DNA from: a phage
Sequence record: OZ346158.1
Length of the DNA: 64,000 nt
Reading direction: 5' to 3' (one strand)
In this document: positions 1-64,000 of the stretch, piece after piece
Layout of the letters: every line of letters begins with the position of its first letter
How positions within the stretch are numbered: the first letter of the stretch is position 1
Notes under the pieces: generated by a model
Database searches by the model: none
Told to the model about the DNA's origin: nothing
The model's input: only the letters and a program-made list of their open reading frames with translations
Program-made: the position numbers and the translations under genes

Positions 1-1443
1 AATGGTTGGAAATGGTTAAAAGATAAGCTTGGCTATCCTGTAGACATGAGCGCTTTAGAATTCAAAGCCCCGCCTAAGCGAGCATTTACCTCCACAGGAG
101 ATGTCAGCAAGATGGGGATAAAATGGTGCGAAGAGATGGGCTGCAAAGACCCCGACAAGATGGCTGATTTCTTGAGAGGTTATATTAAGGGCACCTCCAC
201 ACCACAACCTTTACCTAAAGAGCTGATGGATCAGGCAATAAGTGATCTGCAGCAGAAGCGAATGCCTGACTGCAAGATACCTATGAAAATCAGCAATCAG
301 GACGACATTAAGCGATACCTGATCAGTGCTGGTTGGCTTCCGACAATGTGGAGAACTAAGGATGTAACTAAGGACAGCAAGAAGAAAGCTCTACCTGATG
401 CAGATGTTGATGCACGAGTATATGCATACATGGACGAGCTTTTAGAGTCAGAGTATTGTGACCTAATTATCAACTTCTGGAACAAAACTGATGCTAAGTT
501 TCAGACAACAGTGCACAAGTTCCGAAGCTTTCCTAACTCCGAAAGGATTAAAAAGGAAGTGTTCGGGAAAATACGCAGAAAAGCCAGGGCACTTATTACT
601 TCTCCGCAACTGAAAGATACGTTTGGACACCTATGTCCGAATCTTGAAAAATTGAACGGAGAGATGGCTAAAGATATCGTCTTGTGGTTATCATTGCGAA
701 ACCGCAGATCGGTCCTTGATCCAATCAAGGAGGATAAGGTTGATACTGGTCTTCTTAATCACCCACGTTTGAAGATTGACCATAAGCTTCCTGCTAAAAG
801 CTCTGGATTAACAAACACTTCCCGACAGAAACACAGTATTTGTGCAAACATGCCTAAACCATCTCCTAAAGTGGTTATGGGTAAAGAGATGCGTAGCTTG
901 TGGGGTGTTCCTCCTGGATACTTTGAGATCGGTATTGACGGGTCCAACTTAGAGCAGCTTATCGGGGCTTGGGGTGCCTTTGAGTTCGACAACGGCTTGT
1001 ACTATGATGTTGTAAGTAACGGGGACGCACACCAAAACAATGCTGAGGCATATACAAAAGTAGCAGGCAGAGAGGTGTCTCGTAACGACGGTAAACCTAT
1101 CACGTATGGGGTTATGTACGGGGCACAAAAAGATAAAGTTGCAGATATGCTGGATATCTCCCCAGAGTTGGGGCAAAGGGTGATCGATGCACTTTGGGAT
1201 GCCAACCCCGGTCTTAAGGGGCGCAAAGAGGATCTGGAGAAATTCTGGGAAGCAACGGGTAAGAAGTTTATCTACTCTTTTGATGGTCATGCCATCTGGA
1301 CCCGATCTAAACACTCTTTACTTAATGCATACCAACAGAATGGTGGTGCATCGCTGTGTGACTTGGTTGGGATACTTATGCACCACCAAATGGTGAAGCG
1401 TGGGTGGTACGATGAAGGTGTTCGTCGTATTATTTATTACCAT
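1..1443 (+). CDS. DNA polymerase family A, exon 1 (5'-partial; reading frame open to window start)
   Basis: Pol A motif A (IDGSNLEQL), motif B (R..SRNDGKPITYGVMYG); ORF ends ...RRIIYYH then K-stop exactly where motif C HDE is expected. Confidence 0.85.
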
Positions 1444-2285
1444 AAATAACATTGTGGCTTCGTGCAGTGATGCACGTCGAAAACCTCTTTAATTGACGGG
1501 AAGGCTAAGTTGACTTTTACACCTAAACATGGTAAAAGCTCAATATGCTAATCCGCAGCGAAGACTAAAGGGGTGTAGTTAAAATGGCTAGATCAGTTGA
1601 TTATCACGGATATACCGTGTTTGATGATGGAACAATACCTTTATCGAAACGTGATCATACAACAATGTTCTGTTTTGATAATGGTCGAGGTTACCTTTGC
1701 GTAACCATGTTCATCGAGGGGAAGCAGTGCACAAAAGGTGTCCACCACTTGGTTGCTGAATGCTTTGTATCAAACCCTGATCCTGAAAGGCTCACATGGG
1801 TGAACCATAAGGACGGAAACAAATACAACAATGCATACTGGAACCTTGAATGGACCACCCCTGGTGGAAATATCAAACACGCTTATGATAATGACCTCAG
1901 AGTAAGGCCAGTCGGTGAGTATAATGCCAACGCTGTACTGACCGAGGATGAGGTAACGGAGATTTGCGAACTGTTACAAAGTGGTTTACGACAATGCGAG
2001 ATTAGGGATCTTGGGTATCCTTATGAGACGGTCAGAGCCATAAAGCAAAGAAGACAGTGGAAACATATCTCTAAAAACTACACCTGGTAGTAACGTTCAG
2101 AGACTATCGAAAGCATAGCGCCAACATAAATTGGTGCGAAGAAGCGAGTAGAGTAGGCCAGCAAGTGCGGTCGAAATGGGAGGTGCCTTGGTAACAAGGT
2201 AGTGAGATAGTCCGATCCATACAGGAAACTGTATGGCTGTGCACGTAATGGTGCGGGGTAGCTTAACGACCTACCTGAACTATTG
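1444..2285 (+). mobile_element. Group I intron interrupting DNA polymerase at motif C
   Basis: Exon1 ends with U after CAT(His); downstream ORF begins DEYQLQV restoring HDE; P-like (aattgacgggaagg ~1489), Q-like (aatccgcagc ~1549), R-like (gttcagagacta ~2097), S-like (gagatagtcc ~2204) elements; terminal G at 2285. Confidence 0.75.
1584..2090 (+). CDS. HNH homing endonuclease, intron-encoded
   Basis: HNH motif VHHLVAECF...VNHKDGNKYNNAYWNLEW; located inside intron between Q and R elements. Confidence 0.85.
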   Translation: MARSVDYHGYTVFDDGTIPLSKRDHTTMFCFDNGRGYLCVTMFIEGKQCTKGVHHLVAECFVSNPDPERLTWVNHKDGNKYNNAYWNLEWTTPGGNIKHAYDNDLRVRPVGEYNANAVLTEDEVTEICELLQSGLRQCEIRDLGYPYETVRAIKQRRQWKHISKNYTW

Positions 2286-2639
2286 GATGAGTACCAACTT
2301 CAGGTCCCTGACACACCTAAGTATAAGACTGTGTACACCTTCGACACAATTGAAGAATTGGAAGCATTTAAGGCAGAGCAGGAGGCCAAACTTCATGTGT
2401 TCGACGGTCATAAGTACAAAAAGGCACGCAAGGATGAAAACGGAAACGAAGTGGTTGACAGAGACGGAAACACGGTGTACGATCCTATCCTGAACGATGA
2501 CGGAAAGCTTGAACTTATCTGGAGCCCTGTGGGTGAAATGGTGGTGCATTGCTTCTGGCAAGCTTCTAAAATGATGGGCGTTCCATTCCAGATCACAGGT
2601 GAATACTTGTGCGGTCGTAACTGGGGTGATTGTCACTAA
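2286..2639 (+). CDS. DNA polymerase family A, exon 2 (C-terminal, begins with DE of motif C)
   Basis: Translation DEYQLQV... in frame after intron 3' G; completes YYH|DE motif C. Confidence 0.8.
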   Translation, partial: DEYQLQVPDTPKYKTVYTFDTIEELEAFKAEQEAKLHVFDGHKYKKARKDENGNEVVDRDGNTVYDPILNDDGKLELIWSPVGEMVVHCFWQASKMMGVPFQITGEYLCGRNWGDCH

Positions 2640-2688
2640 TGTAAACTATCAGCACAGGGAGGTGCTGTTGAGCAAAGAGGAGACTTTT

Positions 2689-2973
2689 ATGGTAGTAGAG
2701 CCAACAAAAACATTTACATCCATGACCATTCCTGTTATTATGCAGGTGGAGTGTGTTCAGGTATCTCAAGTGTGGCCTGGCACCAAAATCCCAACAGGGC
2801 CTGATTTCTTTCAGGTTGGGAAAGTGTACAATGTCTGGAAGGCACCAGATTGTTACCCTTTCATTAAAGATGACCGTGGGATGCTGTGGTATCTTGGAAA
2901 TGACTTGACACTGCACCTTGGGAATGCTATTATTGCAGTATTCAGACTTAACAAGAAGGAGACCGATCAATGA
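2689..2973 (+). CDS. hypothetical protein
   Basis: ORF with SD aagaggag upstream of ATG; start codon choice uncertain. Confidence 0.5.
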   Translation: MVVEPTKTFTSMTIPVIMQVECVQVSQVWPGTKIPTGPDFFQVGKVYNVWKAPDCYPFIKDDRGMLWYLGNDLTLHLGNAIIAVFRLNKKETDQ

Positions 2974-3197
2974 CGACTTTGGTTAAAGCTACCTTTGTAG
3001 AAGAAAAGATGACAGACCTGTCATTCTTTAAAGAAGGAAAGACCTACGAGGTTTATTACGATAAAGCTCGTGCAAACAAAATGATTAAAGACGAGGAAGG
3101 GGTTGCCTGGTATATCTCTCACCTGGCAAACGGTGAGTATCATATCTACGGAACCACTTTGCTTGCCAAGTTTGTAGTTGTTGAAGAGGACCTATGA
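2970..3197 (+). CDS. hypothetical protein
   Basis: ORF, ATGA stop-start overlap with upstream gene. Confidence 0.55.
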   Translation: MTTLVKATFVEEKMTDLSFFKEGKTYEVYYDKARANKMIKDEEGVAWYISHLANGEYHIYGTTLLAKFVVVEEDL

Positions 3198-3388
3198 AAG
3201 TAAAGTATCTTGCTGAAGGTATGAATAGGTATTTTACCCTTGGTGAAGAATATTGGCCCTTTACAAACAACGGTGATGTCTACGTGAAAGATAATTTCGG
3301 CACGCCGTGGTTTCTGCACTCTAATGGGCTGGGATACTCCATTTACTGCGGTGCAGTGAACAACACAACTCTTGCAGAGTTCGTTTAG
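3194..3388 (+). CDS. hypothetical protein
   Basis: ORF with overlapping stop-start coupling. Confidence 0.5.
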   Translation: MKVKYLAEGMNRYFTLGEEYWPFTNNGDVYVKDNFGTPWFLHSNGLGYSIYCGAVNNTTLAEFV

Positions 3389-3398
3389 AGGAGGTAGG

Positions 3399-3770
3399 AT
3401 GTTAGTAAAAGGTACCCATACAGTCAAACAACGTATTGAAGTTGAGATTGATGATTGTGAGCTGAAGCATATTTTACGGTCATGCTCCAACGTTTTGCTC
3501 CTTAGTATTCTCCAGGAGCGAGCGGAGAACGAGTTCTTAAATGCACTGGCAGGCCGCCCTGGTGATTTCTGTGTGCGTAAGCGTGGTGACAACAAGTCAT
3601 GGCTGTGGGAGATAGACGCAGAATGGGATTACCATAAAAATGAGGGTATAGATGAACCTATTCGTGAATTGACGGACAACGAGGTTCAGATGTACAATGA
3701 AGTTTGTCAGTGGGCAAAAAGTCAACAAACTTATCTTGATCCTTGGTGGATGATCGAAAATAGTCGTTGA
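3399..3770 (+). CDS. hypothetical protein
   Basis: ORF with SD agaggaggtagg before ATG. Confidence 0.55.
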   Translation: MLVKGTHTVKQRIEVEIDDCELKHILRSCSNVLLLSILQERAENEFLNALAGRPGDFCVRKRGDNKSWLWEIDAEWDYHKNEGIDEPIRELTDNEVQMYNEVCQWAKSQQTYLDPWWMIENSR

Positions 3771-3795
3771 CAGGAAGTAAGATTAGATATAAGAT
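3767..3795 (+). promoter_or_regulatory. sigma70-like promoter TTGACA-N17-TAAGAT
   Basis: Hexamer match read directly. Confidence 0.45.
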
Positions 3796-3846
3796 GCTTC
3801 ACACAAACAGAGCGTTGATTGTTTAACACTTAAGGAGACCGCTAAG

Positions 3847-4101
3847 ATGAAAATTACTCTGAAGCCAGAATGCGTTGAAAATGACCGAGCTTTTAAAGAT
3901 TGCACAATCGGTGCAATTTATGAAGCAGAGTTTTGTGAGAACCCTTTGGTAAAAGCCCTTCTGGAAGAAGGGGCCCCTTTATCACAAGAAGAGATCGATG
4001 AGCTGGAAAACTCAGCACAGTGCCTTACCTTTAAAGATGATGAAGGAGACTCTGTCTGGTGCACTGTTAATGAAGTCGTTTTTGTAAAACCTGAACATTA
4101 A
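3847..4101 (+). CDS. hypothetical protein (paralog of 4165-4437)
   Basis: Shares D(R/S)AF(K/R)DCT and KDD(E/Q)GD motifs with next gene. Confidence 0.55.
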   Translation: MKITLKPECVENDRAFKDCTIGAIYEAEFCENPLVKALLEEGAPLSQEEIDELENSAQCLTFKDDEGDSVWCTVNEVVFVKPEH

Positions 4102-4104
4102 TAC

Positions 4105-4133
4105 TTGACAACAGCGATAGGACCTAATACAAT
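4105..4133 (+). promoter_or_regulatory. sigma70-like promoter TTGACA-N17-TACAAT
   Basis: Hexamers and spacing read directly. Confidence 0.5.
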
Positions 4134-4164
4134 GGTCCTATCAAAACGAAAGGGGACCACAACA

Positions 4165-4437
4165 ATGACCAAACAATACCAACGAATTAAAGCCAAGGTT
4201 AAGCCAGACTATCTGGAGAAGGACTCTGCTTTTCGGGACTGCACAGCTGACAAAGTTTACACAGGGGCCGTCCTGCTGAACGATGAACTTGAAGTAGATA
4301 TTCTTGGTAAAGAGGCCACTATTAAGGACGACCAAGGCGATTATGTTTGCTGCACCACACGTGAGCTAGAAATCTTAGAATACTTCGGTGAAATCTTCAC
4401 CTCTCTTGATGATTACTTAGATGATGAGGAAGCGTGA
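4165..4437 (+). CDS. hypothetical protein (paralog of 3847-4101)
   Basis: SD aaagggga before ATG; motif similarity to upstream gene. Confidence 0.55.
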   Translation: MTKQYQRIKAKVKPDYLEKDSAFRDCTADKVYTGAVLLNDELEVDILGKEATIKDDQGDYVCCTTRELEILEYFGEIFTSLDDYLDDEEA

Positions 4438-4826
4438 TGAAAAATATTTGGGATATCGATATCTTTGAAGCCTCTAAGCTTGATGGTGCTGATGGAGTGA
4501 TTATGGTGTCTGATGGCAAGGCAACACTAACTTCTGGGGATATCATCTATGCCTTGGACGAGCTGGCGCTTCTGAAATCTACCGGTAACACTTTAGAGGA
4601 GCGTCTTCAAGGCTTCGCCTTCAAAGAAGGCACAAATACCGCCATGATGTGCACCACACGGACAGTTCAAGTTGGTAACGGTGTCTATATGATCATTGCT
4701 GTGTGTCCTAAATTCAGCAACGTCAACAAAGATGATGCTGACGCTGTCAACGATGTGGTTGTTCTCTTCGTGGGTGACGCTATGGCAGATCTGATGAATG
4801 CAGGAGAAGCAGCAAATGAAGACTGA
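4434..4826 (+). CDS. hypothetical protein
   Basis: ORF with ATGA overlap. Confidence 0.55.
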   Translation: MMKNIWDIDIFEASKLDGADGVIMVSDGKATLTSGDIIYALDELALLKSTGNTLEERLQGFAFKEGTNTAMMCTTRTVQVGNGVYMIIAVCPKFSNVNKDDADAVNDVVVLFVGDAMADLMNAGEAANED

Positions 4827-5118
4827 AAACATCACCCCCGCAGGGTTCTTAAAAGTATACCGTGAACTGCTATATACTACAGAGGACAGTGTTCTAGAGT
4901 ATCCAGAATATCTTTTGCTGTATAAGTATCTGCAGGAGGCTGGTGAAAATCTGCCAGTTAGTGCAGAAGGTGGTCCGAACTGGATATACAGCGCATGGAG
5001 AAAGGTTGACATTCTCCCCGACCCAGGTAAAGATATGGTAGTTTGGCAGCTTATTAACAACATCGGGATTCCAATCTTTGATGAAGCTGTTAAAATCTAT
5101 TTTGAACTTGACGATTAA
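4816..5118 (+). CDS. hypothetical protein
   Basis: ORF with SD gcaggagaag. Confidence 0.5.
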   Translation: MKTENITPAGFLKVYRELLYTTEDSVLEYPEYLLLYKYLQEAGENLPVSAEGGPNWIYSAWRKVDILPDPGKDMVVWQLINNIGIPIFDEAVKIYFELDD

Positions 5119-5135
5119 TATCAGGAGACCTTAAG

Positions 5136-5381
5136 ATGACTGAAGTAGTTGCTCGCGCAGGACAGAAAGTACGTTGTGTTGAAGTAGGTTTTGGTGGCAA
5201 AGGGTGTCAAAACTTGACTCAAGGTAAGGAATACGCTGTTATTTCTGGTGGTGGCGACGAAAGTATTGTGTTCGAGGGCCACATCCTGGATGCTGAAAAC
5301 TTTGAAATCTTTGACGACGATGGGGATCCGATCACCTGCCTGCTGGACGGGAATTGGGGAACTTTCGAAGTGATTGGCTAA
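5136..5381 (+). CDS. hypothetical protein
   Basis: ORF with SD caggagacc. Confidence 0.55.
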   Translation: MTEVVARAGQKVRCVEVGFGGKGCQNLTQGKEYAVISGGGDESIVFEGHILDAENFEIFDDDGDPITCLLDGNWGTFEVIG

Positions 5382-5464
5382 CAAATACCTATTGTAATTT
5401 ACAGAAGGGGATGCTAAAATAGTGTCTCCTTCTATGTTGTTCAAATAAAATCGGAGATTCCATA

Positions 5465-5830
5465 ATGGAACAAATGAACGATCAAGCGTCGGTTGCGATG
5501 AACGAGCAAGAACAACCTCAAGAATTTTTCTTAGGGTTAAGTAAAGATCAAGTGTCTCTTTTGCTAGTGCTTTCTTCTTTCATGGGAAGACTTCAGGAGC
5601 TCACACAACAACCGGAGGCTGAACAATTATTTCAGGCTCTGCGTGAAGAAGAAAAATATCGTCGTTTGGACTATGCCTTAGGTTGGGTAGCTCAACAACG
5701 AGATATGCTGATGGCCCTCTCTGGGACCACAAGTTTTGCAATGGGCCTGTTGGCTCAAGTTCAGGACAAATTAATTCAAGCAGGGTTTGCACACACGGCA
5801 AACACTAACGAAGAACAAGGAGACAAATAA
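5465..5830 (+). CDS. hypothetical protein
   Basis: ORF with SD aatcggagatt. Confidence 0.55.
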   Translation: MEQMNDQASVAMNEQEQPQEFFLGLSKDQVSLLLVLSSFMGRLQELTQQPEAEQLFQALREEEKYRRLDYALGWVAQQRDMLMALSGTTSFAMGLLAQVQDKLIQAGFAHTANTNEEQGDK

Positions 5831-7101
5831 TGAGCGTTATTCAACAATTCGCTAACCCGATGAATCCGCGTGAAACTGTTTTACTGGCTCACGGCATGAT
5901 TAAACGCGTCAGCATCAAGCCTATCAAAGGTGCTGATCCTACAACAGGTATTAAAACCACTGTGTGGCAAGGTAAGAAAATTGAGTCCAGCCACACCATC
6001 TCTTTACTGATTTCTGAACTGGATTCCTCTGATAACCTGCTTCAAGGTGGTGAAGAAGTCTGGATCAGCATGGGTGATAAACTGCTTAAACCGGGTCATC
6101 AAGACTCTGTCTCTGTTAAGATTGATGACAAGTGGGAAACCGTAACGCCAGGATGGATCGTAAATATCCCTTTGAAGGCAAACGAGCATAACGGTAAGAC
6201 CTACTACAAGGGCTCACTGGCTAAGATGGTTAAGCTGGGTGCAGGGGAGGCTCCAGCAGCGACTCAGCAGCAAAAACAGCAACAAGGTGCACAATCACAA
6301 GGCCAGAAGCAGAAACCTCAGCAGAATGCCAATCAGGACGTTTTACGCATCTATGGCGATGTGACTCAGATTGTTGGCAACGTGGTTACTGTTAATGACC
6401 ACAAGATTGGCGAAGGTGCTATGGTTGTCACTGATGAGCAGCTTAAAGACCTGGTGGTAGGTGGTCGTGTTGCAGCCATTGTTGACAAAGACACCGGAAA
6501 CATTATCAGTGGTTTCAAAGCCTACCCACCTAAGGCAGAGAACGGCACTCAAGGCTCTGGTGGCAAGCGTAAATCCTCTTACGACCCTATTGGTGTGGAG
6601 ACGGGACATAGCATCAATGCGTTGCAAATCATCCTGGATCGCGGGTTTAAGGTAGACGACCCACTAGGTGTGGCTAAAACACTGCACGTAGTCACCATTG
6701 AGCTTAAGAAAGAGTATGCTCAAGCCACCAACCGAACTGAAGATGAAGTAGGTGCCAGTGTCGGTAATGCGGTGTTGAACGCTTGTCGCCGTATTGACAA
6801 GAAAACGAAAGTTGATGATTTTGCAGCGGCAATTACTGCAGAAGCAAAAGATGTCTTGACTAATCTGGCTGAGCCGTTGTACGATTGGATCAAGAACGGT
6901 GCTGGGTCCACTGACCATCAAGAACCTCAAGCTGCCAAACAGGAAGCTGCTTCACAGCAAAATACTGTAGACGCTCCTCCTGTAAATGACGAGGAAGATG
7001 ACCCAATGGATCAGAATCCAGCACAGTATGACTTCTGTGATGACATACCTTTCGCTCCGGTGGGTTTGCAATATGGCAAAAGTAGAATCCACGCATTGTA
7101 A
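5830..7101 (+). CDS. putative DNA-binding protein with SSB-type acidic tail motif (DDIPF) and Gln-rich linker
   Basis: Near C-terminus ...YDFCDDIPF as in bacterial SSB tails, but followed by 15 extra residues that overlap the next gene. Confidence 0.45.
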
Positions 7102-7696
7102 GAGGTGCATCAAGTGTGGAGAGGTGAAAAACCTCTCCGAGTTCTACAAACATCCAAAGATGTCTGACGGTCATCTTAATAAGTGCAAAGAGTGTTGCAA
7201 GAAGGCCAGCAGGGAGGCTGACCAATTTTCCCACGACTCTTCAGAAAAAGGTGTGATCCGCGTGTTGTACAAGACTCAAAAGTGCAACAGTAAGAAGAGA
7301 GGTCACCCACCTCCGACTTACACCAAAAAAGAGTTTAAGGAGTGGCTATACCTAAACGGTTACAAAGAGTTGTATGATCAATGGGTAGCCAGCGGATACG
7401 ACAAAAGGAAAAAGCCTTCTTGTGACAGGATAGATGATTTCAAAGGGTACTCTTTTGATAATATCCGTTTAACGACTTGGGGAGAAAATAAAGACAAGCA
7501 GACAGAGGATATTCTGTTACATAGAAGCACCAGCGGTAGACGGTGCAAAAATGTAAGGAGGTTGGACATGAATGGTAACGTTCTTAAAGAATGGGTATCC
7601 CACAATTCTTGCCGAAGAGAAACAGGGATATGTGTTGATTACTACATTCATGAAAAAATTCCAGCTCCCGATGGATACCTCTATGAATACTTCTAA
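7070..7696 (+). CDS. HNH endonuclease with CxxC zinc finger (free-standing)
   Basis: [10 protein letters not shown]...CKECC plus [25 protein letters not shown] core. Confidence 0.75.
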
Positions 7697-7711
7697 CATC
7701 TAGTTAACATA

Positions 7712-7739
7712 GCCCTGCCCGAAAGGGTGGGGCATTTTT
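7712..7739 (+). terminator. putative intrinsic terminator
   Basis: GC hairpin cccgaaaggg followed by TTTTT. Confidence 0.45.
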
Positions 7740-7758
7740 GTATAAGGAGATCTGAAAA

Positions 7759-8175
7759 ATGACATTAGAAGATATCATTGTTAAGCCTGAGAACTATGAC
7801 CAATACAACCTGTCAACTCAATCTGTAGACCTTGGATGCGCCACGGTCAGTGCGTGGCTGGTTAACGGAAAAGAGCTGGATAAATGCTTAGAAGCTCACA
7901 TGTCTATTAACAAGTTTCTGGATGAAAATACTCACTGGCTTGAGGGTGCAGGCGTATATGCTTCATGGTTGGAGAGTATGGGATTCGACTACCAATCTGA
8001 AGAGGGGTGGTGGAGCTATTTAGCTATCTGCCCAGAGACGCTGCAATGCTTCATGAAATATTCTGAAGATTTAGAGTATCGCGCTGTGGTTGACAGTGCT
8101 ATTGCCCGTTATAGCCGTAAACCTTTTTCCCACGACATTAAAACTGTGGAAGAGTTTGTTGAAGTTTTCTGTTGA
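7759..8175 (+). CDS. hypothetical protein
   Basis: ORF with SD aaggagatc. Confidence 0.55.
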   Translation: MTLEDIIVKPENYDQYNLSTQSVDLGCATVSAWLVNGKELDKCLEAHMSINKFLDENTHWLEGAGVYASWLESMGFDYQSEEGWWSYLAICPETLQCFMKYSEDLEYRAVVDSAIARYSRKPFSHDIKTVEEFVEVFC

Positions 8176-8270
8176 CACAGGTTGAAAGGTGTGCAATTAT
8201 AACTTCATAGACGGGAGGACGTGATGAACGAAGAAAACTGGGATGTATAACTAACAGGAGGCCACTGCCC

Positions 8271-8468
8271 ATGATTTATCGAATCCGTGTAAGAGAAGAT
8301 GCACCAGGCTGTTACTTTGACTGGCGTGGGTGGTGGTTTCTCCACCCGATGGATGGACTCACAGATAGAATGCTGGATGCTGCCCTTTATACAGATACCG
8401 ACATAGAATATAATCTCTATCTGAAGGACGGTATAGATAACGGTCTATTTGAAGCAATTCCTGTGTAA
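8271..8468 (+). CDS. hypothetical protein
   Basis: ORF with SD caggaggcc. Confidence 0.5.
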   Translation: MIYRIRVREDAPGCYFDWRGWWFLHPMDGLTDRMLDAALYTDTDIEYNLYLKDGIDNGLFEAIPV

Positions 8469-8536
8469 GAGACTGTGATAGCCATGTTTTATGATCTTCC
8501 TGTAGCACCACCACCTGTTGAACCCGGAGAACTAAG

Positions 8537-8962
8537 ATGATCTATGAAATGCCAAAACTGATTCGTGATGATGCCCAAAACGCTCACACCATTATTATGG
8601 GCAAACGTATGGATATTATTTGTCATAAAGATTTCTGGGAAGGAAGTTACTTCACAGAGTATTTTGGTAAACTGGACAATGGTCTGCTGATCCAGTTCTA
8701 CACCGATGCGGAAAACAACATTCACTGGGAGTTCGAAACTGAAGATATCCATAAACTTTTCACCTTCCTCGGTATTAAGGTCGAGGCCAAGTTTGAAGAA
8801 GGTGAGTGCGACGATTGTGGATTCTATGAGGTAACAGATTTCTACCTTCCAAGTGGTAAAAATCTCTACTACGAAAGCCACTTCGGCAACTCAAATATGC
8901 CACAGGGTTGGGATGAGTTTTTGGAAATTGCAGAAGAGGAGCTGGAATACCGTGATTATTGA
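8537..8962 (+). CDS. hypothetical protein
   Basis: ORF with SD cggagaact. Confidence 0.55.
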   Translation: MIYEMPKLIRDDAQNAHTIIMGKRMDIICHKDFWEGSYFTEYFGKLDNGLLIQFYTDAENNIHWEFETEDIHKLFTFLGIKVEAKFEEGECDDCGFYEVTDFYLPSGKNLYYESHFGNSNMPQGWDEFLEIAEEELEYRDY

Positions 8963-9410
8963 TACTGTAAAGGGAGATCTAATCTCCATTTTCAAGAAAG
9001 GGTCAGGCCACATGATCCACGGTTGTAACTGCTTTCACACAATGGGTGCAGGTATAGCGAAAGATATTGCCCGTGAGTTCCCTCAAGCACTGGCAGCCGA
9101 CAAAGAGACTGCTTATGGTAATCTAGACAAGCTGGGTATGTTTTCTTGTTGGGAGCATTTTGCCAAGGCCAGGGTCGTATATGGAATCAACCTGTATACC
9201 CAGTTCTACCCAGGGCCCAATGCTGAATACTTCTCAATCATGAAAGGTTTTGAGCGAGTCAACGAGGTATTCAAAGGTATGTCATTGCCGTTCTACATTC
9301 CTAAAATCGGATGCGGTATTGGAGGTCTAAAGTGGAAACATGTAGAAGATGTAATTAATCTTGCAACCACAGATATTGATGTGGTTGTAGTAGAGTACAA
9401 AAAGTGTTGA
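8952..9410 (+). CDS. macro domain protein (ADP-ribose binding / ADP-ribosyl hydrolase-like)
   Basis: HGCNCFHTMGAGIAKDI resembles macrodomain N-A-N...G-G-G-V motif; about 150 aa; start codon (GTG 8952 or internal ATG) uncertain. Confidence 0.6.
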   Translation: MIIDTVKGDLISIFKKGSGHMIHGCNCFHTMGAGIAKDIAREFPQALAADKETAYGNLDKLGMFSCWEHFAKARVVYGINLYTQFYPGPNAEYFSIMKGFERVNEVFKGMSLPFYIPKIGCGIGGLKWKHVEDVINLATTDIDVVVVEYKKC

Positions 9411-9661
9411 CGACCATCTTCTGAGGTGATATAGTTTCCACAACAACTAAGAGAGGAGAGCACTGTGGAGACTAAAATCTTAATTCTTGCTGTGGTAGAT
9501 ACAACCGAAGGAGCTATATTCGAATCTGCAGGAGGGTATTTCTACCTACCATACGGAAAAAGAACTTCCGAGCCAAGTAAAGATTCAATCCTCAAAGTGT
9601 TCCCGTGTGCTTTCTGGCTGGAGATTTTGGTATAAGATTGCAGATGATTTGGGAGAGAATT

Positions 9662-9856
9662 ATGAGAAACAAGAAAGAACTTTACTCTGGTGAGTGGATC
9701 AACGATCAACAGGTGGGAGAGGTAACCTGCTTCCGATGTTTTACCAGGTACAATCTTAAAACTGCACCAAAAAGTGTTCCAAAGACTGATGGTTATTATA
9801 TAAAAGAACCTCATTGCCCAAAATGTAAATGCCGATTGTACTGGAGCAATCTGTAA
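9662..9856 (+). CDS. small zinc-ribbon protein
   Basis: CFRCF...CPKCKC cysteine pairs. Confidence 0.45.
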   Translation: MRNKKELYSGEWINDQQVGEVTCFRCFTRYNLKTAPKSVPKTDGYYIKEPHCPKCKCRLYWSNL

Positions 9857-9860
9857 GAGG

Positions 9861-9888
9861 TTGACATCTGAAAACTGCAGTGTATAAT
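9861..9888 (+). promoter_or_regulatory. sigma70-like promoter TTGACA-N16-TATAAT
   Basis: Consensus hexamers read directly. Confidence 0.6.
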
Positions 9889-9919
9889 ATACGCATAAAC
9901 TAACAGAGAGCGATGTATT

Positions 9920-10111
9920 ATGGTAATTTTTAACCGAGATGGTATCATAGTTAGACAGCACCCGTTCCTTGAATACTATCAAATTGAGCAATGGTGCTAC
10001 GGGGATTGCAGTCACTCCTATGGGCAAAGTTGGGGATACCGTACAGTTTTTGAATCCACAGACCTTGACAAAGTAAGACAGAAAGTTTTAGAACTTATTA
10101 ACAACAAGTGA
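9920..10111 (+). CDS. hypothetical protein
   Basis: ORF downstream of promoter. Confidence 0.45.
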   Translation: MVIFNRDGIIVRQHPFLEYYQIEQWCYGDCSHSYGQSWGYRTVFESTDLDKVRQKVLELINNK

Positions 10112-10118
10112 GTATGAT

Positions 10119-10451
10119 ATGGTAACATTAGAAAGACGTAAAGCTATTGCCGCCACACTGGCAGACATCTTTTGGGATTGTAATTTAAAATCTACCCGAA
10201 ATTGTGGCGCATCTGTAGATGTATTATTCCCACGGCCTACTATTGTTGCAATGGGCAACCTTCTTGATGTGGTATATGGAGCATGGGACAAGGAAGGTGG
10301 ATTCTATATCTGGCAACCTGACTACGGGACTTGGAAAGAGGTTAGTGGTTCTACGGACTTCACTCCTGCAGTGGCTAAAATGGATGGCTGGAAAATCTAT
10401 GTCGGTAACGACATGGAACTGAAAGGCGAAATTGTTTACTGGTTACCTTAA
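10119..10451 (+). CDS. hypothetical protein
   Basis: ORF. Confidence 0.5.
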   Translation: MVTLERRKAIAATLADIFWDCNLKSTRNCGASVDVLFPRPTIVAMGNLLDVVYGAWDKEGGFYIWQPDYGTWKEVSGSTDFTPAVAKMDGWKIYVGNDMELKGEIVYWLP

Positions 10452-10471
10452 GAAAGTGCAGGAGATAAAGT

Positions 10472-10717
10472 ATGAACAAAGGGTGGACATTTGTAGACGG
10501 CGTTGAAAACATGCCTCTAGGAAAGTATATTGTAGCCATGGCAGATGAGAATGGCAAGGTTGATTTCGGAGCTTGCGAGATTGTTCTTGCAGGATCTGGT
10601 GACCATGTGCACAAAACTGGGATAATTAACGGTCATTTCTACTTTGATTACAACCCTGTTGTGGCGTATATGGCTATGCCAGAGTTAGAGCTCCCAAAGG
10701 AGGGTGCAGATGTTTAA
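10472..10717 (+). CDS. hypothetical protein
   Basis: ORF with SD gcaggagat. Confidence 0.5.
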   Translation: MNKGWTFVDGVENMPLGKYIVAMADENGKVDFGACEIVLAGSGDHVHKTGIINGHFYFDYNPVVAYMAMPELELPKEGADV

Positions 10718-10907
10718 GCTTAAATCTGCATGGAACATCGCTGTGGGGGATGAGATCCGCATCCCAGGTGGAAAGACCATTATGAAGATATCACGTATCG
10801 AGTATGAAGGTGATCGTGTATTTCATATCTTTGCAGAAGATGGTCGAGAAATTTATATACAGGCAGGCTCTCACATCTATATCAGTAAGAAAGGGGACGA
10901 CAAATGA
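10704..10907 (+). CDS. hypothetical protein
   Basis: ORF with overlapping start. Confidence 0.45.
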   Translation: MQMFKLKSAWNIAVGDEIRIPGGKTIMKISRIEYEGDRVFHIFAEDGREIYIQAGSHIYISKKGDDK

Positions 10908-11236
10908 CAGAGATCATCGTTTCAACTGCAGGGTATGTATTCCTGACAATCATTGCGTTGGCTATTCTGGTGGCGGTGTATGGATTTGTTATCCTGCCTA
11001 TTCTTGAGACATTTAGCTTGTGTCGGTGTTGGAGAAAAGCTTACGGACCACAACCGTGGAAAGACTGGTTTCATTTGGTGCGTATAGCGTTCTCTTATGC
11101 CTATGATCACTCCAGCAGTGCATGCGTAACCGGGTACCATGCCTACAACTGGAACTGGGAAGGGCTTGGGAGATGGACTGTTACAAAAACTATACCCTTA
11201 CGGTTGTATAAAGGAAAGAACACACTGGGAGCCTGA
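10904..11236 (+). CDS. putative membrane protein
   Basis: Hydrophobic N-terminal segment VFLTIIALAILVAVYGFVILPIL. Confidence 0.45.
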   Translation: MTEIIVSTAGYVFLTIIALAILVAVYGFVILPILETFSLCRCWRKAYGPQPWKDWFHLVRIAFSYAYDHSSSACVTGYHAYNWNWEGLGRWTVTKTIPLRLYKGKNTLGA

Positions 11237-11544
11237 TATTTTAAGTTATCAGATTGCCAGAGATCAGGAGGATTTCTAAAATGGATTTCCTCCTTTTGAT
11301 ATTTTACCTACCAGGATATTTTAAAATCCTTAGAAAATCAGAAAATGGATCGAAAACTAAAATGGATTTTTCAGAGCAGGCACGACGAGATGAACCACTC
11401 ATCCTATCGTCTGCACCATATTCCAGACCACCATTACAGATTTCCCGCACATGCTCACATCCTTCTACTAGAACTTCCCCCACTTACCCTTGACCTTTTA
11501 TAGTAATAATCCAACCACTACCTTGAAGTTGTGGCGCAGCTTTC

Positions 11545-11720
11545 CAAGTACTCGATCTGTTTTTCGTTTCAAAGATTTAATTTTCTGAAAATTTTTCTCG
11601 ATAAATTTCTCAGTACTCGATCTGTTTTTCGTTTTCTGAATCGGATTTTCTGGAAATCGTTCCGGCTCTCGACCTGAAATTTTTGGGGACGAAATCGATT
11701 TTTCGTTTTCAGAAATGGAT
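11545..11720. repeat. Direct repeats (25-nt unit cagtactcgatctgtttttcgtttt x2 plus degenerate copies) in non-coding region
   Basis: Identical 25-mers at 11545-11569 and 11611-11635; related atcgatttttcgttttc at about 11693. Confidence 0.8.
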
Positions 11721-11839
11721 TTTTAAAATTTCTATATGGGAATATTTTAGTGGATACTATTTTATAGGAAATTGTTACGGAGGGTAATTAGCGTGCTAAT
11801 TAAATTTATTAAATGCGAGGAGTTCTCATTTAGAATTTT

Positions 11840-12050
11840 GAATGATAATCATTCTCGTTTGCAGAATAACGGGCAGGCCCGGTGATTGTCTCCCGGCCCC
11901 TACTGCCCCGGCTTGTTATTATAGTAACACACAGGACAAAGAAAGCAAGAAGTTTTTGCATAAATTTTTAGACGATAATGATAATCGTTCTCATTTCATG
12001 CAGCGCCCATCCCCGGTGGTTGTCTCCCCCGTCACCGGTGCCTGCCGTCC
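11840..12050. repeat. Two direct copies of a ~60-bp unit (gataatc..ttctc..gcag ... ccggtgRttgtctccc)
   Basis: Units at about 11840-11901 and 11972-12048; the 16-mer ccggtgattgtctccc recurs inverted at 21016-21031. Confidence 0.75.
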
Positions 12051-12238
12051 TTTCAATAGGTATATTTTGCCACCTGGCGGGGCCGCTGTCAACACTTTTC
12101 AAAAAAAAAATTCTAACCTGATGCGCTGACCGCTGCAACCTGGCAGGGCCTAACTGACCAGGTAGGAGAGAATGAAGGCTTGCAAACCTGGTGGGCCTAT
12201 GCTATAGGATAGGTAACAATTGAAGAGGAGGTACAAAA

Positions 12239-12415
12239 ATGGAAGGTAATATGATCCCCCTGGAAAATGTAGCTATTAATGACGCTGAGGCTATCGCCCT
12301 GGTTGAAAAGGCTATGGCGGGAGCGTTGGAACATAAAGAAGAGTACGAAAAAATGGTGGTTAACCTGGCAGGGGCGGCGGCTGGAGAATTCTACCCAAAA
12401 AATAATTTTAACTAA
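12239..12415 (+). CDS. hypothetical small protein (58 aa)
   Basis: Strong SD gaagaggagg 8 nt before ATG. Confidence 0.5.
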   Translation: MEGNMIPLENVAINDAEAIALVEKAMAGALEHKEEYEKMVVNLAGAAAGEFYPKNNFN

Positions 12416-12418
12416 TGG

Positions 12419-12447
12419 TTGACAGCTCGGACAGTTCTTGTTATTCT
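12419..12447 (+). promoter_or_regulatory. sigma70-like promoter TTGACA-N17-TATTCT
   Basis: Read directly. Confidence 0.5.
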
Positions 12448-12500
12448 TATCCTCGCAAGGTGAACAACACCACACCAATTAACAGAGAGGATAAAAAATC

Positions 12501-12698
12501 ATGAACGCCTACGGAATTAAAGTACGTCGCAACACTCGCCAGGTGGTCACCAATCAAGTGATTTGCCGGGTGGATGTAACCATCAACAACGGGCAAGGCC
12601 TTTATAAATTTCGTCGCGGTCATAGCTATACCCTGCAACAGCTTAACCGTTGCGCCCTGACAAAAGGTCAGATCAACCACTGGTTTAATAAAAAATAA
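12501..12698 (+). CDS. hypothetical protein
   Basis: SD agagagga; basic small protein. Confidence 0.55.
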   Translation: MNAYGIKVRRNTRQVVTNQVICRVDVTINNGQGLYKFRRGHSYTLQQLNRCALTKGQINHWFNKK

Positions 12699-12700
12699 TG

Positions 12701-12729
12701 TTGACATAGGGTCTGACACAAAATACACT
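12701..12729 (+). promoter_or_regulatory. sigma70-like promoter TTGACA-N17-TACACT with A-rich upstream tract
   Basis: Read directly. Confidence 0.55.
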
Positions 12730-12761
12730 GAAATCACAAAAGACACTAAGAGGATAAAATC

Positions 12762-13160
12762 ATGAAAACCACTACCTTTAATTTTGATAATGCGGACTTT
12801 TCTTTTTCTGATGTCAAGAACTGCCGCCGTGATCGTGGATTTTACAAGGCTTATAATCTGGTGGGCCTGGACGATGACAATAATTTGCACGAAGTAGCTG
12901 AGATCCGGTATTATGCCGCCGCCAGTGGTAACACTCACTACTGCGTGTTTTGGATTCACGACAACAAGAACAATAAGTACGGTTATACTGGCGGCAAGGC
13001 GAGCGGTCACGGTTACGATAAAGCTAACGCAGCACTTGAGAGCGCATTAAATGCTATGGGGATCACTGCCGACGGCTGGATCTACGAAGAAGAGTTTTTG
13101 TCGGCACTTGCTGACCACCTGGGCTATAAAAAGCACATTGTGACATGCGCCCACGAATAA
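12762..13160 (+). CDS. hypothetical protein
   Basis: SD aagaggata. Confidence 0.55.
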   Translation: MKTTTFNFDNADFSFSDVKNCRRDRGFYKAYNLVGLDDDNNLHEVAEIRYYAAASGNTHYCVFWIHDNKNNKYGYTGGKASGHGYDKANAALESALNAMGITADGWIYEEEFLSALADHLGYKKHIVTCAHE

Positions 13161-13243
13161 AAATCATTGACACGCTGCAAAATTTAAGTAAACTAGACAC
13201 AAAAGGCGGGAATGTTTCCCGCCAGCACAAAGGAAAAAAGATC

Positions 13244-13639
13244 ATGAATAAGAACGTACGCCGCATCATGAACGAACTGGCAAACGATGAAAAAATTATT
13301 GACATGCATTTAGTCAACATTTGCCGCCGTTGTGTAACATATAACAACCGCGCCGCAAAAGCGCGTGAGATGAACGCAAAAGGCACCTTAAAGCCCTTTC
13401 AGGTGGTTGTAAAATCTATAACCAGTGCAGCAGGCCAGGCGCATGACCACAACAACGGGAGCACTAATATTGATCCGTCTTACGTAATGAAACGGATCCG
13501 GACTTGCAAGAATAAAGAGCAGGTGTATAATGTCATAGACTGGTTGGATTCTATGGGCGATGTGGTTTACAATAGGTTTTCTGCAGCTATCGAGATCCAG
13601 CTTGACAGGTTGGACGGTAAAGTACTGAAAACTTACTAA
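13244..13639 (+). CDS. hypothetical protein
   Basis: SD aaaggaaaaaag; preceded by promoter and 5' hairpin ggcgggaatgtttcccgcc. Confidence 0.55.
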   Translation: MNKNVRRIMNELANDEKIIDMHLVNICRRCVTYNNRAAKAREMNAKGTLKPFQVVVKSITSAAGQAHDHNNGSTNIDPSYVMKRIRTCKNKEQVYNVIDWLDSMGDVVYNRFSAAIEIQLDRLDGKVLKTY

Positions 13640-13686
13640 GATTATTTTTAGATGGCCTTGACTTCAGGGCCATCAATAAAGTAAAC
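13640..13686 (+). repeat. 47-bp conserved intergenic element, copy 1 (hairpin gatggcc/ggccatc)
   Basis: Identical to 14271-14317; near-identical to 18010-18058. Confidence 0.85.
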
Positions 13687-13719
13687 TAATCCCAGTTAAG
13701 CGAAAAAGGAGGCTTGAAG

Positions 13720-13839
13720 ATGAGCACTACACGCCAACACACAAAGGTAACGATTATCGTTTGCATCATTGGTTACATCCTGGCGCAAATGTTGATGGGT
13801 AGCGCCAATGATTTCGCAAAATTTTTCTTAGACTTTTAA
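13720..13839 (+). CDS. small hydrophobic protein (39 aa)
   Basis: SD aaaaggagg; TM-like IIVCIIGYILAQMLM. Confidence 0.4.
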   Translation: MSTTRQHTKVTIIVCIIGYILAQMLMGSANDFAKFFLDF

Positions 13840-13867
13840 TTGACAAGCTAACTTAAATCAGTATAAT
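13840..13867 (+). promoter_or_regulatory. sigma70-like promoter TTGACA-N16-TATAAT
   Basis: Perfect hexamers. Confidence 0.6.
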
Positions 13868-13919
13868 ACTAAGCACATAAACGGGAAAACTTCCCAGAAC
13901 ACCAAAAGGAGAAAACATT

Positions 13920-14270
13920 ATGAATACTTCCATCACTATGACCGCCGAAGAAAAAGCCCTGCAGATCGCCGCTCTGAAAAAACAGATTGCAGAACTTGAA
14001 GACAAGATCGACAATTTTGAAATCGACGAAGACAAGTACGACGATAAATATGATGAATGGTTAGACGAGATCTACGGCGAAATTATGATCGGAAACATTT
14101 CTTTTCTTCCGTCGCGTATCCTCAAGGAGCTAGATCCTATCGCTTACCGCTGCGGATTTAGCGACTACATCGACAGCCTGGATATTGAGGACGATGAAGA
14201 ATACCAGGAATTACAGACAGAGTTAGAAGAAGCAAAAGAAGAGCTTGCAGAACTGGAAGAAAACGAGTAA
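13920..14270 (+). CDS. highly acidic coiled-coil protein (candidate DNA mimic)
   Basis: D/E-rich throughout (EDKIDNFEIDEDKYDDKYDEW...DIEDDEEYQELQTELEEAKEELAELEENE). Confidence 0.55.
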   Translation: MNTSITMTAEEKALQIAALKKQIAELEDKIDNFEIDEDKYDDKYDEWLDEIYGEIMIGNISFLPSRILKELDPIAYRCGFSDYIDSLDIEDDEEYQELQTELEEAKEELAELEENE

Positions 14271-14317
14271 GATTATTTTTAGATGGCCTTGACTTCAGGG
14301 CCATCAATAAAGTAAAC
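14271..14317 (+). repeat. 47-bp conserved intergenic element, copy 2
   Basis: Exact repeat of 13640-13686. Confidence 0.85.
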
Positions 14318-14359
14318 TTTATACTGTTAACACTGAACTAATGCATAGGAGTTAAAACC

Positions 14360-14605
14360 ATGGCAGCACTAATCACCAAATATTATGCCCCTACCAACAC
14401 CAAAAGCGCCCGTATCATGGTAAAAGGCTTCGGACGTAAAAAGGTGTACACCTGGGATTATGCCTTAGACACGGAAGACAACTACACCAACGCGATGACC
14501 GATTTTATTAATGATCTGAACACGCGGATCTTGACAAATTATAAAATTACCGATATTGCCTATATAGGGGAAGGCGGGATCTGTTTTGTCGGTATCGTCA
14601 AATAA
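14360..14605 (+). CDS. hypothetical protein
   Basis: SD ataggagtt. Confidence 0.55.
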   Translation: MAALITKYYAPTNTKSARIMVKGFGRKKVYTWDYALDTEDNYTNAMTDFINDLNTRILTNYKITDIAYIGEGGICFVGIVK

Positions 14606-14680
14606 GCTGTTTTTTCGGTGGTCCTGGTAGCAGGGCCATCTATAAAGATAGTTTATCAATACAATGAAAGGAGAAAGTAC

Positions 14681-15034
14681 ATGATCAGCGGGGCAAGTTT
14701 TATTATTGGCGCTATTGCTACGGCTTTAATTGTAAACAAGATCCAATCTAAAAACGAAAAAGATAGCAACGCCCTTACAGAATACCCGTTTTGGGTATTC
14801 AACGACAATGAAGACTATATTATCAAGTACAAGAATGAGAAGGGCGACCAGGTAACACCTCGACCGATCCCGGCTTACAAGATGCAAGAAACACTATACC
14901 GCCTAAAGGCTGGAGGCGCAAAAATCGTAGACTTTTGGGGATACGATCACACAGATCAGGAAGTTATAAAGCGCCGTATCCGGGCTATTCAGGCCAATAT
15001 TGAAGTTAGCAAGGGGGGAATATATGAAGATTAA
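14681..15034 (+). CDS. hypothetical membrane-anchored protein
   Basis: SD gaaaggagaaag; N-terminal TM FIIGAIATALIV. Confidence 0.5.
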   Translation: MISGASFIIGAIATALIVNKIQSKNEKDSNALTEYPFWVFNDNEDYIIKYKNEKGDQVTPRPIPAYKMQETLYRLKAGGAKIVDFWGYDHTDQEVIKRRIRAIQANIEVSKGGIYED

Positions 15035-15221
15035 TTTTGAGAAGATTGTAAAGCGATCTCATGCTTCCGAAGAGCTGCCGGAACGCCGCCAGCGCAACAA
15101 TAAACTGAATAAGCCAAAAAGATTTGGGAAGATCTGGCGGAATCATTATGATCGCAAATTACCGGGCCTGCTTTTGGAACGTGAACGACAGGCGGAACGA
15201 TACCGCCACAAAGGCAAATAA
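15024..15221 (+). CDS. small basic protein
   Basis: SD aaggggggaa; Arg/Lys-rich. Confidence 0.45.
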   Translation: MKINFEKIVKRSHASEELPERRQRNNKLNKPKRFGKIWRNHYDRKLPGLLLERERQAERYRHKGK

Positions 15222-15230
15222 CAACCAACG

Positions 15231-15256
15231 CCCCGCCATTGTGCGGGGCTTTTTAT
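15231..15256 (+). terminator. intrinsic terminator
   Basis: gccccgc-cattg-tgcggggc followed by TTTTTATTT. Confidence 0.7.
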
Positions 15257-15403
15257 TTCTATCCTACAAATAGCGCCCCTGGTTGGCCCTGTAAGCGCCA
15301 AAAAGGCCCCACCTATGCAATCGCCCCCCCTTTAACCTGAAAACATCGCTTAGGGCCGTTTTATGGCGTTAAAAATATCATTGACAGTGATTTTATTTAA
15401 AGC

Positions 15404-15431
15404 TTGACATCTTAAACAGGTTAGCTATACT
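15404..15431 (+). promoter_or_regulatory. sigma70-like promoter TTGACA-N16-TATACT
   Basis: Read directly; a second TTGACA lies 23 nt upstream. Confidence 0.55.
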
Positions 15432-15463
15432 AACCACATCAAAGAGAGAAAGGAGTAAACGCC

Positions 15464-15724
15464 ATGCGTAAATTAAAAAATTTTGATAAAGTTGATGTTG
15501 TCCTGAATAATTTTTACTACTGCAACAACAAGGCCATTTGGTGGCGTGATAGTTCCACCGATAAAGTCAAGGCGCGCTTTCTCCAGGGGCACTGGCAAGG
15601 CCGCCCAGTGATTAAAATCATGGGGCAATTGGTAGCGTTTAAAAATTGCCGCCGTGTTGATGACGTTGAAGAGATCTTGAATATTTTACGCCACAATAAT
15701 TTAAAAAATAGTGTTGACAAGTAA
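15464..15724 (+). CDS. hypothetical protein
   Basis: SD gaaaggagtaaacg. Confidence 0.55.
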   Translation: MRKLKNFDKVDVVLNNFYYCNNKAIWWRDSSTDKVKARFLQGHWQGRPVIKIMGQLVAFKNCRRVDDVEEILNILRHNNLKNSVDK

Positions 15725-15741
15725 ATCTCAATAAGTATACT
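15714..15741 (+). promoter_or_regulatory. sigma70-like promoter TTGACA-N16-TATACT, followed by 5' hairpin ggcgggaagttttcccgcc
   Basis: Read directly. Confidence 0.55.
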
Positions 15742-15798
15742 TAAGCACACAGGCGGGAAGTTTTCCCGCCACTAACAAAGAAAATAGGAGAAAATATC

Positions 15799-16422
15799 AT
15801 GACCACCGTTAACATTACCACAGGTTGCAATTTATCTTTCGACGTGCTGACCGACGAACAAAAAGAAAAAGCTATTGAAATGGTCCGCGAAAGAGAAGAA
15901 CACAGCGGAGAGGATTTTTTCGCAGAAAGTGTAATTGAATATTATAAAGAACAAGTTTTTCCAGAGTACGGCCTTGAAGATACCGATGTACATTGGTCCG
16001 GCTTTTGGTGTCAAGGCGATGGCGCGTCAATTAATGCTGAAAATGTAGACTTAGAGAAATTCTTGCGTAAAGTCAAGGCCCTGACCAAGTTCCGATCAAT
16101 TCGTCACTTGTTCGGCACAATGCACGATGGCGAACTATCAGCCAGTGTTGAACGCGACAAGTACAGCCATTACAGCCATGAAAACACTGTAAGCGGATAT
16201 ATTGATACTACCTGGCTAGATCTGACCGCAAAACAAGAAAATAAAGTAGAAGATCTGGAAGAGCTGATCACCGAGACGGTACGGGAGCTATCCCGCAAGG
16301 TTTATGTAGACCTGGAGGAGGCCTATCTTGAACAGTTTACTACCGAAAACCTGATCGGCCTTATTGAAGCCAATGATTGGCGGTTTGATGTGGATGAATA
16401 TGGAGAAATGAGTTTTTCATAA
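15799..16422 (+). CDS. hypothetical acidic protein
   Basis: SD aataggagaaa; 207 aa, E/D-rich. Confidence 0.55.
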   Translation: MTTVNITTGCNLSFDVLTDEQKEKAIEMVREREEHSGEDFFAESVIEYYKEQVFPEYGLEDTDVHWSGFWCQGDGASINAENVDLEKFLRKVKALTKFRSIRHLFGTMHDGELSASVERDKYSHYSHENTVSGYIDTTWLDLTAKQENKVEDLEELITETVRELSRKVYVDLEEAYLEQFTTENLIGLIEANDWRFDVDEYGEMSFS

Positions 16423-16513
16423 ATAAAGTGTTGCAATAATCTAAAAACCTGCTATATTAAAACTTAAGGGGGAGAGATGACTTGCCCCCACACAAAACAA
16501 AGAGGAAAACATC

Positions 16514-16894
16514 ATGAAAAACACTACTAAAGCTATTGACACCGTTATGTTTAACCTGGTTACATTCCGTGAAGATATGAAAGATCTTCCACGTGAAACA
16601 GTGTGCGACCATATCGAAAACTATCGCAAACTAATCAAAGAGTTGCCTTTAAAACGTGACCAGTACGCGGCTAACGCTATGCTTAACGCCATGATCAAGA
16701 AAATGATTCAGTGCGATTTGACTTTAGCTTATGATTATGCAGGTGGTCGTTTTGCAGTATACAATCAGCCCGTGCCTGGTATGAGCACCACAGAAGAATT
16801 GCACGCGTTAAATCTAAAACAAGACGTATGGGATAACATGCCCCGCGTGGTGGTGTGGGCAGAAAGCGGAAAGATTTACGGCGATAATTTTTAA
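16514..16894 (+). CDS. hypothetical protein
   Basis: SD agaggaaaac. Confidence 0.55.
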   Translation: MKNTTKAIDTVMFNLVTFREDMKDLPRETVCDHIENYRKLIKELPLKRDQYAANAMLNAMIKKMIQCDLTLAYDYAGGRFAVYNQPVPGMSTTEELHALNLKQDVWDNMPRVVVWAESGKIYGDNF

Positions 16895-16958
16895 TCAGGT
16901 AACAGGCGGCATATTTGCCGCCTTATTGTTAAACAGAACTGCAAAAGAGGTACATAGA

Positions 16959-17330
16959 ATGGAATTTATTATTTTGGCTGTAGTAGTTGCCTTGTTCAAC
17001 GCCTGGATCGCTGGCAAGATAGGTAGATCCGCTTTTCTATGGTTTGTTATATCTATTTTCCTGGGAGTGGTTGCAACTATTGTATTGGTTATCCTTGCAA
17101 TTGTTGACAAGGGGAATAATAGAAAGGGTAAAGTATTTTCAGACCTGTACGACGCTCAAACGTTTGTCAACGCCTATTATAGTGATCTTCCAGTCTCCCT
17201 ACGTTGCAGCCTTGCACAACAGGTTTTCGATGAAGCTAAAACCAGAGATCACGCCCATGAGATTTGTTTAACTGAGGCGGATCGCCTATTTGAGAGGAAT
17301 AGAAAATATGTGGACCAGCCGTTTAAATAA
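16959..17330 (+). CDS. membrane protein (2 TM)
   Basis: FIILAVVVALFNAWIA and LWFVISIFLGVVATIVLVILAIV. Confidence 0.5.
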   Translation: MEFIILAVVVALFNAWIAGKIGRSAFLWFVISIFLGVVATIVLVILAIVDKGNNRKGKVFSDLYDAQTFVNAYYSDLPVSLRCSLAQQVFDEAKTRDHAHEICLTEADRLFERNRKYVDQPFK

Positions 17331-17547
17331 TGCCACGTTAATTAACCCCTTTAGTGAAGATTTGAAGCCAGCCGCCTGGCGGGATGGATTCAATAACGAA
17401 AGCTTTATTTTCAGGCCTGATCTTAAGGAATTTTATAACAATGGATCGAACAACGACAGAGATAATTTTTCTTGTAATGTGCGTGGTGATAATACTCCTG
17501 GGGGCCATTGCAAACCACGTCACTGCTAACAGGAGGAAAGGGGAGAC

Positions 17548-17668
17548 GATGACACCCAAGGATAAGCCCCGTACCGATAAGGCGCGCCGTGTTATGGTAT
17601 GGCTTGAGATCATCGCCCTTGAAATATTGTTAGGCGTAGGGATGTATTTTATCGCTGTAAGTAATTGA
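17548..17668 (+). CDS. small membrane protein
   Basis: SD aacaggaggaaagggg; TM VMVWLEIIALEILLGVGMYFIAV. Confidence 0.4.
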
Positions 17669-17808
17669 TAACGGCCCCGATCCCTGGGGCCTAACTTTTC
17701 AAATTTTTTTCTCCCTGAGTGTTGCAATCCGATCCAGAATATGGATAATAACAATCAACGGGGAGACACTCCCCACCGCATAGACAAAGTTCCAAAAGGA
17801 GAAACAAA

Positions 17809-18009
17809 ATGAGCAACAATATCCGCGTTATTAACTTCAAAAAAGAAGAAAAAATTGCCGTGCTGATTGACGGTCAAGAAATCTTTAAAGGTGATTATGA
17901 AGATCATCAAACGGCGATTAGTATCACTCGCGTGATTGGTTACCATAATTTTTACCCTCAAGGCGCTGAGGCAGCAGTAAAACGAATTAAAGAGATTGTA
18001 GGCCTGTAA
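17809..18009 (+). CDS. hypothetical protein
   Basis: SD caaaaggagaaac. Confidence 0.55.
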   Translation: MSNNIRVINFKKEEKIAVLIDGQEIFKGDYEDHQTAISITRVIGYHNFYPQGAEAAVKRIKEIVGL

Positions 18010-18058
18010 AATTTATTTTTAGATGGCCTTGACTCCAGGGCCATCAATAAAGTAAATT
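18010..18058 (+). repeat. conserved intergenic element, copy 3 (2 mismatches)
   Basis: tttttagatggccttgactccagggccatcaataaagtaaa. Confidence 0.8.
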
Positions 18059-18100
18059 TAAACCCTGTTAAAATAATCAGTGCAAAAAGGAGTAATGATC

Positions 18101-18400
18101 ATGTTTATCCAGGCTAATAATCTTTATTTCTTTGATGGTCAGATCGTAGACGGCGTGGAGGTGGAAATCACCGGGTGCCCTGGCGGTCAGGTTATGACTT
18201 TTCGGAATAATGCCTTTGATGATTCTCATATCGTTATGAGAATGGAAGTTAGTAAGCTGGATGACAAGAAAACACTCATTGATTATTCCGTGAAAGATCA
18301 TCCAGACTACCACATGATCTATGGTGATTTGTGCATTGTTGACCGTGACAAGGTGGGCGGCATTGTGATCGCTATTGTGAACGATGTTTTCTCAAACTAA
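18101..18400 (+). CDS. hypothetical protein
   Basis: SD aaaaaggagtaatg. Confidence 0.5.
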   Translation: MFIQANNLYFFDGQIVDGVEVEITGCPGGQVMTFRNNAFDDSHIVMRMEVSKLDDKKTLIDYSVKDHPDYHMIYGDLCIVDRDKVGGIVIAIVNDVFSN

Positions 18401-18417
18401 TTTCAGCAGGTGATTTT

Positions 18418-18768
18418 ATGAAAGTAAAACTATATTACCTTAATGAGCTTAACCCCCTTGCCCAGGTCCGCGCCATGGCTAATACCTTGATTTGTGAGAA
18501 ATCTGTATATTGTGTTGAGCTTAACTCCATGCGTGAACGTCTCAAAGGTGGTTACTTTGACATCCATGCTGCAATCAACGGCCTGAATATGGAATTTATC
18601 CGCTTACGTAACAGCCGCCAGAATCTGGGAAGAATGGAACAAGATCCGGCCCACCTTCGTAAGCTGGTTATTGAAAATCATCTAATGTTTAATGCCGATG
18701 GTGATTATTACCATTTTCACCGTAAACGCTGGTACCGTAGCGGCAATATAGGAAAGAATGCAAAATAA
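18418..18768 (+). CDS. hypothetical protein
   Basis: ORF. Confidence 0.5.
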   Translation: MKVKLYYLNELNPLAQVRAMANTLICEKSVYCVELNSMRERLKGGYFDIHAAINGLNMEFIRLRNSRQNLGRMEQDPAHLRKLVIENHLMFNADGDYYHFHRKRWYRSGNIGKNAK

Positions 18769-18976
18769 GGCCCCTGGCAGGGCCTGCAGCGATATAATCA
18801 CATAAAGGCTATGCGGTTGCATAGCCTTTATTATTTTGGCGTTACAGCGGCCCCCAAGGCGCTTAAAAAAATTTTTAAAGAAGTACTTGCATCAAGTCCT
18901 ACAATATGGATAATAAAGGGTGTCGGGGGGGCGGTGAGGCCTCCAATCATTAACCGGATAGATAGGAGTTAAAACC

Positions 18977-19261
18977 ATGGCTATTGTTACCGTTGGCGAT
19001 GTAGTAGAAATGGAAGCCAAATACTTAAAAGCTGGTATGCATATCATACGGAATGATCAAGAATTGTTATTAACCATGGTTGAATATAATCCCGGTCAGG
19101 ATTATCCAAGCATTGACTACTTTTTCCAGTATGTTGATGAAGAATTAAAAGAGGATGAGGCTTATCAGGGTGAATTTTGTAATTTCTTTTGCCCTGATGA
19201 GGTTGTAAAAGTTATCTATCAACCTGGCGTACCTTTCCCGCTGCACGCTATCAACAAATAA
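18977..19261 (+). CDS. hypothetical protein
   Basis: SD gataggagtt. Confidence 0.55.
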   Translation: MAIVTVGDVVEMEAKYLKAGMHIIRNDQELLLTMVEYNPGQDYPSIDYFFQYVDEELKEDEAYQGEFCNFFCPDEVVKVIYQPGVPFPLHAINK

Positions 19262-19316
19262 ACCTGGCGGGGCCGAAAAGGCCCCCAATTATGAAAATAA
19301 AGAGAGGCAAATCATC

Positions 19317-19550
19317 ATGATGGAACAAATTAAACGCGCCGAGGCTATTAATGGCAACGTGATCTATTTTGTCAGCAAAAACGAAAAAGGCGTACCCTAT
19401 GCGGCGGTAATAGTACAGCCTGACGGCGATTATTGGTGTACTGTGTACGGCGCTTATTCTTTTGGGCGTCCAGTGCATGATAAAATTTTGAAAGTAGCGA
19501 ACCCTACCGGGAAAAATATCACAGCAGAAAAATTTTTTGAAAATAGTTGA
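19317..19550 (+). CDS. hypothetical protein
   Basis: SD aagagaggcaaa. Confidence 0.5.
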   Translation: MMEQIKRAEAINGNVIYFVSKNEKGVPYAAVIVQPDGDYWCTVYGAYSFGRPVHDKILKVANPTGKNITAEKFFENS

Positions 19551-19621
19551 CATGACCATATAAGACTGTAGTATATAAATCAAAGGGGCAAGCCCCACCA
19601 ACCACAAAGAGGATAAAAATC

Positions 19622-19801
19622 ATGGCTATTATTGCAAAGACTGAGATCGTAGGCTTGGATTCTATTCTCCTCGCATATGAGGAAGCTATAGAAATGTATG
19701 TGGTTTCCTATGGTGAGTATATCCGTGAATATAAATCTATTGATCTGGCTTTTGAATGTTATATTCGCCAGGTTAATAAAGCGTACGATGATTATCGTTA
19801 A
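19622..19801 (+). CDS. hypothetical small protein
   Basis: SD aaagaggataaaaat; downstream of promoter at about 19547. Confidence 0.45.
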   Translation: MAIIAKTEIVGLDSILLAYEEAIEMYVVSYGEYIREYKSIDLAFECYIRQVNKAYDDYR

Positions 19802-19891
19802 AATAGTTTGAAAACAAACAACCATCTTACAAAGCATAATACATAAGGCGGTGGAATGGTCCGCCACCTGGAACAAGAAGAGGAAAACAAA

Positions 19892-19996
19892 ATGAAACAG
19901 AAATTAATTGATGCGGTGATCCTGGTTATTGCCCTGGGTATTGGCCTGATTGCAACCATGGCTAATGTGATCTTGTCTTCCAACGGTATCGGGTGA
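19892..19996 (+). CDS. small single-TM protein (34 aa)
   Basis: SD aagaggaaaac; AVILVIALGIGLIATMA. Confidence 0.35.
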   Translation: MKQKLIDAVILVIALGIGLIATMANVILSSNGIG

Positions 19997-20311
19997 GGTT
20001 GGCAAATGATCACTAACAAAACAGGCAAGCGGAATTTTTACTCAACTTACAGATCGGCAAGCCTGAGATCTGGTATTGCACTAAAACACCACGTGACGAA
20101 ATGAAAGACTTCACCGCCACGCTGCAACGGGTAAAGATATCCATCACGCAGAAAAAGGCCTTGATAGTGGTGGAAGGTGAGATCCCTCAAACCGTTGTTA
20201 TAGTTGAGCGTACAGCATAGTTTAATTTATACCGATACCCGAAAATTAACCAACAAAGCATAAACAGGCGGTTACCGCCGCCTTAAACGTAGCAGAAAGA
20301 GGATAGACACA

Positions 20312-20596
20312 ATGAAAAAGATGATCGCAGTGGTTGCCCTGGTTGTTGGACTTAATGCGCCTGTAATGGCTAAAGAGCTGGCAAAAGAGGTTAATCTAAC
20401 GGATATTCATGCCGTCAATCGAATCGGGGTTACTTATCGCTTATGCCTTGCCGCTAAAACTTTTAAGGACGGCACGACAGAGTACTACGGATTCGAAGGT
20501 GTCCGGTGCGGTGAACTTGCTCGCGACCTTAAGGAAGATCCAGACCTGGAGGATCTGCCCATCACCGTAAACGGGAAAACTTACGTAAACCGTTAA
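20312..20596 (+). CDS. secreted/periplasmic small protein
   Basis: Signal peptide MKKMIAVVALVVGLNAPVMA. Confidence 0.55.
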   Translation: MKKMIAVVALVVGLNAPVMAKELAKEVNLTDIHAVNRIGVTYRLCLAAKTFKDGTTEYYGFEGVRCGELARDLKEDPDLEDLPITVNGKTYVNR

Positions 20597-20744
20597 CCAT
20601 GATAAAGATAATCATCACCTTGGCATCGTGGCGGGATCGCTGGCGCTCTTTCTCCTTATGGTTAGGTATGTGCTGATCGGTATTGTCCTGGTAGTCAGTG
20701 ATCTATTGGAAACGGTTGGCACCTTGTTTTAAAGAGCGGTAAAA

Positions 20745-20936
20745 ATGAATATCGAACAAGTTAGAAAGGTATTGGCGGTACTGCGTTATCATAATCATAG
20801 AAAGGTCATAGACGATCCTGATTATGTCGATTCAAGCCTGGAAGGGGATACACTACAAGCCATAAGTAACATGCAAGAATTGCTAAAGCGCATGACAGAG
20901 AAAAACCGACCGGACTACATAGGCGAAAAAATATAA
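20745..20936 (+). CDS. hypothetical protein
   Basis: ORF followed by terminator hairpin at about 20955. Confidence 0.5.
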   Translation: MNIEQVRKVLAVLRYHNHRKVIDDPDYVDSSLEGDTLQAISNMQELLKRMTEKNRPDYIGEKI

Positions 20937-21015
20937 TCCTTATAAACTACAAAACAGGGCTTGCAATGGTCCTGTTTTTTGTTATACTTGTTTCACGGCA
21001 GGCGCCTGGCGACGG

Positions 21016-21031
21016 GGGAGACAATCACCGG
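21016..21031 (-). repeat. inverted copy of 16-mer ccggtgattgtctccc (extended similarity 20996-21035)
   Basis: Exact reverse complement of 11879-11894; about 85 percent match to 12014-12048. Confidence 0.8.
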
Positions 21032-21063
21032 GTGTGCCTGCTATATAAAAACTATAAAAACCG

Positions 21064-21092
21064 TTGACATCTGCCAGGTGGTGGGGTAGCAT
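21064..21092 (+). promoter_or_regulatory. sigma70-like promoter TTGACA-N17-TAGCAT
   Basis: Read directly. Confidence 0.5.
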
Positions 21093-21147
21093 TTATCTCG
21101 AAGGGGGCAAAAGCGCCCACACAACAACCGGAAGAGAGGAAAACGCC

Positions 21148-21420
21148 ATGTTAAGCTGGATTAACCAAGAAGTTGAATCACGTTTCAATGCTATTTGGGA
21201 TCTCATCGAAAAAGAGGACGGAACATCAAGCCCTTATCTCAATAATCTTGAATTCCATTTCGTGGAAGCGATGAACGCAGAACATGATCACGAAGGTGGT
21301 GCGGATGAATTCGCTAAAGGATATGGCTTCAACAATGCCAACGAAATGATCGAGGCGGTTGTACTCCAGGCTGAGGAAGATTATCAATTAAAAACGCTTG
21401 AATTCTGCCGCCGTAAGTAA
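21148..21420 (+). CDS. hypothetical protein
   Basis: SD aagagaggaaaacg. Confidence 0.5.
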   Translation: MLSWINQEVESRFNAIWDLIEKEDGTSSPYLNNLEFHFVEAMNAEHDHEGGADEFAKGYGFNNANEMIEAVVLQAEEDYQLKTLEFCRRK

Positions 21421-21482
21421 TAAGATAATGACACGGGCCAAAAGGCCCACTAAACAAAAACCACATAAAGAGGAAAAACATC

Positions 21483-21746
21483 ATGAAACGTCTTGATCAG
21501 CTCAAATTAGTTCAATATATGGCTTATCGTGTTCTTGAAGTCCAGAAAGGTAGCAAAAAAGAGGTTTGCGAGAAAGCTTATAAGATCTTCACTCGCAAAA
21601 AAGATGATTGGATGTTACGCCAGACCAAAAAAGCCGATATCTTGGGGTACCTGGAAGAAGAGATCCGGCTTGAAGAGCAAGAAGAGATCCGCCGCAGTGA
21701 GGCAGATTATCAGGCAGCTTGGGAAAACTGGATGAATAACAAATAA
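21483..21746 (+). CDS. hypothetical protein
   Basis: SD aaagaggaaaaac. Confidence 0.5.
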   Translation: MKRLDQLKLVQYMAYRVLEVQKGSKKEVCEKAYKIFTRKKDDWMLRQTKKADILGYLEEEIRLEEQEEIRRSEADYQAAWENWMNNK

Positions 21747-21812
21747 TACAACAAGTTACATGGTCAGGGGCAATAAAGCCCCTTGATCACATAAAAATTA
21801 TGCCATCCTTGG

Positions 21813-21841
21813 TTGACAGGGATCGGCAGTTTTGCTATATT
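21813..21841 (+). promoter_or_regulatory. sigma70-like promoter TTGACA-N17-TATATT
   Basis: Read directly. Confidence 0.55.
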
Positions 21842-21890
21842 CTTTTTTGAAGGGAAGTTGTAAGAAAATTAACTAAGAGGTAAAAACACC

Positions 21891-22310
21891 ATGAACATTA
21901 AATCTAATAATCCGGCATATAGCTTTGATAACGCTTTTTGTCACGGTCCGGCGGCGAAAGGATTCGAAATCGATGGTAAACTAGTTATTGTCAATGTTGA
22001 CGGGGAAGAGGTTGCAGTATATCCGGTGGCAGACGTTAAAAGCCGTCTACAATGCCGCATCGATGTTACCGCCTACCAGCTTGATCCGGTCCGGGTAGTT
22101 GCCCTGGTCCTGGAAGAAGAAATTAAAGCAATGCACCACAGCAACAAGTTTATTGGTGACGCTCAAGATAATATGAAGGTGTGCCGCCATAAAGTTAATG
22201 AAGTGCTTAAAGAATATGGCTTTAAAGATCTGATGATCAAACGTGAGGAAAAATTCCGCTACCGTAACGACCTGGCAAATCGGATTTTTGAAATATACGA
22301 ATCATTATAA
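21891..22310 (+). CDS. hypothetical protein
   Basis: SD taagaggtaaaaac. Confidence 0.55.
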   Translation: MNIKSNNPAYSFDNAFCHGPAAKGFEIDGKLVIVNVDGEEVAVYPVADVKSRLQCRIDVTAYQLDPVRVVALVLEEEIKAMHHSNKFIGDAQDNMKVCRHKVNEVLKEYGFKDLMIKREEKFRYRNDLANRIFEIYESL

Positions 22311-22328
22311 TTTCTTAACTGAATTATC

Positions 22329-22356
22329 AAGGGGCTTAAAGGCCCCTTTCTTTTTG
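22329..22356 (+). terminator. intrinsic terminator closing the + strand block
   Basis: aaggggc-ttaaag-gcccctt followed by TCTTTTTG. Confidence 0.7.
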
Positions 22357-23123
22357 TCTGCTCTTCTCCTACCATAAACGGCCCTACCTGGCAAGTGGAA
22401 TAATTGACTAGCCATCAATCCCACATACTGTACAAATATACATGGAAAATAACTATTGCATAATTTTTCATTGTGTGGTAGCAAGTCCATTTTTACCCGT
22501 TTTCTCTCCCAAAAGTGCACGTAATGCCGCTATTGCACAAATTTTAACCTGATGCACATCTCCAATATCTTGTCAACAACTAAAAATCTTTATAAGTCAT
22601 ACACTTACACAGCATCGAAAGCGTGTTCTACGCGAAAAATCGAGTATAACTATAGCCGCCAGATCTCAGAATTCACGTACGCACGCCATTCTATAGCCTG
22701 CAAAGTATTTATTCCAACCACAGAATAACGGAATAGTCAATACCTGCATAAAATAATTATTCGTGTAAACTGCATAACATAAATCAGCTCAGGTGTCAAC
22801 ATTTTTCGTAAACAGTCCGAAATTATCACGATGAGTTATCATAAACAGAGAAATCTTTAGTCGTCTAATGTTTACTGTACATTACTATACTGACTGGAAT
22901 CATTAGATGACTAATACAATAGAACAAATTAATAATGTAATTATTTTACCTGTAACAATAAGGCAACTATGCAAACGAATGGCATGGCGCGACGGAGTCG
23001 CGACATAATATAAAAGCAGTAACCATCACCCCCGTGATAGTTTGTCTGCAAACTATTAATCAGATCATAGTTGCCTTGTATTTAGTTAATCATGACATAA
23101 CAAGCAAGGCAACTATAGATATA

Positions 23124-23381
23124 CTAAACCATAGCTTCAAAAGGAGTCATGAACGAATAAACGGCATCATCATCTGCTTCAGGGAATGCTCCCAAAGACT
23201 TCATATCTGAACCCTTGACAAATACAAGGTTTTGATCAAAGGCTTCTTGGGGGTCAATCCGATACATATTTCGTAGAATATCGCTTACCTCCTCATCAAG
23301 AGGTGAGTATGCTGTGCACGTTTTTCCGATCAAGCTTTGAGAATCAGGGTATCCACCTGAAGTTTTAAAATAAACAATCAT
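23124..23381 (-). CDS. hypothetical protein
   Basis: ORF at end of - strand block. Confidence 0.5.
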   Translation of the reverse strand: MIVYFKTSGGYPDSQSLIGKTCTAYSPLDEEVSDILRNMYRIDPQEAFDQNLVFVKGSDMKSLGAFPEADDDAVYSFMTPFEAMV

Positions 23382-23472
23382 ATAGTATCACCTCTGGTAA
23401 GAGATTGGGATTCCTTTCCCACAAATAATTACAAATCTTCCTTATCGAGGAAGTATGCTAATCCAAGCAGGA

Positions 23473-23742
23473 TTATTCCTCTACAATCTCATACACATCA
23501 GGAGTTACAATCAATTCTTCTCCGTTACCCGGTGCAACAAACACCACCAAACCTTCAGGTGTGTGCTTTTTAGCCATCTCGATAACATCTTCTCGCAGAG
23601 CTGGCTCCATCAGATCAAAACCTTCACCCAGGGCATCACGAACCACCTTCATATAGTCCACTGGTTGTGCTTCAACAATCATGCCTTCAACCAGTCCACA
23701 GTTTTTGTCTGCCAGCTCAGTTTTGAATAATTTAATTTTCAT
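23473..23742 (-). CDS. small protein, distant member of MKVK..EIVEE paralog family
   Basis: MKIKL N-terminus and EIVEE C-terminus shared with 25243/28892 genes. Confidence 0.5.
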   Translation of the reverse strand: MKIKLFKTELADKNCGLVEGMIVEAQPVDYMKVVRDALGEGFDLMEPALREDVIEMAKKHTPEGLVVFVAPGNGEELIVTPDVYEIVEE

Positions 23743-23879
23743 TTAGAGGTCTCCTCAATTATTTGATATTAATAGCCGTAACCTAACACATTAACTACAA
23801 CTGCGATTGCAAACATAATTTCAAAGCATGCAATCTCTACATTTGGGACTAATTTCTTAATCACACCCATTGTAGCACC

Positions 23880-24197
23880 TCATTTTCCAAAGTCAATCTT
23901 TACTTTGCCTTTCCCCTTACCTTTCTTTCCACCGCATTTAGCCAGCTGACGTGCTGCAACATCTACCATACGGTCAGTTGCCTCGTAAGCATCACTACCT
24001 TTAGCCTTGGCAATAACTTCTTTTCCAGAATTGTCAAAAATGAACGCCATAACTTCCTGGTGATCATTTTCAACTTTTACACTCACACGTGCATAGTTGG
24101 CAGAGGGGTGCAAACGCTCCAGTTTAGACATTTTGTTGGAAATGAAAGACACCATACCTTCAGTGATTTCTACGTTGCCAGTGATTTCAATTTGCAT
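23880..24197 (-). CDS. ribosome hibernation promoting factor / RaiA (S30AE family) homolog
   Basis: MQIEITGNVEITEGM...KLERL...VSVKVE and ...GSDAYEATDRMVDVAARQLAK closely parallel bacterial HPF (MQLNITGNNVEITEAL...KLARQL). Confidence 0.8.
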   Translation of the reverse strand: MQIEITGNVEITEGMVSFISNKMSKLERLHPSANYARVSVKVENDHQEVMAFIFDNSGKEVIAKAKGSDAYEATDRMVDVAARQLAKCGGKKGKGKGKVKIDFGK

Positions 24198-24279
24198 AAC
24201 GTGTTCCTTTTAAAGAAGAGGGAACCAAACCCTCTTTGAAAACAATGATACTAAATCTGAAGCGTTGTGTCAACAGTTT

Positions 24280-24570
24280 TTACAGATTGTTGTCGATAGT
24301 TTTTAAAATATCCACAGCAAGATCTGCCATTTTTCGAACATACTCTGCAAACTCAACAGGATCCTTGATCAAAGAATTCACAGGGTCGTACCCTAGAGCG
24401 TTCAAAATGGCTGCAGCATCTACAACCTTCTCATCATTTGCGAAGATCTCTCCATCAAACTTGTAGGTCCATTTTGAGTCAATCTTGGCAGGGAAGGATT
24501 GGTCAACGCTTGTTACACCATCCTTTTTAAACGCTCCGGTGTTATCAGTGTCCAGAACTAAATCCATCAT
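24280..24570 (-). CDS. hypothetical protein
   Basis: ORF. Confidence 0.5.
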   Translation of the reverse strand: MMDLVLDTDNTGAFKKDGVTSVDQSFPAKIDSKWTYKFDGEIFANDEKVVDAAAILNALGYDPVNSLIKDPVEFAEYVRKMADLAVDILKTIDNNL

Positions 24571-24587
24571 GTTAGTACCCCACTGTT

Positions 24588-24986
24588 TCAGTTTAGCTTT
24601 TCTTCAACAACCCCATAGCTCGGGACAGAGTCAAGAGCTTTCTGGTTTAAAAGTGGTGTAGCAGAATCTGCAAACGGTGTCCAAGTTTTTGTTCTGGCAT
24701 TCCAGTAATGCTTCACTCTGGAATCTGGATGCACTATAACAAAAACTTTTTCACTTGTCAACACATTAATTTCTTCTACACCCTTGCTGATAATTTCTCC
24801 GTCATAGCCCCCAGTCTGGTATCCTTCGTACCAGGTTCTTGCATAGGCATAGCCAGCTTGCCAGCATGCAGCCTCCTCCGAGGTGGAGACTACGTAGAAG
24901 TCTTTCTCAAATTCTGGAATACGCCCTTGCTTTATGCTCCAAGCTCCGCGAATTTTCATTGTAACTTTGAACAGTTTATTTTTCAC
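24588..24986 (-). CDS. hypothetical protein
   Basis: ORF. Confidence 0.5.
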   Translation of the reverse strand: MKNKLFKVTMKIRGAWSIKQGRIPEFEKDFYVVSTSEEAACWQAGYAYARTWYEGYQTGGYDGEIISKGVEEINVLTSEKVFVIVHPDSRVKHYWNARTKTWTPFADSATPLLNQKALDSVPSYGVVEEKLN

Positions 24987-24998
24987 AACGGTTACCCA

Positions 24999-25253
24999 TC
25001 ACAGCTCTACAATATTTGCATCTGACCCTACCCCAAAGGCATAATAGGACTCTTCCCCGAAATAATATTCAGGTGCACCAGCGGTGATCAGGTCTGCTCC
25101 TAAGATAAACACTACGTTGTGGCCTACATAACTGTGATGTTGCCGAACAGGATCATCCCACGGCAACCCTTCAAAGTATACCGCAGGAACGACCTTTCCC
25201 TTCAGGAAGGATTGTCCCAAGTAGACGTTAGAATCAAGAATTTTAACCTTCAT
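24999..25253 (-). CDS. small protein, MKVK-LD/LIAAGA paralog family
   Basis: MKVKILDSNVYLGQ...GADLITAGA. Confidence 0.55.
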   Translation of the reverse strand: MKVKILDSNVYLGQSFLKGKVVPAVYFEGLPWDDPVRQHHSYVGHNVVFILGADLITAGAPEYYFGEESYYAFGVGSDANIVEL

Positions 25254-25470
25254 GATTGTCCTCCACTATCTCTACATCCTCACCTAGGGCAAAGTTGTAG
25301 GTCCACTGACTGTCAAAGCATTCCTGAGATGCACCAGCGGCAATAAGATCTGCCCCTTTTATTTTTAAAAGGTCGGGGTAATCTTCGTTAGGGACAGCAG
25401 TAAACACTTTCCCCACTAAGGGCTCCTGACCAATATAGAAGCTCGAATCTAAAACTTTAACTTTCATCAA
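25243..25470 (-). CDS. small protein, MKVK-LD/LIAAGA paralog family
   Basis: MKVKVLDSSFYIGQ...GADLIAAGA...EIVED. Confidence 0.55.
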   Translation of the reverse strand: MMKVKVLDSSFYIGQEPLVGKVFTAVPNEDYPDLLKIKGADLIAAGASQECFDSQWTYNFALGEDVEIVEDNHEG

Positions 25471-25754
25471 CGGTCTCCATCAGGTGGTTGTGGGACGTAA
25501 ACACTGTTACGAATATCGTCCGCAGTATAGTAATAAGTGTCTCCAACCCTATCTCTGGCTGCAATGTACTCTGCTATACCAATAAGTGCCATTGATTTGG
25601 TGGCGTATCTTCCCCACTCGTTAGCTCCCCAGTAGAATTTAGACCAGTAAGGAATAAGACCGAACAAATATACCTTTTGACGAACTTCCCAGTAAGTGCC
25701 TTTTCCGACAAGTTTAAACTCGACTTCACTACTGTTAATCTTTTTCATTATCAA
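25467..25754 (-). CDS. hypothetical protein
   Basis: ORF, translationally coupled. Confidence 0.5.
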   Translation of the reverse strand: MIMKKINSSEVEFKLVGKGTYWEVRQKVYLFGLIPYWSKFYWGANEWGRYATKSMALIGIAEYIAARDRVGDTYYYTADDIRNSVYVPQPPDGDR

Positions 25755-26047
25755 TCTCCCTCTACCGTGGTAGGATTGTCAGTAAGAAATTGAGCATTGG
25801 CTGGAGGCACGCCTGACATTTTCCACACAACCATAAGTTTGTAACCAGGCACTCTATTAAGTGCAGATCGAGTAGAGTTTGTGCACGTATACTTTCGCTT
25901 TCCAAACCCGTTCTCCATCATAATCCAGTACCCAGTATCTTTGTCACCAGGTATCGGTAGACCACCTTCATCAACCCACTGAATGGACCACGGCACGATG
26001 GCTACAGCTTTATATTTAAACTTTTTAAACCACTCAAAAAGTTTCAT
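25751..26047 (-). CDS. hypothetical protein
   Basis: ORF. Confidence 0.5.
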   Translation of the reverse strand: MKLFEWFKKFKYKAVAIVPWSIQWVDEGGLPIPGDKDTGYWIMMENGFGKRKYTCTNSTRSALNRVPGYKLMVVWKMSGVPPANAQFLTDNPTTVEGD

Positions 26048-26142
26048 AATTCAGCCTCGCATAGACATAATCACTATAAACAGGCAAACAATGAATCCGA
26101 ATGCCACGCCACCCATAAACGTTAATATTGATGCAATCATAG

Positions 26143-26328
26143 TCAATCAGCCTCGCTTGGCAACTCTTCTACCTTAACATGCCGAAAAGTGTTACCGTAA
26201 TGGTTGATCCATGACATCAGCTCGCTTTCTTGCTCTTCCTCTGGGATGAACTCTCGAATGCTGACAAGTTTTAAGAAAACCCAATCACAATCTGCACCCA
26301 TTCTACCAGACAGGCAATAGTGCTTCAT
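26143..26328 (-). CDS. hypothetical protein
   Basis: ORF. Confidence 0.4.
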   Translation of the reverse strand: MKHYCLSGRMGADCDWVFLKLVSIREFIPEEEQESELMSWINHYGNTFRHVKVEELPSEAD

Positions 26329-26346
26329 AAAACCCTCCCGCCTGGT

Positions 26347-26541
26347 TTAGAATATTGCTTCTTCCATTGCGCCTGAGAGCAACAAAGAGGTGATCTGGCT
26401 AACATTCATCTCAGACTCTACTTCCTCCCCTTTGAAAGGTTCGCGGCAGAATAGGACTGTTTCAGGACTTTTACTTCGAACAATATAATACAAATCATTC
26501 AATGTGTTGTAGTAATAAGTGTTAAAACGTAAGTTTTTCAT
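26347..26541 (-). CDS. hypothetical protein
   Basis: ORF. Confidence 0.45.
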   Translation of the reverse strand: MKNLRFNTYYYNTLNDLYYIVRSKSPETVLFCREPFKGEEVESEMNVSQITSLLLSGAMEEAIF

Positions 26542-26825
26542 TTTCTAGTCCTCTTCTTAGATTTTTGGGGAGAAACGCTTTCTGCAATACGAGACAGACG
26601 TTCTTCTGAAGCCTTACCTACTCCAGGTTTTTTGAGTGGATTATCTTTATGACCACAATCCAACTGGATATTGGATACCTCTCCAACTTTGTAAGTCAAT
26701 TCTAGCAAAAGGTTGTCGTCCTTGTCAAATGTTTTTACGATAAATTTTTTATCGTTCTCCTGAACTTCATATCTGGTACCTGCAGTATACAGCATGGTGC
26801 CATCAGCATAGGATATCCAAATCAT
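26538..26825 (-). CDS. hypothetical protein
   Basis: ORF. Confidence 0.5.
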   Translation of the reverse strand: MIWISYADGTMLYTAGTRYEVQENDKKFIVKTFDKDDNLLLELTYKVGEVSNIQLDCGHKDNPLKKPGVGKASEERLSRIAESVSPQKSKKRTRK

Positions 26826-27169
26826 TGAGCCTCCTTTTGCTGCAACAGCATTAACTCTTTGTTAGAAATCTTTACTGCTGTTTTTATTGTTCCATCTTCA
26901 CGAAACCACGACCAGAACTCTACAGTGTCACCACTATCAAGTAAAGCATGCCCATGGTAAAAATCTTTGTCCTTAGACAGTTTCTCATCTATATCTGCAT
27001 CAACACATTCGTGATCCATAGCATTTTGCCTGAACGCATCGGTTATGCCAATGCACGCCTTGCTCTCAAGACTGGTATATCCGATATCTTTTAATTCAGT
27101 TTCCCAAGTCCAGTACCCTATAAAAGCTAAAACAGCTACCCACAGTAATAACGTTTTAATCTTTGGCAT
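26822..27169 (-). CDS. secreted or membrane-anchored protein
   Basis: N-terminal hydrophobic LLLWVAVLAFIGYWTW. Confidence 0.5.
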   Translation of the reverse strand: MPKIKTLLLWVAVLAFIGYWTWETELKDIGYTSLESKACIGITDAFRQNAMDHECVDADIDEKLSKDKDFYHGHALLDSGDTVEFWSWFREDGTIKTAVKISNKELMLLQQKEAQ

Positions 27170-27231
27170 TCTCTCTACCTCTTTCTTAGTTTATTTCACT
27201 ATGGCACATCCTTTGTGCCATATCTCAACTA

Positions 27232-27702
27232 CTACTTAAATAGTAGTTCAAAATAGTGCAAAATTAACAGAAGTTGAACTACACCTAGTGCAACGGCGAG
27301 TATGTTAATCTTAGAATCGAAAAACTTCTTAACTTTTACTCTAAAAGGTTCCTTAATGTCCTTTACGATCCTATCTATAGATGACCTCATATCTCTGATT
27401 ACCATCCTGAACATTAAAGACGGATGCTCCCCCATCTCTGTAACGGAATCGAAAACATACTCTCTTCGGTCATAAGGGCCGCCAGCTCTGCGTATTAACC
27501 TCTCCACAGAGACCTCGAACGTCACACCTGTAACGTAATCATCTATAACAAGTCGTGACGGGTCTTTACCTTTACTGTCAAGAGGTATCAAAGTTATCTT
27601 TCCAGATTTTGTTAAAATTTCCCCTTTTTCAAGCAAGGTGTACCAATGCTCTCTGCCAAGACTGTTGAGGCACGTTTTTACATATTTAACAAACATCGTC
27701 AC
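27232..27702 (-). CDS. C-terminally membrane-anchored protein
   Basis: C-terminal ILAVALGVVQLLLILHYF. Confidence 0.5.
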   Translation of the reverse strand: MTMFVKYVKTCLNSLGREHWYTLLEKGEILTKSGKITLIPLDSKGKDPSRLVIDDYVTGVTFEVSVERLIRRAGGPYDRREYVFDSVTEMGEHPSLMFRMVIRDMRSSIDRIVKDIKEPFRVKVKKFFDSKINILAVALGVVQLLLILHYFELLFK

Positions 27703-27902
27703 CCCTCATCACACGTCTGATATAACCACTCTATGAAATCTTGATACCATTCGCCCTCTGAGCGCTCCGTAGGCCAATAATCTTCACCCTCTCGTGCATT
27801 AAAATCTGAGTATTCAACTTTCCACTCCTTTACCAGCTCGTGGAGAAGGTTTTCAGCCTGTTCTAAAGATTTATTTTTTACCATTGCTGTCTCCTTTTTC
27901 AA
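27699..27902 (-). CDS. hypothetical protein
   Basis: ORF. Confidence 0.45.
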   Translation of the reverse strand: MKKETAMVKNKSLEQAENLLHELVKEWKVEYSDFNAREGEDYWPTERSEGEWYQDFIEWLYQTCDEG

Positions 27903-27967
27903 GATAGTTATACATCAGAACTGCACCACCTAAGATGGCTACCAGTAACAATATCCCAGATAGCATC

Positions 27968-28120
27968 TCAATAAACATGGCTTGAAACACTGGAAGGTCT
28001 CCCTAAATTAACGCACCATTTTAAATACATGCTCTTTTCCCATAAAGGTGCCTGGCTAAGATCTGCGTAGAACGCAATCTCTTTAAGAACAGTATAGATA
28101 GTTTTAGGTGCGGTCTCCAT
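27968..28120 (-). CDS. hypothetical small protein
   Basis: ORF; start uncertain. Confidence 0.3.
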   Translation of the reverse strand: METAPKTIYTVLKEIAFYADLSQAPLWEKSMYLKWCVNLGRPSSVSSHVY

Positions 28121-28331
28121 CCCTACTCTCCTTCCTGATATTCTTGTAGTAATCAACTAGGCACATTATTACGATGAAGATAACAACAGGCCAAAAAGGT
28201 GCAGCAGTGATGATGGTGATAAAATCATCAAACTTCACCCTTCGTCTGGACACGATGCATACACCTGTCAAGAATACCGCTGTTATAACGGACATTACCA
28301 GGTAACCTATTAGCACAACATTTATACTCAT
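28104..28331 (-). CDS. small membrane protein (2 TM)
   Basis: VVLIGYLVMSVITAVFLTGVCIV and AAPFWPVVIFIVIMCLV. Confidence 0.5.
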   Translation of the reverse strand: MSINVVLIGYLVMSVITAVFLTGVCIVSRRRVKFDDFITIITAAPFWPVVIFIVIMCLVDYYKNIRKESRDGDRT

Positions 28332-28361
28332 TGGTCCTCCCTTTGTAGGTTAAATTGTATA

Positions 28362-28895
28362 CTACAAATGGTCGCTGAGGGTGTCAAGAAAATTATCCCG
28401 TTCTTTCTCAGAGTTTTCATGTGTGTAGCTGAAAAACATATCGAGAATAACCTTATTGATATATTCCAGCTCCTCTGTGTTCAGATGCTTAGCAGGATCT
28501 ACAATGACATCCCAAATATCATACAGACCACACTCATGATACCCATAACGCCACTCAATTGTCAAGCTGAGCGGCAAATCTTTACCTTCACAAACAACCT
28601 TCCATCTACATATGTTGGTATCTGGTCGTACCTGTGCACGGTACACCTGCACAAAATCCAATTTGAATTTGAGGTACTCGTCATACAATTTAAGCACAAA
28701 GCTCTCGATTTGTGGAGACACTTTTGCAGCAAACTGTGCGTATTTGTACTTGCACTGGATGATCTTTCTGCGTTTTGCAGTTAAATTTTTTGCCGCCAGT
28801 TGTTCTTCAGTGTATCTCCACCTACGATCAACAAACGCAACAGGGTCTTTGTCCCCATAGAGGTCTTCCCAGTTAATCAGAAGCATACCTGTCAC
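28362..28895 (-). CDS. hypothetical protein
   Basis: ORF. Confidence 0.5.
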   Translation of the reverse strand: MTGMLLINWEDLYGDKDPVAFVDRRWRYTEEQLAAKNLTAKRRKIIQCKYKYAQFAAKVSPQIESFVLKLYDEYLKFKLDFVQVYRAQVRPDTNICRWKVVCEGKDLPLSLTIEWRYGYHECGLYDIWDVIVDPAKHLNTEELEYINKVILDMFFSYTHENSEKERDNFLDTLSDHL

Positions 28896-29125
28896 TCCTC
28901 CACAACTTCAAGGCCTTTACCGCCTCGCTCTGGCAGATTACTTAAAGATAGGTAATACATATAATCAGGAGAGATCCTGCCAGACTCTGCACCTGCAGCT
29001 AGTAAATCCTTCCCTTTAACCAGGACAACATTCTCGTTTGCAGATAGCCGTTTTGCTTCCACAATTTTACCAACACAGTCAACCAAGGAAGGGTACCCTA
29101 AATCTGTAAGAAATTTAACTTTCAT
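28892..29125 (-). CDS. small protein, MKVK-LD/LIAAGA paralog family
   Basis: MKVKFLTDLGY...GKDLLAAGA...EVVEE. Confidence 0.55.
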   Translation of the reverse strand: MKVKFLTDLGYPSLVDCVGKIVEAKRLSANENVVLVKGKDLLAAGAESGRISPDYMYYLSLSNLPERGGKGLEVVEE

Positions 29126-29162
29126 GCTACCTCCTACCTACCGTCCCTGGTAAGATAAATTA

Positions 29163-29561
29163 TTACTGAACAGAGCGCGGTGCTGGGAAGGATAACTCTT
29201 CTAAAGAGAAGATTTCATTTCCTACCACCCAAGTTGCTGGGTCATCTGGATCAACAGGTTGGATAATCATTACCTCATCCGCCTCGCACACACGTTTCCC
29301 ACCCATAGTAGCGTCAGCCACTAACATACGCGGCTCTTCAGAAATGCACAGGTAGCCACCTCGGCCCACTGTTCCTTCCACGGGATCCTGCCCTTTGACC
29401 ACAATGAATACCTTCTCTCCTGTGGAGATATTACTTTTCACACTAACAGTTTGACCAACTTTAGATGTACCGATCTTGGTGGCTTCAAACATTAAATCCC
29501 GAATTACTGTTGCATAGTTGCCGGACACTTTCTTACCTTCTTTAGTAATCTCAATCTTCAT
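29163..29561 (-). CDS. hypothetical protein
   Basis: ORF. Confidence 0.5.
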   Translation of the reverse strand: MKIEITKEGKKVSGNYATVIRDLMFEATKIGTSKVGQTVSVKSNISTGEKVFIVVKGQDPVEGTVGRGGYLCISEEPRMLVADATMGGKRVCEADEVMIIQPVDPDDPATWVVGNEIFSLEELSFPAPRSVQ

Positions 29562-29833
29562 AATCTAGGCTCCTTAAATGAATCTATGTAATCAATTAAA
29601 TCCCAAGCATCGCGATGGGCTGTCAGAGGGTATACTTCTCCGAGAGGGATCATAGCAATAAGTCTATCAAAAACCCAGTCTGGACGCAACATTTTATGGT
29701 GATATTCCCACTCACCTTCCACAGATTTTTTCTGAGTGATCAGGATCTCTGTGTAGTGTTTCGCCTGTCTTGAGTAGATTGAAAATGACTTGTACATAAA
29801 TGACCCCCTCTTGTTGAAAACAACAATACACAA
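29558..29833 (-). CDS. hypothetical protein
   Basis: ORF. Confidence 0.5.
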   Translation of the reverse strand: MCIVVFNKRGSFMYKSFSIYSRQAKHYTEILITQKKSVEGEWEYHHKMLRPDWVFDRLIAMIPLGEVYPLTAHRDAWDLIDYIDSFKEPRL

Positions 29834-30148
29834 CTACCAGGTTACTGTCAAGTAGGCAACCGTATTATTTTTCTCTGGGGAGATGCCAACAACATCTACC
29901 TGCAGACCTCCTGCCCTTAAATCTCCAACAATGTGCGGGAAGTAATCTGAGAGATGCGAGGGTAGATTTATCGAAAATCCGCACCCCAGAAAGCCTGCTA
30001 ACGCTTTATTTTGTATCTCCCCTACAATCGCATCATAAATGGAGTTAAGCTCGTCAGGGAGCGTTACAGGGCGTTTTAGCGCTAGCTGGTGTAATTTGTC
30101 CTTAGCACTCATTTTCATTTCAGGTCTACCTCTGGGGGTGCCAACCAC
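29834..30148 (-). CDS. hypothetical protein
   Basis: ORF. Confidence 0.5.
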   Translation of the reverse strand: MVGTPRGRPEMKMSAKDKLHQLALKRPVTLPDELNSIYDAIVGEIQNKALAGFLGCGFSINLPSHLSDYFPHIVGDLRAGGLQVDVVGISPEKNNTVAYLTVTW

Positions 30149-30648
30149 ATAAACGGCGGCAAGTCTAAACGGTTTTTCTTATCCCACACAAAATATGCAT
30201 ATGCTTGCCCGTCAGTTCTGCCGTTTGATTGAAATGATGGACGCTTAGATATTGTGATCACAGTAGTAGGTGCATTATCAAGCCACCATTCAAATCTGGC
30301 TTTGCTTTCCAGAAAATTAAGACGCAAAAGCATAATAACTACGTCAGCATCTTTCAACGCCTTGTCTACAAACTCACGAGCCAGGCTGTATGGTGGGTTG
30401 GTGATAATACAGTCAACATGGTTGTATTCTGTATTCAGATAGTCAACACCTTCTTGTATTTCTCCCCATGCAGATCCTAACGGCATACGGGAGTAGAACA
30501 CACCTGAGGCACTATTCCTGCAAGGCTCTAAGTAGGTCCAGTCTTCTGGGAACGGAATAAGGTCATACAGCCCTTCTGCACACCACTCCGGTGTCACATA
30601 CTCATCGTAGGCGTTACGTTGTTCATCAGGTTTTCTAGCACAAGTCAT
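30115..30648 (-). CDS. DNA methyltransferase (N6-adenine/N4-cytosine class, NPPY motif), orphan
   Basis: DCIITNPPYS catalytic motif; no adjacent restriction enzyme. Confidence 0.6.
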   Translation of the reverse strand: MTCARKPDEQRNAYDEYVTPEWCAEGLYDLIPFPEDWTYLEPCRNSASGVFYSRMPLGSAWGEIQEGVDYLNTEYNHVDCIITNPPYSLAREFVDKALKDADVVIMLLRLNFLESKARFEWWLDNAPTTVITISKRPSFQSNGRTDGQAYAYFVWDKKNRLDLPPFMWLAPPEVDLK

Positions 30649-30699
30649 GCAAATCTCCAGATCATAAAAGCCCTCCGAAGAGGGCTTTAGAATTAATGT

Positions 30700-31749
30700 T
30701 TAAGCTTCTTCGACAATTCCTGCACCCAGGATTTTTTCATTGAGCTCTTTTGCTGTTTTAATAATATTGTCCACCAGACGCTTGCGAGTCTTATCTTTCA
30801 CCTTAACCTCTTCACCGCCGTTCAGAGTAGTCTTCAATTGAGACAGAATATCCTGAAGTTCAACGACAGAGAATCTCTGCAGATCTTCTGAAGTAATCTC
30901 ACTCAGGGCAATTCTGACGGTCTCGCCACTTTCCATCTGCAGATTCAGGAACACAGTGTGAACATCACCTTTCGAACCACCCGCTTTTGCAGATTCAACA
31001 GCATGAACTAACTCATCTAAAGATGTGCACTGGTGAATCTCCGGAAGACCTGCTTCACCTAACACGCCTTCTTCATCACCTTTTGCCAGAAGCTTTTTCG
31101 GTTTTTGTCCGTTCTGGATGCGTTGTATGTTGCCTTCATCCAGAATAATAGCTCCAGTGCGTGCTGCCAGCTCTTCTCCGTCCAACCACACTTCGCCACC
31201 AGCTGTGATGGATGCGATCTCATCTTCTGTCAGCACCCCACCGTAGTATTTTTCGATCAGGCGTTCAAAACGTTTTTTCCAGTAGCTGACCTGAGTATTC
31301 ATGTTCACACCGTTACCATAAGTGCCACCTTGATAGTAGTGGAACATAAACTCTGTGTCCGGAGCCACAGTACGTTCTTTACAACCAAGCCATAAGATTG
31401 TTCCAGCAGAGCAGCACATCCCTTCAGCATGTGCAACAACGCTTGCCTGAGACTCTCGGAATGCCTGCAGATAAGCCATTGCAATGTGCACGCAACCCCC
31501 AGGACTATTGATGATCACCCGAATGCTTTCTTCCGGCTGAGCCATACGGATCGTCTGCAGACGAGACATATGATCTTGTAAGTCTTCCAAATCGTCGATA
31601 TAAAGAACGTGGTCAACAACAGGTGTTGGGTAGCTGTATGTTTCCATGATACCGCCCGGCATACCGAACATTTTATTACTCATAGGTTCGAAACCGTTCT
31701 GTTTTTCTTTCATGCCGTGTACCATGGTTCTGCGAGGTGTTAAATTCAT
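30700..31749 (-). CDS. ClpP-like serine protease (S14 family) with C-terminal extension
   Basis: INSPGG...GMCCSAGTILWLG active-site serine context; about 130 aa extra C-terminal region; terminator hairpin 30661-30700. Confidence 0.65.
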   Translation of the reverse strand: MNLTPRRTMVHGMKEKQNGFEPMSNKMFGMPGGIMETYSYPTPVVDHVLYIDDLEDLQDHMSRLQTIRMAQPEESIRVIINSPGGCVHIAMAYLQAFRESQASVVAHAEGMCCSAGTILWLGCKERTVAPDTEFMFHYYQGGTYGNGVNMNTQVSYWKKRFERLIEKYYGGVLTEDEIASITAGGEVWLDGEELAARTGAIILDEGNIQRIQNGQKPKKLLAKGDEEGVLGEAGLPEIHQCTSLDELVHAVESAKAGGSKGDVHTVFLNLQMESGETVRIALSEITSEDLQRFSVVELQDILSQLKTTLNGGEEVKVKDKTRKRLVDNIIKTAKELNEKILGAGIVEEA

Positions 31750-31809
31750 GAGAAATCCTTAATATTGGAAGTTGAAAGCTATTTATTTAAACCTGATTCA
31801 CATTTACCT

Positions 31810-32121
31810 TTATTTAGCAATCACTATGGAATACTTACGATTGTCAGAAGCATCACAACTCAATGATTGCCAGTCTACCACATACCACGTATCATTGTCA
31901 ACAATTACTTTATCGCCTGTTCTGTAGCAAGTGCTGCTTTCAATAATTCGAGACTCGATAAAGAATCTGTGTCGGCGCTCACGTAGCAACGCTAAGTTAA
32001 TTATATTACCACCGCTGTCCTTGGTCCACACATTCTTGGATCCCTTATTTGCCAAAATTGTCTCGCCGTTATAGACAAACAGGCAGTATATTTTATTCAG
32101 TTTCTCTTGTATTGTAGCCAT
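31810..32121 (-). CDS. hypothetical protein
   Basis: ORF. Confidence 0.5.
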   Translation of the reverse strand: MATIQEKLNKIYCLFVYNGETILANKGSKNVWTKDSGGNIINLALLRERRHRFFIESRIIESSTCYRTGDKVIVDNDTWYVVDWQSLSCDASDNRKYSIVIAK

Positions 32122-32222
32122 ACTGTCCTTCTCTCTGTTTTGTCCGATAATAATATCTAAAGCTTACCTATTTGTCAACAACTGTTTTAGATATTTAAGG
32201 GTGGAATAACCACCCTTCTGTA

Positions 32223-33011
32223 TTACTCGGAAACAGGGGTCCAAATATGATTTGCACGATCCTCAATAAGATTGAGTGCGATCTGACGACCCAACCCAGA
32301 ACGAACGACATCGTCTGGACTATCAAAGCTGATCATTCCAACCTCAGGATCTGGATGACGAGTAAAGAAATCCGTCACCCATGCAAGGCCAGATTTACCA
32401 GGGATGTCACGTTGGCTATTATCACCCATAATTACAAGGGTGGCTTGATCAGAGATCCTTGTGATAATTGACAACATTTCTTCAGGGTTAGTTTGCTGTG
32501 CCTCGTCAATCAGGACAAAGCATCGCTCATCGAAACTACGACCACGAATGCTTTCAACTTCACAAATCTCGATACGGCTGTTCTGACCGTCTCCCAGCAT
32601 TGCGGCAAAAGCACCTTTGCCAACACGACGACAAATCGTGTCCATCATGCTTCGAAGATAGGGCCACAGTTTCTGCATTGCATTTCCAGGTTTAAATCCT
32701 GAAGTCTTTCCTGTCTGAACGTAAGGACGTGCAACAATAATCTTATCAATCTCGTTCTTACGCAGAAGATCACCTGCATATGCAGATGCCATGAATGTCT
32801 TACCGGATCCAAACACACCGTTTACAATAATAATCTTACGTGACCCTAGATAATCAAGATACTTTTGCTGCTTCTTATTCATTGGTCGGAGAGCTGGAGC
32901 GGTGTGCTCTCTTTCGTCAGCAAATTTCTCAGCAGCCTTACGCAGGCGATCAGATTTGCGAGCCTCTCTAGCTTCATCACGCATGCGTTTTGTTTCTTTA
33001 GCTCGACCCAT
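32223..33011 (-). CDS. phoH: PhoH-like ATPase
   Basis: Walker A GVFGSGKTFMA, Walker B-like VLIDEAQ, PhoH architecture. Confidence 0.85.
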   Translation of the reverse strand: MGRAKETKRMRDEAREARKSDRLRKAAEKFADEREHTAPALRPMNKKQQKYLDYLGSRKIIIVNGVFGSGKTFMASAYAGDLLRKNEIDKIIVARPYVQTGKTSGFKPGNAMQKLWPYLRSMMDTICRRVGKGAFAAMLGDGQNSRIEICEVESIRGRSFDERCFVLIDEAQQTNPEEMLSIITRISDQATLVIMGDNSQRDIPGKSGLAWVTDFFTRHPDPEVGMISFDSPDDVVRSGLGRQIALNLIEDRANHIWTPVSE

Positions 33012-33049
33012 GTTGGGACTCCTTTCAGATTGAGATGTGCCAAGTACTT

Positions 33050-33400
33050 TTACTGCAACAGTTTTTCAATAGCCGCTTCCATGCTGCTTGCAACAGCCTG
33101 AACTCGGATATTCATCTCTTCTTGGTGGATCAGCTCCTTAAGCTCTTTAATGGTAAATTCTTTAGAGAAACCTTCCACCATAATCTTGTGCAAGGCTTCT
33201 TGCGTGTCTACTTGCAAGAACTTTTCCAGTTTGTTGGCAGAGGCTTCTAAATCAGCCCGAATACGAGGGTCATCTGTGCGATTCAGCATTAGGCGTAAGC
33301 CATCAAGATTAGTAGAAATAGCATCTGCATGTTGAGTAACTAACCGTGGCAAAATGAGATCTACAAACTTATTAGCCAAATCGATACGTTCTTGTGTCAC
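33050..33400 (-). CDS. hypothetical protein
   Basis: ORF. Confidence 0.5.
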   Translation of the reverse strand: MTQERIDLANKFVDLILPRLVTQHADAISTNLDGLRLMLNRTDDPRIRADLEASANKLEKFLQVDTQEALHKIMVEGFSKEFTIKELKELIHQEEMNIRVQAVASSMEAAIEKLLQ

Positions 33401-33572
33401 TGTTGCACCCCCTCTTCATCTTCATGATGTTTCTTTTCACGCTTGTGTTTTTTCTTAAGCTCAAGCGCAATCTCTTTCTTGTACGCCTTCTTCAAGGCTT
33501 TTTTAGCCATTTGGCACCTCCTCTGCTTTCATTACGGCAATTATAACCAACTCAACAAAGCTTTGTCAACAA

Positions 33573-34046
33573 CTAGTCTACCTGAACCCAACCGCCTGAT
33601 ACTTTTTTAAACATTCTTTGGTTATCACTGCCTCGGAACGGTTTCTTGGTTGGTAAATCTTTTACATACTTACCGTCAATGATGATATCAGCCAGTTTAA
33701 GAACATCACTAGAGATATGGTCAAATGTGAACCCAGTATATACAAGAATAGTTTTCTTGTCACCAAATTTTTCCTTAATTTTCTCCATCAGGCTAATAAT
33801 ATCTGGCTCATTATAGTATGCTAAGGGTTCTCCACCCAGCAGAGAGATACCGCACACAGACGGGTTATCTAAATCTGACAAGATTTTTTGCAAGTCTTCT
33901 TCAGTGAACTCCCTCCCCTTATCTTTTGACCAAAATGCCTGATTAAAGCAACCAGGGCAAGCGTGTGGGCACCCAGATACCCACAAGGCAGTTCTAATAC
34001 CTGGTCCTTCGGTGTAAGATATTTCTGTGTATCCAGCAATGTTCAT
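33573..34046 (-). CDS. nrdG: anaerobic ribonucleotide reductase activating protein (radical SAM)
   Basis: CPHACPGC radical-SAM CxxxCxxC cluster; adjacent to nrdD. Confidence 0.85.
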   Translation of the reverse strand: MNIAGYTEISYTEGPGIRTALWVSGCPHACPGCFNQAFWSKDKGREFTEEDLQKILSDLDNPSVCGISLLGGEPLAYYNEPDIISLMEKIKEKFGDKKTILVYTGFTFDHISSDVLKLADIIIDGKYVKDLPTKKPFRGSDNQRMFKKVSGGWVQVD

Positions 34047-34159
34047 AGATACTCCGCATCACATTTAGGGCAATGCCAAATAAAATCGTCTAGTGCCTTG
34101 CACCAACGAAGATTACAACTACAGCCGCACTTGCAAATTTTATAAATACCTGATGACAT
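34043..34159 (-). CDS. small Cys-rich (zinc-ribbon-like) protein, 38 aa
   Basis: Hand translation MSSGIYKICKCGCSCNLRWCKALDDFIWHCPKCDAEYL between nrdD and nrdG; not in ORF track (under 60 aa). Confidence 0.3.
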   Translation of the reverse strand: MSSGIYKICKCGCSCNLRWCKALDDFIWHCPKCDAEYL

Positions 34160-34222
34160 ACTGCACCTCCTAGCTCACTGTGTGTCAATAATATGCCACA
34201 TCCTTGTGGCTTTTGTCAAGAA

Positions 34223-35467
34223 TCAGCAACCACAACTTCCGTAGTGCTTAACTCGCTCGATAACTTCCGCTTGCTTACCTTTATTGTAAGGACGGGAGTT
34301 AGGACTGGAAAGGTATCCAGACACACGTCGAATTACACTGATCGTTCCCTCTTCATGGTTTCCACACTCTGGGCATACAAAGCCTTTAGCTGTTGCACTG
34401 AACTCACCAGAGAAACCACACTTGAGACATTTATCCACAGGTTGGTTAATACCAAAATACATAATGTGTTTATACCCGAAGTCAACAAGAGCCTCTAAAG
34501 CATCCAGGTTGTTTTTCAGGTTAGGTGTTTCTACGTATCCGATGTTGCCACCAGAGGAGATCATAGCAAAACCTTCCTCATACTCCCACTTATCAAAAGG
34601 AGAGCTATTTATCCATACTGGCTGATGGAAACTGTTGGTGAGATATTCATGCTCGTGCTTCAACACTTCCGGATATTCACGATCCAGACAGGTTGCAGCT
34701 TTATAGCATAGACTCTCAGAAGGAGTGCCGTACAAGCTAAATGCTAGTCTACTTTCCTTCTTGTATCGCTCACAAGCATCTCTCATGTGCTGAAGGATTC
34801 CAAGAGCTAAAGCCTTGTCACCCTCTCTGCCCAAAATCTGACAGGTTTCATACACACCGATATACCCAATACTGATGGAAGCGTACCCGTCATAGAAGAG
34901 TTTATCAATACTCTCTTCAGGATCCAGGCGAGCAAGAGCGCCTTCACACCACATGATGGGGTTCTGCCCTGCCTTTGTTCCTTTTAGACGATTAACCCTT
35001 ACAAGGTGAGCCTCGTATGCAAGATCCAAGTATTCGTCAAGAACTGCAAAGAAATCAACACCTTCCGTCTTGGCTTTTGCCGCAATCATTGGCAGGTTAA
35101 GGCTAACAACGCCTAAGTTAAATCTGCCAAGGTATTTCTCCTCGCCTGTTTCCAAGTCATTGTATTTGCTAAGAAAACTCCTGCAACCCATGCTAGTTAC
35201 TTTGCCATCTGTCGAGCCTGTCACTTTTCTATTTAGTGGTACAGATACGAAGTCAGGATAGATACGTTCTGCACAGCATTCCAGAGCTAATCGTTTCAAA
35301 TCATAGTTAGGATCCCCAGGGTTCATGTTGACACCCTCTTCCAGGAAGAACAGCACTTTAGGGAACACAGGTGTGATACGTTCTTCACCAAGACCCATTT
35401 TGTGGACTTTCAGGTAGTTTTTGGTAATCATTCTACCAAAGACCGAGGTATCCAGTCCTAAACTCAA
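34223..35467 (-). CDS. nrdD: anaerobic ribonucleoside-triphosphate reductase, C-terminal exon
   Basis: C-terminal CxxC...CPECG zinc site and glycyl-radical motif RRVSGYL; exact 5' exon boundary not determined. Confidence 0.8.
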   Translation of the reverse strand: MSLGLDTSVFGRMITKNYLKVHKMGLGEERITPVFPKVLFFLEEGVNMNPGDPNYDLKRLALECCAERIYPDFVSVPLNRKVTGSTDGKVTSMGCRSFLSKYNDLETGEEKYLGRFNLGVVSLNLPMIAAKAKTEGVDFFAVLDEYLDLAYEAHLVRVNRLKGTKAGQNPIMWCEGALARLDPEESIDKLFYDGYASISIGYIGVYETCQILGREGDKALALGILQHMRDACERYKKESRLAFSLYGTPSESLCYKAATCLDREYPEVLKHEHEYLTNSFHQPVWINSSPFDKWEYEEGFAMISSGGNIGYVETPNLKNNLDALEALVDFGYKHIMYFGINQPVDKCLKCGFSGEFSATAKGFVCPECGNHEEGTISVIRRVSGYLSSPNSRPYNKGKQAEVIERVKHYGSCGC

Positions 35468-36282
35468 TGTGATGAATGGAGTCTGCTGTCTCCTCCCTGT
35501 GTTTCCACAGGGCCAGACTATCTCTTACTCTACTTCAATAAGATAATAACCCTTTATTGTGAGATGCTTACCTTCGGCATTTCCTTCGATAGCCCTATGA
35601 ACGTTACCTACGTTCAAATTTAAGGCTTTTGCACAGGCATAGAGTGAAGGATATTCACCAACCAAGGTTTTACCTTTGTATGCCTGCACTTTCCTATAGC
35701 ACTTACCTGGACAAAGTCCTGTTCGGAAAGCATGTCTCTTATTATCTTCCGGCAAAACCCACTCTAGGTTAGACGGATGATCATTCAATGTATTGCCATC
35801 TTTATGATTCACTTCCCAGTTTTCAGGGTCTACTGGGACATCTGGCAAACAATACAAGGCAACAACCCTTGAGGTTTGGATTCGAATCTTTTTGCCTTTG
35901 TGGTTGAAAGAGTACATATAACGGCGTTTAACATGCTTGTTACCTTTTCCATAACCTCCCCACAATATTGGGTGTAGCATTCCACGTTTTCCGTATACGT
36001 TTCCAACCTCATCAATCACATAGTTTGATTCTTCACCATTAAGAATGATCTTTTTCATAGAGCCTCTCCATTTCGAAGTTAGTATTTCAACTAACCCCTA
36101 CACTACTTGGTTCAGAAATGTTTGTCAAGCATCTCTGCCTTTCGTTAGTCGTTACAACCGTTCCAACTCCTGTAAGAACTAGTCACGGGATTGGCATAGC
36201 TTTCGCCTTAGCGTTCCCCGTTAGCCGGATTTACCGACCCCTCTTATGAGGTTAGGAGAGTTTTACAACGGCCAGTTTGTTA
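35468..36282 (-). mobile_element. Group I intron in nrdD (approximate bounds) carrying HNH endonuclease
   Basis: nrdD split into N- and C-terminal ORFs flanking an HNH ORF; S-like element agatagtctgg on - strand near 35480. Confidence 0.65.
35525..36058 (-). CDS. HNH homing endonuclease, intron-encoded
   Basis: NWEVNHKDGNTLNDHPSNLEWV HNH core. Confidence 0.85.
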   Translation of the reverse strand: MKKIILNGEESNYVIDEVGNVYGKRGMLHPILWGGYGKGNKHVKRRYMYSFNHKGKKIRIQTSRVVALYCLPDVPVDPENWEVNHKDGNTLNDHPSNLEWVLPEDNKRHAFRTGLCPGKCYRKVQAYKGKTLVGEYPSLYACAKALNLNVGNVHRAIEGNAEGKHLTIKGYYLIEVE

Positions 36283-37143
36283 ACCGTTGACAGAAGTTAA
36301 CGTATTGATTTGATAGAGCAAAGTCTGCATGCTGTCAAATACGTCTTTATCTGTCATTTGCATTGCAACAGTCTCAGCATCTGGCAACCAATGTTCCTGG
36401 CAAAATTTAAGGTTCTTCTCATAGGTCGCTTCAGCATACTGTGCCAGATAATGATCAATATGGCTCATAGTCTGACCACCATATTGAGCACTAGCTACCG
36501 CACTAGAGATTTGGCTAAGGATTGTTGTTGCAACCCCTATTGACTTCGGCTTACTGACATGGGCGTTACCAATGTTGAATCCGTTTTCCAACATATCTGG
36601 ATAATTTACCAAACAACAGTTTGTTAACGGACTGATCAAGTAGTCAAGATCATGCACATGGATGAATCCTTTATTGTGCTCTTCGGAGACACGGTCTGGC
36701 AGGATCTGTGTTGATGCAAGGTGTTTGCTAAGAATACCTGCAAGCAGGTCGCGATGAGTGTGTACATGATTAGTAGGCTTATTTGCGTTTTCTTTTGTAA
36801 ATTCATCACAAGTTCGATCCAAGAAGCCACTAATATCTGCAAGCAGTTTTCCACCTGCCTCTCTGTTATTATCTCTTGTCTGTCTATACTGGATGTATTC
36901 TCTGGCTGCACATTTTAAACCCATATCCATAAGAGCATCTTCAACAAGGATATGGATATTTTTTACAGAGATCGTGCACTGGTCGGTTGGTAGATTGTTA
37001 GCAACAACTTCATTAACCGCGCAGGCGATCCGGTAAGCTTCTTCTTCAGTATGTCCAGACTCAAGTAAGGCGGACTCTGCCGCCTTGATCACCTTAATTC
37101 CGTTATAGAACTCTTCTCTACCGTCCCGTTTTACAACTTTCAC
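36280..37143 (-). CDS. nrdD: anaerobic ribonucleoside-triphosphate reductase, N-terminal exon (ATP cone)
   Basis: ATP-cone start MKVVKRDGREEFYNGIKVIKA; ORF terminates at intron border. Confidence 0.8.
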   Translation of the reverse strand: MKVVKRDGREEFYNGIKVIKAAESALLESGHTEEEAYRIACAVNEVVANNLPTDQCTISVKNIHILVEDALMDMGLKCAAREYIQYRQTRDNNREAGGKLLADISGFLDRTCDEFTKENANKPTNHVHTHRDLLAGILSKHLASTQILPDRVSEEHNKGFIHVHDLDYLISPLTNCCLVNYPDMLENGFNIGNAHVSKPKSIGVATTILSQISSAVASAQYGGQTMSHIDHYLAQYAEATYEKNLKFCQEHWLPDAETVAMQMTDKDVFDSMQTLLYQINTLTSVNG

Positions 37144-37418
37144 TTTTTCTCTCCAAAACCATTCTTAACAAAAGAGATGAAATCGTCGGCACCGCCTATA
37201 TGGACACTGTCAAGATCGCTTTCTAAGAAGATCTGCGGCAACGTTCTGGGGACAATTGGACTGCACTTCTCAATAAGCTCTTCTTTTGTGTAGCCCTCGC
37301 CAAGTGTCTTATATACAAAAGGCAGACCTTTGCTGATTGCAAATTCTTTTGCTCTGACACAATGTGGGCAGTTATCCTTACCGTAAATGATGATGAAAAA
37401 AGATTTTTCGCAGCTCAT
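37140..37418 (-). CDS. glutaredoxin
   Basis: CPHC active site, TLPQIF and GGADDF motifs. Confidence 0.8.
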   Translation of the reverse strand: MSCEKSFFIIIYGKDNCPHCVRAKEFAISKGLPFVYKTLGEGYTKEELIEKCSPIVPRTLPQIFLESDLDSVHIGGADDFISFVKNGFGEKK

Positions 37419-37421
37419 ATA

Positions 37422-38510
37422 TTAAAACTCCCAAATTTCTTCTTCAGCGTCGTTAACAGTTGTGTTGACGCGGTAGTCAGTGTTCGACATTTCTTGGTTC
37501 GCCGTCTGTTGTAATGAAGGTTTCATCCACACCTGCATAAACGGTAGCGGGTCCTTTGTTGGCGGCACAAAGTCTTTGTCGATGTCGTAGTAATCATAAA
37601 TCGGTGAGCAGTTATAGTCAACCCACTCTTTAAGCAACGGTGAGTTAAGACCTATAATCGCTCTTCCTTCGCTGAAAATATAGTCACTCCAACCGTACTC
37701 TTTGGTTCGTACTTCATCAAGAATCTCTTTTAACTCCCCCTTTATCTCAAGGAAGCTTTTCTCCCATGCGGGATCATTAAGCAAGATATCAATGATGGCA
37801 AAATCACCTTTCGAATGTAGCATTTCGTCAAGCATGATTTTTTGAACAAGCTGCGCCACCTGAACAAAGATACCCTGTTCAGCTACTGCGAAAGTGCATG
37901 CAAAACTTGCAATAAACTCAATACTTTCCAGAGCTAAAAGCGCAAAAAGCGCTCTAAGAATGCATTTCCGCACAATATCTTCTTCAACACTAGAAGGATC
38001 CAGGCGGTATTTTGCACCAATAACCTCAAGCTCTTGCATGTATTTGACAATAACGCCGGATCTGCTCAGAACGTTTTGGTTTTCCTGAATCTCTTCTATA
38101 ATCTCACGGGCATTGGGGAGGCATTGTCTAACAATCTCTGAGTAAGTTAGTGCGTGAAGAACTTCAATCTCTGACTGTTTCATCAATAGAGTGAAAAGCT
38201 CACTATTAGTGATGAATGGTGAAAAGAGGCAGATGATCGATCTTGCCGCAACGCTATCAGCCTCCCATTGCCACATCAAGGTCTGCACCATCACGTCATA
38301 AGTTGACTTTGAGCATGTTACAAAATCTGAAATAGATTGCGACAAATCCACTTCATCCTCTGCCCAATCTTGCTCTTTTTGTTTTTTGTATAGTTCAAAC
38401 AGTTGTGGATATTTTTTGTTGATAGAGTCGTACATACCCATTTGCTGTCCCAGAAACAGCGGATAGTCACCAGTTTTATGAGCGGTGTTCTCAGCATTAA
38501 ATACAGCCAT
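37422..38510 (-). CDS. nrdB: ribonucleotide reductase class Ia small subunit
   Basis: About 360 aa immediately downstream of nrdA; start taken at MAVFNAEN with SD agagg; a GC hairpin lies between nrdA stop and this start. Confidence 0.75.
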   Translation of the reverse strand: MAVFNAENTAHKTGDYPLFLGQQMGMYDSINKKYPQLFELYKKQKEQDWAEDEVDLSQSISDFVTCSKSTYDVMVQTLMWQWEADSVAARSIICLFSPFITNSELFTLLMKQSEIEVLHALTYSEIVRQCLPNAREIIEEIQENQNVLSRSGVIVKYMQELEVIGAKYRLDPSSVEEDIVRKCILRALFALLALESIEFIASFACTFAVAEQGIFVQVAQLVQKIMLDEMLHSKGDFAIIDILLNDPAWEKSFLEIKGELKEILDEVRTKEYGWSDYIFSEGRAIIGLNSPLLKEWVDYNCSPIYDYYDIDKDFVPPTKDPLPFMQVWMKPSLQQTANQEMSNTDYRVNTTVNDAEEEIWEF

Positions 38511-38548
38511 TATTCTACCTCTAAAATGGGGCCGAAGCCCCTTTAAAA

Positions 38549-40864
38549 TTATAGTGCACAGCTTTCGCAATACGGATCTTCAACTGAACTATCTGCAATC
38601 AAAGGATAGTTCTTTCTGGTTTCATCTTCAGCCTGTTTCTTGGCATGAAGTTCCTCTGCCAAGGAGTCACCAGCACCAACCCTAGAGTTTAAATAATACC
38701 ATGTCTTCATCCCGAATTTAGTGGCACGGATAAGGTACCCTAACTGCTCCTTCATTGAAATTTTACCATCTTTCAACTTGGTGTAGTCTATGTATAAATC
38801 CGCGCTGATTGCCTGACCTGTGAATTTTTGAATCACGGCATACATATCGATCATGTCGTTAGTATCAACGTCCCAAGCCGAGGTATAATACTCTTTCAAC
38901 TCATCATAGTCAGGAACGATAAACAGCACCTGCCCTTGTGGCGACTTTTTAAAGATAATGTGCTCACGGACAGGATAAACCCCGTTAGTGGTGTTTGTTG
39001 CCAGCGAAGAGCTTTCATTAGGCATATATGCTTCAAGAACGCTATTACGTAGCCCACCATTCTCAATGATTTCTTTACGTAACCCTTCCCAATCCTGTTT
39101 AAGAGAAGGATCTTTCACCACGCTATCGACCTCTTTGTTATAGGTGTCGATTGGTAACCAACCTTCTGGATATTTTGTTTTATGCATCCACTCGCAGACA
39201 CCACGCTCTTTTGCCAACCGTAAACTTGCCTTATGCAAGCTGTAGCTGTGAAGTTCTGCAAGATCGTGAACGAGCTGTTTACTTTCAGGAGACCCGTAAG
39301 TAACCTTGTGGCTGGCAATAAAATGTGCAACATTGGTAAGGCCAACCCCGATGGATCTGCGTTTTTTAACTGTGCTTTCCATATTTTCATACGGATATGT
39401 CATGATTTCCATAACATTGTCAATCATAAGCACCGTATAGTATGCAACATCCTCATACTCCTCTGGAGTAACCCTCCCAGCTACAAGAGATGACAGGAAG
39501 CACAATGCAACCTCTCCATCATCAGCATCGTACTTGAAGATATTACGCATATCTGAATAGCCTTTTGTCGGGAGGGCTATTTCTGCACACAGGTTGCTTG
39601 AATAGATCACATCTTTAAAAGGTGTATGTCTATTCATCTCATCTGTCCAGTATACGTACAGCCTTCCCACCTCAGTGCGCTGCGTGATCAGTTCAACAGC
39701 AAGATCTCTAGCTCGGATCCATGTTTTAGGAATACTGTCATCTTTAGCAATACGATCAACCTCTGCATCAAACTCCTCCATAGACATGGTGAAGATACCC
39801 TCATGCAGTTGAGGCGCGTGCTTATAAGAAACAAGCATCCAATCTAAATTCTTAGCCACACGGTTGATAAACGACCTATTAATACCGATGGAGTAGTCCA
39901 TGGTGTTGATTCTTTTTGAAGCAACAGTCATAGGGTTTCTCAAACGGATTAGCTCATCAATCTGCGGGTCCAGTGCAAGGAATGATACTGTTGCAGAACC
40001 ACCACGTGATTGTTGTCTGTTCTCCTTAACCCCAGCATCAATACCTCGATAATATGGAATCTTACCCATATGTTTAATAGTGTTACCACGAACACCATCG
40101 CCTGCAGATCTTGAGGATAAGTAGTAGCCGATACCTGCTTGGTTAACCGTCATTGTGTACGCAACTTCACGTGCCACACCAATAGATTTTGCTGTATCGT
40201 CAGCTTTTATTACACAACAAGATGCATACCCTGTCTTACCTGTGCGCAGCCCGTTTAAGTACGGTGTTGGGGCATTGATCTTTAAGTCGGACAGATAAGT
40301 GTATAATTTTACAACATCGTTGATACGACGTTCTTTCGGCATATTCTTCATGACAGCCATTGCTATCCCCATAAACATCATCTGGGGAGATTCAAACAAG
40401 GTGTCTTTAAGAGTATCCTTGATCCCGTATTTGTCGCGAAACTGTTTAAGGACTGCATAGCCATAACCGAGATCTTTACTGTGGTCAATAACAGCGTCTA
40501 AAGTGTTTAGCTCGGTAAAGCTATAACCCATATCCTCCCAATAACCTTTCTCAACCATGTCATTGTAAAATGATGGTAAGGAAGGGATCTTTGTAAACCC
40601 TCCAAAAGCCTCTTTATAGATCTGACCAATAAGAACACGACCAGCCATACGGGAATGTGCTTCGTCTTTACGGCTAACACAAGAGTCTATAATAGCTTGG
40701 TTAACTTCTTTGGTTGTACATCCATCATACAACCGCTTGTAGGCATCCAGTGCAATATGTGACCAATTGCCGTTACCATCGTCACCGAAAATAGCTGCCT
40801 TATTTAAACGTTCTGGATCGAATGCCACTTCACATCCGTTGCTTTTAATTACCTTGGTGATCAA
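38549..40864 (-). CDS. nrdA: ribonucleotide reductase class Ia large subunit
   Basis: ATP cone at N-terminus, active-site SSNLCAEIALP, 771 aa. Confidence 0.9.
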   Translation of the reverse strand: MITKVIKSNGCEVAFDPERLNKAAIFGDDGNGNWSHIALDAYKRLYDGCTTKEVNQAIIDSCVSRKDEAHSRMAGRVLIGQIYKEAFGGFTKIPSLPSFYNDMVEKGYWEDMGYSFTELNTLDAVIDHSKDLGYGYAVLKQFRDKYGIKDTLKDTLFESPQMMFMGIAMAVMKNMPKERRINDVVKLYTYLSDLKINAPTPYLNGLRTGKTGYASCCVIKADDTAKSIGVAREVAYTMTVNQAGIGYYLSSRSAGDGVRGNTIKHMGKIPYYRGIDAGVKENRQQSRGGSATVSFLALDPQIDELIRLRNPMTVASKRINTMDYSIGINRSFINRVAKNLDWMLVSYKHAPQLHEGIFTMSMEEFDAEVDRIAKDDSIPKTWIRARDLAVELITQRTEVGRLYVYWTDEMNRHTPFKDVIYSSNLCAEIALPTKGYSDMRNIFKYDADDGEVALCFLSSLVAGRVTPEEYEDVAYYTVLMIDNVMEIMTYPYENMESTVKKRRSIGVGLTNVAHFIASHKVTYGSPESKQLVHDLAELHSYSLHKASLRLAKERGVCEWMHKTKYPEGWLPIDTYNKEVDSVVKDPSLKQDWEGLRKEIIENGGLRNSVLEAYMPNESSSLATNTTNGVYPVREHIIFKKSPQGQVLFIVPDYDELKEYYTSAWDVDTNDMIDMYAVIQKFTGQAISADLYIDYTKLKDGKISMKEQLGYLIRATKFGMKTWYYLNSRVGAGDSLAEELHAKKQAEDETRKNYPLIADSSVEDPYCESCAL

Positions 40865-41169
40865 TTTGCTTCCTCCACTTCACTAACGTATTTATCAAGG
40901 CAGGTATCAGTATCTTGCTGGATAAAAGTATCCTCTTCTACAGAGATATTTATAATTTTACCTGTATACTCGTCATAATAGACATCATCATACATTTTAA
41001 TATCGTTTGTCAGGCCATTGAACCAAAGCCAACCAACATACTCTGCCCGACTTGCAAAACCAAGATCCTTCCACTTGGAGTTATGACTCATCTTCACCAC
41101 CTTAGCTTTCAATACCGAATAATTTTTCCAGGCGATGCAGATCTTCAAAATTGAAAGGTTCATCAACAA
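40861..41169 (-). CDS. hypothetical protein
   Basis: ORF. Confidence 0.45.
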   Translation of the reverse strand: MLMNLSILKICIAWKNYSVLKAKVVKMSHNSKWKDLGFASRAEYVGWLWFNGLTNDIKMYDDVYYDEYTGKIINISVEEDTFIQQDTDTCLDKYVSEVEEAN

Positions 41170-41602
41170 TATGAATATCTTCAGCCTTTTCAGATTGTTT
41201 TGTATACTTTCTTACATTAACACGATCCTCTACGGGGATATCATACGGGAGATCTTGAACAAGCATTGCCTCACCAGGTGCTTTATCTACATCTAAAATA
41301 TCTACACCGTTATACATTTGTGGGTATCTAAAGTCTGCACGCATGACACCAGCAAATACATCTGCCTTTCGATAATGTGTTGGCTTATTTTTGCATCGAA
41401 CGTTTTTTCCACGAAGAACATCAATACTTTTTAAATCAAACCCTACGGCAAAGAGTGCAGCTCGGAGACCGTTTCGTGTGCGAACGTTAAACCCGGGGAC
41501 GGTAGATAGAAAATCTAAAGTAACTGAAATAAATGTCTTTTTAGGAATCATAACATTACTCATATCTGTCTCCATTTCTGGCTCACCAACAAAGTGAGCC
41601 AT
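41102..41602 (-). CDS. hypothetical protein
   Basis: ORF. Confidence 0.5.
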   Translation of the reverse strand: MAHFVGEPEMETDMSNVMIPKKTFISVTLDFLSTVPGFNVRTRNGLRAALFAVGFDLKSIDVLRGKNVRCKNKPTHYRKADVFAGVMRADFRYPQMYNGVDILDVDKAPGEAMLVQDLPYDIPVEDRVNVRKYTKQSEKAEDIHIVDEPFNFEDLHRLEKLFGIES

Positions 41603-41661
41603 TATTATAGATTATCTAATACTATTAGTCAACACAAAAGTTACCTATCGCTGTGATAGGA

Positions 41662-42645
41662 TTAACCTTTCACGAAGTGGTTATTAAGCAGTTGTCTGTG
41701 CTGAACCCACCCACAAAAGTTGGCAGACCAGAATTTACCATCACGGTCTTGATGGGTTACACCTTCCTGCCAAGTACTGATGTCTTGTGTGATTTCACAT
41801 GAAGACAGGTAGTAGTTTAAACGTTCCATTGCGTTATCGTGATCCATAGGTGTTGCCTGGTGCTCGTAAGGGCTTGCATGAATACGATCCCCACCAATCA
41901 ATTTTTTAGCCACACTATCTGCCTTTTCAAACGTGCTGTCAATATTTCGATAAGATACTTGTGCACAGCAACTAGCACTGATAGACAGAGCTTCTTTAGT
42001 ATCGAGAATGCAGAGCTTTCCTTCTGTGTCACGTACAGCGTAGTTAAACTCTCCGTCCAAATAAACGTGCTCTACATATGGGGTGTGCCATTGACCCGGT
42101 TTAAGGATTTCAGGAGTGCTATTCTCAAGAGCCTCCCACATACAATTAGCTAACATCTGAATCGTAGGATCCGCATCGTGCCAGCAACGGAGGTGGAAAA
42201 AATTATTCCACTCGGTGCTTGTTACAACTGTTTTCATGCGCTGGAACGGCTCCACTAAGCGGTTACATACTTGCTTATGGTAACCAGCAAGGGCGAACTT
42301 CTCTGCATGCCAAGCGGCGTTTTTTGCAGCTTCTTTCCAAAACTCTTCAGGAGTTAGCTCCATGTCAGTGTACTCTACACGGATCTTTTGATCGTGTTCC
42401 CCACCATCTTCCATTCCTCGCTTATTTACACCGAAGCGAACTGGCATTGCCGGATTCTCCACAATCTGTTGCAGCATCTTGCCGACAGGTACTGCACGGG
42501 AAGACATGGCGTTTCGGCTGAACACTCGGTGCGTCATAAGCTCTGAGTGAATAATTCGAGGATACTCTAGTTCAAAAGTGGTGATACGCTTACCTTTCTC
42601 GGAAATGCTGTCAGCAATAATCTTTGCAGTGCACAGTTTTAGCAT
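41662..42645 (-). CDS. thyX: flavin-dependent thymidylate synthase
   Basis: ThyX signature HRVFSRNAMSSRA (RHR..S..N..S.R pattern). Confidence 0.7.
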   Translation of the reverse strand: MLKLCTAKIIADSISEKGKRITTFELEYPRIIHSELMTHRVFSRNAMSSRAVPVGKMLQQIVENPAMPVRFGVNKRGMEDGGEHDQKIRVEYTDMELTPEEFWKEAAKNAAWHAEKFALAGYHKQVCNRLVEPFQRMKTVVTSTEWNNFFHLRCWHDADPTIQMLANCMWEALENSTPEILKPGQWHTPYVEHVYLDGEFNYAVRDTEGKLCILDTKEALSISASCCAQVSYRNIDSTFEKADSVAKKLIGGDRIHASPYEHQATPMDHDNAMERLNYYLSSCEITQDISTWQEGVTHQDRDGKFWSANFCGWVQHRQLLNNHFVKG

Positions 42646-42845
42646 TATTTAGCTCTCCTTGTTTTAATTTTGGAAATTTCGTCTGGGTTTATGTTGGCCT
42701 TAAATGCAAGGTATCTGTTGAACATGTCAGAGCACATATCTTGGGTGATCCTAGAGGCATACACTAGCTTACCTCCTAGATCATACACCTCTAGCCAGTC
42801 ACCGTATCTGACTACAGGATCGCCACCTTTAGAACATCTGCCCAT
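42645..42845 (-). CDS. hypothetical protein
   Basis: ORF. Confidence 0.45.
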   Translation of the reverse strand: MGRCSKGGDPVVRYGDWLEVYDLGGKLVYASRITQDMCSDMFNRYLAFKANINPDEISKIKTRRAK

Positions 42846-42846
42846 T

Positions 42847-43440
42847 TCAAATACCTTCTAAAAATTTTCCTATTTTATACCAGCTATTAGCGGTATAGTC
42901 AACACTGACCTTTAACTCCTCGAATTGCTCATAAGGCGTATCTTTTAGGATTTTAATAACTTCAGGTCGTGAAGCGAATTGGTTCAGGTATTCATGCCTG
43001 TCGTCAATTATAACATCTACAGCCACATTCCCTTTGAAATGTGTGGCGTAGAAGCCGTGGCCCTGGGTGTGATCGTCCAGATCCATAAAATCACTGGTCC
43101 AACGCTTTAAGAACCTTGATTTAGATGCAAGGTGACCTTTCTTGCATACCGAGATAAATGCAAGCTTGTGACCACGAGCCACCAAATCTTTCATAACCTC
43201 AATAGCCCCCTCTTCAGGCTTAAGGAAGTCGTAGAGGAACGGATCACTCCAGAAATCAAAAGGTCCTATGATGTTTTCTTTGGGACGATCAGGCCAATAC
43301 TTTGACAGATCGTAATACATTAGCCCATTAGAAGGTTTAGCTACTGTCTTACTGGCTGGACCATACAAACGCTCCAACCACTCCCACCATGCTGTTCCTG
43401 AATCTACCAGTGTCAGATCTACATCAATTCCGATTAACAT
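42847..43440 (-). CDS. HAD-superfamily 5'-nucleotidase (deoxyribonucleotidase-like)
   Basis: N-terminal DVDLT (DxDxT) HAD motif I. Confidence 0.6.
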   Translation of the reverse strand: MLIGIDVDLTLVDSGTAWWEWLERLYGPASKTVAKPSNGLMYYDLSKYWPDRPKENIIGPFDFWSDPFLYDFLKPEEGAIEVMKDLVARGHKLAFISVCKKGHLASKSRFLKRWTSDFMDLDDHTQGHGFYATHFKGNVAVDVIIDDRHEYLNQFASRPEVIKILKDTPYEQFEELKVSVDYTANSWYKIGKFLEGI

Positions 43441-44048
43441 TCTTCTTGGGCCTCTTTAGCATCAATATACTTGCACACAATCTCCGATGCACACTCCCAA
43501 GGTGCACCTTCAGGGTTTACAACATCAAACTCAACCCCTTTTATTCCGTTCTTTTCCAGACTTAGATAGGTTCTGGAATCATTTCCCCAGTCATATCCTA
43601 CACGGTGAATACGGAACAACAACAGATCTCCACCTGTGCTGTATGCGTACTCGCTAAGGCATGCCAGCTCCTCTTTGAATCCCCCATCGGAGTAAACAAT
43701 AACCCCTTTACCTTCAGGGAAATCTTTCTTCAAAGATGCGACTGCGGCTTTACCGAAAGCATCTTCACCAAAGATAGGTTTAATCAGATTTTCACTACAA
43801 TGGATCATCCATTCTCGCGGAGAAACATGCTTGCCGTCTATCATTAAGAAAGGGCAAGGCTCTTCTTTGTAGTGGCGGTCATAAAGTGCATTCCAGAGTT
43901 GAGGAGTTACACCAGCTGCCTTAATTGCCACACTGAAGAGCATTTCCTTAACCTCACGGTGGTGTGAGTTAGGAATAGCTTCCAACAAGAGATCTGCAAT
44001 GTGATCCTTACCACTGCTGGGTGGGGCGTTAAGAACAATAATATCCAT
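43434..44048 (-). CDS. P-loop nucleotide kinase (dNMP kinase-like)
   Basis: N-terminal P-loop NAPPSSGKD. Confidence 0.55.
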   Translation of the reverse strand: MDIIVLNAPPSSGKDHIADLLLEAIPNSHHREVKEMLFSVAIKAAGVTPQLWNALYDRHYKEEPCPFLMIDGKHVSPREWMIHCSENLIKPIFGEDAFGKAAVASLKKDFPEGKGVIVYSDGGFKEELACLSEYAYSTGGDLLLFRIHRVGYDWGNDSRTYLSLEKNGIKGVEFDVVNPEGAPWECASEIVCKYIDAKEAQEEC

Positions 44049-44251
44049 TAAAAACCTCCGTGGTATTCTTCAACTGCATCAATAATACTTTTACACTTAT
44101 CTACCAGCTCGTTAGCCACTACAGCATCGTCTTCCCAAACAGCCTCCTCAATCTGATCAAGCAATGATCGCATCTTACTCATCATTTCTGGGATAAAGTT
44201 TTCTGAAAAGCTGTCTGGAATTGTTAACTCTAGTGTCATTTCGGTCTCCAA
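44048..44251 (-). CDS. hypothetical protein
   Basis: ORF. Confidence 0.45.
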   Translation of the reverse strand: METEMTLELTIPDSFSENFIPEMMSKMRSLLDQIEEAVWEDDAVVANELVDKCKSIIDAVEEYHGGF

Positions 44252-44266
44252 TCATACTATGCGTTA

Positions 44267-44725
44267 TTAGAAGTTTGTTTTTACACGTCCCTTCTCATCA
44301 ACCTCGTTGTTAGCTAAAAGCGTTACAAAGTCTGTGAAACGAACATGAAGAACCCTTTTCTTATCAAGGTATCCTAAAGCCACCCCTGAGAAATTTAGCA
44401 TCAAAGGGGCTAAAGAAGCTCTGGCACTGAAATGCTGTTGTTCTACCCTTCCAACACCCTTAGTGTAGGATGGGTTAAGATTGTAAGTTCTGAATCCCAG
44501 TTTTGTTGGAGCTTTAGAATTAAAAACGACTTTATAGCGTTTCTTACTCAACTTATGCTCCAGGATAAGCATTCCCTTATCACCTTTGATAAGTTGAAAA
44601 TCTGTAAAGTGCTCTTTTAAGACGAAAGGTAGTGCCAGTCCCATCGCCTGTCCTCTTTGTACCGCTGTCTCACCAAAAGCTTTTGCATCAGTAAGTTCTT
44701 TGGTCAAGTCTATGCTTTTGATCAT
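44267..44725 (-). CDS. hypothetical protein
   Basis: ORF. Confidence 0.5.
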   Translation of the reverse strand: MIKSIDLTKELTDAKAFGETAVQRGQAMGLALPFVLKEHFTDFQLIKGDKGMLILEHKLSKKRYKVVFNSKAPTKLGFRTYNLNPSYTKGVGRVEQQHFSARASLAPLMLNFSGVALGYLDKKRVLHVRFTDFVTLLANNEVDEKGRVKTNF

Positions 44726-45536
44726 ACCTGGTCTCCAAAATGTATTGTAGTTCTTTCTTACCTATACTCTTCATTCCAGCAGTCTTACCTGCTTCTTCTT
44801 GAAAAGAAGAATAGCATTCAGCAAACACTCTGTCAACACCGTTAACTAAAGATTTTATGAAATATGTTGATTCTTCAGATTTTGGGTCATCATCCCCCAA
44901 TACTTTTCCAGCATTATACCCAACACGTCTTACACAGAAGTCGTAGTCATCTGGTGTGCTAAAAGAAAATAACTTATTCTCTCCAATCTCTACAGGATCC
45001 CTATTGCACGCCTTTTTCTCCCAAATTTGGAAAACACATGGCACGTCATAAGGTTTGCCATTAAGTAAAAACGAATTCTTAGGGCACCTTTCGCTGTAGA
45101 CAAGGTGCATCGACATGTCCAGTTTGTTTGCAAAAAATATTTTTTCAAATGTCCGTGGCAAGATGAAGGCTATAGCCCCTCCAAGCTCTAGCAATGATGC
45201 ACAATGGTTAAAGAATTTGCAAGCTAAGGATGAATTCTTGCCAAATGGTGGGTTACCTATGAAGACATCTGCCTTGGGATGCACCTCCAAGAAGTTTGCC
45301 TGAATGCACGGTGTTGGTCCTTCAAATTCAGGATCTGGTACTAAATCGTACGACAGTATCTCTGAAAATAGTTTTGAAAAAGAACCCCTTCCAGCAGAAG
45401 GCTCAACGTATGCACAATTCCCATACTTATCTTTTACTTTACCAACAAGATATTCTGCATACTCAGGGTTTGTGTAGTATTTGTCGTTGGACTCTTTCTT
45501 GCTCAAAGTGCCTCCAAAAGGAAAAGGGAGGCGCAA
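44688..45536 (-). CDS. DNA N6-adenine methyltransferase (NPPF motif), orphan
   Basis: SAM-binding VEPSAGRGSF and catalytic FIGNPPFG. Confidence 0.65.
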   Translation of the reverse strand: MRLPFPFGGTLSKKESNDKYYTNPEYAEYLVGKVKDKYGNCAYVEPSAGRGSFSKLFSEILSYDLVPDPEFEGPTPCIQANFLEVHPKADVFIGNPPFGKNSSLACKFFNHCASLLELGGAIAFILPRTFEKIFFANKLDMSMHLVYSERCPKNSFLLNGKPYDVPCVFQIWEKKACNRDPVEIGENKLFSFSTPDDYDFCVRRVGYNAGKVLGDDDPKSEESTYFIKSLVNGVDRVFAECYSSFQEEAGKTAGMKSIGKKELQYILETRYDQKHRLDQRTY

Positions 45537-45551
45537 GCCTCCCTATAATTG

Positions 45552-46535
45552 TTAGATTATCTGAATCAGGGTATTTTTCATTTCTTCTCTGGTGCGGATG
45601 TTGTTACGGTCACGAACAACAGATCCACAACCTTCGCAGCGGTATGTTTTAAATGCACTCAGTTGAGTATACGCCAAAGCTTCTTCCTCGTGAAGGTGTT
45701 CTCCACCACAGCGTGGGCAACGAACTTTTGGCTCCTCATCCTGGTAGTACAATGACATGTTGGGGTGCTGCTTAGCAAACGGGCGAGCCAGCAAATACAG
45801 GCCTTCCAGAGATAGGATATCGCCAACATTGTACTCCCGCATCTGTTTAAACGCCTCAAGATCACCGTGAACACACTTGATCCACATTTCAAATGTGTGG
45901 TCAATCAGTTTCTGTCGGGCAAGTTGGAAGTATTTGCATGCATACTCCAAAGTGTTTGCATTCAAACGGAATGCCTTCTTGATCATTTTAAGGGTGTCAA
46001 CCTCTTTGTAGGGGCTTGTTGGAGGCAATCCGTGAAATGCAAATCGTTGGTTGGCCCACCCACAGTCAAAACCTGAATTGTGGGCTACTGCGACATCACA
46101 TTTATCCAGATAATACCACAAATCCTGAATCAATTCGAGATCATTGTGAATATCCTCATCCCACATTTTGTAATCAGGAAGAGCGCAGTCAACCACACTA
46201 GGACTGTCTAACCACTTACCTGCGAAAGTTAGCATGTAGGGCATAATTTCAATACCGCAGGTTTGAATGTTGGTCTTATAGTGCCCAAAGAACCAGCCGT
46301 TTGTTGGAGATGTCTCTGTATCATACACCCAAACTTTAGCACCTTTGTGCTCTTCAAGGAAGCGCTCCGTTGCTTCTCCTACAATCTCTGACATATTCTC
46401 TTGTGCACGTTTAAGCTGTAGTCGGATCCAGCTCTCACGTGACTCACGGCCTAAAAATTCACGAGCAATTTGTCTATTAGTGTATCCCTGTTGCTTTAGT
46501 GTTAAAATTTGCTCAAGAGTTAACTTTGTCATCAT
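45552..46535 (-). CDS. DEDD-family 3'-5' exonuclease (DnaQ-like) with N-terminal HTH
   Basis: Exo I VWVYDTETS, Exo II AHNSGFD, Exo III-like YNVGD; C-terminal CPRCGG...CEGCG zinc ribbon. Confidence 0.6.
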   Translation of the reverse strand: MMTKLTLEQILTLKQQGYTNRQIAREFLGRESRESWIRLQLKRAQENMSEIVGEATERFLEEHKGAKVWVYDTETSPTNGWFFGHYKTNIQTCGIEIMPYMLTFAGKWLDSPSVVDCALPDYKMWDEDIHNDLELIQDLWYYLDKCDVAVAHNSGFDCGWANQRFAFHGLPPTSPYKEVDTLKMIKKAFRLNANTLEYACKYFQLARQKLIDHTFEMWIKCVHGDLEAFKQMREYNVGDILSLEGLYLLARPFAKQHPNMSLYYQDEEPKVRCPRCGGEHLHEEEALAYTQLSAFKTYRCEGCGSVVRDRNNIRTREEMKNTLIQII

Positions 46536-46547
46536 CGTTAAGATTCC

Positions 46548-46769
46548 TTAGTAAAACTGAAGAATGTCTTTTAAAGCGAAGTCACGATATTCGCCCTTGT
46601 CTACATCGAAGGCACGCATCAACCACTGCTCTTCTTTATGATACTCTGTAGAGCCAAACCATAAATTAGGCTCAGTAACGCAGCGATCTGCAACAACACC
46701 TTTCCAGTTACGGTATTTCATCCTGATCAGAACTGAATCGCAAGGATTGAATACCTTTTTCATCCCCAT
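46548..46769 (-). CDS. hypothetical protein
   Basis: ORF. Confidence 0.45.
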   Translation of the reverse strand: MGMKKVFNPCDSVLIRMKYRNWKGVVADRCVTEPNLWFGSTEYHKEEQWLMRAFDVDKGEYRDFALKDILQFY

Positions 46770-47313
46770 AGAAATCTCTCTCCTCAGTTTTCTTTATAAA
46801 CTCCTGCATGTAGAACTCAATAGCCTCATGCTTGGTGCACTCCGGATTAATGACAAGATTGAGATCTGATTCTGCTCGTGCAATGATCGTAGCTTTAGAG
46901 CATCTCCTCAAGAACTTTGTCATATCATCTCTGTAGTTTTTGTGGAGCGGGAAGTCGCTGTAGTCTTTCTCCAAATAGTCAGCCATCCGGCGCAACGCCT
47001 CTGATAAACTGCAATCTGTATACTCGTTACAGTATTTCATCCAGTATTTAAGCACATACCCCTCAAAGGTATTAGTGCATTGGGACAAAACACCCCTGCA
47101 ACGACCAGTCAGATGGTCATGATCCAAACAAGGCTTACGAAGTGGCTCGCACAAGATAGGATCAAGACCATCCTGCTCCTCTGACAATTCTTTTCGAAAG
47201 TTGGCTATGTCCTTAGAATCTTTTAACCACCCGTTATGAACGGGGGCTTTGACAGCTTTCTTTCTTATTTTACGCTTTGCGATAATCCCTCCAGATGCGC
47301 CCTGCCTATCCAA
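46708..47313 (-). CDS. endonuclease VII-family protein (junction-resolving / HNH-like)
   Basis: CLDHDHLTGRCRGVLSQCTN matches Endo VII core (DHDH.TG..RG.LC..CN). Confidence 0.65.
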   Translation of the reverse strand: MDRQGASGGIIAKRKIRKKAVKAPVHNGWLKDSKDIANFRKELSEEQDGLDPILCEPLRKPCLDHDHLTGRCRGVLSQCTNTFEGYVLKYWMKYCNEYTDCSLSEALRRMADYLEKDYSDFPLHKNYRDDMTKFLRRCSKATIIARAESDLNLVINPECTKHEAIEFYMQEFIKKTEERDFYGDEKGIQSLRFSSDQDEIP

Positions 47314-47894
47314 TAAGCATCTGCGAGATCGGCCTTACCTTGTACCAAATTGATCCCATCTAGGAACCCAGGTTCAGATACTTCGCAGGCCTTAACCATC
47401 AACTTTTTATCCATCGTAACAGGTTTCTTCACAGTATGCTCTTTACCTGTCTTTTTGTCAAGCTTTTTCTTCTCCTCGAAAGCAAGTTCCTCAGGAAGAT
47501 GACCACGAGCAAACTTTTTGGCAGTTGTTGGTGTCACTGTGTGGACCTTAAACAGGCCGTCATTTTCACAATCAGCTAAGGCATCCCAAAGCATAACTTC
47601 AAGACCGTAAAACAACCCAGCCAGTTCACGTGTGGCATCCCCGCGTGATCCAAAGGAAAGCCCTTCCATAACTACAGTGTCAACGCCGTGCGTGTGGATA
47701 TAATATCTGACCTGTTTGCAGATCCAGTCAATACGCTCAGCAGCTGTTGCAAAAGAAACCGTCCCTGGTTTCTTCTCTTTTGCAGATGAGCTTTGAGTTC
47801 GTAACACAACCTTATGAACAGGCTTTCCATCGTCCCATACAACGCAAGCTGTGTGTGTCAACGACTGGTCTATGGATAATAGACGCTCTCTCAT
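47265..47894 (-). CDS. RuvC-like Holliday junction resolvase
   Basis: LSIDQSLTHTACVV, VVMEGLSFGSRGD, DLADAYWIG motifs in RuvC order. Confidence 0.6.
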   Translation of the reverse strand: MRERLLSIDQSLTHTACVVWDDGKPVHKVVLRTQSSSAKEKKPGTVSFATAAERIDWICKQVRYYIHTHGVDTVVMEGLSFGSRGDATRELAGLFYGLEVMLWDALADCENDGLFKVHTVTPTTAKKFARGHLPEELAFEEKKKLDKKTGKEHTVKKPVTMDKKLMVKACEVSEPGFLDGINLVQGKADLADAYWIGRAHLEGLSQSVK

Positions 47895-48226
47895 GCTTCC
47901 TCATCCTCCTCTCCTTCATCAGGAGCATAAGCCTTATCTTTGAACAATACGAGAGAGCAAAGCTTAACATCTGTTTCCACACTGGTGAACATGCATAACC
48001 GCTCGCCCTCAATCAGCTCACAATCCTCTTTTAAAACAGCAGACCATACACGGTCATCTGCGTAATCATCCGTGTACAGGATGTATGAAATGGTGTCATC
48101 TTCATACAACCGCCACATACCTGTGGCAACAACGAATGTATTTTTTGTTTTAAGTGTCCCTGTTGTGTGATCATCCTCAAAAACAGCTTCCATAATTGCG
48201 TTATCTACAGAATTTTTAGTCATCAA
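47891..48226 (-). CDS. hypothetical protein
   Basis: ORF. Confidence 0.5.
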   Translation of the reverse strand: MMTKNSVDNAIMEAVFEDDHTTGTLKTKNTFVVATGMWRLYEDDTISYILYTDDYADDRVWSAVLKEDCELIEGERLCMFTSVETDVKLCSLVLFKDKAYAPDEGEEDEEA

Positions 48227-49362
48227 ATTGCTCCAACATTTCTAAGAACGTTAACAAGTTTTGTTTGATCATTGAATGTTCGCTTCATATACAAACAGTC
48301 AAAAATTATACTCATCCATTGACCTACAGAGATTCTACGATCAATACCATTGAAGTCAGTATACTTAACAACACCTTTCGGGAACCACTTCTTGTACTGA
48401 TCAATAATAGCCACCCACATCTCCTTTGGAGTGCTGCACTGAGACAGTAGGTAGAATGCTGAGGCATCTCCGAACTTACCCTTACCGATAAGTCCTTGAT
48501 ACGGCTTGATGTTGTCAGCAGAGTCACCACACAGCATTTGGTATCCGAAGAACAGCATTCCGTAACCACCAACCTCTCCATTAGGCTTCATGAAGATGTT
48601 CCCCATACCGTTATCGATCAGCATAGGGGTTTCCCTTACAAAATCTCCCTTATCGTTTCGCATGGGATCGAACACAAGCCCCGGTAGTGTTCTTTGGTCC
48701 TTATCAATAGAGATAATAAACTTGTTGAACTTACCTGTTTTTTGGTAGTGGTTCCAACCTTCAAATTGCTGGATAGCTAACCAGTCATCAGCCTCGATAC
48801 CGTTGATCACTTGAGCATTATACTGCTTTTGGAGATACTGTCTTGCATCTCCAAGCAGCAGTGGTCGAAGAGTATTGTTACGGTTGGCTTTGTATCTTTC
48901 CGGCATTGGAAGATCTAGTCTGAAGTTACCTGTGCCTCCCAACACCCCGACACATCGCTCTTCCGGAATACCAAGATAGTTAAGAACTGCATTTGCCTTA
49001 CATTTTATTGTGTGCAAGCAGTTCTCTACAGGGTCAGGTGTTTGGATATCCAAGACATCAAAATCTTCACGTGTCCACGGAATAAACTCCTTACCAGACT
49101 TTTTACATGCGGCTTCACGGTTGGTATTCTCAGCTTTTAGCCAACCACCAACGGTGTTCTTCTGCCGCCCCCAGAACTCTGTTCGTGTTTTAAACATCTT
49201 CTTACGTCCGGAGGCTTTGTGTGTTACCTCAATTGTCCTTTTTTCACAACTTGCTGCAGCTTGATATGCAACCTGATCGAAGTCATAATAAACTATAGCG
49301 TCAGGTTCAAGAAGATCAGCCAGACAATCTATGGACTCAATAAGTGGATATTCTCTACTCAA
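48223..49362 (-). CDS. 5'-3' exonuclease / flap endonuclease (FEN family)
   Basis: YKANR...NGIEADDWLA...ISIDKDQRTL parallels Pol I 5'-nuclease YKAGR...GVEADDVIG...STGDKDMAQL. Confidence 0.8.
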   Translation of the reverse strand: MSREYPLIESIDCLADLLEPDAIVYYDFDQVAYQAAASCEKRTIEVTHKASGRKKMFKTRTEFWGRQKNTVGGWLKAENTNREAACKKSGKEFIPWTREDFDVLDIQTPDPVENCLHTIKCKANAVLNYLGIPEERCVGVLGGTGNFRLDLPMPERYKANRNNTLRPLLLGDARQYLQKQYNAQVINGIEADDWLAIQQFEGWNHYQKTGKFNKFIISIDKDQRTLPGLVFDPMRNDKGDFVRETPMLIDNGMGNIFMKPNGEVGGYGMLFFGYQMLCGDSADNIKPYQGLIGKGKFGDASAFYLLSQCSTPKEMWVAIIDQYKKWFPKGVVKYTDFNGIDRRISVGQWMSIIFDCLYMKRTFNDQTKLVNVLRNVGAI

Positions 49363-49663
49363 AGACCCTCCTGTTAGTTATTCTGCAAGATGGTTGGATG
49401 CTGTAATGGAATGCATCATCACTCTCTGCAATAAGTGACTCAACATCCCAATACTTTTCAAAAAGGAACGGATTAGACCCCCAGTGGTGGGTTATTTTCA
49501 TCAAGGAGTCTGGTATCATATAACCACAGATCTTAATTACATCGCCAGGTTGAATTGTGTTTTCATGAAGGTTGCTTGCCTTCTTCAGAATCATACCTTT
49601 ATGATTCTCGTTTGCATACAACTGGACAATATCTTTATCTTCAACAATAAAAATTTTAAGCAT
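49355..49663 (-). CDS. hypothetical protein
   Basis: ORF. Confidence 0.5.
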   Translation of the reverse strand: MLKIFIVEDKDIVQLYANENHKGMILKKASNLHENTIQPGDVIKICGYMIPDSLMKITHHWGSNPFLFEKYWDVESLIAESDDAFHYSIQPSCRITNRRVFE

Positions 49664-49722
49664 ACCTAGTTCTCCTAGTTTATAGATATCTGACCGATAA
49701 TATCAGATTAATAACACTTTTG

Positions 49723-50016
49723 TCAAGACTTTTTAGTCTTTCTTGGAGAGCTTTTTGTTGATCTTTTCCTTTTGTGGTAGATTCCAAGTGCAGCGTTTTC
49801 TTGGGCGCACGTTTTAACAGTTCTCAGACAAGAACTTTCAGCTTTAGGCAGGTTTAACTCCCACCAACCAAGCCAGTAAAGTTCTGATTCAGACAACTGC
49901 TCAGATTCAGCCTTCCGATACAAGGATTGCATACCTCTGATGATGTCGTCCAGAGGTGTATCGAATACAAAAGCTGTCTTATCAAATTTCTCTTTTAAAG
50001 GTTTCTTAGCCATCAA
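49723..50016 (-). CDS. hypothetical protein
   Basis: ORF. Confidence 0.45.
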   Translation of the reverse strand: MMAKKPLKEKFDKTAFVFDTPLDDIIRGMQSLYRKAESEQLSESELYWLGWWELNLPKAESSCLRTVKTCAQENAALGIYHKRKRSTKSSPRKTKKS

Positions 50017-50470
50017 GGTAACCCTCTATCCACGAAAAGTCAGTCTTCCATTCTGGAACTTTACTAAGCTCACGCCACTCTGCAAAGCAGTCTCGGTAAT
50101 ACGCCTCTGCCATACCCTTGGTGATCTTATTCACCTTAGCCAACTGACTAACTGCCTGAGCATACTTTCCACGGATATTTGCTAACCCAGGATGCACAGA
50201 TGTGTGACAATCTGGGCACAACGCTATCAGTCCGACAAGCCGGATCACTCCCTCTTCGAAAGTGTAAAGTTCATGACACTCCACTGGGTGTTTGCTGCCT
50301 TTACCGCCGCACACCTCACAGGTGTAGTTGGCTTCTCTATAGCACTTCTTGCGGATCTTATCCCACTCACTCTTCTTTACAGCGTTTCGGAGGTTATTAT
50401 ACCAAGCTGTTTCTGGGATCAGTTGCACAATAAGCCTGCGTTCAGACTTCATTAAACGTCCGTCTTCCAC
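50006..50470 (-). CDS. zinc-finger HNH-like nuclease
   Basis: CEVCGG...HPVECHEL...CPDCH arrangement. Confidence 0.45.
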   Translation of the reverse strand: MEDGRLMKSERRLIVQLIPETAWYNNLRNAVKKSEWDKIRKKCYREANYTCEVCGGKGSKHPVECHELYTFEEGVIRLVGLIALCPDCHTSVHPGLANIRGKYAQAVSQLAKVNKITKGMAEAYYRDCFAEWRELSKVPEWKTDFSWIEGYLDG

Positions 50471-50479
50471 GTATCCCCC

Positions 50480-50686
50480 TTATTCAAAGAAATGGGTGCG
50501 AGGGCAGGAACCTGCCTCGCCTTGTTTCACAAGCTCGTAGAGCTCACCTTGGCTTGTCTCATAAAGGCAAATACGTTTACCATTGTCCCGATATACATCG
50601 ACAAGATACGCTGTTTCACCTGCAAACACGACACCACAGGCCAGACATGCTGCCATGAACAAAATTGCCAACAGAAAATCTTTCAT
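50480..50686 (-). CDS. small secreted protein or lipoprotein
   Basis: Signal peptide MKDFLLAILFMAACLACGVVFAG with possible lipobox. Confidence 0.45.
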   Translation of the reverse strand: MKDFLLAILFMAACLACGVVFAGETAYLVDVYRDNGKRICLYETSQGELYELVKQGEAGSCPRTHFFE

Positions 50687-50754
50687 GGTTAAACCCTCCC
50701 TAACATTGTATGAGGTAACAATACCACGTCCGTGTGGTCATGTCAATGATACTG

Positions 50755-51453
50755 TTACAATCTTTCAGCAAGAGCCTTTGCGTAACACGCTTCAGCAGAC
50801 TCTTTGGTGTCAAACCTGCCTAGCGTTTTTCCTCTGAAAGTTACTTTCCATTTGCCCCTATCTGCTTCAAATCTGACACCTCTAGATTTATCCCTCCCTA
50901 AAGGCTGTCCACGATATTCCCTGACAAACGTGCCACTTTCAAAAGACTTTTGAGCAGCAAGGGCCTCTTCTAAGGTATCGTATTCTCCTAGGTCTTTCTT
51001 ATAGTAATGACCTACCTTACCAAAAGCAGCATACCTTCCAGTTCTAGCATGAAAATATACACCCAAGTGTCCAGTGTTAGATTTAGGTATCTTGCGTGCC
51101 AGGCATCCGTCATCTGCCGCCTTTTTTGCGTTTTCTTCTGGTGTTAACAGTTGTAGGTTTTCTATCCTGTCATCAGCAACACCATCGGAATAGAAAAGTG
51201 GCTTTATGTGATCAACTTCGTACCCTTCTGGAATTGGTCCATAATGCATCTCCCACACCAATCTATGCCTGTAGTAATGCACGCCGCGATAGATTATATC
51301 CCTGTACCCGTCCATGTTAGTACATCCAGCCTCCTTTCCCATCAGTTGAGGTTTGTTTTTTGGTGGGGACTTCCAAAACAACCTTCCAGTGCCTGTATCG
51401 TATCTAAAGACACTCCACCAGTCAATCCCGTTACTCATCTGTAACAACTCCAC
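50755..51453 (-). CDS. HNH endonuclease with AP2-like DNA-binding domain (free-standing)
   Basis: HRLVWEMHYGPIPEGYEVDHIKP...NLQLLTPEEN HNH core plus C-terminal AP2-like repeats. Confidence 0.75.
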   Translation of the reverse strand: MELLQMSNGIDWWSVFRYDTGTGRLFWKSPPKNKPQLMGKEAGCTNMDGYRDIIYRGVHYYRHRLVWEMHYGPIPEGYEVDHIKPLFYSDGVADDRIENLQLLTPEENAKKAADDGCLARKIPKSNTGHLGVYFHARTGRYAAFGKVGHYYKKDLGEYDTLEEALAAQKSFESGTFVREYRGQPLGRDKSRGVRFEADRGKWKVTFRGKTLGRFDTKESAEACYAKALAERL

Positions 51454-51919
51454 CTGCCTTCTTAAAGATCTCCAGCATCTTGTCTATACTTTCTGCTCGC
51501 TGATTGTACAGCTTTCCAGCCCCTGGCGGTGGTGGGAAGCTTGCCCAGCGGCTGCGGCATTTATAAATGGCCTGATGAATACGCCCTTCATCAATGTCGG
51601 CGAGAGCCTTGCACTCACGGATCAGTTGCAACGCAATCTTGTCCTGACTGTCAGGGCCAAAATCTGGTAATCCTAACTGTTTCATGTAGTGTTTAGCAAA
51701 CTTCTCCAAAACCTGGTAACGCCCAGCAGCGGAGGAGGTAAGTTTAGCATTTAGCTTAACGTAAACACCGGGATGCTTGCTGTAATCGCTGAACAGCTTG
51801 CCTCCGACTATGACATCGTACCCCCGATCCTTGGTAGGTTGTCTACCATTATCTGTGCCTTCCGAATATGCGATCATATCCAAGAAAGCTTTTCGTTGAA
51901 CATTTTTATCAAGTTTCAT
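51431..51919 (-). CDS. endolysin, lambda R-type lytic transglycosylase
   Basis: QRKAFLDMIAYSEGTDNGRQPTKDRGYDVIVGG...AGRYQ matches lambda R nearly residue-for-residue at the N-terminus. Confidence 0.9.
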   Translation of the reverse strand: MKLDKNVQRKAFLDMIAYSEGTDNGRQPTKDRGYDVIVGGKLFSDYSKHPGVYVKLNAKLTSSAAGRYQVLEKFAKHYMKQLGLPDFGPDSQDKIALQLIRECKALADIDEGRIHQAIYKCRSRWASFPPPPGAGKLYNQRAESIDKMLEIFKKAGGVVTDE

Positions 51920-52043
51920 TTTTCATACTCTCCAGTTTACTCATAACTAACCCGATCAACAACACTGCATAGTGTGGTTATGTAGGTGCCAATTGAAAAA
52001 CCATCATTCAATTGGCTACCGTTACCTACTGAACCTCCCTACA

Positions 52044-53327
52044 TCATTCCAGCACCTCCCAAGTGTCTGGGTTAACATTTCGGACGCAGATACCGACAGG
52101 GAATTGGTAGTTGTTGTCTTCTGTCCTTGCTTGATATTTGAAGGTGACAAACTTGCCGATCATTTCCTGCATCCTGTCATAGCTACGCTCCTCGTGCGTG
52201 CCTTTCATCTTCATTTTAACAATAACACCTTCCTTGTCAACACAGATAAGAACACCTTCATCATTCTTATCTTTCTCAACGTCAATAACTTTCACCTCTG
52301 CGTCGTTGAACTTTTTCCATTTCAATGCTTCAGATGTTCGCTGACCGTACTCGTATTTACCGCAGAAATTACGCATGATAGTACCTTCATATCCTTCGGA
52401 CATGAATATACCAACAGATTCTTCGCAATGATCAACTGTGTACGCAAGCTCTGCGTCAACAACCTTGATATGGTCAAGCATCAGAGTGGTAACGGTATCC
52501 TCTGCATCCATAAGATCCTTGCAGCGTCCAGACTCTGTTTCTGGATCCCACCACACCTTGTCGCTAGGAATATCAAAAATGTGATACTCCAGATCGTAGC
52601 TACAGTACCCACCGTAACGCAAATCATCACGAACAGGCTCAACATCGACAGGAATATCTACCTTGTTGAAGTTTTTGTATGTTGATAAGCCTGCCTTAAT
52701 TGCTGCATGACGGCGTTTTTTATCTGCCTCATAGTCTTTATCGATCTCGGCCTGAATCTCTTCCTGTGTGCGCCACCGTTTAGCAAGAGACACTATTTTC
52801 TGCAAAGGAAGACCATGAATGTATAGTTCCCCATCAAGTTGTTTAATCCCAGTGGTAGAATGGAAAGAACGAAGTTGCTCTAAAAGCTTTCCTTGAATAG
52901 GGTAGGACTTATTACCACGGGAAATAAATTTAGGCTCACCATTTTGGAAAACAACAAGCAGACGAAGGCCATCTAACTTACGCAAGATCCAGCAAGGTAA
53001 TTTAAGTGCCTTGCCACGCTTCAGGTAGTCATGCACCAGCATGGGTAAAAGATCAACACCCTGCTCGCAATCTTCCATGTTTTCAACATACCCCAGACGG
53101 ACTTGTTTTTCCCACTTGCTGATAGCCTCAAGCTCGGCCTGTTGCTCAGCTGTAGTCTCGTTGGCACGACCTACGTTCTTAGGTGTGCATACCGTCTCTT
53201 TGTACTGCAGTTTACCATCAAGCTTGCCAAACTCTACGATAACCTTATCACCATCCGTGAATACTTTCCACTGTTGGTAGCTGCCATCTTTATTCAGTGC
53301 GTACAGTGTTGTTTTGATCTGATGCAT
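52044..53327 (-). CDS. DNA ligase (nucleotidyltransferase motifs I/IV/V)
   Basis: Motif I KLDGLR, motif IV EGTIMR, motif V LKWKKF. Confidence 0.7.
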   Translation of the reverse strand: MHQIKTTLYALNKDGSYQQWKVFTDGDKVIVEFGKLDGKLQYKETVCTPKNVGRANETTAEQQAELEAISKWEKQVRLGYVENMEDCEQGVDLLPMLVHDYLKRGKALKLPCWILRKLDGLRLLVVFQNGEPKFISRGNKSYPIQGKLLEQLRSFHSTTGIKQLDGELYIHGLPLQKIVSLAKRWRTQEEIQAEIDKDYEADKKRRHAAIKAGLSTYKNFNKVDIPVDVEPVRDDLRYGGYCSYDLEYHIFDIPSDKVWWDPETESGRCKDLMDAEDTVTTLMLDHIKVVDAELAYTVDHCEESVGIFMSEGYEGTIMRNFCGKYEYGQRTSEALKWKKFNDAEVKVIDVEKDKNDEGVLICVDKEGVIVKMKMKGTHEERSYDRMQEMIGKFVTFKYQARTEDNNYQFPVGICVRNVNPDTWEVLE

Positions 53328-53596
53328 TACTCGGCCTCTTCCTTAAAAATTTTAAACATCTCTTCTTTACTCATTACCAACCAGTCTCCCATAAAGTCAA
53401 CTAGCCAATCTCCCTGGTACAAGACAAGGTTACCAAAAGGCTCGACAAGCTCACACATGCGACGAAGATCTCTGGTCCGAACAGGTGACGATGTAAACAC
53501 ACCTGTATCAATCCACCGTTGCAGATCAGATACTGATGAAGAGCTTCCGTCAAACTGATGTGCTTCTACAGGTTTAGCAAGATTAAATAACGGCAT
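53327..53596 (-). CDS. hypothetical protein
   Basis: ORF. Confidence 0.5.
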   Translation of the reverse strand: MPLFNLAKPVEAHQFDGSSSSVSDLQRWIDTGVFTSSPVRTRDLRRMCELVEPFGNLVLYQGDWLVDFMGDWLVMSKEEMFKIFKEEAE

Positions 53597-53891
53597 TGCA
53601 GTCCTCCTTCTGTAGTAGGTCTTTTATAGGATAAACAAGTAAGTGTGGGTCGTAATAACGTATAGTCCTATTCTGCCACACTATGAACTTTATTACAACC
53701 AAATTTACAATATCTTTATCACCATGTAGCCCAACACACACATTTGTCCATATTTTGTGGTTGAAGACCTTGCTATCGATGTAGATTTTAGTGTCAAACT
53801 TATCTTCCATTCTACCAATAAGTTTGATCAGCTCCTTCATCTGGTCGCCAAACACAGCATCTTTTTCAAGATCTCTGGAATGCTTGTACAT
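53583..53891 (-). CDS. hypothetical protein
   Basis: ORF. Confidence 0.5.
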   Translation of the reverse strand: MYKHSRDLEKDAVFGDQMKELIKLIGRMEDKFDTKIYIDSKVFNHKIWTNVCVGLHGDKDIVNLVVIKFIVWQNRTIRYYDPHLLVYPIKDLLQKEDCNAVI

Positions 53892-53953
53892 AACTGACTA
53901 CCTCACTGCATACTTTCCATAATAAGTAAAGCCGGGTAATCCCGGCTATGTTG

Positions 53954-54667
53954 TTAAATATACTCTGTTACATCCTTGAAGCTCGAAGGCTTCATAATCT
54001 TACCTTTACTGTCAAGGAATATAATAACTTTATTGCCGTTGTAGAACTCCTCTTTAGCAACGAAACCTTCGTAGCGACCACCAAAACGACGCTCAAGATC
54101 TTTAATCTCCAACTCGATGAGTTGTTCAGCAGGCATATCTGCACTGGCACCGTGTGAATGCCGTAGATGGTTGATCCGTGCAAACTTACTGTCATTAGAT
54201 TTTAGAACCTTCCGCATCATCCCACACACATCCCCGCTAAGCTGGAACAGCAAAGCTGTTGATAACTCCGCTAGTCGGTAAGCTGACGCTCTTTGCTTGG
54301 ATGTGTTTTTCGCAGCGATCAGTGTATCATAGAACTCACCGATCTTGAACTTAAGACCTCGCGGATTATCAAACAGGTTTGACCACTTTTCGTGGTTATC
54401 ATTAACAAGATAAGCTGCATAACTTGTGACAACGTGAAGATCGCAGGCCTCTTTTAGCAGGTGATCTCCACCATCACCTTTCTCCAGCTCTTCCAAAACC
54501 TCATTGAACTCTTCCTCAATGAAGCTAAGCTGTAATTCGAATGGTGTGTATGATTTTTTCACTTTAGCTGCCACACGGTTCCAGTTTTCCACCCAGTTGG
54601 CAGACCAAAGGTAGTTTTCAGGCTGGGACAGTTTTTCCAGGTTGTCGATCAGTTTAGTATTCAGCAT
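53954..54667 (-). CDS. MazG-like nucleotide pyrophosphohydrolase (tentative)
   Basis: EEEFNEVLEELEKGD...LLKEACDLHVV resembles MazG EExxE/D metal-binding helices. Confidence 0.45.
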   Translation of the reverse strand: MLNTKLIDNLEKLSQPENYLWSANWVENWNRVAAKVKKSYTPFELQLSFIEEEFNEVLEELEKGDGGDHLLKEACDLHVVTSYAAYLVNDNHEKWSNLFDNPRGLKFKIGEFYDTLIAAKNTSKQRASAYRLAELSTALLFQLSGDVCGMMRKVLKSNDSKFARINHLRHSHGASADMPAEQLIELEIKDLERRFGGRYEGFVAKEEFYNGNKVIIFLDSKGKIMKPSSFKDVTEYI

Positions 54668-54680
54668 TAAAGGTCTCCTT

Positions 54681-55442
54681 TTAAAGTTCCATAAAGTTTT
54701 CTACAGTTTCAATAAATGCTTTATCAGAGAAAGCGTCAACAGCACCGTTAAACCATACAGGGATCCCGCGATCCTCATATTGATAAAGGTCGCTACGTGA
54801 AATGCCACTTCCATCTGCACTCTGCGAATCATACTTGTTTACAATCAGCAGTTTTGTGCCTTTACAAGTAGCAGGAAACAATTCCCAGTTAAAATTAATA
54901 ACTGTGTTAGAACAACCTACCAGGATCACCATATCATTGCTTGTGAGAGATGTCAACAGGTCATACATGTCTGTATACTTAGGAGCAACCTCACCGAAGA
55001 ACACTACATTGGGCTTAACCCAGGTATACTTGCCTGTATCTACCTCCGTGTATCCGATATTTTTAATTACATCATTACCTTCAGCATCTTCGTAGGTGAT
55101 TTCAGGCAAATACCCGTGGACATGTAAAATATCTTCATGTTTTACACCAGCACGCTCCAGCAAATCATCTACATTGGTAGTAAGGTTGATCACACGACCA
55201 GACCAGCGGGAATACCACTCAGCGATCCGAAGATGTGCAAGGTTAGGATCAACACTGCCCAGAGCTACACGACGTGCATTGTAAAAGTCATGCACCTTAT
55301 AGTAGTTCTTGGCAAAGGTGTGGATGTTGCACACCTCATCGATGCTGAAATTCTCCCACATTGCAGTGCTACCAGATCGGAAAGTGGGAATACCAGATTC
55401 AGCGCTCAAACCAGCACCGGAGATAATAATCAGTCGTCGCAT
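54681..55442 (-). CDS. Sir2-family NAD-dependent deacylase / ADP-ribosyltransferase
   Basis: GAGLSAESGIPTFR, TTNVDDLLERAG, catalytic HVHG, PNVVFFGE; no obvious zinc-ribbon cysteines. Confidence 0.8.
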   Translation of the reverse strand: MRRLIIISGAGLSAESGIPTFRSGSTAMWENFSIDEVCNIHTFAKNYYKVHDFYNARRVALGSVDPNLAHLRIAEWYSRWSGRVINLTTNVDDLLERAGVKHEDILHVHGYLPEITYEDAEGNDVIKNIGYTEVDTGKYTWVKPNVVFFGEVAPKYTDMYDLLTSLTSNDMVILVGCSNTVINFNWELFPATCKGTKLLIVNKYDSQSADGSGISRSDLYQYEDRGIPVWFNGAVDAFSDKAFIETVENFMEL

Positions 55443-55450
55443 AAGTGTCC

Positions 55451-55801
55451 TCAGTAGATGTTTTGTTTAATCTCTATTCCAAACTTCTTGAATGAGTCAG
55501 CAGCAAGCATAAATTTACGAGCTGCCGATGGATTAGAAGTATGCACGAAAATAATCACGTTGTCAATAAGTGGTGGCTTTCCGAATACAAGTTTCTCCTC
55601 TAGCGCAGAGAAGCAGTCGTACCCTTCAAGCACTTCACCTAGATCATTGTCAAAATGCCACTCAGAAACGCGCCTGTAGAGCTTTCTATTATCGTTAATA
55701 AAATCCATGAACTCAGAAGAGTTCTTCAGCCAAAGAGCATCTTGGATTCCGTAATTTGACGGATCTCTCAAGTCATCTAGCCACACAATCAACTTCTTCA
55801 T
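55451..55801 (-). CDS. hypothetical protein
   Basis: ORF; start MKKLIVW overlaps upstream stop. Confidence 0.5.
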   Translation of the reverse strand: MKKLIVWLDDLRDPSNYGIQDALWLKNSSEFMDFINDNRKLYRRVSEWHFDNDLGEVLEGYDCFSALEEKLVFGKPPLIDNVIIFVHTSNPSAARKFMLAADSFKKFGIEIKQNIY

Positions 55802-56733
55802 TGCATATAGTCCTCGTTGTGAAAATAGCAATCAAGTATCTCACGGCGTTCCTGCTCCAGGAGGCAGTTCCACACATCTTCTGTGTAATTGCTACGAATG
55901 AAGTTTACCATGCCATAAAACTCTTCGTCAATACGTTTAAAGATATCATCATCCCAAATCTTCCAAGCTTTACCCCTCATTACGGCCTTCCGTGCCAAAT
56001 AGTATGGAGACTTGATCTTCAGCTGCAGGTCATAAGGGTAGTAAGGCTTACGGATCATATACCCTTCGCCCCTTGTTTCTGCAGCTAATTCTTTTGCATA
56101 GCTGAACGGGATTTCACGCAAAGTGTGAGGACGTTTTGCACCAAGGTATTTGGCAATCCCATCTAAAGCTGCTTCTGGTAGCATTATTCCAGAATCATTA
56201 TATCTGCAACCTATCAAATATGCGCCATGGTCTTCTTGAACAATATGCGGATCTGAAGGGTGACAAATTTCAAACATGAATGTCATGTTTTCATTGCCCA
56301 TAACCTTCTTGATAAGATCTAAATTACCACATTGCTCTTGGATGGTTTCCTTTGCAAGGTTACAATATGGAGAATCAAGAGACCCGGTTGTTGAGAACAA
56401 TAGGTCACCTTTATGAGATGATACCACACCAAGGAATCCGTTCTTTTTCTCTACCGCAGTCACAAGCTTATTGTCAGGCAGGTTGGTGGAGTTTTCTCCC
56501 AAGTTAAACACTTTTGTGAAGGGCCATGCCACAACATTTCCTTCATTACCTACAACAATGCCTCGGCACTCCAGTAAACGAGGGGACAAATGCCATAAAT
56601 TGTTGTAAAATACTTTTCTAGCATATTTATAGATCTTTAACCCGAGATCTGGGTAATACCTACTGGTTACAAGACCTTTGTCAACTAGGTCGTCTGCATT
56701 AAAATACTTCATCATACGTTCCTCATTTGTCAT
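55798..56733 (-). CDS. RNA ligase-like nucleotidyltransferase
   Basis: Motif I VEKKNGFLG (Kx[DN]G), motif IV GEGYMIRKP, motif V LQLKIKSP; divergently adjacent to kinase/phosphoesterase pair. Confidence 0.6.
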   Translation of the reverse strand: MTNEERMMKYFNADDLVDKGLVTSRYYPDLGLKIYKYARKVFYNNLWHLSPRLLECRGIVVGNEGNVVAWPFTKVFNLGENSTNLPDNKLVTAVEKKNGFLGVVSSHKGDLLFSTTGSLDSPYCNLAKETIQEQCGNLDLIKKVMGNENMTFMFEICHPSDPHIVQEDHGAYLIGCRYNDSGIMLPEAALDGIAKYLGAKRPHTLREIPFSYAKELAAETRGEGYMIRKPYYPYDLQLKIKSPYYLARKAVMRGKAWKIWDDDIFKRIDEEFYGMVNFIRSNYTEDVWNCLLEQERREILDCYFHNEDYMQ

Positions 56734-56833
56734 TTTGTCAGTCTATCCTGCCACACAAATAACCTAGTGTCAACACTTGAAATTAACAAAACAGTTAGAT
56801 ATACTATCGTTGAAATTAAAACGGAGGGTCACT

Positions 56834-57244
56834 ATGTCTAAAATGCTATATATCGTGCGTGGTCTACCAGGGTCTGGCAAATCAACACTGGCAAATGCGC
56901 TATCTTTAGAGGGTCTGTATCCACATTTTGAGAACGACATGTTCTGGTATGACGATGACGGCAATTACAACTGGGATGCAAGTAAAGTAACACTCGCAGC
57001 GAAATGGTGCAAAGATAACGTAGAAGATATGATGCGTATGGGATACGACCGTATCGTGGTAAGTAATACGTTTACAAAAGAAAAACATGTGCAGGAATAT
57101 GTTGACATGGCAATCAGTCATGGGTATAGTTATACCGTGATCGTGGTTGAAAACCGCCACGGTAATAAAAGCATTCATGATGTTCCAGACAAGGTTGTGG
57201 ATCGTATGGAACGCCAGCTTAAAAACTGCATTAAACTTAAATGA
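56834..57244 (+). CDS. P-loop kinase, polynucleotide 5'-kinase-like
   Basis: YIVRGLPGSGKSTLA resembles T4 Pnk kinase P-loop; SD aacggagggtcact. Confidence 0.6.
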   Translation: MSKMLYIVRGLPGSGKSTLANALSLEGLYPHFENDMFWYDDDGNYNWDASKVTLAAKWCKDNVEDMMRMGYDRIVVSNTFTKEKHVQEYVDMAISHGYSYTVIVVENRHGNKSIHDVPDKVVDRMERQLKNCIKLK

Positions 57245-57251
57245 GGAATGT

Positions 57252-57806
57252 ATGAAATACTTTGTAACAAGCGACACACACTTTCTCCACCAGCGGGTCA
57301 TGGAGTTTGATTCATGTCAAAAACACAGATCTCAGTATGATCACAATCTTGACAGTATGAATGCGGGAATCATCGCCGAATGGAACTCTGTTGTGTCACC
57401 TGCAGACACTGTGTTCCACTTGGGAGATATTGCGTGCACTAATGATAAGAATATCAACAACTTACTTCCAGATATTCTAAATATGTTGAACGGACATATT
57501 ATTCTTGTTCGTGGCAACCATGACACACGGACGACTGTCAGAATTATGAAAGAGTTCGGTCATGAGGTTGTAGATTATTACGAGCTTCGCCACAACAAGA
57601 ATTTGATCTGTATGAGCCATTACCAATTTGCAAAGTGGAACAGAAAGCCTCACGGATCAGTCCAACTGTTCGGTCATGCTCACGGAACCACACAACAGTT
57701 GTTTGGCAGGCAGCTTGATGTCGGTTGGGATGTGTGGGGGAGACTCTTACCATTAGAAGAGGCATACCGTATTGCAATGAGTCTTGCTATTGACAGCGGG
57801 GAGTAA
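57252..57806 (+). CDS. calcineurin-like metallophosphoesterase
   Basis: DTHF, GDI, GNHD, GHAH metal-binding motifs in order. Confidence 0.75.
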   Translation: MKYFVTSDTHFLHQRVMEFDSCQKHRSQYDHNLDSMNAGIIAEWNSVVSPADTVFHLGDIACTNDKNINNLLPDILNMLNGHIILVRGNHDTRTTVRIMKEFGHEVVDYYELRHNKNLICMSHYQFAKWNRKPHGSVQLFGHAHGTTQQLFGRQLDVGWDVWGRLLPLEEAYRIAMSLAIDSGE

Positions 57807-57853
57807 TCCCTGCTATTTTAAAGAAAATTGCCACACAAGGAGAATCAGGAGAT

Positions 57854-58204
57854 ATGAAAGATGGGGATAAGCTGCTATATCTTAAAGTCCCCCTTGAAAT
57901 ACTGTCTATGTCAAAAGTTTTGAATGACACAACTGGGGAGGTTGTTGTTCTTGACTTGTATGACAAGATCGTATACTGCTACCTGCACAACTGGTATAAG
58001 CTTGGAGGAAGTTCACGCTTCACACCCAGCACAAGGAAAATTGCAGCAGATGTTGGGATAAAGAAAACAAAAGCAGCAGCGTGCGTTAAAACTTTAGAAT
58101 GTGCAGGAGTGGTTGAAATATCCACACAAGGGAGAGGTAAAAGATGCACATTTTCCAAAGTTTTGCCACCAGAAGAGGTTATTCGAATGTCAACAACTGG
58201 TTAG
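57854..58204 (+). CDS. winged-helix DNA-binding protein (replication-initiator O N-terminal-domain-like, tentative)
   Basis: HTH segment TPSTRKIAADVGIKKTKAAACVKTLECAGVVEI; immediately upstream of iteron array. Confidence 0.5.
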   Translation: MKDGDKLLYLKVPLEILSMSKVLNDTTGEVVVLDLYDKIVYCYLHNWYKLGGSSRFTPSTRKIAADVGIKKTKAAACVKTLECAGVVEISTQGRGKRCTFSKVLPPEEVIRMSTTG

Positions 58205-58278
58205 ACCAGTAAAAACTTAAATATCTGTACTATAAGGATTCGTATGTTTTATGTTCGCTCTGGAACAGAGGTTAGTAA

Positions 58279-58361
58279 CTGTCCGTGATACGGACACTAC
58301 TGTCCGTCACGCGGACACATCTGCCCGTAATACGGACACTAACTGTCCGTGATACGGACAC
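58279..58361. repeat. Four tandem about 21-bp palindromic iterons (consensus cTGTCCGTgatACGGACAc)
   Basis: Copies at 58279, 58300, 58321, 58343; each has 7-bp inverted arms with a 3-nt spacer; followed by AT-rich tract 58362-58490. Confidence 0.85.
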
Positions 58362-58864
58362 ATAAAGAATATAACTAAAATAACTAAATAATAAAAAATA
58401 AAAGATCTAGTACTTATGGTACTAAGTACATATACTTAACTTATGTAGAATATACTAGATCCTAAGTACCATGTTTTAAATTTATTACTTACTATGGGTA
58501 GTGTCGGCCCTTCATTGGCACTCGCCTACGAGGGGCGAGATGCCGGGCCTCCCTGGTGCACACAATAACAGAAGTGCATACATGCAGGTCTGGTAACATG
58601 TGTGGGAGCGAAGCGATAGCGCAGGCCAAAGGCCGAGCACTGATGTGGACCACCGACGAAAGCTTGCCAGCGCCGTAAGGAGTCGGTTGAGAGTCTCCCG
58701 CGCGAGCTTGGATGAAGTTTATGTGTGGAAACGGACAAGAAGGCCCCTAAATCGCTCCACAGCTATATAAACTATACCAGGTAAGGCAATCGCACCAGTT
58801 TGATAGAAAAGCTCGTTACAAAGCGATACAGTGAGTTTTTCTATAACTTGAAGAGGAGGTAGTT

Positions 58865-59443
58865 ATGAGTCCACGCAAAGATGACCGTGAAAAGATTGCA
58901 AAACGTTATCAGAATGAAGAACAGATGGAGAAAACTTTCAAGTGGAAGCCAGGTTTCCAGCGTAATCATTCTAACGCTCGTGATCGTAAGCATCCGGATA
59001 AGTGGTTAACACCGCCAAATGATGGCATTCAGGTTGGTGATGAGAAGGAGCTGTCACCTGGAAAAGATGGCAACTACATTCGAACTAAGGAAGCAGGTCC
59101 AAAGGATGACAGCTATCTTGTAGATAAGGTTCTTGACGGTGTTGATGTAGGTGTTGACACTGTACGAAACCTTTTTCTTGGTTGGTATCGCACAGGGTTT
59201 TTCGACATCAAGGCTATTCGTCGTGTTTGTGATATTAAAAAGTCTGCCTACGATGATGATTCCCTACATCGCACTCTGAGACAATACTCAGAGAGATACG
59301 GTCATCCAGTTATCACTCTTGACGATATTAACGAAGTTATGTATCATGTAGAGGTTGTTGCAGGTAGGTTCGGTGATGCATATCTCGGTATTCTCTCTGC
59401 AAAGGATGAGGTAATGTTAAATAAGATTTACTATGAACGCTGA
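58865..59443 (+). CDS. hypothetical protein
   Basis: Strong SD gaagaggaggtag. Confidence 0.55.
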   Translation: MSPRKDDREKIAKRYQNEEQMEKTFKWKPGFQRNHSNARDRKHPDKWLTPPNDGIQVGDEKELSPGKDGNYIRTKEAGPKDDSYLVDKVLDGVDVGVDTVRNLFLGWYRTGFFDIKAIRRVCDIKKSAYDDDSLHRTLRQYSERYGHPVITLDDINEVMYHVEVVAGRFGDAYLGILSAKDEVMLNKIYYER

Positions 59444-59453
59444 GGGGCGATTA

Positions 59454-59642
59454 ATGAACAATCCGGTAGCAAAGAACTGTAATAAATTCAACAAGTCTGC
59501 GATTCACACTGACAGGAAAAAGAGTTGGTTTCCTGACATTGACGAGGAGCTTGAGAGTTACTTTGAAGATTTAGTCACCAATGCAGAGGAGGTTGCGATT
59601 AAAGAATACGCAGACAGGAGGGATAAGGCCGGAATCTGTTGA
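59454..59642 (+). CDS. hypothetical small protein
   Basis: ORF. Confidence 0.45.
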   Translation: MNNPVAKNCNKFNKSAIHTDRKKSWFPDIDEELESYFEDLVTNAEEVAIKEYADRRDKAGIC

Positions 59643-59718
59643 CAAAAATAATGTTACCTGATAAGATCTGCAATATGATGTGATACAATTTTAACTTACG
59701 AGGTCTACAGGTAATGCT

Positions 59719-59961
59719 ATGTTTAAGGTTAAGCTCGTTTTTCGTTCCATGAATGAGGATTATTTAGAAGATGAAGGTGAATTTCGTGCACTGGATGATG
59801 CAATAGATTTTGCCAACGACTTAGCTTGTATGAATACGGGTTATGGGCTATGCTGTTGGGATGGTGGTGTTCAGATCGGTGATAGCAAGATCTTCTACTT
59901 CTACCCTGAGCCCGATAACAAACAAATTAAGTATGTTTTATTTATTTGTGCTTTACAATGA
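59719..59961 (+). CDS. hypothetical protein
   Basis: ORF with SD ttacgaggtctac. Confidence 0.5.
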   Translation: MFKVKLVFRSMNEDYLEDEGEFRALDDAIDFANDLACMNTGYGLCCWDGGVQIGDSKIFYFYPEPDNKQIKYVLFICALQ

Positions 59962-60250
59962 GGTTGTTTTCGTGTATCATGATGAATATCCAATTTAAAG
60001 ATGAATTTGATGGCTTTATCTCCGGATGCTTTGAAACAGGGTTCGGAGAAGACTGAGTTCCCCTTAGAGGGCTTGATAGTGCACCACACTTAAAATGGTA
60101 GGGGCAGCCAGCACATGACGATGTGACTCCAGCCAACCTGTAACAAGGTCGAGCCGAAGCGCGGGTAATAGGCCTCTGGTAACCCACTTGTTGGGTCTTG
60201 CTGGTCCAGGACGCTGGACAAGTCGCAGGGAACACCACCCTGCGGCGAAC

Positions 60251-60279
60251 TTGACAATCAGTATTTGCTATGATAAAAT
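60251..60279 (+). promoter_or_regulatory. sigma70-like promoter TTGACA-N17-TAAAAT
   Basis: Read directly. Confidence 0.55.
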
Positions 60280-60307
60280 CCACCTATCACGTGATAATGG
60301 AGGAAAC

Positions 60308-60646
60308 ATGGCGGATACAACTAAAAAGCGTCGCCGTAGAGGCAGACCTCTGAAAGAGGAGTCCAACGCCATTCAGCTAGAGAAGAACATCCTTGATATG
60401 AAGGAATCTTTTATAGCGATGGTTCCAGAAGCTCACAAAGTTTTAAGAGAGCTGATGTTGGACCCGAAAACCAAACAAAATATTCGTCAAAGCATTGCAG
60501 AGTATGTTCTTGATAAGGCAGACCGAATGCAGGAAGAATATGATGAGATGTTTGGTGAAGAGGAAGAGGTGGTAGTAGAAGAGGCTGAAAAACCAGCACC
60601 TTTTATGCCATTCACCACAGAAATACAGCCTGTTGGCAATAGTTAA
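60308..60646 (+). CDS. basic-N-terminus/acidic-C-terminus DNA-binding-like protein
   Basis: KKRRRRGRPLKE followed by acidic tail; SD aatggaggaaac. Confidence 0.5.
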   Translation: MADTTKKRRRRGRPLKEESNAIQLEKNILDMKESFIAMVPEAHKVLRELMLDPKTKQNIRQSIAEYVLDKADRMQEEYDEMFGEEEEVVVEEAEKPAPFMPFTTEIQPVGNS

Positions 60647-60742
60647 AATATTTTCTTGACAAACTTTGCTTAACAGTGTAATATTGTAAACATGGTCTCC
60701 CACCTTTTCTGGCGGCTAAGGTGTAAAAGAAAGCCACCCAGT

Positions 60743-60817
60743 GCCCTGTTAGCTTAGTGGATAAAGCAGCGGCCTTCTAAGCCGTTGACACTGGTTCGAG
60801 TCCAGTACGGGGTGCCA
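60743..60817 (+). tRNA. tRNA-Arg (anticodon UCU)
   Basis: Hand-folded cloverleaf: acceptor gccctgt/acggggt, anticodon loop cuUCUaa, T-loop ttcgagt, encoded CCA. Confidence 0.85.
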
Positions 60818-60821
60818 AATT

Positions 60822-60908
60822 GGGGAGTTATCCCGTAGAGGTAGCGGTGTAGACTGTAAATCTATTGTCATTGCGACTCGGGTGGTTCGACTCCACCACT
60901 CCCCACCA
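60822..60908 (+). tRNA. tRNA-Tyr (anticodon GUA), long variable arm
   Basis: Acceptor ggggagt/actcccc, anticodon loop ctGTAaa, T-loop ttcgact, CCA. Confidence 0.85.
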
Positions 60909-61022
60909 AATTTATATTTTTAGATGCATAAATAATACAGATAATGGCATTGATATTTATCGTCGTTTATACTAGTCACTAACTGCTCGAAAATCAGTGT
61001 CATTATCAGTATAATTTATAAA

Positions 61023-61113
61023 GGAGGGTAGGGAGCAATGGTGCTCAAGCGGTCTTGAAAACCGTCCCGTTGAGGATGACTCGATGATGGTTCGATTCCA
61101 TTACTCTCCGCCA
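61023..61113 (+). tRNA. tRNA-Ser (anticodon UGA), long variable arm
   Basis: Acceptor ggagggt/actctcc, anticodon loop ctTGAaa, T-loop ttcgatt, CCA. Confidence 0.8.
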
Positions 61114-61211
61114 CATTGTTGACCTTGTAATTAAGCGAAAGCCGGAAGCAGAACCGGATTATCAAATGTTACAGTCGTCATCGCCGACTAGCAACATGGT
61201 CAACATACTGA

Positions 61212-61308
61212 GCTAGGTAAGCCCTTTGGCAAGGGCGAGGATTTTTAATCCTGAAAATAGACGAGGTAGTCGTTGAATACATAGGTGGTTCGATTCCATC
61301 ACCTAGCA
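61212..61308 (+). tRNA. atypical tRNA-like gene (possible tRNA-Lys UUU with about 30-nt variable region)
   Basis: Perfect 7-bp acceptor gctaggt/acctagc, D-arm gccc..gggc, T-loop ttcgatt; anticodon arm imperfect; 97 nt. Confidence 0.4.
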
Positions 61309-61315
61309 CCTTTTT

Positions 61316-61388
61316 GCTGATGTAGCACAATCGGTAGTGCAATTGATTTGTAATCAATAGGTTGTAGGTTCAAGTCCTGCCATCAGCA
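61316..61388 (+). tRNA. tRNA-Thr (anticodon UGU)
   Basis: Acceptor gctgatg/catcagc, anticodon stem attga/tcaat, loop ttTGTaa, T-loop ttcaagt. Confidence 0.85.
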
Positions 61389-61392
61389 CCAA

Positions 61393-61467
61393 GGCCCTGT
61401 AGCTGGAAGGTTCAAGCAAGCGACTCATAATCGCCAGACGGTGGTTCAATTCCACCCAGGGCCACCA
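61393..61467 (+). tRNA. tRNA-Met/Ile2 (anticodon CAU)
   Basis: Acceptor ggccctg/cagggcc, anticodon loop ctCATaa, T-loop ttcaatt, CCA. Confidence 0.85.
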
Positions 61468-61478
61468 AATAGTAAATA

Positions 61479-61555
61479 CTCCGCGTAGCTCAGCTTGGTA
61501 GAGCGCCTGATTTGGGATCAGGAGGTCGAGTGTTCGAATCACTCCGTGGAGACCA
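61479..61555 (+). tRNA. tRNA-Pro (anticodon UGG)
   Basis: D-arm tagctcagcttggtagagc, anticodon loop ttTGGga, T-loop ttcgaat, CCA. Confidence 0.85.
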
Positions 61556-61601
61556 CTTTCAGTTATACTTTAAACATATATAAACAAAAGGAACCTTTAA
61601 A

Positions 61602-61871
61602 ATGTATACACTTAAAATTGTAGAGCGTGTAAATCCAACTCATACCGTAGATTTTCGTGACGATTTCAATCCTCTGGCTGTAAATCTTCGAGAGTCATAT
61701 CATGAACTCAGCTGCGATGCAGTGGTGGTCTTTTTTGAAGACAACTCTGAAGGGGCGGTAGCTTGTGTTGTTGATAGTGAGCAGAAGTTTTATATTTACA
61801 GAGATGTAGATGCATACTTGATGAATGAAAACGCAGTTACTGTTAGAATCATCCACCGAGTGCCTCGATAA
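61602..61871 (+). CDS. hypothetical protein
   Basis: SD aaaggaacc. Confidence 0.5.
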   Translation: MYTLKIVERVNPTHTVDFRDDFNPLAVNLRESYHELSCDAVVVFFEDNSEGAVACVVDSEQKFYIYRDVDAYLMNENAVTVRIIHRVPR

Positions 61872-61976
61872 GTATTAGTCTCCTTTTAGTTAGTTTCGAT
61901 CTATTTAGGTTACTCAATTTTAACCCGCCCCGTTAGCTGTATAGCTGCGGGGTTTTTTCGTTTCTGGAGCCTTAAA

Positions 61977-62375
61977 ATGATTTCAGGTTTAACATGGCTG
62001 AGTAGGTATAGAGGGATTATAAAAGGTTTAGTTTTTGCAGCGGCTATAGGTACAGCTTATCTTGGGGCCGTGTATTGGTTTAACTCTAAGCTTAATGAAG
62101 CCTACCAAGAAGGTGTGTTAGCAACAGAGTTGAAGTGGGAACGGATCCTTGATCAGCAACAAAAGCAGGCCGACAAAATTAAAATGGGCCACGCAGAGGA
62201 GGTTAAAAACCTTGAAAAATCCCTTTCTGATCTACAGGATAAATTAAATATAGCTGAGAGGGCAGGTAGAGAAAAGCAGATTATCTACCTCCAGTCACCT
62301 GAAGGCAAGAAGTCAACACTTCCTGATCAGCTTATAGATATTTATAATGAGAGTATCAATCAGGAGGATCAATGA
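61977..62375 (+). CDS. i-spanin (Rz-like)
   Basis: N-terminal TM LVFAAAIGTAYLGAVYWF then coiled-coil periplasmic domain; next gene is a lipoprotein. Confidence 0.6.
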   Translation: MISGLTWLSRYRGIIKGLVFAAAIGTAYLGAVYWFNSKLNEAYQEGVLATELKWERILDQQQKQADKIKMGHAEEVKNLEKSLSDLQDKLNIAERAGREKQIIYLQSPEGKKSTLPDQLIDIYNESINQEDQ

Positions 62376-62659
62376 GAGTTGCTACACTGTTTATTGTGTG
62401 CTTGTTATTATGTGGGTGTGCAACCAGCGTTGAGAGAGAATACAAGATTGACCCTCCTGATGTAGGAAGGTTGATTGTTAAACCCCCGGAAGGTGCCATG
62501 AAACCACCTGCTAAAGCTATGCCTTTGAAGAAAGGTGCGCCAGATGCAGTGAATTCTGGCATTATGAGGGATAATAATCTGTCTTGTAGCAATGATAGAG
62601 CTAAATTGATCATTTTGCAAGACTATATTAGAACACTTTTTCCAAAGGAGAGAGGTTAA
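62372..62659 (+). CDS. o-spanin (Rz1-like outer-membrane lipoprotein)
   Basis: Lipobox LLLCGCA, Pro-rich mature region; start overlaps i-spanin stop. Confidence 0.65.
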   Translation: MRVATLFIVCLLLCGCATSVEREYKIDPPDVGRLIVKPPEGAMKPPAKAMPLKKGAPDAVNSGIMRDNNLSCSNDRAKLIILQDYIRTLFPKERG

Positions 62660-63084
62660 TGTCTAAGATTTACGGACCGTGTTCTGAAAAGCAGAAGATG
62701 ATCCTAGAAAACGATGCAGATATTTTGGTAATCGGCGGTGCCGCAGGGTCTGGCAAGTCGTTCCTCTTGCAATTGATGCCACTTAAAATTATTGATGACC
62801 CCCACAGCTCTGTGGTTATGTTCCGAAGAACAACCCCACAGTTGGAAGGTGAGGGTGGATTATGGCCTAAAGCAGTAGCTATTTATAGTGATCTGCCTGA
62901 AAACATTAAGCCAAAGTTTAGAGAGAAGGATCATAAGTTCATTTTTCCACGGTTTGATCCGAACACTGGCAAGTGGGATAGAAGCAAAAAGGGAGCTGTT
63001 GTAAAATACTGCCACATGGAGTATGTACAAGATAAGCTTAACCATCAGGGGCTTGAGTACACCATGGTTTGCTTCGATGAGGGT
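62659..63084 (+). CDS. terminase large subunit, exon 1 (ATPase N-terminus)
   Basis: Walker A GGAAGSGKS, Walker B MVCFDE then G-stop at intron border. Confidence 0.8.
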
Positions 63085-64000
63085 TAATTTGTAGCTCTCG
63101 TAAAACCTCCCTAATTGCGGGGAAATCTTTATTATTGACACCACCAACCTGTCATGGTAACATGACAGAGGCTTCGAAGAGAGATCGAAGGTATGGTAAC
63201 AGTGTGTTAATTTAGATAATCCGCAGCGAAGCATCCGAGAGGATGAACGTTCAACGACTAGTCGAAAGACGTAGAATCAAGCGATTCGAAACGGGAGGGT
63301 GAATGTGTAATACTAAGAAATGTATGGATTGCCAAAGAGTTCTACCTATTGATGATTTCTTTTTATCATCTAAGAGCAAGGATGGATACTCAGGTACATG
63401 CAAGGAATGCTATATGTACTACAGGAAGGGTGGATCTCGTAAAAACAAAAATATGGTTAAGAGAGATGATGCAGCATTGTTTATTCAAGACTTGCTGAAG
63501 AAAGGTGAACTTTTTGAATGCAAATCTTGTCATGAAAGTATGCTCGCTGATAGTTTTTACACAAAACGTGACTATGGTAAAGTATATCTGGTTACGAACA
63601 GGTGTAAGATGTGTGAAAAGTTTTATCAGATTGAGAAGAAATTTCACATAACAAAAGATGAATACTATCGTCTACTCTCAGATCAAGATCATAAGTGTGC
63701 CATTTGTAGAATATCCCTTGATGAGTATAGGACGCAAGGGTATAGAGATTTCTTTTGTGTTGATCATGACCATAAAACTGGTGCTGTAAGAGGGTTGCTT
63801 TGTGATAAATGCAACAGAGCTTTAGGTTTCTTCCAAGAGGATGAGGAAACTATTCTTAGAGCGGCAGAGTATTTACACATTCATAAGATATAGTCTGGTC
63901 TGCATGGAGACATGCAGCTGCCTGAAAATGGCGGGGCAAGACTAGCGACCTTGCCCGAACATAAACGACACAATTCGAATGGGAGCAGATAGACTACCTG
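63085..64000 (+). mobile_element. Group I intron in terminase large subunit gene (3' end beyond window)
   Basis: P-like aattgcgggga (63106), Q-like aatccgcagc (63220), R-like gttcaacgactagtcg (63250); contains endonuclease ORF; shares the 15-mer taatccgcagcgaag with the polymerase intron. Confidence 0.7.
63303..63893 (+). CDS. intron-encoded endonuclease (Endo VII / HNH-like)
   Basis: Zinc fingers CMDCQ..C and CVDHDHKTGAVRGLLCDKCN core. Confidence 0.8.
   Translation: MCNTKKCMDCQRVLPIDDFFLSSKSKDGYSGTCKECYMYYRKGGSRKNKNMVKRDDAALFIQDLLKKGELFECKSCHESMLADSFYTKRDYGKVYLVTNRCKMCEKFYQIEKKFHITKDEYYRLLSDQDHKCAICRISLDEYRTQGYRDFFCVDHDHKTGAVRGLLCDKCNRALGFFQEDEETILRAAEYLHIHKI

Follow-up and report, generated by a model that had tools for sequence, protein, structure and literature searches.

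A predicted group I intron carrying an HNH endonuclease gene in the anaerobic ribonucleotide reductase gene nrdD of an rV5-like coliphage

The nrdD locus and its insertion

The stretch of DNA analysed here, which we call the window, comprises 64,000 nucleotides of sequence record OZ346158.1 and derives from an rV5-like Vequintavirus coliphage. Its nrdD gene lies on the minus strand and is split by an insertion of 797 nt. A preliminary description of the window had listed an ATP-cone half, an HNH open reading frame (ORF) and a glycyl-radical half as separate ORFs, and all three are found, each on the minus strand. The N-terminal ORF (37143..36280, 287 aa) matches the Pfam ATP-cone family (4.4e-14) and positions 1-154 of the NRDD profile, and the C-terminal ORF (35467..34223) matches NRDD positions 156-562 (1.8e-111) together with Gly_radical (3e-23). 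The two halves adjoin in the NRDD profile (154|156), with neither overlap nor loss.

Exon 1 (36283..37143, minus strand) encodes the ATP-cone and the first part of the NrdD core, and ends ...GUC AAC GGU. Its GTG start at 37143 overlaps the stop codon of the glutaredoxin gene, and both its start and its length are those of the rV5 gp108 annotation. Exon 2 (34223..35485, minus strand), identified by its Pfam match and its colinearity with T4 NrdD (1H78), begins CAG ACU CCA UUC, which encodes QTPF; its true start at 35485 is 18 nt upstream of the TTG chosen by the ORF finder. It carries the Cys loop MGCRSF, the zinc-ribbon cysteines (CxxC...CxxC) and the glycyl-radical motif RRVSGYL, so that with the ATP-cone and the NrdD barrel all features of a class III (anaerobic) ribonucleotide reductase (RNR) are found. 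The activase gene nrdG is intact and lies directly downstream.

The insertion falls between Gly287 (GGU) and Gln288, in codon phase 0. Without it, nrdD is 2124 nt long, equal to the uninterrupted rV5 gp108 and to the spliced gene of phage HeinrichReichert. The protein predicted from the joined exons aligns with T4 NrdD (1H78, E = 3e-167) without a gap over the junction (...NTLTSVNG|QTPFITLS...) and also matches 9D3X over its full length (3e-164).

The boundaries of the insertion follow from comparison with the uninterrupted allele of rV5 and from the reading frame. They place a candidate group I (IA2-like) intron at 35486..36282 on the minus strand (797 nt), which starts UAACAAACUG... and ends ...GGAGACAG, that is, in ...GAGACAG with the terminal guanosine at 35486, and from which the exons rejoin in frame. 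The span proposed in the preliminary description, 35468-36282, was right in place and wrong at its 3' edge, since exon 2 begins at 35485 and the insertion runs from 36282 to 35486. The predicted spliced junction reads ...GUCAACGGU|CAGACUCCA... (...AACGGU|CAGACU...), and the 400 nt around it give one continuous match, at 94-98.5%, in rV5, naswa, nimi, Murica and others. The intron-less site of rV5 reads ...GTCAACGGG|CAAACTCC..., against ...GGT|CAGACT... for the spliced window sequence; the codon before the site is GGU in both intron-bearing allele types and GGG in all five intron-less Vequintavirus alleles sampled; U is the base required at position -1.

The ORF within the insertion (35525..36058, minus strand, 177 aa), which lies in the loop of helix P8 in our model, is by family an I-HmuI-like HNH homing endonuclease, with nicking or homing activity predicted from its sequence. 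The protein matches Pfam HNH_3 above the cutoff (7.7e-7), the HNH endonuclease family phrog_59 (1e-25) and, over residues 8-160 against 8-159, I-HmuI in PDB entry 1U3E (E = 6.8e-4). Its conserved H...N...N residues (NHKDGN...SNLEWV...EDN) align with DHKDGN...TNLRWV...KIN of I-HmuI. For a DNA-binding module of NUMOD type at the C-terminus, the NUMOD-like profile of I-HmuI, PF22083, reaches 18.4 bits (1.6e-3) on this protein, below its cutoff of 27; the PDB alignment spans the region. A putative Shine-Dalgarno sequence, read as such from its sequence and spacing, lies 5-7 nt from the AUG, in the 3' strand of P3. A model that placed the ORF in the loop of P6, the arrangement seen in T4 td, was rejected in favour of P8.

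Predicted fold of the intron

The 5' half of the intron, from P1 to P7.2 and the 3' strand of P3 (P3'), occupies 36282..36064, upstream of the HNH ORF; all elements described here are on the minus strand. In P1, the last six exon bases, AACGGU (36283..36288), pair at six of six positions with the internal guide sequence GCCGUU of the helix model (36267..36272), with U36283 in a U·G pair at the 5' splice site; unconstrained folding recovers this helix, and four sequence-divergent relatives form it likewise. The 5' strand of P3, CUCUCC (36255..36260), pairs at six of six positions with GGAGAG (36064..36069), which is preceded by GAAAU and is also the putative Shine-Dalgarno sequence for HNH translation. 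Two hairpins lie between P3 and J3/4, a P3.1-like CCUC/GAGG and a P3.2-like GUCGG/CCGGC (36224..36251), and they are present in all five lineages compared; P3.1 is an optional group I pairing (PMC3873408).

J3/4 (UAA), P4 (ACGGGG/CCCGU), P5-P5a with a GAAA loop and P6 (UUCUUAC/GUUGGAA) follow at 36161..36223. The next stretch, 36145..36160, holds J6/7 and the 5' strand of P7 (CGGUUGUAAC-GACUAA), the classical 'R' element, whose sequence is also present in T4 td and sunY and whose GACUA pairs with UAGUC at 35520..35516. Between 36137 and 36077 are P7.1 (CAGAGAUG/CAUUUCUG, 36137..36113) and P7.2 (GGUUAGU/ACUAACU, 36096..36077), peripheral helices typical of subgroup IA, after which come GAAAU and P3'. 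The 5' strand of P8, CUCUAU (36057..36062), takes in the first two bases (A and U) of the start codon of the HNH ORF and pairs at six of six positions with GUAGAG (35533..35528), which encodes the final two residues of the HNH protein. That 3' strand, the HNH stop UAA, J8/7 and the 3' strand of P7 together make up 35515..35533, the best-matching part of the Rfam alignment discussed below. The 'S-like element' that the preliminary description had picked out by eye is real: it is AAGAGAUAGUCU at 35526..35515, i.e. J8/7 and the P7 3' strand, the 'S' element. The P9 hairpin (CCCUGUG-GAAA-CACAGGG), a 3' tail and the terminal G (35486) close the intron at 35486..35512.

The conserved group I core is thus complete, with the P3-P8 and P4-P6 domains, a P7 pseudoknot with the J8/7 consensus, and P9. 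Unconstrained folding of the ORF-less form of the intron found in relatives, and of the window intron without its P8 loop, returns every helix except the pseudoknot (P1, P3, the two hairpins, P4-P6, P7.1, P7.2, P8 and P9), and the ORF-less intron folds with z = -4.59 against 200 shuffles. The weak points of the fold are one mismatch in P6, a P7 of just 5 bp, and a P10 with exon 2 of at most 3 bp.

Covariation was assessed in five relatives, which represent only about four independent lineages and of which three had their ORF-containing loops trimmed by hand. The helices were scored directly; MAFFT alignments of the introns scrambled the variable ones. A simple string search misplaced short motifs in some relatives (P3.1 in S4-2 and L010, P7.1 in HeinrichReichert and L011, the 5' strands of P7.2 and P8 in HeinrichReichert) and two bulged helices (P7.2 of S4-2 and P9 of L010), and the chance values for P3 come from a separate control. 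P3 is fully compensated in the five lineages, with a different sequence in each (chance 0.8-3.3% per lineage), and keeps its position between GAAR and P8. P3.2 is compensated in each of the five at 5-9 bp, and P8 and P9 are compensated too.

The P7 helix (GACUA/UAGUC), J8/7 and the P4-P5 core are near-identical to those of the self-splicing T4 td and nrdD (sunY) introns, and 50 nt of the P4-P6 region are 88% identical to a Bacillus phage intron. In both T4 introns, as in the window, P7.1 and P7.2 lie between P7 and P3', and it is by this P7.1/P7.2 resemblance alone that we call the intron IA2-like, of the T4 td/sunY type. Two other placements of P3 were tried. A P3' directly after P7 was dropped, given that the Rfam-aligned T4 sunY sequence and the td sequence place P7.1 and P7.2 between the two. 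The 3' strand of P3.2, used as P3 in Rfam's alignment of HeinrichReichert, was rejected: it leaves mismatches in that phage and, by eye, forms no more than 3 bp in the window, whereas the upstream strand shows full compensation in each of the five lineages.

The preliminary description had expected group I structure on this strand, and the covariance-model search bore this out in part: the RF00028 match has the expected strand and position, yet scores 27.8 bits, below the Rfam gathering score of 50 (E = 1e-4 locally, 0.0047 over the whole window). At the gathering threshold, Rfam reports no intron anywhere in the window, and the match appears in a permissive E-value mode only. The same model aligns the ORF-less HeinrichReichert intron end to end at 29.8 bits and, as a control, gives the T4 nrdD intron 105.3 bits. 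We attribute the sub-threshold score to the 534-nt ORF in P8, the two extra hairpins and the long P7.1. Rfam's own alignment of the window match forces P1-P6 into the HNH coding sequence and takes GGGCUA at about 35590 as P7; it was rejected because the ORF-less relative and the T4 introns place the 5' half upstream of the ORF.

The nrdD intron had been described as the third in the window, which fits two further sub-threshold RF00028 matches, at 1434-2235 and 63075-63917. At its curated threshold the group I model misses all three candidates, so that intron calls in this group of phages need comparison with intron-less relatives.

Distribution, alternative readings and proposed mechanism

Of the records in the phage collection, about 80 are intron-less, 14 from sister phages carry a natural ORF-less form of 257 nt at this site, and about 28 carry the HNH form. 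Two indirect signs of mobility were observed, namely a patchy presence among near-identical phages and a clustering of synonymous changes at the junction, with 15 in the surrounding 100 nt of the ORF-less allele.

We consider it very probable that nrdD is a single gene interrupted by a mobile phage group I intron of IA2 type that contains an HNH gene and is predicted to be spliced. An intron with an HNH gene had been proposed for this locus, and the proposal is upheld on several sides: the uninterrupted nrdD of rV5 and of other close relatives matches the spliced junction base for base, the alignment with T4 NrdD is gapless, helices P1-P9 are present with covariation, the insertion ends in a G, and an ORF-less form exists.

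The strongest competing account is a genuinely split reductase, in which the HNH gene stands with or without a dead intron remnant and the two polypeptides assemble after translation, as for NrdA/mobE of Aeromonas phage Aeh1. Two separate nrdD coding sequences are indeed given in most GenBank records, a UAA directly follows exon 1, a TTG is available 18 nt into exon 2, and precedents exist in Aeh1 (PMC2988022) and in an unspliced HNH insertion of phage CB7 (PMC7344957). That TTG, however, reads TTA (Leu) in rV5, HeinrichReichert, FV3 and most other alleles, which leaves the C-terminal half without a conserved start codon. It also has no Shine-Dalgarno sequence 5-10 nt upstream, and the QTPFIT codons that precede it are in frame, conserved and part of an NGQTPF motif shared with T4 NrdD. 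A scan for sigma-70-type promoters found none within the insertion. The ORF-less insertion at the identical site in the 14 sister-phage records is not explicable by the arrival of a free-standing endonuclease gene, and a complete, covarying ribozyme core has been kept. We regard a split reductase as improbable.

It is less probable still that nrdD is a decaying pseudogene, inactivated by the insertion of a selfish element. The gene is interrupted, an anaerobic RNR is probably not needed under laboratory conditions, and the relative V18 has a 2-nt deficit at the junction, where no coding sequence is annotated. Against this, both halves are intact and full-length, and they differ from rV5 by 63 synonymous and 4 non-synonymous codons, distributed over both. 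The catalytic motifs (MGCRSF, the Zn-ribbon cysteines and RRVSGYL) are all kept, as is nrdG, and no frameshift or stop was seen in either half in the intron-bearing alleles examined. Removal as an intein, for which phage RNR genes are frequent hosts (PMC3653736), or translational bypass can be dismissed, as both are refuted by the reading frames (an in-frame UAA after exon 1 and many further stops in the nrdD frame), and the HNH ORF is a complete frame with a start and a stop codon of its own; no intein domains were found.

If the insertion is a spliced group I intron, AACGGU would pair with the guide GCCGUU in the pre-mRNA, an external guanosine would attack after U36283, and the freed exon 1 would in turn attack behind the terminal G (35486), so that ...AAC GGU is ligated to CAG ACU.... 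The predicted product is a 707-aa NrdD with ATP-cone, catalytic barrel and glycyl-radical domain, which would be activated by the NrdG encoded downstream. Because the HNH start codon lies in P8 and the putative ribosome-binding site of the gene in the 3' strand of P3, a correctly folded intron should restrict HNH translation, a form of control suggested by the arrangement of the sequence. The HNH enzyme, for which we predict both activity and a target near the junction, would nick or cut the intron-less nrdD of co-infecting relatives near GGG|CAA, and repair from the intron-bearing copy would then spread the intron along with a short tract of flanking exon.

The value of this assignment lies mainly in annotation. 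Most public rV5-like genomes list two nrdD genes and an HNH gene at this locus, and the correct annotation would be a single 707-aa anaerobic reductase whose mRNA needs splicing. The locus also adds to the known cases in which homing elements target an RNR gene where it is most conserved.

A broader grouping can be put forward tentatively. A search of viral contigs with the exact 27-nt P4-P5 core pattern found only another vequintavirus, and a degenerate form of the pattern yielded two useful relatives. Together with related introns from a Bacillus phage and from two uncultured viral contigs (L007, L010, L011), the window intron could possibly make up one structurally coherent subclass among the IA2-like introns of phages, although we hold this to be somewhat less likely than the contrary. 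Its marks may be the two hairpins between P3 and J3/4 and the near-invariant P4-P5 core. Such a subclass may span the divide between phages of Gram-positive and Gram-negative hosts and different endonuclease genes may have entered it in separate events, an HNH gene in P8 here and HNH-like and GIY-YIG-like genes in P6 elsewhere. If so, it would fall systematically under the Rfam threshold (27-30 bits), which could explain the two-ORF annotation of the host genes in most GenBank records.

Comparison with known systems

The intron itself is already known, as public records of the BASEL collection annotate nrdD as a spliced gene. In these GenBank records nrdD is a joined coding sequence with a 'putative homing endonuclease' within it; EmilHeitz Bas49 (MZ501062) carries the HNH form and HeinrichReichert Bas58 (MZ501073) the ORF-less form. 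In BASEL Vequintavirus phages such as EmilHeitz, the DNA of the locus is 97% identical to the window, and the insertion site and HNH ORF are the same. The annotations differ in that the BASEL coding sequence starts at a later ATG and omits the ATP-cone, whereas the GTG start at 37143 in the window includes it. The BASEL intron boundaries were set by comparative genomics (PMC8594841), and our literature search found no published RNA structure or splicing experiment for the BASEL nrdD intron.

Certrevirus phage CB7 belongs to the same subfamily as the window phage, the Vequintavirinae, and likewise has HNH genes in introns of replication and nucleotide-metabolism genes. RT-PCR showed these introns to be spliced in terL, nrdA, nrdB and the gene for the DNA polymerase (PMC7344957). 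The likeness is one of description, and an interruption of CB7 nrdD is not reported. In the same phage, the mRNA was reported to retain one HNH-associated insertion, CB7_245 (PMC7344957), so that an intron-like context is no guarantee of splicing. In Aeh1, as here, an RNR is encoded in two ORFs around an HNH gene, nrdA/mobE (PMC2988022, PMC7344957). The Aeh1 locus has no ribozyme and its halves are translated separately, whereas the window has a group I core, an ORF-less variant and no conserved second start.

The DNA-polymerase intron of Bacillus phage SPO1, with I-HmuI (1U3E), is another phage group I intron with a small HNH enzyme (about 175 aa). I-HmuI is the only solved relative of the window HNH protein, and the two match end to end. 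The SPO1 ORF also lies in the P8 loop. SPO1 differs in host gene and in host phylum, and the two proteins share little similarity (E = 6.8e-4). I-HmuI is known to nick DNA, an activity that the window protein may share.

A further comparison is with the T4 nrdD (sunY) intron, and the preliminary description had drawn a parallel with the intron-containing nrdD of T-even phages. The parallel stands insofar as both are group I introns in the same gene, in the same conserved protein segment (...NTLFSSNGQTPF...). They are of the same class, with P7.1 and P7.2 between P7 and P3' and without P2 in either, and their 5' ends are alike (GCUCAU-GUAAAAU-CUGCC-UAAAA in T4, GCCGUU-GUAAAA-CUCUCC-UAA in the window). 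The sites differ, however. In T4 the Tyr180 codon is interrupted after its first base (phase 1), and the window intron is in phase 0 after Gly287, which corresponds to Gly190 of T4, so that the T4 site lies 32 nt upstream. The T4 ORF encodes the GIY-YIG enzyme I-TevII and is 3' of the core, whereas the window ORF encodes an HNH protein in the P8 loop; the two hairpins between P3 and J3/4 are found in the window intron and not in that of T4. Given the different site and phase and the different endonuclease family, we regard the window intron as an analogue rather than an orthologue of the T4 nrdD intron, and the parallel holds as analogy only. Independent intron insertions are known to cluster at conserved sites, and two unrelated introns 32 nt apart in nrdD fit that pattern.

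Boundaries of the nrdD insertion

Escherichia phages slur16, slur12 and nomo match the 3.1-kb nrdD region at 99% identity, and ~120 records of rV5-like Vequintavirus phages match it at 94-99%; its minus-strand gene order is nrdA, nrdB, glutaredoxin, nrdD, small ORF and nrdG. An ORF check and Pfam confirmed all three minus-strand ORFs that the preliminary description had placed at nrdD: an N-terminal ORF (37143..36280; ATP-cone, 4.4e-14; NRDD profile positions 1-154), a middle ORF (36058..35525; HNH_3, 7.7e-7) and a C-terminal nrdD frame (35485 to 34226; NRDD 156-562, 1.8e-111; Gly_radical, 3e-23). Because the NRDD profile was covered from 1 to 154 and then from 156 to 562, the interruption is clean, without overlap or loss. 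The C-terminal half was as described, except for its start at 35467, which is merely the first TTG usable by the ORF finder; the frame is open upstream of it, and QTPFIT is encoded from 35485.

In rV5, nrdD (gp108) is uninterrupted and 2124 nt long. Where rV5 reads GTC AAC GGG CAA ACT CCA, the window reads GTC AAC GGT, then 797 nt (36282..35486, minus strand), then CAG ACT CCA; the window CDS minus this insertion is likewise 2124 nt. A 400-nt spliced-junction query gave one-piece matches at 94-98.5% identity in rV5, naswa, nimi, Murica, DrSchubert and others. The spliced NrdD aligned to T4 NrdD (1H78; E = 3e-167) and to 9D3X (E = 3e-164), in both cases without a gap at NTLTSVNG/QTPFITLS. The last exon codon is GGU in both intron-bearing allele types and GGG in each of the five Vequintavirus alleles without the intron that were sampled. 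In Avunavirus, a distant intron-less allele has GGT at the same codon, so the U is required for the intron yet is no indicator of one by itself. We consider it very probable that the insertion is an ordinary mobile group I intron, already annotated, whose splicing we infer.

Group I architecture and intron relatives

A covariance-model search of the minus strand did match the Rfam group I intron RF00028 (27.8 bits in E-value mode; E = 1e-4 in a local search and 0.0047 over the whole window), as the preliminary description would predict, although the score stays below the gathering threshold (50), at which the Rfam search returned no match for the insertion. The T4 nrdD intron, our positive control, scored 105 bits. 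At the same site, an ORF-less insertion of 257 nt is present in 14 records, among them HeinrichReichert, and this form aligned to RF00028 end to end (29.8 bits).

A helix model was built by comparison with the T4 sunY and td introns. On the minus strand, it comprises P1 (36288-36283/36272-36267; AACGGU/GCCGUU, with a terminal U·G), P3 (36260-36255/36069-36064; CUCUCC/GGAGAG), two hairpins, one P3.1-like and one P3.2-like (36251-36224), J3/4, P4, P5-P5a and P6 (36223-36161; UAA; ACGGGG/CCCGU; GAAA loop; UUCUUAC/GUUGGAA), J6/7 with the P7 5' strand (36160-36145; CGGUUGUAAC-GACUAA), P7.1 and P7.2 (36137-36077; CAGAGAUG/CAUUUCUG; GGUUAGU/ACUAACU), P8 (36062-36057/35533-35528; CUCUAU/GUAGAG), J8/7 with the P7 3' strand (35526-35515; AAGAGAUAGUCU), P9 (35512-35495; CCCUGUG-GAAA-CACAGGG) and the intron terminal G (35486). 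Unconstrained minimum-free-energy folding of the ORF-less intron, and of the window intron after replacement of its P8 loop, recovered all helices except the pseudoknot, and the natural RNA folded 4.6 SD better than its own shuffles.

The layout and an almost invariant P4-P5 core, together with P3.1/P3.2-like hairpins, are shared with introns of Bacillus phage S4-2 (L007:2440-3160) and two uncultured viral contigs (L010:7300-8225; L011:4100-3030, minus strand). P3 is fully complementary in five of five lineages despite unrelated sequences (CUCUCC/GGAGAG, CUCUGC/GCAGGG, UCCGAUUG/CGGUUGGA, ACGCAUUG/UGGUGCGU and CUAUGUG/UGCAUAG), and its 3' strand lies between GAAR and P8 in every one; 0.8-3.3% of shuffles per lineage gave a full-length P3 complement by chance. 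P3.2, P8 and P9 are also compensated. Because the HeinrichReichert copy is related to that of the window, the number of independent lineages is about four rather than five. The comparison suggests a single scaffold entered by ORFs several times, in the coliphage intron and in L007, L010 and L011.

Endonuclease, alleles and alternative readings

The P8 loop houses a 177-aa HNH ORF with matches to HNH_3 and phrog_59 (1e-25). Its sole solved relative, I-HmuI of phage SPO1, matches it from end to end, with retention of the His/Asn/Asn motif residues. The P8 5' strand takes in the A and U of the ORF's AUG, the P8 3' strand consists of the last two sense codons, and the GGAGAGG 5' of the AUG is the P3 3' strand. 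On this model, the folded intron would conceal the ribosome-binding site. In L007, L010 and L011, the ORFs sit in the P6 loop and are different genes, which look by eye HNH-like (L010) and GIY-YIG-like (L011).

The serious rival is a reductase split into two subunits, as in Aeh1 NrdA; in the related phage CB7, moreover, an HNH insertion is reported to stay unspliced (PMC7344957). However, rV5, HeinrichReichert, FV3 and most other alleles have TTA in place of the TTG that starts the C-terminal ORF, neither a Shine-Dalgarno sequence 5-10 nt upstream of this TTG nor a sigma-70-type promoter within the insertion was found, and the QTPFIT codons, in frame on its 5' side, are conserved. Nor does the arrival of a free-standing endonuclease gene explain the ORF-less insertion. 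A pseudogene fits poorly with 63 synonymous against 4 non-synonymous codon differences from rV5, spread over both halves, and with catalytic motifs that are all intact. An intein is excluded because stop codons occur in the nrdD frame of the insertion.

HeinrichReichert has 15 substitutions, synonymous by inspection, in the 100 nt around the junction (window ~36330-36283 and 35485-35470), but mostly 0-3 per 100 nt elsewhere in nrdD, apart from two 3'-terminal bins with 16 and 11; this pattern resembles a co-conversion tract derived from a diverged donor. Its ORF-less intron is not a simple deletion derivative, because the P7.1-to-P8 segment differs from that of the window intron.

Phage V18 (NC_041937) has no intron at the 36283/35485 junction, yet its exon flanks are the distinctive ones that accompany the ORF-less intron, GGT included. 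It is two nt shorter precisely there (AACGGT--AACCCC), in a stretch without an annotated CDS; the cause may be an imprecise intron loss that frameshifted nrdD, or an assembly error. A second nrdD insertion, absent from the window, occurs in phita32 (L002:2375-3124), C2, JEP1 and nomine, where nrdD is in three pieces; it lies ~300 nt downstream of the window intron's site, with a 169-aa ORF and an RF00028 score of 35.3 bits.

Other candidate introns, public annotation and known systems

Two further group-I-like matches lie on the plus strand. The one at 1434-2235 (RF00028 38.9 bits, sub-threshold), between a DNA polymerase A-matching ORF (1-1446) and a continuing ORF (2262-2636), probably represents the polymerase intron named in the preliminary description. 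Within it, a 173-aa ORF (1569-2087) shares 48% identity over 48 aa with the nrdD-intron endonuclease in the HNH motif region. The other, at 63075-63917 (48.7 bits, slightly below the threshold of 50), is directly 3' of an ORF (62632-63084) that carries the N-terminal domain of a terminase large subunit, includes an ORF of 196 aa (63303-63890) in which an Endonuclease VII domain is recognised, and agrees with the terminase intron reported for rV5 (PMC3606486). That paper mentions introns solely for the terminase gene, which is consistent with rV5 nrdD being intron-less. At least six tRNA genes are clustered elsewhere in the window (60743-61552, plus strand), together with two weak tRNA-Sec-like matches (60822-60904 and 61023-61109).

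The nrdD element is already known from public records: in the BASEL genomes EmilHeitz and HeinrichReichert, nrdD is given as a joined CDS, and the BASEL paper set intron boundaries by comparison (PMC8594841); we found no description of the structure or splicing of this intron in the literature. Annotation is inconsistent: most GenBank records have two nrdD CDSs, and some begin the C-terminal piece at a GTG within P9. The BASEL joined CDS uses a later ATG (window 36930-37143 region), so the ATP-cone is lost, whereas the GTG at 37143, the rV5 gp108 start, includes it. About 20 'Campylobacter phage' records (MG0656xx, with C. jejuni as host) share 97-98% identity with these coliphages over nrdD, which suggests mislabelled hosts or contaminating coliphages.

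A survey of phage ribonucleotide reductase genes found nrdD to be split most often (PMC3653736). The closest well-studied analogue is the T4 nrdD (sunY) intron, and the T-even parallel drawn in the preliminary description holds for gene, conserved segment and intron type. The two are nevertheless not the same element: the T4 intron is inserted 32 nt upstream of the window's site and interrupts the Tyr180 codon after its first base (phase 1), the enzyme that it encodes downstream of its core is I-TevII, of the GIY-YIG family, and the extra hairpins are missing from it.

Follow-up and report, generated by a model that had tools for sequence, protein, structure and literature searches.

The locus described here raises the question of whether a compact group of phage genes, coding for an RNA ligase, a kinase, a phosphoesterase, a sirtuin and a "MazG-like" enzyme, serves a common purpose, and which one. 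It lies in a window of 64,000 nucleotides (the whole stretch of DNA analyzed, from sequence record OZ346158.1) that belongs to a Vequintavirus, an rV5-like Escherichia coli phage with 99.8% identity to phage AlexBoehm (Bas56). Every open reading frame that a preliminary description had placed between positions 53954 and 57806 was found where it had been put. The features, with gene products as predicted, are the following:

53930-53947, no strand assigned, G+C-rich hairpin (AGCCGGG-TAAT-CCCGGCT) just beyond the gene that ends the minus-strand operon
53954-54667, minus strand, all-alpha NTP pyrophosphohydrolase ("MazG-like"), 237 aa
54681-55442, minus strand, Sir2 sirtuin, 253 aa (PF02146)
55451-55801, minus strand, cREC, 116 aa (PF20274, cREC_REC)
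55798-56715, minus strand, RNA ligase, 305 aa (PF09511), leading the minus-strand operon
56716-56833, no strand assigned, divergent intergenic control region, 118 bp
56834-57244, plus strand, P-loop kinase, 136 aa (AAA_33)
57252-57806, plus strand, metallophosphoesterase, 184 aa (Metallophos/Metallophos_2)
60743-61555, plus strand, tRNA gene cluster, seven calls by ARAGORN, also listed in the AlexBoehm annotation

The minus-strand genes form a tight operon in the order Rnl1-type RNA ligase, cREC, sirtuin and all-alpha NTP pyrophosphohydrolase (NTP-PPase). The ligase and cREC genes share 4 nt at the ligase stop and cREC start (a gap of -4 nt), and gaps of 8 nt (cREC/Sir2) and 13 nt (Sir2/NTP-PPase) follow before the hairpin, which in a terminator-like scan had a 7-bp stem with 6 G-C pairs and a weak T-tail and is probably the terminator and operon boundary. 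The preliminary description had the sirtuin and the MazG-like gene directly downstream of the repair genes; both are indeed in the ligase operon, but cREC, which separates the ligase gene from Sir2, had been missed. The kinase and the calcineurin-type metallophosphoesterase are encoded on the plus strand, divergently from the ligase operon, with the phosphoesterase starting 7 nt past the kinase stop. The reading frames previously available for these two (from 56777 and 57147) were over-long, the real starts being 56834 and 57252. A promoter scan located a candidate sigma-70-like promoter (TTGAAA-17-TATACT, 10 of 12 matches) at 56777-56805 on the plus strand, and the intergenic region contains putative ribosome-binding sites, a strong one ahead of the kinase (GGAGGG) and, on the opposite strand, one ahead of the ligase (GAGGA). 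The latter site and the AlexBoehm annotation agree on a ligase start at 56715, the 311-aa reading frame to 56733 being the mechanical maximum.

The ligase matched PF09511 (54.9 bits versus a cut-off of 28.3) and phrog_562 (E=8.4e-66), and the motifs previously quoted for it (VEKKNGF, EGYMIRK and LKIKSPYY) are present in the translation. In a profile comparison with T4 Rnl1 (2C5U, E=2.8e-25) every nucleotidyltransferase motif was aligned, among them the catalytic lysine and motifs III, IV and V, with K90xxG93 paired to K99, F148-E149 to E159, E217-G218 to E227-G228, and K233 and K235 to K240 and K242. The score was below the TIGR02308 equivalog cut-off (38 versus 242), and the profile search that found T4 Rnl1 matched neither the Pnkp ligase domain nor any of the 2'-phosphate-requiring Trl1-type ligases of fungi and plants. 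On these sequence grounds, the protein belongs to the T4 Rnl1 (RnlA) family of ATP-dependent RNA ligases. Since the phage has its own, separate ATP-dependent DNA ligase (52044-53327), the Rnl1-like enzyme would be dispensable for DNA. Many database annotations of these ligases read "tail fiber attachment catalyst," a label carried over from T4 gp63 by homology.

The kinase belongs to PF13671 (AAA_33, E=1e-10) and phrog_2071, and also matched phrog_505, "polynucleotide kinase" (E=4.7e-10). Its best solved profile matches were Pnkp1 (4XRP, 4.3e-5), T4 Pnk (1LY1, 8.6e-4) and the CthPnkp kinase (4GP7, 5e-3), and the P-loop, D35 (aligned with the catalytic Asp35 of T4 Pnk) and an NRHG motif are invariant. 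When its AF2 model (pLDDT 93.1) was compared by Foldseek, the CthPnkp kinase and T4 Pnk led (TM 0.72 to 0.77), with nucleotide kinases at 0.47 to 0.57. Both sequence profile and predicted fold therefore place it closest to polynucleotide kinases, not nucleotide kinases. The phosphoesterase (PF12850 and PF00149; phrog_547, E=1.2e-51) has a complete dinuclear-metal site, with D8, H10, D59, N89-H90, H123, H142 and H144 invariant. Its nearest solved structure is an uncharacterized protein, Aquifex aq_1665 (1XM7, E=2e-17), and the profile search gave no match to the Pnkp or lambda-phosphatase branch, the branch known for RNA-end healing. It is predicted to be an RNA 3'-end healing enzyme that removes 2',3'-cyclic phosphate and 3'-phosphate.

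Linkage was evaluated among ligase relatives in the viral metagenomes of IMG/VR, which gave 80 loci in 45 clusters at 70% identity. The kinase was fused to the ligase or located within 1.5 kb of it in 33/45 clusters, and the phosphoesterase was found within the same distance of the ligase in 35/45, so that the linkage of the three is far beyond chance. Their order varies between clusters, the linkage outliving rearrangement, and in 10 of the 80 loci the kinase is fused to the N terminus of the ligase (Pfam confirms AAA_33 plus RNA_lig_T4_1). The same triad is present in Mydovirus, Justusliebigvirus, Pakpunavirus and Thalassavirus, while the divergent kinase-phosphoesterase layout was seen at only 1 of the 80 loci, the one that comes from a Vequintavirus. 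A point against an RNA-repair reading is that, when sampled from the side of the kinase, whose family is very large (at least 7,985 proteins at E≤1e-5), no Rnl1-like ligase was near the kinase in 2 of the 3 contexts covered.

Taken together, homology, fold and the linkage and fusion of the genes nevertheless make it quite likely that the ligase-kinase-phosphoesterase core does RNA repair. The three activities claimed for it earlier (3'-phosphate removal, 5'-phosphorylation and sealing) are supported by the Rnl1 family assignment, the kinase profile and fold, the complete metal site of the phosphoesterase, and the linkage and fusions. The locus is probably a multiprotein RNA (tRNA) healing-and-sealing system that follows the logic of T4 Pnk and Rnl1 with one activity per small protein, and it most likely mends tRNAs cut by bacterial defense nucleases. 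A host ribonuclease would leave 2',3'-cyclic phosphate and 5'-OH ends on the tRNA; the metallophosphoesterase would open the cyclic phosphate and take off the 3'-terminal phosphate, the P-loop kinase would phosphorylate the 5'-OH, and the Rnl1-type ligase would join 3'-OH to 5'-phosphate at the expense of ATP.

T4 tRNA repair, in which Pnk (PseT) and Rnl1 (gp63) counter the anticodon nuclease PrrC, shares the ligase family, the kinase clade and the heal-then-seal logic. However, the T4 kinase is fused to a HAD/DxD 3'-phosphatase, whereas the kinase here is a separate protein and a calcineurin-type metalloenzyme takes the place of the phosphatase; neither a sirtuin nor a cREC accompanies the T4 enzymes. 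The ligase is also shorter (305 aa versus 374 aa for T4 Rnl1) and the alignment to T4 stops soon after motif V, which leaves little room for a T4-like C-terminal tRNA-specificity domain. The domain set had also been likened to bacterial Pnkp-type enzymes. This is correct at the superfamily level, as Clostridium thermocellum Pnkp combines kinase, metallophosphoesterase and ligase of the same three superfamilies in one chain, and the kinase fold is closest to that of CthPnkp, but it does not extend to the Rnl1-like ligase, which had no Pnkp match, or to the phosphoesterase, which is of another branch. In contrast to Pnkp/Hen1, the genes here are separate, the ligase is Rnl1-type rather than a Hen1-dependent Pnkp ligase domain, and the annotation of the phage lists no Hen1 methyltransferase.

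The sirtuin (PF02146, E=6.9e-28; phrog_2162, E=1.5e-108) has E. coli CobB (1S5P, 3.2e-21) and SIRT5 as its best solved relatives and contains the motifs GAGxSxESGIPTFR and TTNVDDL, the catalytic His109 (VHG) and Y54-x-x-R57. Judged from its sequence, it is a class III-like (CobB/SIRT5) sirtuin; it scored below every NCBIfam CobB cut-off (122.6 versus 243), and the four zinc-binding cysteines are absent. In an alignment of 11 phage homologues, the Cys pairs are missing from the sirtuins of enterobacterial phages and a Streptomyces phage homologue retains CxxC...CxxC. The protein is 93% identical to the sirtuin of an rV5 isolate, and the T5-like phage HildyBeyeler carries a 56%-identical sirtuin one small ORF away from HAD_SAK_2 (E=1.2e-20), a phosphatase known as "Swiss Army Knife RNA repair." The presence of the same sirtuin clade beside an RNA-repair HAD phosphatase ties this sirtuin to RNA-end chemistry. 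Its operon neighbor cREC (PF20274 cREC_REC, E=5.7e-14, 53 bits versus a cut-off of 27; phrog_1479, E=5.3e-34) retains the catalytic Asp, Thr/Ser and Lys typical of receiver domains, and W-x-DD-x-RDP, HFDNDLGE, VH(T/S)SNPSA and K(F/Y)MLA are invariant in 10 homologues. The family was defined as cyclic-phosphate processing receiver-like proteins (PMC7824862) and, according to its describers, is confined to RNA-repair and ADPr contexts (PMC9503650, PMC7824862). On a published hypothesis (Iyer et al., below), the occurrence of cREC and a zinc-less class III-like sirtuin in the ligase operon would probably indicate a second, NAD+-dependent branch.

Exactly this neighborhood was described by Iyer, Burroughs, Anantharaman and Aravind in 2022 (Viruses 14:1977; PMC9503650, section 3.7.3), with Escherichia phage V5 (rV5) and Proteus phage Mydo as prototypes. 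Configuration 2 of their sirtuin-centered phage RNA-repair neighborhood (sirtuin, T4-like tRNA ligase, cREC, nucleotide kinase, MazG-superfamily pyrophosphatase and calcineurin-like phosphoesterase) has an identical gene set, with no essential difference. The finding thus holds and is coherent, but as a comparative-genomics prediction it had been published before. The present analysis adds the divergent kinase-phosphoesterase layout, the fusions of kinase to ligase, a pyrophosphatase fold like that of dUTPases, a sirtuin that lacks the zinc site but retains Y-x-x-R, and the frequent NARP1 adjacency in other lineages (see below). Iyer et al. proposed that the sirtuin strips RNA 2'-phosphate like Tpt1/KptA (PMC9503650); our literature search found no biochemical or genetic test of these proteins, this proposal included. 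Hypothetically, the sirtuin would move ADP-ribose onto a leftover 2'-phosphate and so remove it. The parallel is tRNA splicing by fungal/plant Trl1 (cyclic phosphodiesterase, kinase and ligase) with the NAD+-dependent 2'-phosphotransferase Tpt1/KptA. If the published hypothesis is true, cREC would stand for the cyclic phosphodiesterase, the kinase and ligase for their namesakes and the sirtuin for Tpt1, and NAD+ would be spent on removing the junction 2'-phosphate. However, the sirtuin and cREC folds are unrelated to Tpt1 (an ADP-ribosyltransferase fold) and the 2H phosphodiesterases, and the ligase is nearer to T4 Rnl1 than to Trl1. Rnl1-type ligases, as in T4, join ordinary 3'-OH/2'-OH ends, so a 2'-phosphate-removing sirtuin is not mechanistically required, and we find its action on RNA 2'-phosphate quite doubtful.

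Acidic motifs (EExxE...ExxD) and, at the C-terminal end, a conserved beta-hairpin region (GKIMKPSSF) mark the NTP-PPase, which in fold is nearest to dimeric dUTPases. It might clean up nucleotide by-products or be a DNA-precursor sanitizer that merely shares the transcript. In relatives, it lies 3 to 5 kb away by DNA ligase and exonuclease genes, a point against a repair role, and its functional participation in RNA repair seems somewhat unlikely. Sir2, cREC and NTP-PPase accompany the ligase in only 3/45 clusters, which makes them accessories. The region could even be a mosaic of early genes where only ligase, kinase and phosphoesterase cooperate, Sir2 being a deacylase or ADP-ribosyltransferase of host or phage proteins, NTP-PPase a dimeric-dUTPase-type pool sanitizer for DNA replication and cREC an unrelated phosphotransfer protein. 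The tight operon with overlapping or almost abutting genes, the contexts to which its describers confine cREC, the Sir2-HAD_SAK link seen independently in T5-like phages and the loss of the zinc module of protein-deacylating sirtuins render this distinctly unlikely.

The preliminary description had instead joined two counter-defenses, with the RNA-repair triad directed at anticodon nucleases and the Sir2 and MazG-like genes at NAD+-targeting defenses. Elsewhere, the NARP1 pair of Prs-like and NAMPT-like genes was found within 5 kb of the triad in 15 to 19 of the 45 clusters (e.g., Mydo, alia, JG004 and Chester), sometimes alongside a Macro-domain ADPR-1''-phosphate phosphatase, indicating that in other lineages this genome region gathers tRNA- and NAD-directed countermeasures. 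NAD+ reconstitution by NARP1/NARP1-AP (Osterman et al.; Adps and Namat, with or without the Macro protein Adpp), experimentally demonstrated in phage Bas63, thereby occupies the neighboring slot in many related phages. However, NARP1 genes were not found in the 64-kb window or in the whole genome of AlexBoehm, and no PADLOC defense-type Sir2 model matched the phage protein. Sirtuins consume NAD+, and this one would spend what NARP1 rebuilds and could not restore it. Its place within the ligase operon 8 nt past cREC, the linkage of its clade in T5-like phages with an RNA-repair HAD phosphatase and the dUTPase-like fold of the "MazG" point the same way, and we find no support for the NAD part of that reading, the whole of which is very unlikely. 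Another reading, in which small molecules such as NAD/ADP-ribose derivatives or cyclic-nucleotide immune signals are the substrates of the kinase and phosphoesterase, and the ligase works elsewhere, for example in tail-fiber attachment like T4 gp63, is extremely unlikely: the triad often adjoins NARP1/NARP1-AP, the phosphoesterase family is uncharacterized and the tail-fiber annotation is common, but kinase-ligase fusion proteins exist, the kinase is nearest to polynucleotide kinases by fold and profile, the ligase retains all catalytic motifs, and that annotation is homology transfer from T4, not data on these phages.

The RNA-repair module is not a general antidote, since Vequintavirinae are still restricted by tRNA-cleaving retrons, namely, Eco2 (PMC12916289) and the HEPN-bearing Retron-Kva2. 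The tRNA cluster, reported earlier as 4 kb away, is located 4.0 kb from the ligase start and 2.9 kb from the phosphoesterase stop. The calls are Arg-UCU, Tyr-GUA, a doubtful Ser, a long-armed Lys-UUU-like tRNA, Thr-UGU, a CAU tRNA (Met/Ile2) and Pro-UGG, six of the seven being recovered by the Rfam tRNA model. We consider the cluster as context only, its tRNAs being possible repair substrates or substitutes.

A megablast search with positions 53900-57900 matched 122 phage records, the top matches being the Escherichia phages AlexBoehm (Bas56), A6-1 and EduardKellenberger (99.8% identity over the full length), all of them members of Vequintavirus (rV5-like myophages). The window was collinear with AlexBoehm throughout, except for a few indels. 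Every gene listed in the preliminary description was found in the window, but a 116-amino-acid cREC gene had been overlooked. The genes of the region are as follows.

52044-53327: ATP-dependent DNA ligase, distinct from the RNA ligase
53954-54667, minus strand: NTP pyrophosphatase (NTP-PPase), previously called "MazG-like"
54681-55442, minus strand: Sir2 (PF02146, E = 6.9e-28)
55451-55801, minus strand: cREC, 116 amino acids (cREC_REC PF20274, E = 5.7e-14)
55798-56715, minus strand: RNA ligase (RNA_lig_T4_1 PF09511, E = 1.4e-14)
56834-57244, plus strand: P-loop kinase (AAA_33, E = 1e-10)
57252-57806, plus strand: metallophosphoesterase (Metallophos_2 and Metallophos, E = 1.2e-6 and 3.9e-6)
60743-61555: tRNA cluster

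The minus-strand genes are tightly packed, with spacings of -4, 8 and 13 nucleotides from the ligase through cREC and Sir2 to the NTP-PPase, and a G+C-rich hairpin (53930-53947) lies beyond the last of them. On the other strand, the kinase is preceded by a 118-bp intergenic region containing TTGAAA-17-TATACT and, as ribosome-binding site, GGAGGG, and its stop codon is separated from the phosphoesterase start by 7 nucleotides. The gene located directly after the phosphoesterase (57854-58204, plus strand) codes for a small winged-helix/HTH protein, which matched DUF6945 and HTH_36 below their cut-offs and phrog_12838 ("replication initiation protein") with an E value of 8.5e-80; it could act as a regulator of the region. 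In Proteus phage Mydo, a gene known by annotation alone as a "replication initiation protein" is found between the repair genes and the NAD+ reconstitution pathway NARP1 (see below).

Single-sequence searches of the PDB with the ligase or the kinase were uninformative, and profiles of five or six phage homologues were used instead. The ligase scored 54.9 bits against PF09511 (gathering threshold, 28.3), and the profile made from six phage homologues matched T4 Rnl1 (2C5U) with an E value of 2.8e-25. Motifs I, III, IV and V (K90xxG93, F148-E149, E217-G218 and K233/K235) were invariant in the six homologues and align with K99, E159, E227-G228 and K240/K242 of the T4 enzyme. Judged by sequence, the protein belongs to the T4 Rnl1 family and is predicted to seal RNA ends carrying a 3'-OH and a 5'-phosphate. 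It did not reach the level of the T4 RnlA equivalog (38 bits against TIGR02308, with a cut-off of 242) and, at 305 amino acids, is about 70 residues shorter than its T4 counterpart (374), both of which indicate a divergent subfamily of the Rnl1 family. The alignment to 2C5U stops at T4 residue 286, and no equivalent of the C-terminal tRNA-specificity domain of T4 RnlA was found. Pnkp-type ligases were absent from the matches of the ligase profile at an E value of ≤1, as were Trl1-type ligases from the same search. Relatives of this ligase are carried by 812 phage records.

Across 57 homologues of the kinase, the P loop (G10-x-x-G13-x-G15-K16-S17) and D35, which aligns with the catalytic Asp of T4 Pnk (NRDD), were invariant. 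The top solved matches of its profile were Capnocytophaga Pnkp1 (4XRP, 4.3e-5), T4 Pnk (1LY1, 8.6e-4) and the kinase domain of CthPnkp (4GP7, 5e-3). An AlphaFold model (pLDDT of 93) gave a similar picture in Foldseek, with CthPnkp kinase and T4 Pnk structures (4JT2, 4GP6 and 1LY1) at TM scores of 0.72 to 0.77, followed by O-phosphoseryl-tRNA kinase and mammalian PNKP; nucleotide and metabolite kinases reached 0.47 to 0.57. Profile and model would thus place the protein in the polynucleotide 5'-hydroxyl kinase clade, a placement that has modest E values behind it and does not by itself prove the substrate. The strongest evidence on the kinase comes from gene fusion: in 10 of 80 IMG/VR loci with relatives of the ligase, a single protein (ca. 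430 amino acids, Pfam AAA_33 plus RNA_lig_T4_1) combines the kinase, as N-terminal domain, with the ligase, as in the following loci and seven further ones.

L040, 2209-3474: kinase-ligase fusion
L043, 577-1875: kinase-ligase fusion
L055, 9527-10825: kinase-ligase fusion

These fusions were found only in IMG/VR loci; there were none among the best 120 of at least 7,985 kinase homologues in a large protein database, all of which were stand-alone proteins of ca. 130 amino acids. No recognizable metallophosphoesterase of the family present in the window was detected near the fusion genes.

The phosphoesterase exceeded the cut-offs of both PF12850 and PF00149 and contains the motifs DxH, GD, GNH[DE], H and GHxH, with the calcineurin-type metal ligands (D8, H10, D59, N89-H90, H123, H142 and H144) invariant. 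Its sole close solved relative was an uncharacterized Aquifex protein (1XM7, E = 2e-17), and neither Pnkp nor lambda phosphatase was matched by its profile at an E value of ≤0.1. A role in healing 3' ends is predicted on the basis of genomic linkage. The enzyme is not the phage phosphatase reported in 2026 to act against aRES, which is a Macro-domain protein.

To evaluate this linkage, the 80 IMG/VR loci (33 to 90% identity to the ligase, with 10 kb of flanking sequence each) were scanned with profiles of the partner proteins and merged into 45 clusters, with the cut set at a ligase identity of 70%. The kinase was fused to the ligase or within 1.5 kb of it in 33 of the 45 clusters, and the phosphoesterase was found within the same distance in 35. 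The order of the genes differs among lineages, so the linkage of the triad has been kept through rearrangement. The disposition of the kinase and the phosphoesterase on the strand opposite to the ligase was seen, among the 80 loci, only in that of Vequintavirus. The other partners were less constant, with Sir2 and cREC (both within 1.5 kb) and the NTP-PPase (within 5 kb) accompanying the ligase in three clusters, and Nampt-like and Prs-like genes lying within 5 kb of it in 19 and 15 clusters, respectively. The pattern recurs in annotated genomes: Mydo has the full gene set plus Prs/NAMPT, phage alia has the whole set except Sir2, and in both JG004 and Vibrio phage Chester the triad is joined by Prs/NAMPT and a Macro protein. 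In alia, a "hol-like chemotaxis" gene beside the kinase was considered as the cREC and discarded (20% identity, poor alignment); the real one is at 5604-5945 of this locus (L003). Coupling of the kinase to the ligase is not universal when seen from the kinase side: the three contexts sampled contained, respectively, the ligase together with NARP1-AP, the phosphoesterase only, and neither.

Homology, fold, fusion and linkage together provide good support for the prediction that the core triad is a split heal-and-seal RNA repair system. On this point the preliminary description, which had proposed a split repair system of the Pnkp type, is supported as to the three predicted activities but not, beyond the superfamily level, as to the likeness to Pnkp, the set being T4-like instead. 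Bacterial Pnkp carries its three domains in one polypeptide, while here there are three separate genes on two strands, and a Pnkp-type ligase and a lambda-phosphatase-like phosphoesterase domain, both features of bacterial Pnkp, were not found. No Hen1 2'-O-methyltransferase partner is listed among the annotated genes of AlexBoehm (99.8% identity), the source used for this check.

The Sir2 protein (98 bits against PF02146) is nearest to CobB and SIRT5, with which GAGLSAESGIPTFR, TTNVDDL and H109-G110 align, and retains the catalytic His109 and the class-III pair Y54-x-x-R57. Residues 111 to 150 contain no cysteines, and hence no Cys4 zinc module, here or in 10 homologues from enterobacterial phages; every NCBIfam CobB model scored below its cut-off. 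The cREC protein (53 bits against a PF20274 cut-off of 27) has invariant receiver-type positions (DD, D, T/S and K). A four-helix core and acidic residues of the EExxE...ExxD pattern assign the "MazG-like" product to the all-alpha NTP pyrophosphohydrolase superfamily, but it gave no Pfam or NCBIfam match at all and is thus not placed in the MazG family proper. None of the PADLOC models matched Sir2, the ligase, cREC, the phosphoesterase or the NTP-PPase, and the kinase gave weak P-loop matches only.

The sirtuin clade is represented in 1,023 phage records. In the T5-like phage HildyBeyeler, a sirtuin with 56% identity and a HAD_SAK_2 phosphatase ("Swiss Army Knife RNA repair", E = 1.2e-20) have a single small ORF between them, with no RNA ligase within ca. 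6 kb on either side. This neighborhood provides an independent tie of the clade to RNA-end chemistry, which therefore extends to sirtuins with no phage ligase nearby. Two tandem DUF7415 proteins follow the phosphatase in the same stretch (L007, 6001-8324).

In many other lineages NARP1, which consists of Adps (Prs-like) and Namat (Nampt-like), was observed within 5 kb of the triad, often with the Macro-domain protein Adpp, while the Vequintavirus of the window has Sir2 and cREC instead. Loci with the triad and NARP1 include the following.

L002, 1554-4101
L003 (phage alia), 870-3568
L004, 8325-11845
L005, 9738-12744
L094, 4420-6254

The Prs/NAMPT pair of these relatives corresponds to NARP1 as demonstrated in phage Bas63, and the Macro protein to the ADPR-1''-phosphate phosphatase of NARP1-AP; the NARP1 preprint mentions neither RNA ligase nor tRNA. 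No Adps or Namat was found in the window by tblastn with the Mydo proteins, and none is annotated in AlexBoehm. The earlier suggestion that Sir2 and the MazG-like protein counter NAD-targeting host defenses was not supported, and the better hypothesis is that of an accessory branch of RNA repair that would consume NAD.

Iyer et al. (PMC9503650), whose prototypes are Escherichia phage V5 and Mydo, proposed that the sirtuin removes 2'-phosphates in a KptA-like manner; cREC had been defined in 2021 by the same group (PMC7824862). In its fuller form, the zinc-less class-III-like sirtuin would act as an RNA 2'-phosphotransferase analogous to Tpt1/KptA but built on the sirtuin fold, and together with cREC as a cyclic phosphodiesterase would provide a yeast/plant-style 2'-phosphate tRNA ligation beside the T4-style route, the ADP-ribose by-products being recycled by the adjacent NARP1 in relatives such as Mydo. 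We regard this scheme, for which the evidence is contextual, as rather unlikely; no homology of the sirtuin to Tpt1 was found. If true, 2'-phosphate removal would add to the catalytic activities of the sirtuin fold, with only its demonstration being new, as the idea was predicted in 2022.

This locus has been published as the prototype of a predicted RNA repair system; both its description and the hypothesis were already known, and descriptive novelty is therefore nil. Its remaining interest lies in the prediction of Iyer et al., for which our literature searches, covering both the proteins encoded here and a part of phage sirtuins in RNA repair, turned up no experiments. According to two recent papers (PMC12916289 among them), tRNA-cleaving retrons, one of them with a HEPN effector, still restrict Vequintavirinae, so the module is no universal antidote. 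It is widespread and present in genetically tractable, well-characterized Escherichia coli phages of the BASEL collection. Effectors that cut tRNA, anticodon nucleases included, are a growing class of antiphage systems (PrrC, RloC, PARIS, several retrons, Cas13 and HEPN toxins), and to our knowledge little work has been done on RNA repair by phages other than T4. Experiments could reveal whether split heal-and-seal systems shield phages from particular tRNases and whether the sirtuin acts on RNA 2'-phosphates, a chemistry that would be new for this fold.

Some other features of the window deserve mention. Within the tRNA cluster, an odd 97-nucleotide tRNA-like gene (61212-61308, plus strand) was given a four-base anticodon by ARAGORN and only 35.5 bits by Rfam. 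Visual inspection showed a UUUUUAA anticodon loop (Lys-UUU, in agreement with the AlexBoehm annotation) and an extra arm of ca. 30 nucleotides, which is unusual in tRNA-Lys. PrrC and PARIS both target tRNA-Lys, so this variant could be a nuclease-resistant substitute. At 61023-61113 (plus strand), ARAGORN predicted a tRNA-Ser(UGA) that scored below the gathering threshold of the Rfam tRNA model and has no tRNA annotated in its place in AlexBoehm. Relative to that genome, ca. 6.4 kb are missing at position 23127, and ca. 790 bp are inserted immediately upstream of the endolysin gene (50750-51543), including an ORF of 232 amino acids (50755-51453, minus strand) that by eye looks like an HNH/AP2-type homing endonuclease. 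The terminase large-subunit gene (62659-63893, plus strand) is seemingly interrupted, as identity to AlexBoehm terL ends at 63083 (terL position 1107). The break is followed by an ORF (63303-63893) whose Cys motif is of the HNH/endonuclease-VII-like kind, the window ending before the remainder of terL, and insertion of a homing endonuclease or an intron is the probable cause of the interruption.

Follow-up and report, generated by a model that had tools for sequence, protein, structure and literature searches.

Iyer, Burroughs, Anantharaman and Aravind described in 2022 a phage sirtuin clade associated with RNA repair (Viruses 14:1977, PMC9503650), with the prototypes Escherichia phage V5, Proteus phage Mydo, Escherichia phage SP15 and Serratia phage BF. 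For neighbourhoods of the phage V5 type, its section 3.7.3 predicts a KptA-like removal of the RNA 2'-phosphate. The best sequence matches of the sirtuin studied here are the class III sirtuins E. coli CobB (PDB 1S5P, 6RXJ) and human SIRT5 (PDB 3RIY, 2B4Y), at E about 3e-21.

The RNA 2'-phosphotransferase Tpt1/KptA has the ART fold. This is unrelated to that of the phage sirtuin, a Rossmann-fold protein that showed no PTS_2-RNA or ART-fold homology; the two share no sequence similarity, and the analogy between them is a proposed, functional one only. Like the phage sirtuin, Tpt1/KptA is linked to cyclic phosphodiesterases and ADP-ribose-degrading enzymes, and in phages to RNA ligases. Its reaction depends on NAD+ and proceeds in two attacks, one by an oxygen nucleophile on C1'' and a subsequent one by the ribose 2''-OH. 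The sirtuin superfamily also includes the defence Sir2 NADases (ThsA, DSR1/2, Sir2-HerA and SPARSA; SIR2_2), which bind no zinc either. These belong to another Pfam family, lack the small beta module altogether, carry sensor domains or partners and hydrolyze NAD+, none of which was seen here.

The sirtuin gene and its homologues

The window, i.e., the whole 64,000-nucleotide stretch of phage DNA analysed here (record OZ346158.1), contains the following gene.

54681..55442, minus strand: sirtuin gene, 253 aa, ATG start; identical to bas56_0207 of phage AlexBoehm

At 100% identity, the segment matches Escherichia phage AlexBoehm/I29 (Vequintavirus), and the counterpart of this ORF is already annotated as a sirtuin in the AlexBoehm record. 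Its product belongs to PHROG 2162 and matches Pfam SIR2 (PF02146) over profile positions 1-178 of 180 with E=6.9e-28 and 98.2 bits, the cutoff being 24 bits. Here, an rV5-like E. coli phage carries a genuine, intact sirtuin gene whose product lacks the usual zinc-binding cysteines. Homologues occur in 1012 phage records; rV5-type proteins are 93% identical to it and T5.102 of phage T5 is 57% identical. Sirtuin genes of this clade are thus carried by more than 1000 sequenced phage genomes, among them those of the model phage T5 and of the BASEL Vequintavirinae. When species genomes were scanned with the clade alignment, only two, both MAGs, had a relative above 40% identity; the TTNVD zinc-free clade (named after the motif described below) is essentially viral, which was counted for a role in RNA repair.

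Neither the gene nor its phage-specific clade is new: both are known from annotation and from the literature, and the window brings no new gene. Our literature search found no report of enzyme activity for any clade member. What is added to the known clade is the clade-wide loss of zinc ligands, the invariant TTNVD, the class III pocket and fold, and a tight RNA ligase-cREC-Sir2-MazG operon. The value of the window lies in these sharper clade signatures, which make mutational tests straightforward. In the accessible text of PMC9503650, where 'Zn-ribbon' occurs 0 times and 'zinc' once, the ligand loss, the deleted second knuckle, TTNVD and the C38/Y54/R57 pocket are not described.

Core motifs and a class III-like pocket

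An earlier note on this DNA, made from the sequence alone, had claimed that all core sirtuin motifs are present. They are, as located below on the translation and on an alignment of 119 homologues with 46-93% identity to the window's protein.

55377..55418, minus strand: NAD-binding motif GAGLSAESGIPTFR (aa 9-22); G9, A10, G11, F21 and R22 are clade-invariant
55269..55331, minus strand: residues 38-58, with C38, Y54, R57 and R58, placed by alignment to SIRT5 and CobB
55146..55181, minus strand: TTNVDDLLERAG (aa 88-99), the TQN(I/V)D motif, in which Thr takes the place of Gln; T89 in 119/119 homologues
55113..55118, minus strand: catalytic His109-Gly110, invariant in every alignment
54990..55013, minus strand: PNVVFFGE (aa 144-151), the FGE loop, from the translation and the homologue alignment

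Invariance extends to N90, D92 and H109 in the homologue alignments and, across 38 sequences down to 38% identity, to 29 positions that include all NAD-binding and catalytic residues. In canonical sirtuins, the FGE loop lines the acyl-lysine channel. The residues for acyl-lysine deacylation are all conserved, namely the FGE loop, V181, H109 and the class III Y-x-x-R; the same would be expected of a plain deacylase, which we count against a role in RNA repair.

Two features deserve description. First, TTNVD stands in place of the canonical TQN(I/V)D, a detail absent from the earlier note. The Thr is invariant in the clade, whereas zinc-containing relatives mostly keep the Gln. Among representatives at 50% identity, Thr at this site goes with cysteine loss (odds ratio 27, Fisher p=3e-14, uncorrected for phylogeny). 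Second, C38, Y54, R57 and R58 are all present in 119/119 homologues, and C38, Y54 and R57 align with SIRT5 A86, Y102 and R105, respectively. These three SIRT5 residues form the class III anion-binding acyl pocket. By alignment, the putative C38/Y54/R57 pocket is of the SIRT5/CobB-like, class III type. The invariance of the four residues, together with the binding of anionic groups by the same pocket in SIRT5 and CobB, was counted in favour of the RNA-repair reading.

The phage protein has in common with CobB and SIRT5 the GAG, N, D, H and FGE motifs, the Y-x-x-R pocket and a small residue at the A86 position, with an identity of only 24-27%. Unlike them, it has no zinc ligands, a deleted second knuckle and the Gln-to-Thr replacement. 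It also differs in being distributed among viruses and set among RNA-repair genes, whereas CobB and SIRT5 exert housekeeping control of the acyl-proteome. Orthology to housekeeping CobB, which the earlier note had named as grounds for abandoning its interpretation, was not found: identity to CobB is 27%, and the model NF040867 gives 104 bits where its cutoff asks for 320; the protein stays below the cutoff of every one of the seven NCBIfam models. The clade has a specific GCSN(Q/T)VINFNWELFP and a C-terminal helix, with GTSxxVYPAA at the same site in CobB/SIRT5.

Loss of the zinc ligands and the predicted fold

The absence of CxxC pairs, likewise claimed before, is confirmed: the 253-aa protein has only C38, C177 and C193, which are scattered and form zero CxxC pairs. 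The region where the ligands would lie could still be delineated.

55014..55115, minus strand: degenerate zinc-ribbon module (aa 110-143, no Cys), from alignment and predicted structure

Within residues 110-143, no conserved-Cys column exists among the 119 homologues, and on the alignment evidence the loss is clade-wide rather than peculiar to the window's sequence. The first-knuckle cysteines of zinc-containing relatives, Cys1 and Cys2, fall opposite Y117 and N123, respectively; of the second knuckle (C-P-x-C-G in those relatives) nothing remains, the deletion lying between residues 137 and 138. Despite the ligand loss, the small beta module persists, with predicted strands at 110-118 and 124-128, a closing strand at 142-146 (AF2 pLDDT 98) and a clade motif (I/V)GY. 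The AF2 model of the whole protein has a pLDDT of 94 and a pTM of 0.91, and its best Foldseek matches are CobB, SIRT5 and Sir2Af1 (TM 0.73-0.84). The fold, as modelled, is of the class III sirtuin type and not of the defence NADase type. Sir2La (PDB 5OL0) had been considered as a known zinc-free bacterial sirtuin and was dropped, since the preprint on it makes no such statement.

The earlier note had compared the protein with NAD-depleting defence effectors. This comparison did not hold up: SIR2_2 reaches 13.2 bits, short of its cutoff of 24.5, and no PADLOC model is matched, the sole hit having E=0.011 over 33 residues. The nearest sequences and folds are instead the class III deacylases CobB, SIRT5 and Sir2Af1, and the small beta module is kept. 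The protein is a single domain with no fused or adjacent sensor and no SLOG, HerA or pAgo partner; nor does it have the Macro-domain operon partner of SirTM-type sirtuins. What stands of the earlier interpretation is therefore a Sir2-family phage protein with the catalytic His and NAD motifs, no zinc cysteines and no orthology to CobB, and what falls is the analogy to defence NADases.

A tight operon with RNA-end-repair genes

A conserved RNA-end-repair neighbourhood (RNA ligase, cREC, kinase, MazG-like protein and metallophosphoesterase) had been missed in the earlier note. The genes and signals around the sirtuin are as follows.

55798..56733, minus strand: T4 Rnl1-family RNA ligase, operon gene 1 (Pfam RNA_lig_T4_1 E=1.4e-14; phrog_562 E=8e-66)
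55451..55801, minus strand: cREC (cyclic-phosphate processing receiver domain) protein (Pfam PF20274 E=5.7e-14; phrog_1479)
53954..54667, minus strand: MazG-like nucleotide pyrophosphohydrolase, last operon gene (phrog_671 E=1.9e-21)
53930..53947, minus strand: GC-rich hairpin and T-rich tail, likely operon terminator (consensus scan only)
56834..57244, plus strand: P-loop (polynucleotide-type) kinase (Pfam AAA_33 E=1.7e-10; phrog_2071 and phrog_505 'polynucleotide kinase'; GenBank annotation)
57252..57806, plus strand: calcineurin-like metallophosphoesterase (Pfam Metallophos_2 and Metallophos; phrog_547; PDB 1xm7 E=1.7e-10)
52044..53327, minus strand: ATP-dependent DNA ligase, a neighbour that abuts the Sir2 gene in Mydovirus-like relatives

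The cREC gene lies directly upstream of the sirtuin, and its ATG overlaps the stop codon of the RNA ligase (ATGA). With 8 nt between cREC and Sir2, 13 nt from the Sir2 stop to the MazG-like start and the hairpin just downstream of the MazG-like gene, Sir2 is co-transcribed in a tight RNA ligase-cREC-Sir2-MazG operon. Beside it stand the kinase, which is divergent from the operon, and the metallophosphoesterase, whose match 1xm7 is an uncharacterised protein. The metallophosphoesterase could alone heal ends, a point counted against an RNA-repair role of the sirtuin. The MazG-like protein has no Pfam or PDB sequence match, and PDB sequence searches with the RNA ligase, cREC, kinase and MazG-like proteins returned nothing usable.

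The account of the Iyer 2022 clade (PMC9503650) lists the same components, i.e., a T4-like RNA ligase, cREC, a nucleotide kinase, MazG and a calcineurin-like phosphoesterase, with no adjacent Macro domain. No difference was found between that clade and the window, which adds one more isolate to this phage group. No Macro domain was found among the nine neighbouring proteins scanned. A paper on an aRES/phage phosphatase concerns another protein, a Macro-domain phosphatase, and the NARP3 paper concerns NadR and PnuC; neither bears on this sirtuin.

Gene context in other phages

The same gene set, in rearranged order, surrounds the sirtuin in 15 of 80 IMG/VR loci and in Klebsiella phage Iguana, the phages being Mydovirus-like and other Vequintavirinae-like, and phage V5 has the same pair of cREC and RNA ligase. 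T5.102 lies two small genes away from a HAD_SAK_2 'Swiss Army Knife RNA repair' phosphatase; no RNA ligase is adjacent to the sirtuin in T5, a point counted against the RNA-repair reading. In the jumbo phages SHEFM2K and SE_PL, whose sirtuins are TTNVD and zinc-free as well, the order is Sir2-Nudix-cREC (phrog_1479). In one phage region that lacks a sirtuin, cREC stands beside RtcB and an RNA ligase, which supports cREC as a component of RNA repair. The activity of cREC is itself a prediction, and this was counted against the RNA-repair reading of the sirtuin.

Also counted against it is that the sirtuin stands apart from RNA-repair genes in Phapecoctavirus-like phages and several other lineages. 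Its conserved neighbours there are phrog_8514, which shows no relationship to the MazG-like protein, and a DNA methyltransferase. Near 25 distant viral sirtuins, mostly zinc-containing, there is no enrichment of RNA-repair genes, and the context argument is therefore confined to the TTNVD clade. In some lineages, NAD-salvage genes lie 2-6 kb from the sirtuin (NMNAT and NAPRTase in SE_PL, NAMPT and PRPP synthetase in Iguana); the examined 62 kb of the AlexBoehm record carry no such annotation.

Sirtuins of this type occur in 665 Escherichia/Salmonella phage records and KptA in 0, and this was counted for the RNA-repair reading. The 98 phage records with KptA come from other lineages, namely jumbo phages of Erwinia, Dickeya and Klebsiella and phages of Clostridioides. 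The neighbours of KptA in three jumbo phages are unannotated with zero Pfam matches, and no position equivalent to that of the sirtuin could be demonstrated.

Discussion

We tentatively propose, at somewhat less than an even chance, that these proteins, a virus-restricted, zinc-independent, class III-like branch of PF02146 encoded within phage RNA-end healing and sealing modules, act on an anionic phosphate acceptor, as analogues of Tpt1/KptA. We infer that the activity is most likely NAD-dependent ADP-ribosyl transfer in RNA-end repair, plausibly a Tpt1-like removal of the 2'-phosphate. By ordinary sirtuin chemistry, NAD+ would be cleaved, an oxygen nucleophile would attack ADP-ribose C1'', and the His-activated 2''-OH would attack in turn. 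The acceptor would be an anionic phosphate instead of acyl-lysine; the 2'-phosphate that remains where an RNA (tRNA) break has been repaired is the most plausible candidate. The module may mirror the fungal/plant tRNA-splicing pathway, in which case the Rnl1-family ligase would seal, the P-loop kinase would heal 5' ends, cREC would act as cyclic phosphodiesterase and the sirtuin would remove the 2'-phosphate; ADP-ribose by-products might be cleared by cREC, by Nudix or MazG, and by phosphoesterases. The sirtuin would then do the work of Tpt1/KptA, a functional analogy already proposed by Iyer et al. 2022 (PMC9503650).

The kept neighbour set, the HAD_SAK_2 link in T5 and the Nudix and cREC link in the jumbo phages argue for this role in RNA repair. 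Against it, the sirtuin is acidic (pI 4.9; clade median 5.1), which is unusual for an RNA-binding enzyme. The T4-type Rnl1 pathway, moreover, has no need for 2'-phosphate removal, and E. coli has its own KptA.

A bolder form of the proposal, which we regard as doubtful, holds that zinc-free TTNVD sirtuins are the first with a nucleic-acid phosphate as physiological acceptor, i.e., Rossmann-fold analogues of Tpt1 that take the 2'-phosphate off repaired tRNA and so complete a heal-and-seal repair of the fungal/plant type, used by phages against host anticodon nucleases. Adaptation to an RNA substrate might then account for the Gln-to-Thr replacement, the anion pocket of C38/Y54/R57 and the remodelling of the zinc-free module. 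If the RNA-repair prediction is true, sirtuin chemistry would extend from acyl-lysines to RNA phosphates, the Tpt1 reaction would have a second, non-homologous solution, and phage counter-defence against tRNA-cleaving immunity would include an NAD+-consuming step.

Having proposed a role in RNA-end repair, we would note that a CobB-like protein deacylase is nearly as likely. The sirtuin would in this case be an ordinary NAD-dependent lysine deacylase that, like CobB/SIRT5, prefers acidic acyl groups (succinyl, malonyl), or else one for acetyl, acting on host or phage proteins, e.g., to reactivate enzymes with acylated lysines such as ligase active sites or the translation/transcription machinery; the zinc site would merely be replaced by a hydrophobic mini-core. 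Class III deacylases are the best matches in both sequence and fold, and the catalytic His, the FGE loop, V181 and the SIRT5-type triad (C38 for A86, Y54, R57) are invariant. Nearly all characterised PF02146 proteins with such residues are deacylases. Two lysine-adenylylating ligases flank the sirtuin gene, with the DNA ligase abutting it in Mydovirus-like phages. This explanation, however, leaves unexplained the recurrent linkage to enzymes that process cyclic and terminal phosphates (cREC, HAD_SAK_2, Nudix and metallophosphoesterase) in three divergent phage lineages, and the invariant Gln-to-Thr change in a motif that contacts the NAD ribose points to altered chemistry. In addition, the zinc module is reported to be necessary for deacetylation by canonical sirtuins (PMC12700824). 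Should the protein be a deacylase after all, a canonical sirtuin would work without structural zinc, and phages would reshape the host acyl-proteome.

Unlikely, in our view, is an enzyme that transfers ADP-ribose to a phosphorylated nucleotide or metabolite, or turns the latter into an ADP-ribose derivative, as part of a phage network of NAD/ADP-ribose metabolites tied to NAD salvage and counter-defence and not to RNA repair. The partners Nudix, MazG, cREC, HAD and metallophosphoesterase all have nucleotide-type substrates, and the nearby NAD-salvage genes in SE_PL and Iguana as well as the acidic pI would fit; CobB can also replace a phosphoribosyltransferase acting on a base acceptor, as cited in PMC9503650. 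No specific acceptor can be named, however, the RNA ligase and the polynucleotide-type kinase in the cluster point to polynucleotide ends, and the AlexBoehm region has no annotated NAD-salvage gene.

A NADase or NAD-pool manipulator akin to defence Sir2, or a protein/DNA mono-ADP-ribosyltransferase toxin of the SirTM or HerA-linked type, is very unlikely. The Sir2 domain is there, and NADase-type SIR2_2 proteins have typically lost the zinc module (PMC12700824), yet the SIR2_2 and PADLOC models are unmatched, the small beta module is kept and not absent, and the single domain has no sensor and no HerA, Macro, SLOG or pAgo partner. Constitutive carriage by more than 1000 lytic phage genomes also fits an unregulated NAD-depleting toxin poorly. 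A catalytically dead or purely structural remnant, which the lost zinc ligands and conserved Gln might suggest, is hardly credible given 29 invariant positions in 38 sequences, a confident, compact model and retention across many phage families.

Identity of the gene and prior annotation

Judged by its sequence, the gene that the earlier note had read as a phage Sir2 lacking the zinc-ribbon cysteines is just that, a real phage sirtuin without zinc-binding cysteines. The core motifs, with residue numbers from the translation, are as follows.

54681-55442, minus strand: sirtuin gene, ATG start, 253 residues
Residues 9-22: motif GAGLSAESGIPTFR
Residues 88-99: motif TTNVDDLLERAG
Residues 109-110: H109-G110
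Residues 144-151: PNVVFFGE

All of them are borne out by the translation, and Pfam SIR2 (PF02146) matches with E = 6.9e-28 over nearly the full profile. Only three cysteines (C38, C177 and C193) occur in the 253 residues, and no CxxC was found in the translation, which confirms that the ribbon cysteines are missing. What the note overlooked is a substitution within a motif: TTNVD carries Thr where canonical TQN(I/V)D has Gln.

Databases and the literature already cover the gene, along with its family and unusual context. Window bases 54000-56000 match Escherichia phages AlexBoehm (Bas56, MZ501048.1) and I29 at 100% identity; for 119 other Vequintavirus records the identity is 90-99%. The AlexBoehm gene, bas56_0207, is annotated 'sirtuin domain NAD-dependent deacetylase'; the window protein falls in PHROG 2162, 'Sir2 (NAD-dependent deacetylase)' (E = 1.5e-108); and T5.102 of phage T5, 57% identical, is Sir2-like in GenBank record AY543070. 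By tblastn, homologues occur in 1012 of 50,697 phage records, the carriers being T5-like, Mydovirus-like and Phapecoctavirus-like phages, Vibrio schizo-T4 phages and 350-kb jumbo phages. Section 3.7.3 of Iyer, Burroughs, Anantharaman and Aravind (Viruses 2022; PMC9503650) describes a distinct phage sirtuin clade with three neighbourhood types, one of which joins the sirtuin to a T4-like tRNA ligase, a cyclic-phosphate processing receiver domain (cREC), a nucleotide kinase, MazG and sometimes a calcineurin-like phosphoesterase; the section proposes KptA/Tpt1-like removal of RNA 2'-phosphates for the clade. Experimental work on any clade member was not found in the literature searched. Four signatures, for which we found no description, are new here: the route of zinc-site loss, the invariant TTNVD, the C38/Y54/R57 pocket and the near-restriction to viruses.

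Conservation and loss of the zinc site

Across 119 homologues (46-93% identity), the invariant or near-invariant residues are G9, A10, G11, F21, R22, C38, Y54, R57 and R58 in the N-terminal half, T89, N90, V91, D92, H109 and G110 in the motif and catalytic region, and K143, P144, F149, E151, G176 and S178 in the C-terminal half; from residue 110 to residue 143, no column of this set has a conserved Cys. When 1.84 billion cluster representatives were searched, 5496 relatives passed E ≤ 1e-3 but only 73 passed E ≤ 1e-30. The best 150 representatives show two states: two CxxC pairs accompany TQN(V/I)D, and few or no cysteines accompany TTNVD. The association between the Thr/Gln and cysteine states (odds ratio 27, Fisher p = 3e-14) is uncorrected for phylogeny, so both characters mainly mark one clade. 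Across 185,579 species (one genome each), close TTNVD relatives were found in only two Marinobacterium MAGs, at 43-47% identity, and all other relatives are at most 34% identical.

The route of loss was traced by comparing zinc-containing with zinc-free relatives column by column. Cys1 aligns with Y117 and Cys2 with N123, past a three-residue insertion, and the second knuckle (C-P-x-C-G) is deleted entirely at the junction of residues 137 and 138. Both states share the central (I/V)GY motif and the closing K-P-N-V-V-F-F-G-E. In an AlphaFold2 model (149-sequence alignment; pLDDT 94, pTM 0.91), the former zinc module comprises beta strands 110-118 and 124-128 and a closing strand 142-146. Because these are predicted at pLDDT 98, the module would persist as a metal-free beta unit. 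Several further lineages of viral sirtuins have likewise lost the zinc ligands while retaining Gln, and a zinc-free module is thus not rare among viral sirtuins.

Gene neighbourhood

The sirtuin belongs to an RNA-end healing and sealing gene module, whose surroundings in the window include the following.

55798-56733, minus strand: Rnl1-family RNA ligase, first gene in order
55451-55801, minus strand: cREC protein; its start codon and the ligase stop overlap as ATGA
53930-53947: GC-rich hairpin with T-rich tail, the last element, after the MazG-like gene
60743-61555, plus strand: seven phage tRNA genes, about 4 kb from the RNA-repair module

The ATGA overlap fits translational coupling. Gaps of 8 nt (cREC to sirtuin) and 13 nt (sirtuin to MazG-like pyrophosphohydrolase) follow on the minus strand; divergent from the RNA ligase are genes for a P-loop kinase of polynucleotide type and for a calcineurin-like metallophosphoesterase, and an ATP-dependent DNA ligase lies downstream. 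The GenBank start of cREC is the ATG at 55801; a mechanical ORF list extends it (55451-55831, minus strand) to a TTG at 55831 within the ligase gene. The tRNA genes include Arg-TCT, Tyr-GTA, Ser-TGA, Thr-TGT and Pro-TGG, one with a CAT anticodon annotated as Ile, and one with an odd four-base anticodon call for which GenBank has tRNA-Lys; the tRNA-Ser, found by ARAGORN, is missing from the AlexBoehm annotation.

Comparison of 80 IMG/VR loci showed six shared partner genes around the sirtuin, in changed order, in all Vequintavirinae-like and Mydovirus-like lineages. Klebsiella phage Iguana has the order phosphoesterase, RNA ligase, cREC, kinase, Sir2, DNA ligase, MazG, and jumbo phages SHEFM2K and SE_PL, whose sirtuins are TTNVD and zinc-free, have Sir2, Nudix, cREC (phrog_1479), PhoH. 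In T5, a HAD_SAK_2 'Swiss Army Knife RNA repair' phosphatase, present in three of the sampled T5-like neighbourhoods, lies two small genes after the sirtuin. It is followed in T5 by two tandem DUF7415 genes (T5.106 and T5.107, L002:7642-8478), as also at other T5-like loci; DUF7415 is the commonest family (7 proteins) among the neighbourhoods of 12 sampled loci, T5-like and of other lineages. SE_PL carries NAD-salvage genes, NMNAT and nicotinate/nicotinamide phosphoribosyltransferase, 2-4 kb upstream. Iguana has NAMPT and PRPP synthetase near its sirtuin, the NAD-salvage distance being 2-6 kb across the SE_PL and Iguana lineages; over the 62 kb examined, the annotation of the AlexBoehm record has no NAD-salvage gene.

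In a Privateervirus phage, too, cREC adjoins RtcB and an RNA ligase; the 10-kb region examined there has no sirtuin gene. Not every lineage links the sirtuin to RNA-repair genes. Phapecoctavirus-like phages have phrog_8514 and a DNA methyltransferase as its conserved neighbours, with cREC and RNA ligase elsewhere in the genome. RNA-repair neighbours are not enriched around distant viral sirtuins that contain zinc ligands.

Phapecoctavirus-like and related sampled loci L015:6783-7454, L027:7041-7733 and L035:7026-7733: phrog_8514 protein, an uncharacterised family of about 204-235 aa

In three separate sirtuin clusters, phrog_8514 lies directly upstream of the sirtuin or one gene before, with a phrog_757 DNA methyltransferase farther upstream at two of the three loci. 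Comparison showed that phrog_8514 is not a relative of the window's MazG-like protein. At five of 25 sampled IMG/VR loci (among L041-L085; distant viral sirtuins, mostly zinc-keeping), the sirtuin has a Nitroreductase-family gene no more than three genes away; TM1586_NiRdase also matches three of the encoded proteins. Since the family includes BluB dimethylbenzimidazole synthases and the discovery of CobB came through cobalamin lower-ligand metabolism, a sirtuin-Nitroreductase link is conceivable.

Candidate reaction

We lean tentatively, at somewhat under an even chance, towards a reaction analogous to that of Tpt1/KptA, the NAD+-dependent RNA 2'-phosphotransferase. Following the published proposal, the putative acceptor, an RNA 2'-phosphate, would attack NAD+ as in Tpt1. 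In favour of this, the partners recur as cyclic-phosphate and terminal-phosphate esterases and ADP-ribose-degrading enzymes, a parallel to the yeast set Tpt1, Cpd1 and Poa1, and the module appears to hold analogues of all four activities of the fungal/plant tRNA ligation pathway. Furthermore, step 2 of sirtuins, attack by a His-activated 2''-OH, is chemically the same as step 2 of Tpt1. The invariant anion pocket and the clade-specific changes, namely Gln to Thr, the remodelled small module and the replacement of VYPAA by VINFNWELFP, suggest that the substrate has changed. However, every determinant of acyl-lysine deacylation is still present, the protein is acidic (pI 4.9), the T4-type Rnl1 pathway does not need such a step, E. 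coli possesses its own KptA, and the role of the partner cREC is only predicted. That the enzyme acts physiologically on RNA 2'-phosphate, a stricter claim, is rather unlikely.

The distribution of KptA was surveyed with an approximate E. coli KptA sequence, matches being validated by RNA 2'-phosphotransferase annotation. The 98 phage records with KptA come from jumbo phages of Erwinia, Dickeya and Klebsiella and from phages of Clostridioides and Bacillus. With this approximate query, no Escherichia or Salmonella phage had a match, whereas the sirtuin occurs in 665 Escherichia or Salmonella phage records. This is compatible with non-orthologous displacement, but is not proof of it. The neighbours of the phage KptA genes examined were uninformative.

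A CobB/SIRT5-like protein deacylase is only slightly less probable than the Tpt1-like reaction. E. coli CobB (3e-21), SIRT5 and Sir2Af1 are the top PDB sequence matches and again the top Foldseek matches (TM 0.73-0.84, 24-27% identity), and C38, Y54 and R57 fall on SIRT5 A86, Y102 and R105 in a HMMER alignment; in SIRT5 and CobB these residues line the pocket that receives the carboxylate of succinyl- or malonyl-lysine. The phage protein scores far below the cutoffs of all NCBIfam CobB models and is not a CobB orthologue, the relation that the earlier note had weighed against its own reading. Transfer of ADP-ribose to a small-molecule acceptor is improbable. A defence-like NADase or toxin is very improbable: the comparison with NAD-depleting defence effectors, made before, is not supported, as neither the PADLOC defence models nor the SIR2_2 profile match, and SIR2_2 defence-type proteins lack the whole small zinc/beta module (PMC12700824), whereas the modelled phage sirtuin keeps its beta module. 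The sirtuin active site is intact. An inactive protein is barely credible.

Related records

About 25 'Campylobacter phage' GenBank records (MG065653, MG065676, MG065645 and MG065650 among them) have a sirtuin match. Eighteen carry window DNA at high identity, up to 100%, plus the rest of the module, and the remainder match sequences of Phapecoctavirus type. The records have the look of coliphage assemblies that were mislabelled or came in as contaminants. Compared over 41302-64000, the window shows a 698-nt offset upstream against MZ501048.1 and runs about 2 kb past the end of that linear record, this stretch having no match to the record's start. From the offset and overrun, the window comes from a close relative of the AlexBoehm genome or a differently permuted one.
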